Source: Saccostrea cucullata
Lineage: Eukaryota
Length of the DNA stretch: 64,000 bases
Assembly (NCBI RefSeq): GCF_032062105.1
Contig: NW_026927400.1
Location: 186,001-250,000 of the forward strand
Reading direction: 5' to 3'
Made by a program: the position numbers and the translations under genes. How positions within the stretch are numbered: position 1 is the first letter of the stretch; each line of letters opens with the position of its first letter. Positions 1 through 64,000 of the stretch are shown piece by piece. A model generated the notes under the pieces. The model worked only from the letters and a program-made list of their open reading frames with translations. It was not told where the DNA came from and searched no databases.

Positions 1-2870
1 TTTACATTTTGAATATTTTCAAATGTTTAAAGCAACTTTCCATTGTTTATATAATTCATTTTCCTCACCTGTTTTAGTTATGAAGTAGGAACATAATAAA
101 GAGGCAAATAGTAATCACGTGAAAGGATTGTCTTATGAATGGTTTATAAACTGTACCTAAAATTGAATCTTTCTTTTAACCTCTTACTTAGTAAATCACA
201 ATTAAAATCGGTTAGAAATATTTCTTTACATTTCACTTTCTTCATTTGATTTTCCGTGCTCTGTTTCACTTGAACAGAACACATGTATAAAAGATGTATT
301 TTGTATTATGTCACCAAAGAGATGGTTATCTGTACTGTTCTTGTCTTCTTTTTTTCAATATATATATATGCACACTAAACGATACTCAACGTTTTTGTGC
401 AAAATTAGATTACCATTTCAAGTTTGACGAAATCGATTTGAAACTAAAACTGAATGAATATATTTTTTACATATTTTTTTTGGGGGGGGGGGGGGGGGTG
501 TCTACGGCCATGAAAGGTCATCTATTCATCTTCCTCCGTGACATCGGCTAACCTGACACCTGGGGTTTCACACTTCAATGCGATTGTATTAACCAATAAT
601 GAAATATTACGTCCAACACACGCTTATGGTTTTTGTACGAGGCGATGTGGTTAAGTATTAATCTACCGCTCTAATATTACACCTTTCTCCTAAATATTTA
701 GACAAATTATTTCTTCTTAGATATTATTTCAAAACATACTACTTTCCCGATATTTCGAAATTGAATAAAAAACACCACGTGATTTTTTTTTCCGCCTAGC
801 TGTCCCCACACAGCGAGGGAAGGGACAAGTCAGAAAAAAAAATCAATTTCCCTTTAAAATCATCACTAAAAATGGGGGTGGGGCTGTCTAAACTCAAAAA
901 TTCCAGGGGGGGGGGGGGTTAGGTTCAGACTCTTTATTGTCTTGTCCTGTAGTGCGCGAACTTGAGTATTCTGCAGCAAAAGAGGGGGGGGGGGGCAACT
1001 GGACTTTCCATGTATCCCCTACCCCTGCTACTTGCGTGCGACTACATAATAGACAATATTTTTCTTTAACCGCAAGAATATTTGCGTTTGTTTATTAATT
1101 CCTTTCCTTAAAGCCATATTAAGATTGTGAAATAGACTTAAGTATTTTGATTACAACGGAAGAAATTGATCTCGAGATATGCGGGGTATTTAGATACATG
1201 TATCAGAGTTTAGACTCAGCGTCCAAGATTTCATTAAAATGTGCTTAAATTTCATATCATATTTACAATAGTCAGTAAAATATTTTTTACATTCATGAAA
1301 GTTTTACACAAACCTCTTTTTTTCCGCATTTAACATCACCAGTGCTTACATTTATTTTTTTCATCTTTCTAAAATTTAGAATTCTTTAATTTGTTGTCTA
1401 CATTTGATGTTAATGTGTTTCATGATTTAAACGTTTTCACAACTTTTGGAAATTACACCCAGAATCACTTGTTTTTCGCTTAATCTATATTGTTTTATTT
1501 TTCTTCTGGTTTAGAAATATTCTAATTCATAATATCACTGTCGATGTAAAATTGTTAATTTCTTTAACATTGGGTATACTTGCTTTTGGGAAAAGTCTTC
1601 GATAGCTGTATTTAATTCTGAAATATATTGCAGTTCAGTTGAGTTCAGTTCCGAGTGGGATTCCATTTATCGGAACAATTTAAGAAAATTGAAACAATAA
1701 CAACTTTTACCATACATTTATTTTGCATGTATTTACATTTATTTGATTATTTCAAATTAATTTTTGAAACAAAATTTATTTTTAGCAAAGATTTTATGGC
1801 ATCCCAATTTTCCCTCCGTATTTTTTCTCTATCCTTAGCATATAAGCATATCGTTAGCATATTCTCTCGCTTTTAATTTAGTATAGAATTATTTATTGCT
1901 GTTGTAGAAGGTTTTAATGTCTCATGTTACAAATATCTATATCCAATCAAAGAGGAGTTATGCTTTTAGCTTGAAAATTAAACGGTTGTCTTTTTACCGG
2001 TATTGGGGGATTTTTTTTTTGGCCTGGCTACTCATCCCCCCCCCCCCCTTATAGATGAAAATCGACAGTTCATGTGGTCTGGCAATCGGGGTAAATTAGT
2101 ACGATTAACTATGGATTAAAATTAAAATGACTTAACATTTTAAATTATGGTACCCCGGTTTAAATTTTACAGCAAAAAGTTGCGTTTATAAAGAAGGGTA
2201 ATATTATGTGTGTAAGATCTCTCGCTTGCTCTCTCTGAAAAGAAATATACATGTGCAAAATGGAATATACCTTTTTTTATATTAAAACTTCTGAACATGA
2301 ATCAGATTTAAGCATGTATATGTAAATTGCTCAAAAAACAAATATGCAGCATCTTTAATTTAGTCAGGCATAGACATTGTTTTTATCGCTGTTCCTAGCA
2401 ATGTGCATGTCCAATGTCGCGTACATCAACATCAAGTTACACACTCAATTAAATAGATTATTATCAAACAGTGAATTTACCTACTAAATAGTAATAATTT
2501 TATGATAATATTATATATTTTAAAAATGTCCGTATCAAACACACATAGAATTTTTATAACACTTTGAAATCCAGTTTTATTTCTTGTGTACGAAACGTAG
2601 TCGACAACATTTACTTCCGTGTTTACAATACCGCGACTTTGACGTCGTTTTCTGAGCATTGTGACGTCAAAAGATAAGGGCCCTTTTCTCATGACGGCAG
2701 TCATATAACTCTGCATTTTTTTTATGTGGATCTATATATGTGTTAATGTGGTACTTGTGCTAAATTCGTACCTCTTATACCATACAGAGGTATTTTAAGA
2801 GAATAAATGAACTTATAATTCATAAATCTTGTTCAGTACAAAACCACCTAATTTTAAAAATGCATCAATA

Positions 2871-3157
2871 ATCGCTCTTCAACGAATTAATGTTTTTAAA
2901 ATAACTCATCGAGTACTATTTTATTATAGAATTAACACCGATGGCACCTTTTTAACACTATCCAAATTTCACTGAAACTAGGGTTGTTTGTTTGTTTATG
3001 TTTTCCTAAAATCAAATGGCATACATGTATCAGATAACTGAAACTAGAGTTAAAGTAGATGTTTATTATGAATTCTGTGTGCCTGCTGTAATAAATATTT
3101 ATAATGGAATAGTTCTCGATGAGTTATTTTAAAAATATTAATTCATTGTAGAGCGAC
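2871..3157. mobile_element. MITE-like element with ~58-bp imperfect terminal inverted repeats
   Basis: tcgctcttcaacgaattaatgtttttaaaataactcatcgagtactatt (from ~2872) is the near reverse complement of aatagttctcgatgagttattttaaaaatattaattcattgtagagcga (to ~3156); the spacer is non-coding. Confidence 0.6.
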
Positions 3158-3369
3158 ACATTCTCAAATATTCTCGATACACAACATGCAATAAAATAAC
3201 CCATTATCTTTAATTTAGATTATCAGAGCTAAGGAAGAGGTAAACATAGTACTGGAGTTAAACCTATTGTTACACCTCTATCACAAATACTGTCAGGTTC
3301 TGTACATCATTTCTTGTCGATCTTGCTATGATACTGTTTTTAAATCAAATGATGGGTTTTAATCAGGAG

Positions 3370-3700
3370 CAGAGCTAACACGGGTCTTTTAAACATCAGA
3401 CGTGGCATCGACCACCATAGAGGATTAAGCATCCCATGCCGACCGGTCACACCCACCTTGTGCTCCTTGTCATGATCGGGAAATAACGGGAAAGGAAGTC
3501 AATTCAGGAGTTAATAATGCCTGACAGTTAGTACGAAAAATGTCAGTCAGCATTTTACTTTAAAAAGGTTGTATTTGTTGACAGGGTTATTGTATCGACC
3601 ATAAATTTTCCGAAATTATGACATTAAACGAGACAGTTGATAATCTTAGTTTCTATCATCAACCTGTTTGTCAGTAACTTACCTGGTTTTCAAATATGAA
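3370..3700 (-). mobile_element. Penelope-like retroelement 3' fragment (RT C-terminus and 3' tail)
   Basis: Reverse complement matches the copy at 10270-10736 (tatggtcgatacaat; ggtgtgaccggtcggcatgggatgctt; ccgtgtt). Confidence 0.7.
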
Positions 3701-4399
3701 TAACATTTTTTCGAATATGGATAACAAAAAATTGCATTTATATCATAATTCTCATCAGATAAATAAAACAAATCCATAATGTATAATAAAGCAGTTATAA
3801 TTTAACACTCCATAGAAATATACAACTTTGAAAAAGCATTCAATTTGAATCACGTTAATTATTGTCTATACCAATAAGGGGTTTACCTCAGCCTAAATGT
3901 TTAAGATATTTGATACAATGAAACTACCTGAATCGAAAATGTTTGTAAATCAGAAAAAAGCTGTCAATTCTTATCAAAATCTTTTCGCGGTTTTCGTAAA
4001 AAAAAACAAAACAAAAACAAACATGTTATTAGACAACACTGAGCAACTGTGGTTTTAACTTGTTACCACATTACGTCATTCGAAAATTGCAGTTGCAAAT
4101 ACATAAAAACATAGATAATTTTTCAATTTTTATTTCATCTCTATTAACTAGGTTTTCCTACTTTGAAGTATTTTTCCTTAGAATTTTTTTACACATGAAT
4201 GAAAAACCGCAATACCTGGTTTTATCACGTTACAAAAAATATGATCACAGGAAAATAATCATGTTATAATTTTTTATTTGTGTGCACCTAGTAAATTTGA
4301 ATTTGAACTTCTTGAGATTGCATTGAATTAGCAAAGAACATTGAATACGAATCCTTTAATGTACTTAAAGTTCTCAACACCTGTAAGGAATATGTTTCA

Positions 4400-4590
4400 G
4401 TGCACAGTGGCCGGAGACGGATGCTCCAGTAAGATGATCCTTAGTTTCTGGGTTCGAATCCTCTGTGTAGCAAGGAAGCTGGTCTTAAGGATCAGACCGT
4501 ATAAACCGAGGTCTTATGTTGCAGTAGATGTTTGCACAAAAAGACCTCTAATTGCTTAAAGGCTATACGTGCCGAGTACATATCGTAACA
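4400..4590 (+). mobile_element. tRNA-derived SINE, degraded
   Basis: B-box-like GGTTCGAATCC at ~4451, followed by the family core gaccgtataaaccgaggtc...gcagtag shared with the copies at 33311 and 41019. Confidence 0.7.
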
Positions 4591-7248
4591 TCACTCGGCC
4601 TGCTACGTGAAGTCGACTTTTTTCTCGATTTGACAGAAAAGGCCGAGTGCTAAATGAGTGGAGTCCCCCAGCGGCAAGAGGTGACTTCCCAGTATTAAAG
4701 AAAAAAAATAATCTATAAGGGACGATTAGCAAAAGATTATTATGGTTTAGAATCTGGACTAAAAATACTAGTAGCTATAATTGTAAGTTAAAATACTAAT
4801 TTATTAATGCGGGAAACCTTTGAAATTAAAGATATGCTTGTCATTACTTAATGGAAACTTAAATGCAACACAATACCTCATTAAATTCTGGGGAAAATGA
4901 AAAACCTTTACTATGTTGTGCTGTCTGAAAGAAAGCCGTAATAAAATTGAGCTATATCCATATTTTTTTTTATTATGAATACTACTGAAAAAGAGTAGTA
5001 ATTGAAATTAAAACGCTTTATGTCCTATCTAAATGGAAGCTAGATGAAATTTCGAACAATTTCAAAAATTGACTTTCAGACAATAACATAATGAAGAATA
5101 AAACCTTTATCTTTTATGCCACTGGAGAAATCTCCAGGATTTTGAATGAGAGTTACTAATTAACTAAAACATAGGGAATGGTTCCCTTTGGAGCAAATTT
5201 GATTATGCTACTTTTCTATTATTTGTTTTCCTATTTTTCAGATTGTTGGATCTGTTTTACAAGGAGGAAAATCAGCTATTACCACACTGACAATTTTGTG
5301 CCTCAATTTCAAAGATTGTCATAACTGACCATTTTTCTTTCTGTTTCTCTGTTCATCTATCATTCAGCTCTCTGTGCCTGTCATAATTTTTAAAAGGGGC
5401 ATGGCTACGGTTTCAACAAAAAAATTTTTGACCAATTTTAATGTTTATTAATCTTAACTAAGGCACTTCTAATGATCAGCAAACATTTTCATGTGTTTTG
5501 TTGATTTACAAAGGATATACAGAGCTTAATACTCCCTTTAATGTAAACAAAGCTCGTGGTTTGATTTTGTTTATGTATAGAAAATACCATGTTTATAATA
5601 AGAAAACGAGATTCAACGAACCACCAGAAACTGTCTAATTGTATTTAGAATTTACTTGCTTATTGAAAATAAAAACAGCCTGCTTTGAGCTAACATAGTA
5701 TAATATTTCCATTTCTAATTTTTTTCTCTGTGATAACTCTTTGAAAGTTGTCGGAGTTTATTTCTTGATAATTCTGCCGGAATGTAAATTAGACAGGTCG
5801 ATAGGTCAGGAGCTAAGGAGGCCTAACATGCATGCAAATCTCGTGCGCATCTGTCTCTGTGTCTGATGCTAAGGAGGCGAAATATGCATGTAAATCTCGT
5901 GCGACTGCCTTTGTGTTTGACGTCAGTGGGCAAGGACTATTGAAATTAGCATGGAGGTCCTCGTGTGATTTAAGTCTATGTCTACATTTTTAAAGTCTAA
6001 ATCTACAATTTTATTTCACAATGAAATGGAAATATAAGGAATCACTGTCTAGTTTTGAGAGTATGCCAGGGACATCAACAATAGTGGGAAACATGGGATA
6101 ATTTTAGCATAATGGGCTTCGCCCGTTATGCAAATTATCCCATGTTTCCCACAATTGTTGATGCCCTGGCATACTCTCAAAACTAGACAGTGATTCCTTA
6201 ATTTAACCCAACTAGACAAAAACGTGGCACGGGACCTGTTTACATAATTAAATTTAACTCCTAAAAGAAGCTCTAAATCTCTCTTGTTTCTAAAATCTGA
6301 CATTCAAATTTTTTATGATCATTAAAAATACCTTAGTTAAGAATTGCAGACATAAAAAATGGAGACAAAAAATTGATAAATTTTAGCGGAACTTTGATCA
6401 TGTGCGAACAATAAGATATTCTTATTGTTCGATTTGGTGGTCATTTGAAAGCAATATATCAATTTTCATTCATGTCCTCATACACGTATCGATTTAGTAG
6501 ATCCGACTAATAGGTTATACAGTTATGATGATTATTTACATATATATTCTACTTTCACTGTGCTCAGTGCTGCGGACTGAAATTTAATTGTCCATTATGC
6601 TAATAAAATCATGTTCAATTTTTAACATTTTATAGTTTTAAAAAATGTTGTTACTAAATCATATAAGAGATAACATGTTTCATTTAATTGATTTGAATCT
6701 TGATTCTTAATCATATCTCTGATTTTCAATAAAGCAATGCACTGCCACTGCTTGTGTTTTTTATGACTTCAATCGTTTTCAAAAGATAAAAAGGGTTTAA
6801 AATCTTGCTAGTAATTAAGATAAAGAAAATATATCAATATAGCGTGGAGCTAAAAGTAGAACGTGTTTGACAGTTTTTTAAATAGAAATTTTTACACAAT
6901 TTATGTGTACAATTAATAATAATAAAAGCATTATTTGTCTTCATTTCTTACATAATTTGCATTTTTCCTAGTGCTCAAATATTGATTATAGTATTCGATA
7001 TTCGGACCATACGAGATGGGTTCTTTGAGTAACCGGCTTTTTTTTTAGCAATCACATTTCTTTTTCACCAAGAAAATATCTTTATGAACATAAGCAGGTC
7101 TATCTATGTGATAAACAATATCACTTTGCATTGCATGCGCATTCGTTTTTATTTTTTTTCAGGTTTTCTCGTTAGAAACCTATGAATTAGTAATGATATA
7201 TAAATGTTTCCCCCATCCGTCCTATCTAAAGTCAAAAATTCTATTACG

Positions 7249-7251
<3 letters not shown>

Positions 7252-7279
<28 letters not shown>
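7252..7279. repeat. (CT)n microsatellite
   Basis: Directly visible. Confidence 0.95.
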
Positions 7280-7284
<5 letters not shown>

Positions 7285-10107
7285 TGGTCTTATTTCAATA
7301 TGACTTAATACACATGTATATTTAACTTCAACAACCACAACCGGTTTCCCATGGTTATTAAAATAGAAACTTATGTTGAATGCTATGATTAAAAAATACA
7401 GCTACTTTTGTAAAAATTGTGACATTCTTTCAAAGAATTGGTCTAATTGAAGTAAGACTTTATTCACAAACAGATCATACAATGAATCGTATTTCTTTAT
7501 TATAATTACAATAACATACCAGTAGACTTCTTATACAAACACTTCTGGTTAAAGCATTTGTCTTAGAAAATGTTCTAGAAACAACAGAAAAATTCTACAC
7601 AATACGAAAAATACCAGCTAAATAGAACTTGTTATCTTGTCAACTCAAGTTTACAACATGTATTTTTACAACCATTTCAGTGTAATATACATTTGTTATA
7701 AGTTTCTTCGCCAACTATTATCTTCAGACGTTTGTAATATATCTTGAAAGACAAAAACAGGAACTGCATGTGATTTTTATAGCCAAGCATCCTCAGATTA
7801 CAATGGACAAGTCTATATATCTCAAGTAATCTTACAACAGGGCAAACATGCATCTGACAGAATTCGTGCATCCTTTGTATAAATTCATGTTGTACAACTC
7901 CCTTCAAGAATGCATGCACTAGATGCACGGAGAATGTTTAATGTTTTCATCTTCAAAGAGTGCATCGGGACTTTATAAAAAGTTAATTTTAGAAAAATTC
8001 GTGTACATTGAAATCAGTAATAAAGTAAATTACAGATAAGCAAGTAATATTTACATATAAATTTTAAACTATGAGCATGGTTTAAGAAAAATTTTGTTTG
8101 TTTTTTGTTTTTGTTGGTAAATTGTGTTCATTAATATTTCTAAGATAAATGAAAGTTATCTGTGATTTCTGCAGCAATGAAGAACAAAACTGTGTCCAGA
8201 TTTTATTGTTTGCAGTGTATTCTGACCTAAAGTATTTACAAAGTTAAAAACTTATTTTATTTTGCTATCTATTACCCGGAAAACGTCTCGTTAGTGAAGG
8301 AAGAAGAATCCATAAATGCCAAATAGAATTTTTCGCCAGATAAACTCTTGCCAAAATATTGAATGGATTTCAATGCAATATACTAGAGGCTTGTCACAAT
8401 TTATTTTATTATACAAAATTATATGCATCTTAATTCTACTGAATGCCGGAATTTGTCTGAAATTATTCGTGAAATGCAGCTATTATAGGAATATCTTTAA
8501 TCTTACTTCCGTTCTCTATGATTTTTTATTTGAAGTAAGTTCGATGTGATCCTATCATTTCTTATGCGGTAACTTGGACGCTACTCAAAAGATTTTCAGC
8601 CATATAGCAATTAAGCATGTCTTCGGTGTTGATAACCATCTGTAGATTATACAGTGTATAATTGGTTTAGTAATAAATATCAGACTGATTATTCAATTAA
8701 GGTATTTTGTTATTTATAATCCGTCTGCTTATTACATCAGCTGATCTGCGTCTTGGTGACCAAAACAAAAGATCAATAGAGTAAGTGGTCAATAAAGTTT
8801 GTACTCTTTTTCTTGCAATTTGCACTAGAAGAACTCTTATTTGTTTTCTAATGGTCAGTGTGTGAGTCACACTGACACGTGCTTTGCTTCTTTTAACAAG
8901 GAAATATTGTTTTGAATAATATTTTCTGTGTTATTTCCAAGGGCATGACCTCCAATTGACTTAAAACATGCTTTCTAAAATATTATGATACCCTTTTACA
9001 AGCAGGTAAAATTTTTTTAAATTCTTAGAAATGGGTATTTGAGTCTCAGATTCATTTTCTTGAAAAATATACCAACCGATGTCGATTTTTATAACTGATT
9101 TAGTTAAACTATTTTTGGCTTATGAAATCTTTTTTTTTTAAATAAAAGGGAAGGGAATGTTCCATTGTAACAGATATTTATGAGGACCAGAAATTTCTCA
9201 CACCTTGCAGTGACATAATTAACATAGACAAAAAAAGGATCGTTTAAGTAACAATCAAAGTCCTTTTATAAAGTATAATAATTACAATTGTCAGTGTGTA
9301 CTTTATAGTTTCCTCTGTTCAATATATTAATGAGTGCAGTACCCCTTTGGTTGTCCTTATTCTTGTACTTTTAAGCAAAGTTCTCATTGTTTGAGTTATT
9401 TGTAAGTATCGCAAAACGACAATTTGTCTATGATTTGATATTAGAGGACAGTGAACTATACCATTTGTGTAAAAATGAATTCCTTTCTTCCTTTTTCGAT
9501 ATAAAGAATCTGTAAAATTGAAGCTATTTAACATGCGTCTGTGCCTTTATTTTTTCGTGAATCAACGAAAAAGCGTGACTCGTAGCAAAAGAGTATTAAA
9601 AAGAAATAGGCTATATAAGTACAGCGCTTTGCACTGGAAATTATAAGCTTTGACACATTTTTGTCTGCACATTGTACTTTCAAGAGAAGCTGTTTTCGAA
9701 TAGAATTGTAACTCACTTAACTTAAAAGCGCCGTTTTTCATTTGACAATTTTTAAAAAAATTCTTTTATAGAAATGATATGATTTATAACTTTTATAGGT
9801 TTGGAAAAAATAAATTTAGGTTTATCATTAGTGTCGATGAAATGCATGTATATATCAAGAAACAAAATTGATGACTATAATGTACATGTGTACCCCTTTA
9901 ATAGAGATGTTCCTTATAATTAACTTCATATATTATTTGGTATGATAATGCCACTTCCAGCTAGATATCACAGGAAACCAAGAAAATACATAAATAGGAA
10001 AATATTGATCAATTAATGTCGGTAAAGTGTATTGTCTATGACATTTCCAGGTACCATTTAAAAAGACAAACCCATTTCCTTTTAGAAAAAAATCAAATAA
10101 GAAATAC

Positions 10108-11070
10108 TATACACCCCGCTTAACCCCGGCTGGAAAATAGGGAGGGCATATATTGATCAGGATGTCCGTCCGTCCGTCTGTACGCCCGTCCGTTCGTTAC
10201 GCTTTGGGGTACTCATCTCTTATCTGCGACTCCTATTAAACCACTGAATAAAATTAAATGAAACTTTCATCCCCTGCATACGGGATTTATATCTCTCAGT
10301 TGTTTCGATATGCAAGAGCATGTTCTACTTATAAACAATTTTTTAAATGAGGTAAGATATTGAAAAACAAGTTGCAGAAACAAGAATATCAGCAGTCTCA
10401 TTTAAAGTCATCATTTCCTAAAATCTATGGTCGATACAATGACCTTGTCAGCAAATACAATTTTTCATAAAGTAAAATACTGATTACCGTTTTTCAAACT
10501 TATTGTTAGGCCATTATTTAAACACTGAATTGTCGACGGATTTTTCAGATATTTTTCAATCATGACAAGGAGCACACGGCGGGTGTTACCGGTCAGCAGG
10601 GGATGCTCACTCCTCCATGTCACCTGATCCCACCTCTGATATTTTGGGGCTCCGTGTTTGCTCTGCTCCTAATTTGTATTGTTTAATGGACTTTTGAGTT
10701 TGAATGCTGTACGTTATCTCCATATATCTCATTTCACAGAATCTGTGTTACATAGTCTCATTGTCTATCTCCTTTTTTATTTTTTGATCGGACATATATT
10801 TCGGGTTTCCCATAGCAAAACATTGGTACTGCTATTCTTTCTATAATATTGAAAGGTACCCATCGCTTATCCGCAACTCCTCTTACACCACTGAATGAAA
10901 TTTAATAAAACTTAAACAGAATCTTTGTTACATACGGCCACTGTGCATCTTCCTTTTTACCTTTTGATCTGACACTTATTTCGGGTACCTCAGAGCAAAG
11001 CATCGACTTTCATTGCCATTTTAACAATATTGGAGGCGGGGTATGAGCACAGTACTCACAGCACCTATAA
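10108..11070. mobile_element. Non-autonomous Helentron-type (HINE-like) element interrupted by a Penelope-like insertion
   Basis: (gtcc)n microsatellite near the left end; internal repeated units (tatc.gc.actcct....accactgaat at ~10220 and ~10868; cagaatct.tgttacata at ~10736 and ~10916); ccccgc at the left end and gcgggg near the right end. Family assignment is from recalled architecture. Confidence 0.55.
10270..10736 (+). mobile_element. 5'-truncated Penelope-like retroelement
   Basis: Translates as SPAYGIYISQLFRYARACSTYKQFFK*GKILKNKLQKQEYQQSHLKSSFPKIYGRYNDLVSKY, typical of the PLE RT C-terminal region, then a conserved 3' tail; TTTCA is duplicated at 10265-10269 and 10732-10736. Confidence 0.8.
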
Positions 11071-13810
11071 TTTAAATATATATTAGTTTTTGATTTCTAC
11101 TTTTTTCTATTTCTACTATTTTCTAATAATCCTCTTGTAAACTTCTTTATGGTTTATATCTATAGTATTTGAGATACAATCACAAATGTTAATTTAAAGA
11201 CATTTATTTGAAGCCTTAAATCTCAGGAATTTTTTTTTAATTATTTCTTTATTTAAATTAGAAATCACTCACATATATATAAGCAATAAATAATGCATGA
11301 TGGAATAATATAACGTTATTTCAACTATATTGATCGGTATATCCTTGTTCAATGTGCATAAAATATAAGTTTAGGTAATTACCCTGTTTTCACGAAATCA
11401 GACAATTCATAATTTCACAAAGAGAAACTGTAAGTTCTAAAAATAAATATCATTACTTGTTAACCTTTTCAGATTGTTTGTCCTTGAGAAAATGTATTGA
11501 GCTATTTTAAAACACGTTTTTTTTTCCATAAACAATTCTTTGACTTCAGTTTTCTTTGTAACTTCAGCGTAAATAATTCAAATGTATATCATGAATCATG
11601 TACGACACCCTTTACCCCTGCCTGGCAGCGGGAGGTTATAAAGGTTAAAACAAGAACAGTTCTAAATTCAGAGTCTTGCTTTAACGTACAGTAAAAACTA
11701 AATTTGAGATAATGCATATAATGGTTTTTAGCCGCTGATATTTTGCCACTTCCTTTCATTTAGTGAAAGAGAAACCCATTTTTTAAAATATAGGTGAAAA
11801 GAAAACATATATATTGTATCAAAGGTAACATTAAAGGGGGCAGTGTCTGTTTCTATTTTAATTTCCAAAAGTGATAATTTTTGTTCTAAGTTTCAATGTA
11901 TACATAAACATTGGACAGATTTGTTATACAAAATCAAAATATTAAGCTTGCCAAATCAAAACTTTTAAAGAGCAATTTTAGAAACATCTTTCACTTATTG
12001 AAAATAATTTATACATTTTTAGAACAAACCCATATATCTAAGACTGAATCTAATTATAAAATTCATGCATATTAGATGAAAAAAATATTTACAAGGGCTT
12101 GACATATAAAAAAATTTTCTTTTCAGGATATGATCTAGAGCACTACACCCTCGTCAATTCTAGAATCAAGTCGATTTTGTTCCGTCTTTCAGATAAAGAG
12201 GGATAATCTTGTCTTGAATTCCCAAGAGGAGAGTCATTAAAAACTTGGAAGAAAATAATCAACTTTCTACGATTAAAAAGAATATTTTCGCCATAAATAA
12301 CACTGGGTGTTTCTCCTATCACTTACTTGATGAACTGAATAAATAAAAAATACATAAAGGAGCTGTATATACCAGTATAAATACATGTAGGTATGTCTTA
12401 ATTTGACAATCAGAGTAAAATACATGTGTATTGTAGAAGGAGGATAGGTTTTCATCTGGCTTAACTCGCACCATTGGAAATTCTAACAGAGTGTAGGACG
12501 ACTTTTACAATGAGGAGTCCAAACTTGAAAAAAAATATTAGGCTTACTTGTACATAGAAACAGATAGAGTTAATAAAGTACGTTCAGAAAATCAGTTACA
12601 TGATATAATGTTCTTTGTGATATCCAAAAATATTTGCAAAGTGTCATAAGATTAGACTTTGGTTGTTATTGATTTGGAAAAAAAGTTTTTGATATCAAAT
12701 TTTCTAAAAGTTCTTTAGAGTTTTTTTTTCAGTATCTAAGTTTAATAAAACAAAACTTCTCATATATTATTACACAGAACTTCTGATGTTTCCTTCACTG
12801 CTGATTGTAATTTAATGAGGAATAAAAGAAGTCTCGTAGAACAATTATTATTATATCCCACTATATTCTACAATGTTTAAGCTCTGGAACCCAGTATAGT
12901 GTAGGACATCTAAATTCATTATAACTGTTGATTATTCTGAAAATGATATGATTTTGAAACCTCTTAGAAATTAAGCTATTTATTTTTGGTTGTTTGCATA
13001 TTTTATGTCTTCGAAGTTATCTAATAAAGTCAGCTAGCAATCACCAATGCATCAAAAAATCTTATGTTGATTTGTATTTTAATAAGGATTAAATAAAGTC
13101 TTGCTAAAACATCATTTACAATTTCTAATAGTATAAGTAAGCTACAAAGGCAAGAATCATTATTTTGAATTAATAAGTGGTACTATTCTTATTAATTATT
13201 GGATGTTTTCAACATATGCCACAAGAGATGATTTCAGCCTTTCCATTGTCATTTCTAATTTGTGAAGCACAGTATGTTCGATATCATTTGCATATTTGCT
13301 TAACATCCCCCAAAAGCATGCTCTGGGTGCGCTCAATGTTAATTATTTTTTTTATTCGTGTAAGCCTTTAATATTTCTCTATTATAATTACACGGGTTGG
13401 TCAGTCTCTAAGAATCTTTCTATTGAATCTTACTGAATAATAAATGGTTTATACATAATATGACCATGTTATAAACTTTCTAATAACACAAAAAAGAATG
13501 TAAAGTAATATAATTTTATTGACAATTTAAATTCACAACAAATATTACAATACCAAATATATAAGTATGACGGGGTAAAACAAAAGTTGACAATTACCAT
13601 AAACTAAAATCGAGAAAGATAGTACAATTGTAACACTTTAACTTATAAATAAGCCTAAACAATCCTACACCTGCATTTGTTCAGCACTAGTGAAACAATA
13701 TTTATTTTATTATATACTAGGTTTTAAACATTTCAATAGTTTCAGAAACCTTGTATACATGTACAGATATTTTCAAAATTTGATTGAATTTTTTCTTGAC
13801 AAAGTGTTGT

Positions 13811-13813
<3 letters not shown>

Positions 13814-13893
<80 letters not shown>
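13814..13893. repeat. (GA)n microsatellite
   Basis: Directly visible; explains the poly-ER ORF at 13690-14022. Confidence 0.95.
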
Positions 13894-13898
<5 letters not shown>

Positions 13899-14421
13899 CC
13901 TTTTTTTAACAATAACCAATAAAGAGGTGTTAGATGTGAATCGAAAGATCTACGCCCGCAAGTTAAAACATATTGCCATTAATAAAAATATAATAAATTT
14001 ACATAAAATGAGTAAATATTAACAATATTAACACAACACAAAATTTTATCCAGGAAGTCATCAAATAAATACAACACCCGGTAAAGAGCAAAGTAATATC
14101 ATTCATATAAGATTCGAATCACAAAACATGGAGCATTTGAAACTTTAAATGATGACATCTTTAGGTGCCTCGTTGTAAAGATTATAGATGAGATCATGAG
14201 GGTCTGATATGGACAAGAATCTCTTATAGGTTCATTTGTGATACATTGACCAGCTGTACAAAAAATAATATAAAAAAACCTTTAAACAAATTTGGGATAT
14301 TACTTGACTCTGATATCAGGCAATCTTTAAAATAATTTAATGTTTGCTTGCCATCTCACTCAGGGGAAAATTATTGGGACTGTTGGTAGGTGGGAAAATA
14401 TTTCCCCAGGAAATTTCAACA

Positions 14422-15070
14422 TAGGGTGAATTCACCATGCATCGGACACCATTGTACGTCAACAAGTTCTAGCGATATCGCTACCGACGGAAAATTATCA
14501 AAATGGAGCTTAACACTTAGAATGTAATTAAAATATAAATTTGGTACACAATTATATGCCTTTTATTGAGAAAATATCACCAAAAATCAATTTTTTTGTA
14601 AATAACTCAAAATTCACCATGGATCGGACATTATTCACCATGCATCGGACAAACGGTATTTCGACCGAAAAAATATCATACCTTTATCACAATGCTTTAG
14701 AATCCTTTATATGGATATACTTTTATATTTTATCTAAGAAATAACCCTCAACTTAATTTTAATTGATGATATCGTTGCACAAATGAAGAACGATTCAAGA
14801 TACCTCACCTTGCCTTAGAAATGCTTTAAAATGCTTGTAATGCTGTAATTCGCGCCTTTTTCTCATGGGTTAAGATAGTCTGGTTTGGAGAAATAAATTG
14901 AGTCAGATTCTAGACGTCATATGTGATCACTTGTATTTTGACTGAAAATTTTTATTTTCTATTTCCACAAAAAACATCTTTCAGTTGGGTTCTTTATGAA
15001 AATGGTAGTGATTACCTTTGCTGCGGAAAGTGTCCGATGCATGGTTAATTTGTGTCCGATGTACGGAAAA
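14422..15070. mobile_element. Non-autonomous DNA transposon remnant
   Basis: Motif ttcaccatgcatcggaca occurs direct at ~14430, ~14613 and ~14634 and inverted (tgtccgatgcatgg) at ~15031 and ~15053; absent from duplication copy B. Confidence 0.55.
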
Positions 15071-15477
15071 ATAAACATACTAGTAAAAAACCAACTTCAA
15101 AAAGAATTATACAAACATTGAAGTGAAATTTCTCTAAAATTTATGTAAAATTACCAAATTGATAAAACTTAAGATAAATCCATAGTTTTGCAAACATCAA
15201 CATGCATTTTATTATTTAACATTACGAAATTCTTTAAGAATAATATCAAGTGTAGATAATCAAATGCGTGTTGTGATTTATATTTAAGTTAATCAAATGT
15301 AAACACATTTTAATACGGTCTTTGAAAATTAAATAAACTTATAAATATATGTAATTTTTTTCAGCAAGATACTTTTTTTCATTTTTCATCAATGTAATTT
15401 TAAATGTGTAATTTTTGAAGAGCTCTGAAGTTTTCTTAAAATCGTTTTTGTTTAGTTTTCATTTGGAGGTGGCTGTA

Positions 15478-16701
15478 TTAAGATAGATAATTATCAGAAG
15501 ATTCAGTTTTGGTTCTCGTCAATTCTGTAACTACTTCCGTTTTAGATTTGCAAAGAAGAAAGAATCGACTGAACGATAAAAAGTATATAAAGGGATTTAT
15601 AGCGTAGTTTGCAAGCATTGCGATTGTTCCTATTTGAAAGAGAATATGTGTTAACCCATCATTTGAATCCAGAACTTTGTACTCTATCAATAGTACTAAT
15701 ATATCGTTAATCAAGAAGGGCAACTGTCCAAAAATGTAGGTTAAGCAAATGAGATATACTTTGATTGTAAGTTCTGCAAAATGGCGTTTTTCAATGGCTC
15801 TCATAGATATTCTCGGGAGTTTTCTCAATTTAAACAATTTGTAGCAATGCAAGTAAAGCAACAAACCAAGAATGATCAAAATCAGCGGCACAGCAATGAA
15901 AGCGAAATAGTACACGACATAAAGGTAATCCGGACAAACTTTTATAAAAGATAAAGTAACTGCGTAAGAAATTGACATTAAGCTCATAACCAAAAGTAAA
16001 ATCAGGGATATTTTAACCGCACGGGAGCTTGTATGAGAAGAATGGTAGTGAAGAGGATTAGTAATCAGAGAGTACCTCTCGTACGCCAAAAGAACTAGGT
16101 TACAACCCGTCCACATGAACGGGGTGTAATGCGCCCAGAAAAACAAAATGCATAGAGGAACGTTGAAATATAAATTGTACATAAGTGGAAATAGCAAGAA
16201 CATACCCAAATAGACAGCGGCACTAGTCAAAAAGTCACTCACGGCCAGCAACAGGATACACATGTATGTTACGTCTTTCTGCTTGCGTCTATATAGTATG
16301 TTGATGAAGGTAGCAGTATTTCCTGTCAAGGAAATCAAAGTCAAAATGGTACATACACGAACTAGCCAACAGGAAGTGAAGTCAGTGATTGAACAGAAGG
16401 TGACAATCACCGGAGTTGTGGAGTTTGAAAAGTCCGGCAGCTGAGATGTTAAGTTTGAAAAGTCCGGCAGCTGAGATGTTAAGTTTGAAAAGTCCGGCAG
16501 CTGAGTTGTTGAATTTGAAAAATCCGGCAGCTGAGTTGTTGAATTTGAAAAATCCGGCAGCTGAGATATGAAGTTTGAAAAGTCCGGCAGCTGAGATGGG
16601 AAGTTTGAAAAGTCCGGCAACTGAGATGTAAAGTTTGAAAAGTCCGGCAACTGAGTTGTGGAGCTTGAAAAGTCTTGCAGCTGGGATGAGGAGTTCTCCA
16701 T
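15478..16701 (-). CDS. Orphan class A (rhodopsin-like) GPCR with N-terminal decapeptide repeats (GPCR-1, 407 aa from MENSSS)
   Basis: Seven hydrophobic segments; GN (TM1), LAVSD (TM2), C3.25 and ERY (TM3), ECL2 Cys, GQLP (TM6), NPFIY (TM7). ATG at 16701 was chosen because both paralogs start at the equivalent M(I)ENS; the ORF track start (16755) is a TTG. Confidence 0.93.
   Translation of the reverse strand: MENSSSQLQDFSSSTTQLPDFSNFTSQLPDFSNFPSQLPDFSNFISQLPDFSNSTTQLPDFSNSTTQLPDFSNLTSQLPDFSNLTSQLPDFSNSTTPVIVTFCSITDFTSCWLVRVCTILTLISLTGNTATFINILYRRKQKDVTYMCILLLAVSDFLTSAAVYLGMFLLFPLMYNLYFNVPLCILFFWAHYTPFMWTGCNLVLLAYERYSLITNPLHYHSSHTSSRAVKISLILLLVMSLMSISYAVTLSFIKVCPDYLYVVYYFAFIAVPLILIILGLLLYLHCYKLFKLRKLPRISMRAIEKRHFAELTIKVYLICLTYIFGQLPFLINDILVLLIEYKVLDSNDGLTHILFQIGTIAMLANYAINPFIYFLSFSRFFLLCKSKTEVVTELTRTKTESSDNYLS
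16414..16683 (-). repeat. Coding minisatellite, 9 x 30 bp (QLPDFSNxTS/T)
   Basis: Nine in-frame units seen in both DNA and translation. Confidence 0.95.
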
Positions 16702-16761
16702 GATGCCCTGTATATAAAGCGTAACGGTTCTCTGTTGCATCAGTGTTACAGGCAATGTTCT

Positions 16762-16842
16762 CTAAAATGGAGGGTACAAATTTAAAAAAAAATGAAAAGA
16801 AACTATCTAACAAATATCAACTCGAAACATGTAGACATGTTT

Positions 16843-16933
<91 letters not shown>

Positions 16934-16965
16934 AGCATTGATGTAAATAGACCAAAATCGTTTAC
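16762..16965 (-). other. Putative 5'-UTR intron of GPCR-1 containing a (CT/GA)n microsatellite (16844-16929)
   Basis: Minus-strand AAG|GTAAAC donor and ccattttag|AG acceptor, both conserved in the paralog (49871-50029). Confidence 0.65.
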
Positions 16966-19334
16966 CTTAGAGTCCGAGATAGATACTTTCTCCTACTGTG
17001 CTTTCGATTTACAAAGCTTGTGGATAATTCAGTAACCAATTTCAAACTGAAAAAGTAATTTCTATAGAATTACTTATACTTCTTAGATGACTTTTCTTAC
17101 ATTATGATGTTTATTTCACTAACTAAAAGCAGTCACTCCCAAATAAGATGATTGGATAAATTCACTCAAATATTTTTTTTTTTTCAATTTCAAAAGTGGT
17201 TACTGTAATTTATATGTTTAATGAAATTGAAATTCTAGAGGCATTGCTTTCAGCGGTAAAAAATTAAACAAGTATTATTTTCAGGAACATTAATACACAC
17301 AAGAGGCAAAAAAATTTTTTTTTCCCTTCCGTTAGACAAAACGGTCTCATGCGTCCTCCAGGGTACGGAGAGGATAACATAACATAACAACATAACGTTA
17401 GACAAAACGTAGGCCTAGGAAAGAAAATGTAGAAAACGTTAGGTATTATGAATATACCATCTAAAGATTGATTTAAAAATGCATTTTTTGTTTTCTAATA
17501 CCTGTTTATACTTTAAATCTCACTATTGTTTATGACCATATCTGACATCAAAATCTAAGCAACTGGGTCACAAAAAGACAGCAATGAGACGATATAAAAC
17601 CATGGAAGCTAAAGGAAATGTATTTAAGAAAAAATAAAGGTCAACGTTTTGGACATGCATATGGAAATTATCAATTTAGAAAAAAAGTATTTTAAGGAAA
17701 ATTTTATATTTTGTTTATGCATATTGAATTTATTTTACAAGTTCAAGATGATTTTAAATGAGTAAGATTCTTGGTATTTTTTTGTCTTTTTGTTTATCAA
17801 AATAAGTTTCAAAGTAATGGATTAAAAAATCAGGTAGAATTAGGTAGAATTTTGAACAGGCTAGAAAGTTTACAATCACATGACTCTTTTAACCCTACAT
17901 ACATTTATATTCTGTTATACGTTTGAAAGTCCACTAAGCTCGTTTTTGTAGAGAAGGTAAAAAAAATTGCATGATAAAGCGAAAGTTTCGCCCTAAAACG
18001 TGAAAGTTACGCGTCATATCCCGAAAATATTTTTTTTTTACCTACAAAACTGAGCTAAATCGGCTTTTTTATACGTGTACAATAAACCAGGTGAAACTTT
18101 TATTGGTTTCTTGATTGCATTACAAGTCACTTAAAATCACGAACTATTCCAACCATTCTCATAGTCATCTCGTTTAATGTCATGCAATATAGGTATTTAT
18201 TGACCTTTCTCATCCATAATATGTAAAACATTCAAATATGAAAAAGATGTGGCAGTGTTTCCGGTGTCTTATATTTTACGTTCAAATCACATGTCAATTT
18301 TGTCTTAATATTTAAAGAAGAAATACATAAACACGAATAAAGTAGATTTCCTATGTGTGTAATTCATAAATGTGAAGTTGAGAAAGAATTATACCAGTTT
18401 TTAAAATGAAAAAGATCATGGAAAGGAAACACAAACAAATTTTTGGATAAAACATATTTTAAATTCGTTGTATTGTTTTGATCAAAATATTTTTAAAATG
18501 ATATACTAGGAAGTTGTATAATCAATCATTTGAAACGGAGGAAATGTGTACTTTAATTTGATATTCAATTGTAATCTAGCTTATAACAATTAAAAAAAAT
18601 ATTTAAAAAATATCCATTAATGGAAGAGCATTAATTTTTTGTTCATGAAGTAAATCTTAATATAATGATATACTAAACCATTGTTCATGTTGAAAAGCAA
18701 AATCATCACAAACTACCAAAATAAAGTCATGACATCCACACAAATACCTTCTTTATTTTACTTCAAACTGTCATTCCAGCACAAGAATTCTAAATTTAGA
18801 ACTAAATCGCTCAACCTCTTCTCATTTAAGAACTTAGAGAAAGCTTGATGATAGAGTTGTCTATCTTATCACAAGGTGTATTACATGTTTTATCATTTTC
18901 AATTTTACAATTTGCACCAAAAAATCCACCCAGTTAAGGGTGAAGCAAAGGTCAAAAGATTTTAAATAGTTTTTGATGCTATGTCAAGTTATGCACTTAG
19001 ATGAGATGTAATCATTGATAAAATCAAACGACACAAGATAAATAAAATAAATACTATCAAAAAATTAATAATTCAAATGAATAAAATCAATACAAATAAA
19101 AAATTTGTATTCATGATCAATAACATAAAGATCGAATAAAAATCATTATATCAACATAATAATACTGTTTTTATACACAATACAAAGATGTTCATTATTT
19201 AACCATATACAGTGAAGATTTTTATTGGGAGATAACTTTAATACATCAATTATGTTTGTCTCGTAAAGACGCAGTACATAACCAAAAAGGGTGACGCTGT
19301 TTTACTCATGTGGTTATTATGTACATGAATCCCA

Positions 19335-19545
19335 TAGGGTAACATGAAGATAGGTCCATAATAAGGGGATCGTAAGAACTAGGATTCCAAGTCGCAGTAG
19401 GTTCTGGCTCGAAAATTAATTTCTCAATGCTTTATGACCGTAAGTGTGGAGGACAGCTCTAAATTTGAAACTCTCCACCTGCAAATGGTGGTCTCTCAAT
19501 ATGTGTGAAAAATTTGGGACGATAAACAATCAATCAAACAAGCCA
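19335..19545 (+). mobile_element. SINE core fragment
   Basis: gtcgcagtagg...ctcaatatg.gtgaaaaatt...gataaacaatcaatcaa tail; equivalent copy at ~51810-52020. Confidence 0.6.
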
Positions 19546-20014
19546 TATAACATACATGTACATAATCATGTATATAGGAAACTATTTAGACTTTGGTGCA
19601 GAAAATGGTAAACTATCACTCGACAATGCTCAACGAACATTTAAAATTAAACTTTTTTTCAATATATATATGGTTATATTTATTTATATTTTATTATTCT
19701 AAGAAATTTCAAGAAGCTTTTAGAAAACTCGAAATCACAACATTTTACTAAAACCAAAAACATAAAAAATACGACATTTCAACGATTTATATAAACCTAC
19801 TGTCCGCAATAGATAAAAGTTTAGGCTTTTTGACATCATTGAAAACTGTTAAGTTTTGAATAAAAATGAAACATAATCTTACGTCCATTGTCGCAGGTCA
19901 TTTGCAAAATCACTTTTTCTTTTTCAAAAAAGCTAAGTCTCGTTTGTTCTCACAAGTTGATACTGAAAAGATGCAATAGATAGACAATATCTATACAGTT
20001 TTAGGAGACCAGAA

Positions 20015-20645
20015 CTTTCAACAATCTGCCTGAATACCCATGGGTAACAATTGCGTACCTTTATTAGCAGACATTTTTAAATTCATTTTTAGCAGAAATT
20101 ATAAAAATCTTGTACATGAAAAGCAGAAGAAAACATTTGCTCTAGCCTACTATTTGATATTTTTGTTTAATATTTAATTACATCGTCGAGGTACAATAAG
20201 CAACAAATACTTGCCGTATATGTATATCGGGTATACTCAATGTATCCCACTGAGCTTGATACCATAAAGTCGTACACATTTGTTTCATTTTTGGATATTT
20301 TACAAGAAACAGACATTTATATAGTACCTTTGCAACAAACTTTTATGGTTAACTTGATTTTTAATAATCGTTTTCCCTGACTTGTGTAGCAATATATAAT
20401 AATAACCTGCATATGGGGCGTATATCTCTCATTTGATTCGATATGCAAGAGCATTCTCAACAAACATACAAACAGTTTTTAAAACGAGAAAAGCTCTTGC
20501 CAATCACGTTAATGAAAGAGGAATATCGAAACCACATTTAAAGTCATTCTTTTGCAAATTCTATTATCTTATCAGAAAACTGAATCTATTATTACGTAAA
20601 ATGTTGACAGCACCTGATCCCATCTCTGATGGGTTCCGTGTTGAT
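20015..20645 (+). mobile_element. Degraded Penelope-like reverse transcriptase fragment
   Basis: IPMGNNCVPLLADIF (~20034), PAYGAYISHLIRYARAFS (~20406) and tail motif cacctgatccca. Confidence 0.75.
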
Positions 20646-21546
20646 CTAAAGGGGCTGGGAGGTTGTGGCCATTTTTAGACTATTTTTGTCTCCTTTAGAA
20701 GAAGAGCTCCATATATAGATATACAAAAATAATCAAATTTTAATTTAAAATGTTTGAAATTTTTCTTTGCCAAATGATAGTTGACAGCTTAAGATATCAT
20801 ATCTAAAAAAAGTTACATCTGGTGGTTAATTTGTTGACCCCTAGCCTCCTTAAATAAGCTAACCTCAGAAGGTTAGAGGGTTTTGTGGATTTAAACTGCT
20901 TTATAAAGTAGCCGGCGTCCTGTAAGAAGAAAAAATTCCAAACTACCAAAGTGATGTGCGATAGAAATCCAATGATGAAAATGAAAAACAGTTTTTTAAA
21001 TCTACATTTACATGTATTTAAGAAATACAAAAAATTAACTGTTTTTCATCCGAATTGAAATTCATTTCATAGTTTGCTAAATATAATCCCCAAAATTGCG
21101 AAGTTTCTTTAGTATCCTAATTAAGATGTATTAATTGATTTATATAAATGAACAATAATATTATTCCACAAAACAGTTTGAAGATCTTTATTTAAAAGAC
21201 GCATCATGTATACAGGTATTTATCAAACACAACAAAGGCTAAATCTTAATAAACAATAAATATTTTATTTACAAAAACTGCTATTCAGAACTACATGTTT
21301 ATAAGAAGTAGACAAACTACGTTACAACATTCATATTAAAAAAATTACTGAAGTAAAATCAGTATGCACAGCACATTTTTTTAATACAAATTTACAAGAA
21401 CAGATAAAATCAAGCTTAAGCAGTAATATGTAATTCATAAAGTAGATAGTTTAATAATAACGAAATAAATTTCTTACAACTTCATTGCTTCTGTAATGGG
21501 TGTTTCTATTTTGCTCATTTTTAAGAGATAAGCTGTTTGAAAAGTC

Positions 21547-22570
21547 CTAAGACCCACAAAAAGAAGCCAATCGTGCAAATGAAAGGAAGTAGATAAAGGG
21601 ATTGAAAGCATAGTTTGCCAGCATTGTAACTGTTCCAATCTGATAAAGGATATTCATCAATTTCTGATAGGAATCCAGAACTTGATACTCCACTAACACT
21701 ATCACCACATCATTAAGCACAAAGGGCAACTGACCAAAAACGTAAGCAAAGCAAATGAGGTAAACTTTTGTTGTCAGCTCCACAGACCGTTTTCTGTTAA
21801 TCAAATTCAGGGATATTGTTGGCAGTGTTTTCATTTTTCTCAATTTGGAACAATGCAAGTATAGCAACATACCGAATATACTAAAAACTAGAGGTACACC
21901 GATGTACGCAAAATAAGAGGTTACCAGAAGAAAGTCTGGACATACTTTGATAAAGGACAAAACGACAGCATATAAAATGGTAAGAATACTCATGAAAACC
22001 AATATGATGAGCGATTTTTTTAATACCAGGCGGCTTGAGTGAAATGTATGATATTTAAATGGGTCAGAAATAAGTGAATATCTCTCGTATGCCATGACAA
22101 CCAGGTTGCCACTTCTCCACATAAATGGAGTAAACACACCCCAAAAGAACACAACACAAAGGGGAATATTAAAATAGAAACTGTACATTCTAGGGTAAAG
22201 AACAAACATTTTTGTAAACATTACACCACTGGAAATCAAATCGCTTAGAGCCAAGAGAAGGATACACATGTATGTTACATCTTTATACATGCGTCTATAA
22301 AGGATGTTGATAAAAGTTGCCGTAAATCAAATCGCTTAGAGCCAAGAGAAGGATACACATGTATGTTACATCTTTATACATGCGTCTATAAAGGATGTTG
22401 ATAAAAGTTGCCGTATTTCCGGTAAGAGAAATGGACGTCAAGATCGAGCAAACAGGGATTAAGAAACAGGTCCCAAAATCATTGATGGAACACATTGCAA
22501 TATTTGCTGGAGCGGAGCTGTTTGGTAGATGACTGAAAAGTTCTGTTGTTGACGTAGAATTTTCAATCAT
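21547..22570 (-). pseudogene. Class A GPCR paralog (GPCR-2) frameshifted by a 91-bp tandem duplication
   Basis: ORFs 22295-22654 and 21547-22290 are two halves of one 7TM protein (GN, LALSD, ERY, GQLP, NPFIY). Removing one 91-bp copy gives a continuous 933-nt ORF (310 aa) from ATG 22570. Could instead be an assembly artefact. Confidence 0.8.
22233..22414. repeat. Exact 91-bp tandem duplication (22233-22323 = 22324-22414)
   Basis: aaatcaaatcgcttagagcc...aaagttgccgt is repeated with no visible mismatch. Confidence 0.95.
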
Positions 22571-22595
22571 ATTTTTTTTTCGAACTTTTCGTGAT

Positions 22596-22707
22596 CTATA
22601 AAGAAAATTAATTAGACTTATAATCAATCTTATGTAAAAAGAGACAAAGATCATTCTATTAATTCTTTGATGCTCATTTGATGAAACAGCATGAAAATAA
22701 AACTTAC
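22596..22707 (-). other. Putative 5'-UTR intron of GPCR-2
   Basis: AAG|GTAAGT donor and ttttctttatag|A acceptor 25 nt upstream of the ATG; same layout as the other two GPCRs. Confidence 0.6.
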
Positions 22708-25700
22708 CTTTGATTCAATTGTCAAGTTTGCTTAAATAATTCCTAATTCTTGTTCCTGTACTTATCTTTTCATTATAGAATAGGCAAACAGACTATTCGT
22801 TGAAAAGAATTTTTGAGAGAAAAGATGTTTATAGTTCGTTAGTCTATTCGCAATTTTCCGATATACTTCTAAACGGATCACAGATTTTATACCCTTTTAA
22901 TATTATAATTTAATTCTCTAGAAATCCATGTTTTTATCACACTGGCGATTGGTTGAAAATTTATTCTTTGTTGATGGGTTATCAATAAAACCAAGATTCA
23001 TATTCCTATATATGAGTTTATGACTCTGTATACGGTATCACCAAGCAAAGTTGTCTGGAAGCAAGGTTCTCCAAAAGAAGGTACGGTTTCAGCATACATC
23101 GGACCCAATTGTTTTGTTAATATGCAATTTTTAGAAATTAAAAATGATCGCCTTTGAATTGTTGAAAGTCTATGCCATAACAGGATGTACATCTACAATT
23201 ATTTAAGTTCAATCAAATCGATATCAACTGTATCTATCACATTTAATGTCGAATATATGAATGAATTTGTTAATAGTTTATTTCCTTTATATTTCTATCG
23301 TTTATAAAATAAAATGATCAAAATCATGACAATTATTGCTGAGAACAAATTTTACAAACTTTTTATCAGTTGTTTCCTAAAACATTTAATAACAAAAATG
23401 AAATAAACAGGTTCTAATCTTACGGTAATTAACTTCCCAGGTACAGTTGCTGCTGAGGACCCTATTTTGTCAATTCATTAACTGTTTTTTCTAATTTAAA
23501 ACAATATATATATAAGATTTTTTTTACACATAATTCTTTATTTCGTATTATTTTTTACATTTTCTGCAGAGCCATAAAAATATTTTTGAAAAAAAAAAAA
23601 ACGACAGGACCGAGGTGTAATTTTTATTTTAGAGAGAGTTACTCAAAGGTTAGCTATGTATAGCATTCAGGCATAACATCTGTAATTAAAAGAAATCAGA
23701 AATGATAGATTCCAACGGTTTTCACCACTTTATAAGCAGTATGTTCCGAGCAAAATAGTTTAAGACAATTTTAACCAAATCAAATATCTGTTTGTATTGT
23801 TTTTACTTTTTCCAATCGATTAATAAGTTATTTGGAACAATTTTAGGACCGTCATTTAAGGTCCAAGTAGAAACCTAAAAAAAAAAAAATTACATTTACT
23901 TGTGAACATATGTCCGCTTAAATTTCCGTTTAATCTTTACATAAAACTGATCATAATTTTCTTTCACCATATGTCAATTCACATCTTTTGTTATACTTTG
24001 GCGAGACATCTCTCGTTTTAGATGCATAATTATATGTATAATTGATACTTGCATTGTAATTTATAGAGTTGGTGTTATATAAAGAAATCGAACTTCGATA
24101 GATAAGAATACATTTCAATTCAACTTTGTTACTGGCGTTTCCTGTCTGGTAAAAAAAAACAACCTTAGTCAACTCGACAAGGTATTTCTACAATTAATGG
24201 AATATAAAATCAATGATAGGAAAGATAACTATAATTGAGGAGAGCATTATTATGTTCTTTTTTTAAAACTCATTTACAATTGAGGAAATGAAATCGCATG
24301 AGTACATATTAGGTCGTTATAGGGGAAGTAGCGTATCAAAATGATGGGCTAAGTCTATGAAAAAAATTTCAGTGTGCAAAGAAATAAGATGATCATATAT
24401 AATCCCCATGGATTATTCTATTGATATAAAGACCGGTTATTGTGACATTACTTTTGGCTTTATTAACGGTATAATCCTGTTCTATGATTAATCTCTTTTA
24501 GAGTTAACATTTCAATTTATTTTTTTAGATACCATTATGGTGAATATTGATATTTGAAATTTATTAAAGGGTGATTGGAATCCCAGAATTTGTATTATCA
24601 ATGAAACTAAACGTGCGCCCTTACAATTCCATTGTGACTTCTTATTATAAATTGTGTCGTTAATTTCGGTAAAAATACTATTTTCCATAATTAGAATTTT
24701 AAAGCACAAATTAATTGTGGTTGAATCATAAACTATTTTACTGATTTCGGACGATGATCTACAATTTCAAAAAAAACTTTTCCTTTCGTCCAAGTCAAGG
24801 GTGGGTGAAACCAATGTTCCGTACATTCCTTAATCCTTTTTGTGCACGTTTTGTATCCATGCAAACACCGCAAAGTCCATTATGCTTGCGTTCATTAATT
24901 CAATTATCTGGTAAATTCCTAATTTGTAAAATAATACCATCATTTCGAAAACGCATTAAGTAAGCTTCGTTTTACATGGTTGCTACTGCAAGTATGGTTT
25001 CAGAGAAATGGCGCATAAAATTTGCAATCAAAGTATGCATTAATTGAAAAATACAAAATTTTAATTGCTGAATTATCAAAGATATTGATGTTCTAGCAAA
25101 GAAACGTAAGTGGGTGATTTTAAAACTATGTACACCGTGTTATATATAGAAAAATTTCGAGACGTGAAAATAAATATCATATGTGGAAAGACCGTGCAAA
25201 ACCTTTGCTGTCACATAAAATGGTTGTAATAGCTGAATCTAAGGAAAGAAAACGCCATTTGAAACAAAGGCTTATCTATACACGTTATACAGGAAAAGCA
25301 ACATTTTAATTAAGACCAAAATCATCTTTATTTTGAATCAGTGGTATAAATTCGTCGTGCTTTCTTTGATCTTTTACTCTTCAAATATATTAATGAGAAA
25401 GAACTCGGAAATGGTATCCGGGATGTGCTTCCTTTTTAGCATCCCCGTCTATAATAACATCATTTCTCTGTAGGCATATACCATGATTTTAATCTATTAT
25501 AAACCTTGCAATGTTTTGTAAAAGCTAGACCTACAAAAAGAAAGAAGACTGAACAAACGCAGAGTCGCCTCTTTTTATATCTATATTCTATTTCTCTATA
25601 TCTATATTTATTTCTCTATAAATATGGATTGATTTTCCAAAGTTTACTATATTTTTTTGATGGATTTAGGAAATTTTAATGTTTAAATCTCTTATTTTTT

Positions 25701-26109
25701 CTTATACGAAAGACATAAAAAGATATACAAGATATATACCCTATAAAAATTATGACCAAGATTAACATGATTAAAGTGTTTTAAAAGTGGTTAAAACACC
25801 AAGGTCAAGGTCAAAGGGTAAAATAATTGTACTCAGGGGAATGCCTTGTTATAAAAATATCAAAGTGAAATATACAGCCCTAGCACCAACAACTCAAAAG
25901 TTACAGACAACGTTTTGAATTTTGCAAATGAAGCTCAAAGATTCAAGATCTCCAAGATCGAAAGATCAACATTGATGTTATCCAAAGGAAGGTCTTTTCA
26001 CAAGACATACACCTGTGAAATATGAAATCGCTAGAACGTACTGTTCAAAAATTATGGTTAAGATTAAAGTTTAATCAAAATGGTCAAGGTCTTAGGTCGT
26101 CAAAAGTTC

Positions 26110-64000: not shown

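What the first reader, a model, noticed from the sequence alone, without database searches (positions are those of the whole stretch)
16414..16683. GPCR family with a length-variable glycosylated N-terminal stalk encoded by a 30-bp VNTR
Seen: 9 units in GPCR-1, 7 more degenerate units in GPCR-3 and at most one vestigial unit in GPCR-2; most units carry an N-x-S/T sequon (7 in the GPCR-1 N-terminus, about 9 in GPCR-3). Adjacent identical pairs in GPCR-1 (NSTT x2, NLTS x2) suggest recent slippage or unequal crossover. No signal peptide or dibasic cleavage sites are apparent. Inference: a minisatellite acting as a tunable glycan brush or spacer on an orphan receptor, possibly polymorphic between individuals. 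I do not recognise this repeat from any described family.
Basis: partly seen in the sequence, partly recalled or inferred. Interest (0 to 1): 0.7.

Follow-up and report, generated by a model that had tools for sequence, protein, structure and literature searches.

The report
Oyster receptor with repeat-built sugar tail
Three neighbouring oyster genes for smell-type receptors carry a 30-letter DNA unit repeated 7 to 9 times in frame, which makes the outer tail about four times longer than in their short-tailed relatives and likely sugar-coated; it is a real but modest case of a known trick, and nothing here shows that repeat number tunes the receptor.

Summary
GPCR-1 (15478-16701, minus strand) is an intact class A (7tm_1) receptor whose tail holds 9 in-frame 30-bp units. 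GPCR-3 has 7 units. A fourth paralog 5 kb outside the window has 8 plus a partial one. The three form one clade (100/100) under purifying selection (core dN/dS 0.12-0.20), and the repeat pattern matched nowhere else in the genome. All 10 close relatives with a full N-terminus lack the array; five have 26-27-residue tails holding roughly one unit. So one ancestral decapeptide was likely amplified once, and GPCR-2's single unit is ancestral, not vestigial. GPCR-2 is also frameshifted by a 91-bp duplication. Each tail has 7 usable sequons and is predicted disordered. Units show moderate protein-level constraint but none specific to the sequon. Repeat units occur in runs of three organism labels, including one RNA library. 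One contig implies an array three units shorter in another organism. Variation within the species and any tuning effect are unshown. Best reading: a tolerated, mildly constrained glycosylated spacer on a lineage-specific candidate chemoreceptor, a small 'mucinization' of a class A GPCR.

The parts
15478..16701 (-). GPCR-1 coding exon, 407 aa, class A 7TM receptor (an in-frame upstream ATG at 16740 is not conserved in the paralogs)
   Evidence: ORF; Pfam 7tm_1 E 1.4e-14; exact 407-aa sequence is in NCBI/UniRef; seven long helices in the model; Foldseek top hits are class A GPCRs
16417..16686 (-).
16760..16800 (-). Pyrimidine tract ending in AG, shared with GPCR-3 and GPCR-4: likely splice acceptor of a 5' UTR intron
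   Evidence: sequence and flank alignment; inferred, no spliced read seen
21547..22570 (-). GPCR-2: short-tailed paralog (26 residues before the first Cys, one unit-like stretch), reading frame broken
   Evidence: Pfam 7tm_1 E 4.5e-09 for the C-terminal piece; separate clade with L006
22233..22414 (.). Exact 91-bp tandem duplication inside GPCR-2 that shifts the frame (pseudogene or assembly error; not tested with reads)
48665..49810 (-). GPCR-3 coding exon, 381 aa, intact
49586..49795 (-). Seven more degenerate 30-bp units in GPCR-3

Best explanation
[quoted passage not shown] The tail most likely works as a passive spacer and glycan coat that helps folding, export or stability, while the ligand would be read by the 7TM core. 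Selection likely keeps the frame and the general composition; unit number likely drifts by slippage or unequal crossing-over within what the receptor tolerates. The receptors are likely lineage-specific chemoreceptor candidates; the ligand is unknown.
For: Shown: 7tm_1 match and class A fold. GPCR-1/3/4 form one clade, 100/100. 10 of 10 close relatives with a full N-terminus lack the array: 5 have 26-27 residues before the first Cys, 5 have non-repetitive tails of 63-77. The O. edulis tail MENYTSTVPDLSSLPS resembles the GPCR-1 start plus one unit (by eye). Core dN/dS 0.12-0.20. Of 46 changes on a minimum spanning tree of 24 units, on average 19.9 are synonymous against 12.3-12.9 expected; per-tree p median 0.007-0.017. 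The coding frame has the highest synonymous share of the six frames (0.41 vs 0.15-0.37). Tails hold 8-11 acidic and 0-3 basic residues, in line with the negative-outside bias of N-out signal anchors (PMC13220792, passages). A contig from a presumed RNA run reads from the core into a repeat unit in frame (X7), and an RNA library holds three short contigs on the units (X10). N-terminal glycans are needed for export of at least one class A receptor (PMC7190626, abstract only). Oysters have large tandem lineage-specific class A expansions proposed as chemoreceptors (PMC11886862, abstract, passages and section 11).
Against: No glycosylation, surface expression or ligand data. Two raw poly(A) RNA runs gave 0 reads on the core (about half of each run read; the tool marks this as no test). 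X7 is only guessed to be RNA and X10 may hold DNA. The unit-level test weakens with conservative choices (p 0.07-0.10 at the lowest observed count, 0.27 at kappa 6), and tree-based counting of repeat changes is approximate. The lack of stops in the units is not significant (null 0.12-0.17). Whether this family is among the expansions of PMC11886862 was not checked (supplements not read). Homologs exist in Ostrea and Magallana, so the wider family is not species-specific.
Confidence: 0.68

Rival explanations
1. Tunable dial: unit number is polymorphic and selected, and sets ligand access, surface level or shielding of the receptor.
For: Unit number differs between paralogs (9, 7, 8 plus a partial). 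One 408-nt contig of organism B has the unique 5' flank and a 90-nt skip, which implies 180 nt instead of 270 nt from ATG to the same point in the array (inferred from table arithmetic). All three tails hold 7 usable sequons. Exonic VNTRs tune glycosylation in mucins and aggrecan (PMC12776774, passages).
Against: No length allele within a species was seen (X12: 56 reads laid, no joint listed, low depth). The Asn codon changed 2 times and the +2 Thr 4 times on the unit tree, against 1 each for Gln, Asp and Phe, so no sequon-specific constraint. Lengths are stable in repeat-free relatives (15 of 15 cluster members at 331-333 aa), so the family works without a dial.
Confidence: 0.13
2. Neutral hitch-hiker: the array is a mutational accident in an unconstrained tail, with no benefit; only the frame matters.
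For: Class A tails vary freely in this family (26 to 77 residues). An unrelated fish GPR4-like receptor has its own 10-residue tail repeat without sequons (P0126). The selection signal on the units is moderate.
Against: Synonymous excess among unit changes; the array is kept in three paralogs about 0.23-0.25 synonymous substitutions per site apart and in runs of three organism labels.
Confidence: 0.14
3. The units are a binding or tethered-ligand element (repeated epitope, lectin or microbe decoy, or protease-released peptides).
For: The Q-L-P-D-F core is the least changed part of the unit (codons 2-8 pN/pS 0.23).
Against: No dibasic sites between units, no predicted fold, and no family match for the repeat: a search with residues 1-110 of GPCR-4 gave 3 weak hits, two leucine-rich-repeat proteins and one hypothetical.
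Confidence: 0.04
4. Artefact or non-coding: the array is an assembly error, or lies in untranslated sequence.
For: Fragmented assembly (23,869 contigs); 0 reads in two RNA runs.
Against: Units differ from each other in a structured way in three genes; independent runs hold them; the conserved ATG lies upstream of the array in all three paralogs.
Confidence: 0.01

Closest known systems
Lineage-specific class A GPCR expansions of bivalves (candidate chemoreceptors; PMC11886862); database names 'olfactory receptor 51V1-like' and '51F2-like' in Saccostrea echinata and Magallana
   Same: 7tm_1 core, tandem cluster with broken copies, recent duplicates at about 92-93% nucleotide identity in the core
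   Different: Named relatives have short or non-repetitive tails. The 'olfactory receptor' names look automatic and were not tested as orthology to vertebrate receptors.
Exonic VNTRs of glycoproteins and 'mucinization' (MUC1, MUC7, ACAN; PMC12776774, passages)
   Same: In-frame tandem unit, rich in Ser/Thr/Pro (30-35% Ser+Thr), outside the cell, glycosylation sites scale with unit number
   Different: Here the sites are mainly N-linked sequons, the array is short (7-9 units), the host is a class A GPCR without a signal peptide, and polymorphism is unshown.
GPR4-like receptor of Micropterus dolomieu (XP_045915031.1, P0126)
   Same: Class A receptor (7tm_1 E 1e-13) with about nine 10-residue tandem units in the N-terminal tail
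   Different: Different unit sequence, no sequons in the unit, distant core: an independent origin, showing the architecture recurs.
Adhesion GPCRs with mucin-like Ser/Thr/Pro stalks (recalled, no call)
   Same: Glycosylated extended region in front of a 7TM core
   Different: Those have a signal peptide, a GAIN domain and a class B2 core; Pfam found only 7tm_1 above cut-off here.

Membership tests
Class A (rhodopsin-like) GPCR | 7tm_1 profile match above the curated cut-off | tested here: met
   54.7, 50.1 and 36.6 bits against cut-off 30.5
Class A (rhodopsin-like) GPCR | Seven-helix fold like solved class A receptors | tested here: met
   Model with seven long helices; listed Foldseek hits are class A receptors, best E 1.3e-07, 15-21% identity
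Class A (rhodopsin-like) GPCR | E/DRY and NPxxY motifs (recalled definitions) | tested here: met
   ERY at 208-210 and NPFIY at 369-373; R209, N369, P370 and Y373 nearly invariant in 27 rows
Class A (rhodopsin-like) GPCR | Ligand-driven G-protein signalling | not testable with these tools
   no assay
Lineage-specific chemoreceptor-like expansion (PMC11886862) | Tandem cluster of recent paralogs without one-to-one orthologs in other genera | tested here: met
   Three intact and at least two broken copies within 70 kb; own clade apart from Ostrea and Magallana rows
Lineage-specific chemoreceptor-like expansion (PMC11886862) | Expression in sensory tissue, or variable ligand pocket under positive selection | tested here: inconclusive
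   Core is under purifying selection; 0 reads in two RNA runs of unknown tissue
Exonic VNTR | Tandem unit that is a multiple of three and keeps the frame | tested here: met
   24 of 24 full units are 30 bp without stops
Exonic VNTR | Unit number varies between individuals of a species | tested here: inconclusive
   No second haplotype in G000; X12 too shallow; the one shorter array is from another organism label
Exonic VNTR | Array is in the mature mRNA | tested here: inconclusive
   X7 (RNA guessed) links core and a unit; X10 (RNA library) has unit contigs; DNA carry-over not excluded
Adhesion GPCR | Signal peptide, GAIN/GPS domain, 7tm_2 core (recalled definition) | tested here: not met
   Only 7tm_1 passes in Pfam; no hydrophobic leader in the repeat tail
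Mucin-type stalk | Dense O-glycosylation of a Pro/Thr/Ser domain | not testable with these tools
   Ser+Thr 30-35% of the tail; glycan type needs experiment

The most novel reading that the evidence does not exclude
A class A chemoreceptor caught in the act of 'mucinization': each 30-bp unit adds one N-glycan site, unit number segregates in rock oysters as a selected dial on ligand access or surface level, and the array stops near 9 units because a tail of about 110 residues is close to what a receptor without a signal peptide can push across the ER membrane.
Probability: 0.12. Interest if true: 0.62.

Novelty: new variant of a known kind. Interest (0 to 1): 0.33.

Why it matters
It is a clean, datable example of a receptor tail built from a coding minisatellite, with short-tailed relatives next door as natural controls. 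If unit number proved polymorphic and functional it would show a simple way to tune an invertebrate chemoreceptor without touching its pocket, and would test how long a tail can get without a signal peptide. As it stands it is a lineage-specific oddity on an orphan receptor.

Tried and rejected
Search for shorter relatives: 335 candidates, none at E 0.001. Search with the repeat region alone: 3 weak hits among the 7,996 candidates scored, none a receptor. In the search of 50%-identity representatives, hits confined to the tail were unrelated repeat proteins (aggrecan-like, laminin G, decapeptide repeat and others; 16 plus 5 of the 150 listed were scanned): rejected as compositional matches. 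Raw RNA runs X13 and X14 gave 0 reads, which the tool marks as no test. Contig depth over the array in X5 (up to 342) was not used as copy number, because short contigs overlap and depths are summed. The joint 16428-16544 in X5 was not counted as a shorter allele: its net 108 nt fits a GPCR-3-type junction laid on another unit (inferred). The joint 16381-16432 in X1 and X5 is unexplained. An upstream exon supplying a signal peptide was rejected: the frame upstream of the conserved ATG is open in GPCR-1 only, with a stop in GPCR-3 and a 1-nt gap in GPCR-4. Absence of stops in the units is not significant. Earlier findings of the scan: nothing returned. Seven paper searches listed no title or abstract describing this repeat; most listed papers were not opened, and the supplements of PMC11886862, which may list these genes, were not read.

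Full report
Setting. The window is G000:C9537:186001-250000 in a 1.17-Gb assembly of 23,869 contigs. The closest named proteins come from oysters: Saccostrea echinata (P0001, 65% identity), Ostrea edulis and Magallana. P0008, named Saccostrea cuccullata by its source, looks the same as the ORF in G000 locus L007 (compared by eye). So this is a rock oyster.

The observation. Three ORFs of 150 aa or more lie in the window, all on the minus strand and all matching 7tm_1 above cut-off. GPCR-1 has nine 30-bp units at 16417-16686 and GPCR-3 has seven at 49586-49795, all in frame. Each repeat tail has 7 sequons once N-x-T-P is set aside; 19 of 24 full units have N-x-T in the same place. The 407-aa form starting at 16701 is the one in NCBI/UniRef. 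It is also the start shared by the paralogs: the frame upstream is closed in GPCR-3 and shifted in GPCR-4. A pyrimidine tract with AG just upstream is shared by the three genes and is likely the acceptor of a 5' UTR intron (inferred).

The cluster. A genome search found a fourth intact paralog 5 kb past the window end (GPCR-4, C9537:255153-256388, 8 units plus a partial one), a broken GPCR-2-like copy at 263 kb and a fragment at 270 kb. Long duplicated blocks of 78-90% identity link these regions. GPCR-2 has a 26-residue tail and an exact 91-bp duplication that shifts its frame. The unit pattern gave 14 matches in the genome, all in GPCR-1, -3 and -4, and 0 for the control. TRF on 18 of the first 20 loci (L005 and L006 left out) found a 30-bp array only in these three.

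Origin. In a tree of 19 core sequences GPCR-1, -3 and -4 form one clade (100/100, stem 0.33); deeper forks are open. Ten relatives in the wider clade have a full N-terminus and none has the array: P0001, P0002, P0012, L004 and GPCR-2 have 26-27 residues before the first Cys; five further rows (P0003, P0004, P0005, P0041, P0044) have 63-77 non-repetitive residues. P0006, P0007 and L006 lack the N-terminus and were not counted. The Ostrea tail resembles the GPCR-1 start plus one unit (by eye). The simplest reading is one amplification on the stem of the clade, so the single unit in GPCR-2 is ancestral. Units are about as close between GPCR-1 and GPCR-4 (4.1 nt) as within GPCR-1 (4.2 nt), so the array is older than the gene duplications or is exchanged between copies.

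Selection. The 278-codon core has dS 0.23-0.25 and dN/dS 0.12-0.20 between paralogs. On minimum spanning trees of the 24 units there are 46 changes, 19.9 synonymous on average (17-22.5 over 200 trees) against 12.3-12.9 expected with a transition bias taken from local non-coding duplicates or from the units. Per-tree p has median 0.007-0.017 and maximum 0.04-0.06. With the lowest observed count p is 0.07-0.10, and 0.27 at kappa 6. So the peptide is moderately constrained. The sequon is not singled out: Asn changed twice and the +2 Thr four times, against once each for Gln, Asp and Phe.

Structure. AlphaFold2 on a 27-row alignment gives pLDDT under 50 for residues 1-100 and seven long helices from residue 112. 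Foldseek hits are class A receptors at 15-21% identity, with no single subfamily standing out. The tails are acidic (8-11 Asp/Glu, 0-3 Lys/Arg) and 95-111 residues long before helix 1, with no hydrophobic leader. PMC13220792 (passages) states that large GPCR ectodomains are typically preceded by a cleavable signal, that tails under about 50 residues use an Oxa1-type insertase and those over 100 the Sec61 channel. These tails sit at the long end for a receptor without a signal, which might cap the array (inference).

Reads. 23 runs were listed, 11 holding part of the stretch, none half of it; 8 were laid. Raw poly(A) runs X13 and X14 gave 0 reads on the core. X7 (RNA guessed, organism A) has a 542-nt contig whose 76 loose letters continue into a unit with a GPCR-4-type junction, in frame (22 of its 36 listed differences match GPCR-4 and 17 match GPCR-3). 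X10 (RNA library, organism A) has contigs of 60, 93 and 60 nt on the units at depth like the core; DNA carry-over is not excluded. DNA runs X1 (A), X5 (B) and X12 (C) all cover the array. In X5 a 408-nt contig begins in the unique 5' flank, follows the reference for 216 nt, and has only 157 nt left; a joint at the same depth skips 90 nt. That gives 180 nt from ATG to a point 270 nt away in GPCR-1, three units fewer. This links table rows by their shared depth and is an inference. X12 (22 of 56 reads at 99% or more) shows no joint but is too shallow to test alleles.

What it is like. The core belongs to the tandem, lineage-specific class A expansions of oysters that PMC11886862 proposes as chemoreceptors (abstract, passages, section 11; supplements not read). 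The tail works like an exonic glycoprotein repeat of the mucin kind (PMC12776774, passages) but with N-linked sites. N-terminal glycans are needed for export of the alpha-1D receptor (PMC7190626, abstract). The architecture recurs: a GPR4-like receptor of smallmouth bass has an unrelated 10-residue tail repeat. No protein search found this unit on another receptor, though GPCR-1 itself is filed in a cluster with an unrelated 55-aa representative, so close orthologs could be hidden the same way. Seven paper searches listed nothing on this repeat.

Verdict. Shown: the array, its frame, its confinement to one clade, purifying selection on the core, presence in other organisms. Inferred: single origin, glycosylation, disorder, inclusion in mRNA, a spacer or export role, chemoreception. 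Not shown: variation between individuals, or any effect of unit number. A real, previously unlisted variant of a known theme; interest 0.33.

Noticed in passing
window 22233-22414: Exact 91-bp tandem duplication frameshifts GPCR-2; a very recent pseudogenisation or an assembly error.
   Followed up: partly
G000:C9537:263017-263481 (L006) and 269768-269989: A broken GPCR-2-like copy and a further receptor fragment next to GPCR-4; the cluster grew by duplicating blocks that hold both receptor types.
   Followed up: partly
window 16844-16929 and 49922-49992: An (AG)n microsatellite lies just upstream of the likely splice acceptor in both GPCR-1 and GPCR-3, with different lengths.
   Followed up: no
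window 16381-16432 (runs X1, X5): A joint skipping 50 nt between the last unit and the core appears in contigs of two organisms; it may be a diverged junction or a deleted copy. Unexplained.
   Followed up: partly
P0009: The 407-aa GPCR-1 protein is clustered in the collection with unrelated 44-55-aa bacterial reductase fragments, so it is invisible to representative-based searches.
   Followed up: no
window 42867-43417 and 44284-44721; 42860-43100 and 44600-44720 region: Two arrays of an 83-bp unit in opposite orientation about 900 bp apart (TRF), possibly the arms of a foldback-type element; a similar inverted arrangement appears at contig 228.9-230.7 kb in the self-BLAST, which is the same place.
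   Followed up: no
window 16390-16510 and alignment A1: A Cys pair just before helix 1 (CxxxxxxxC) and a very short second outer loop with one Cys are conserved in the close family; they may form a small lid over the pocket.
   Followed up: no
P0126 (XP_045915031.1): A fish GPR4-like receptor with its own 10-residue N-terminal tandem repeat, an independent case of the same architecture.
   Followed up: partly
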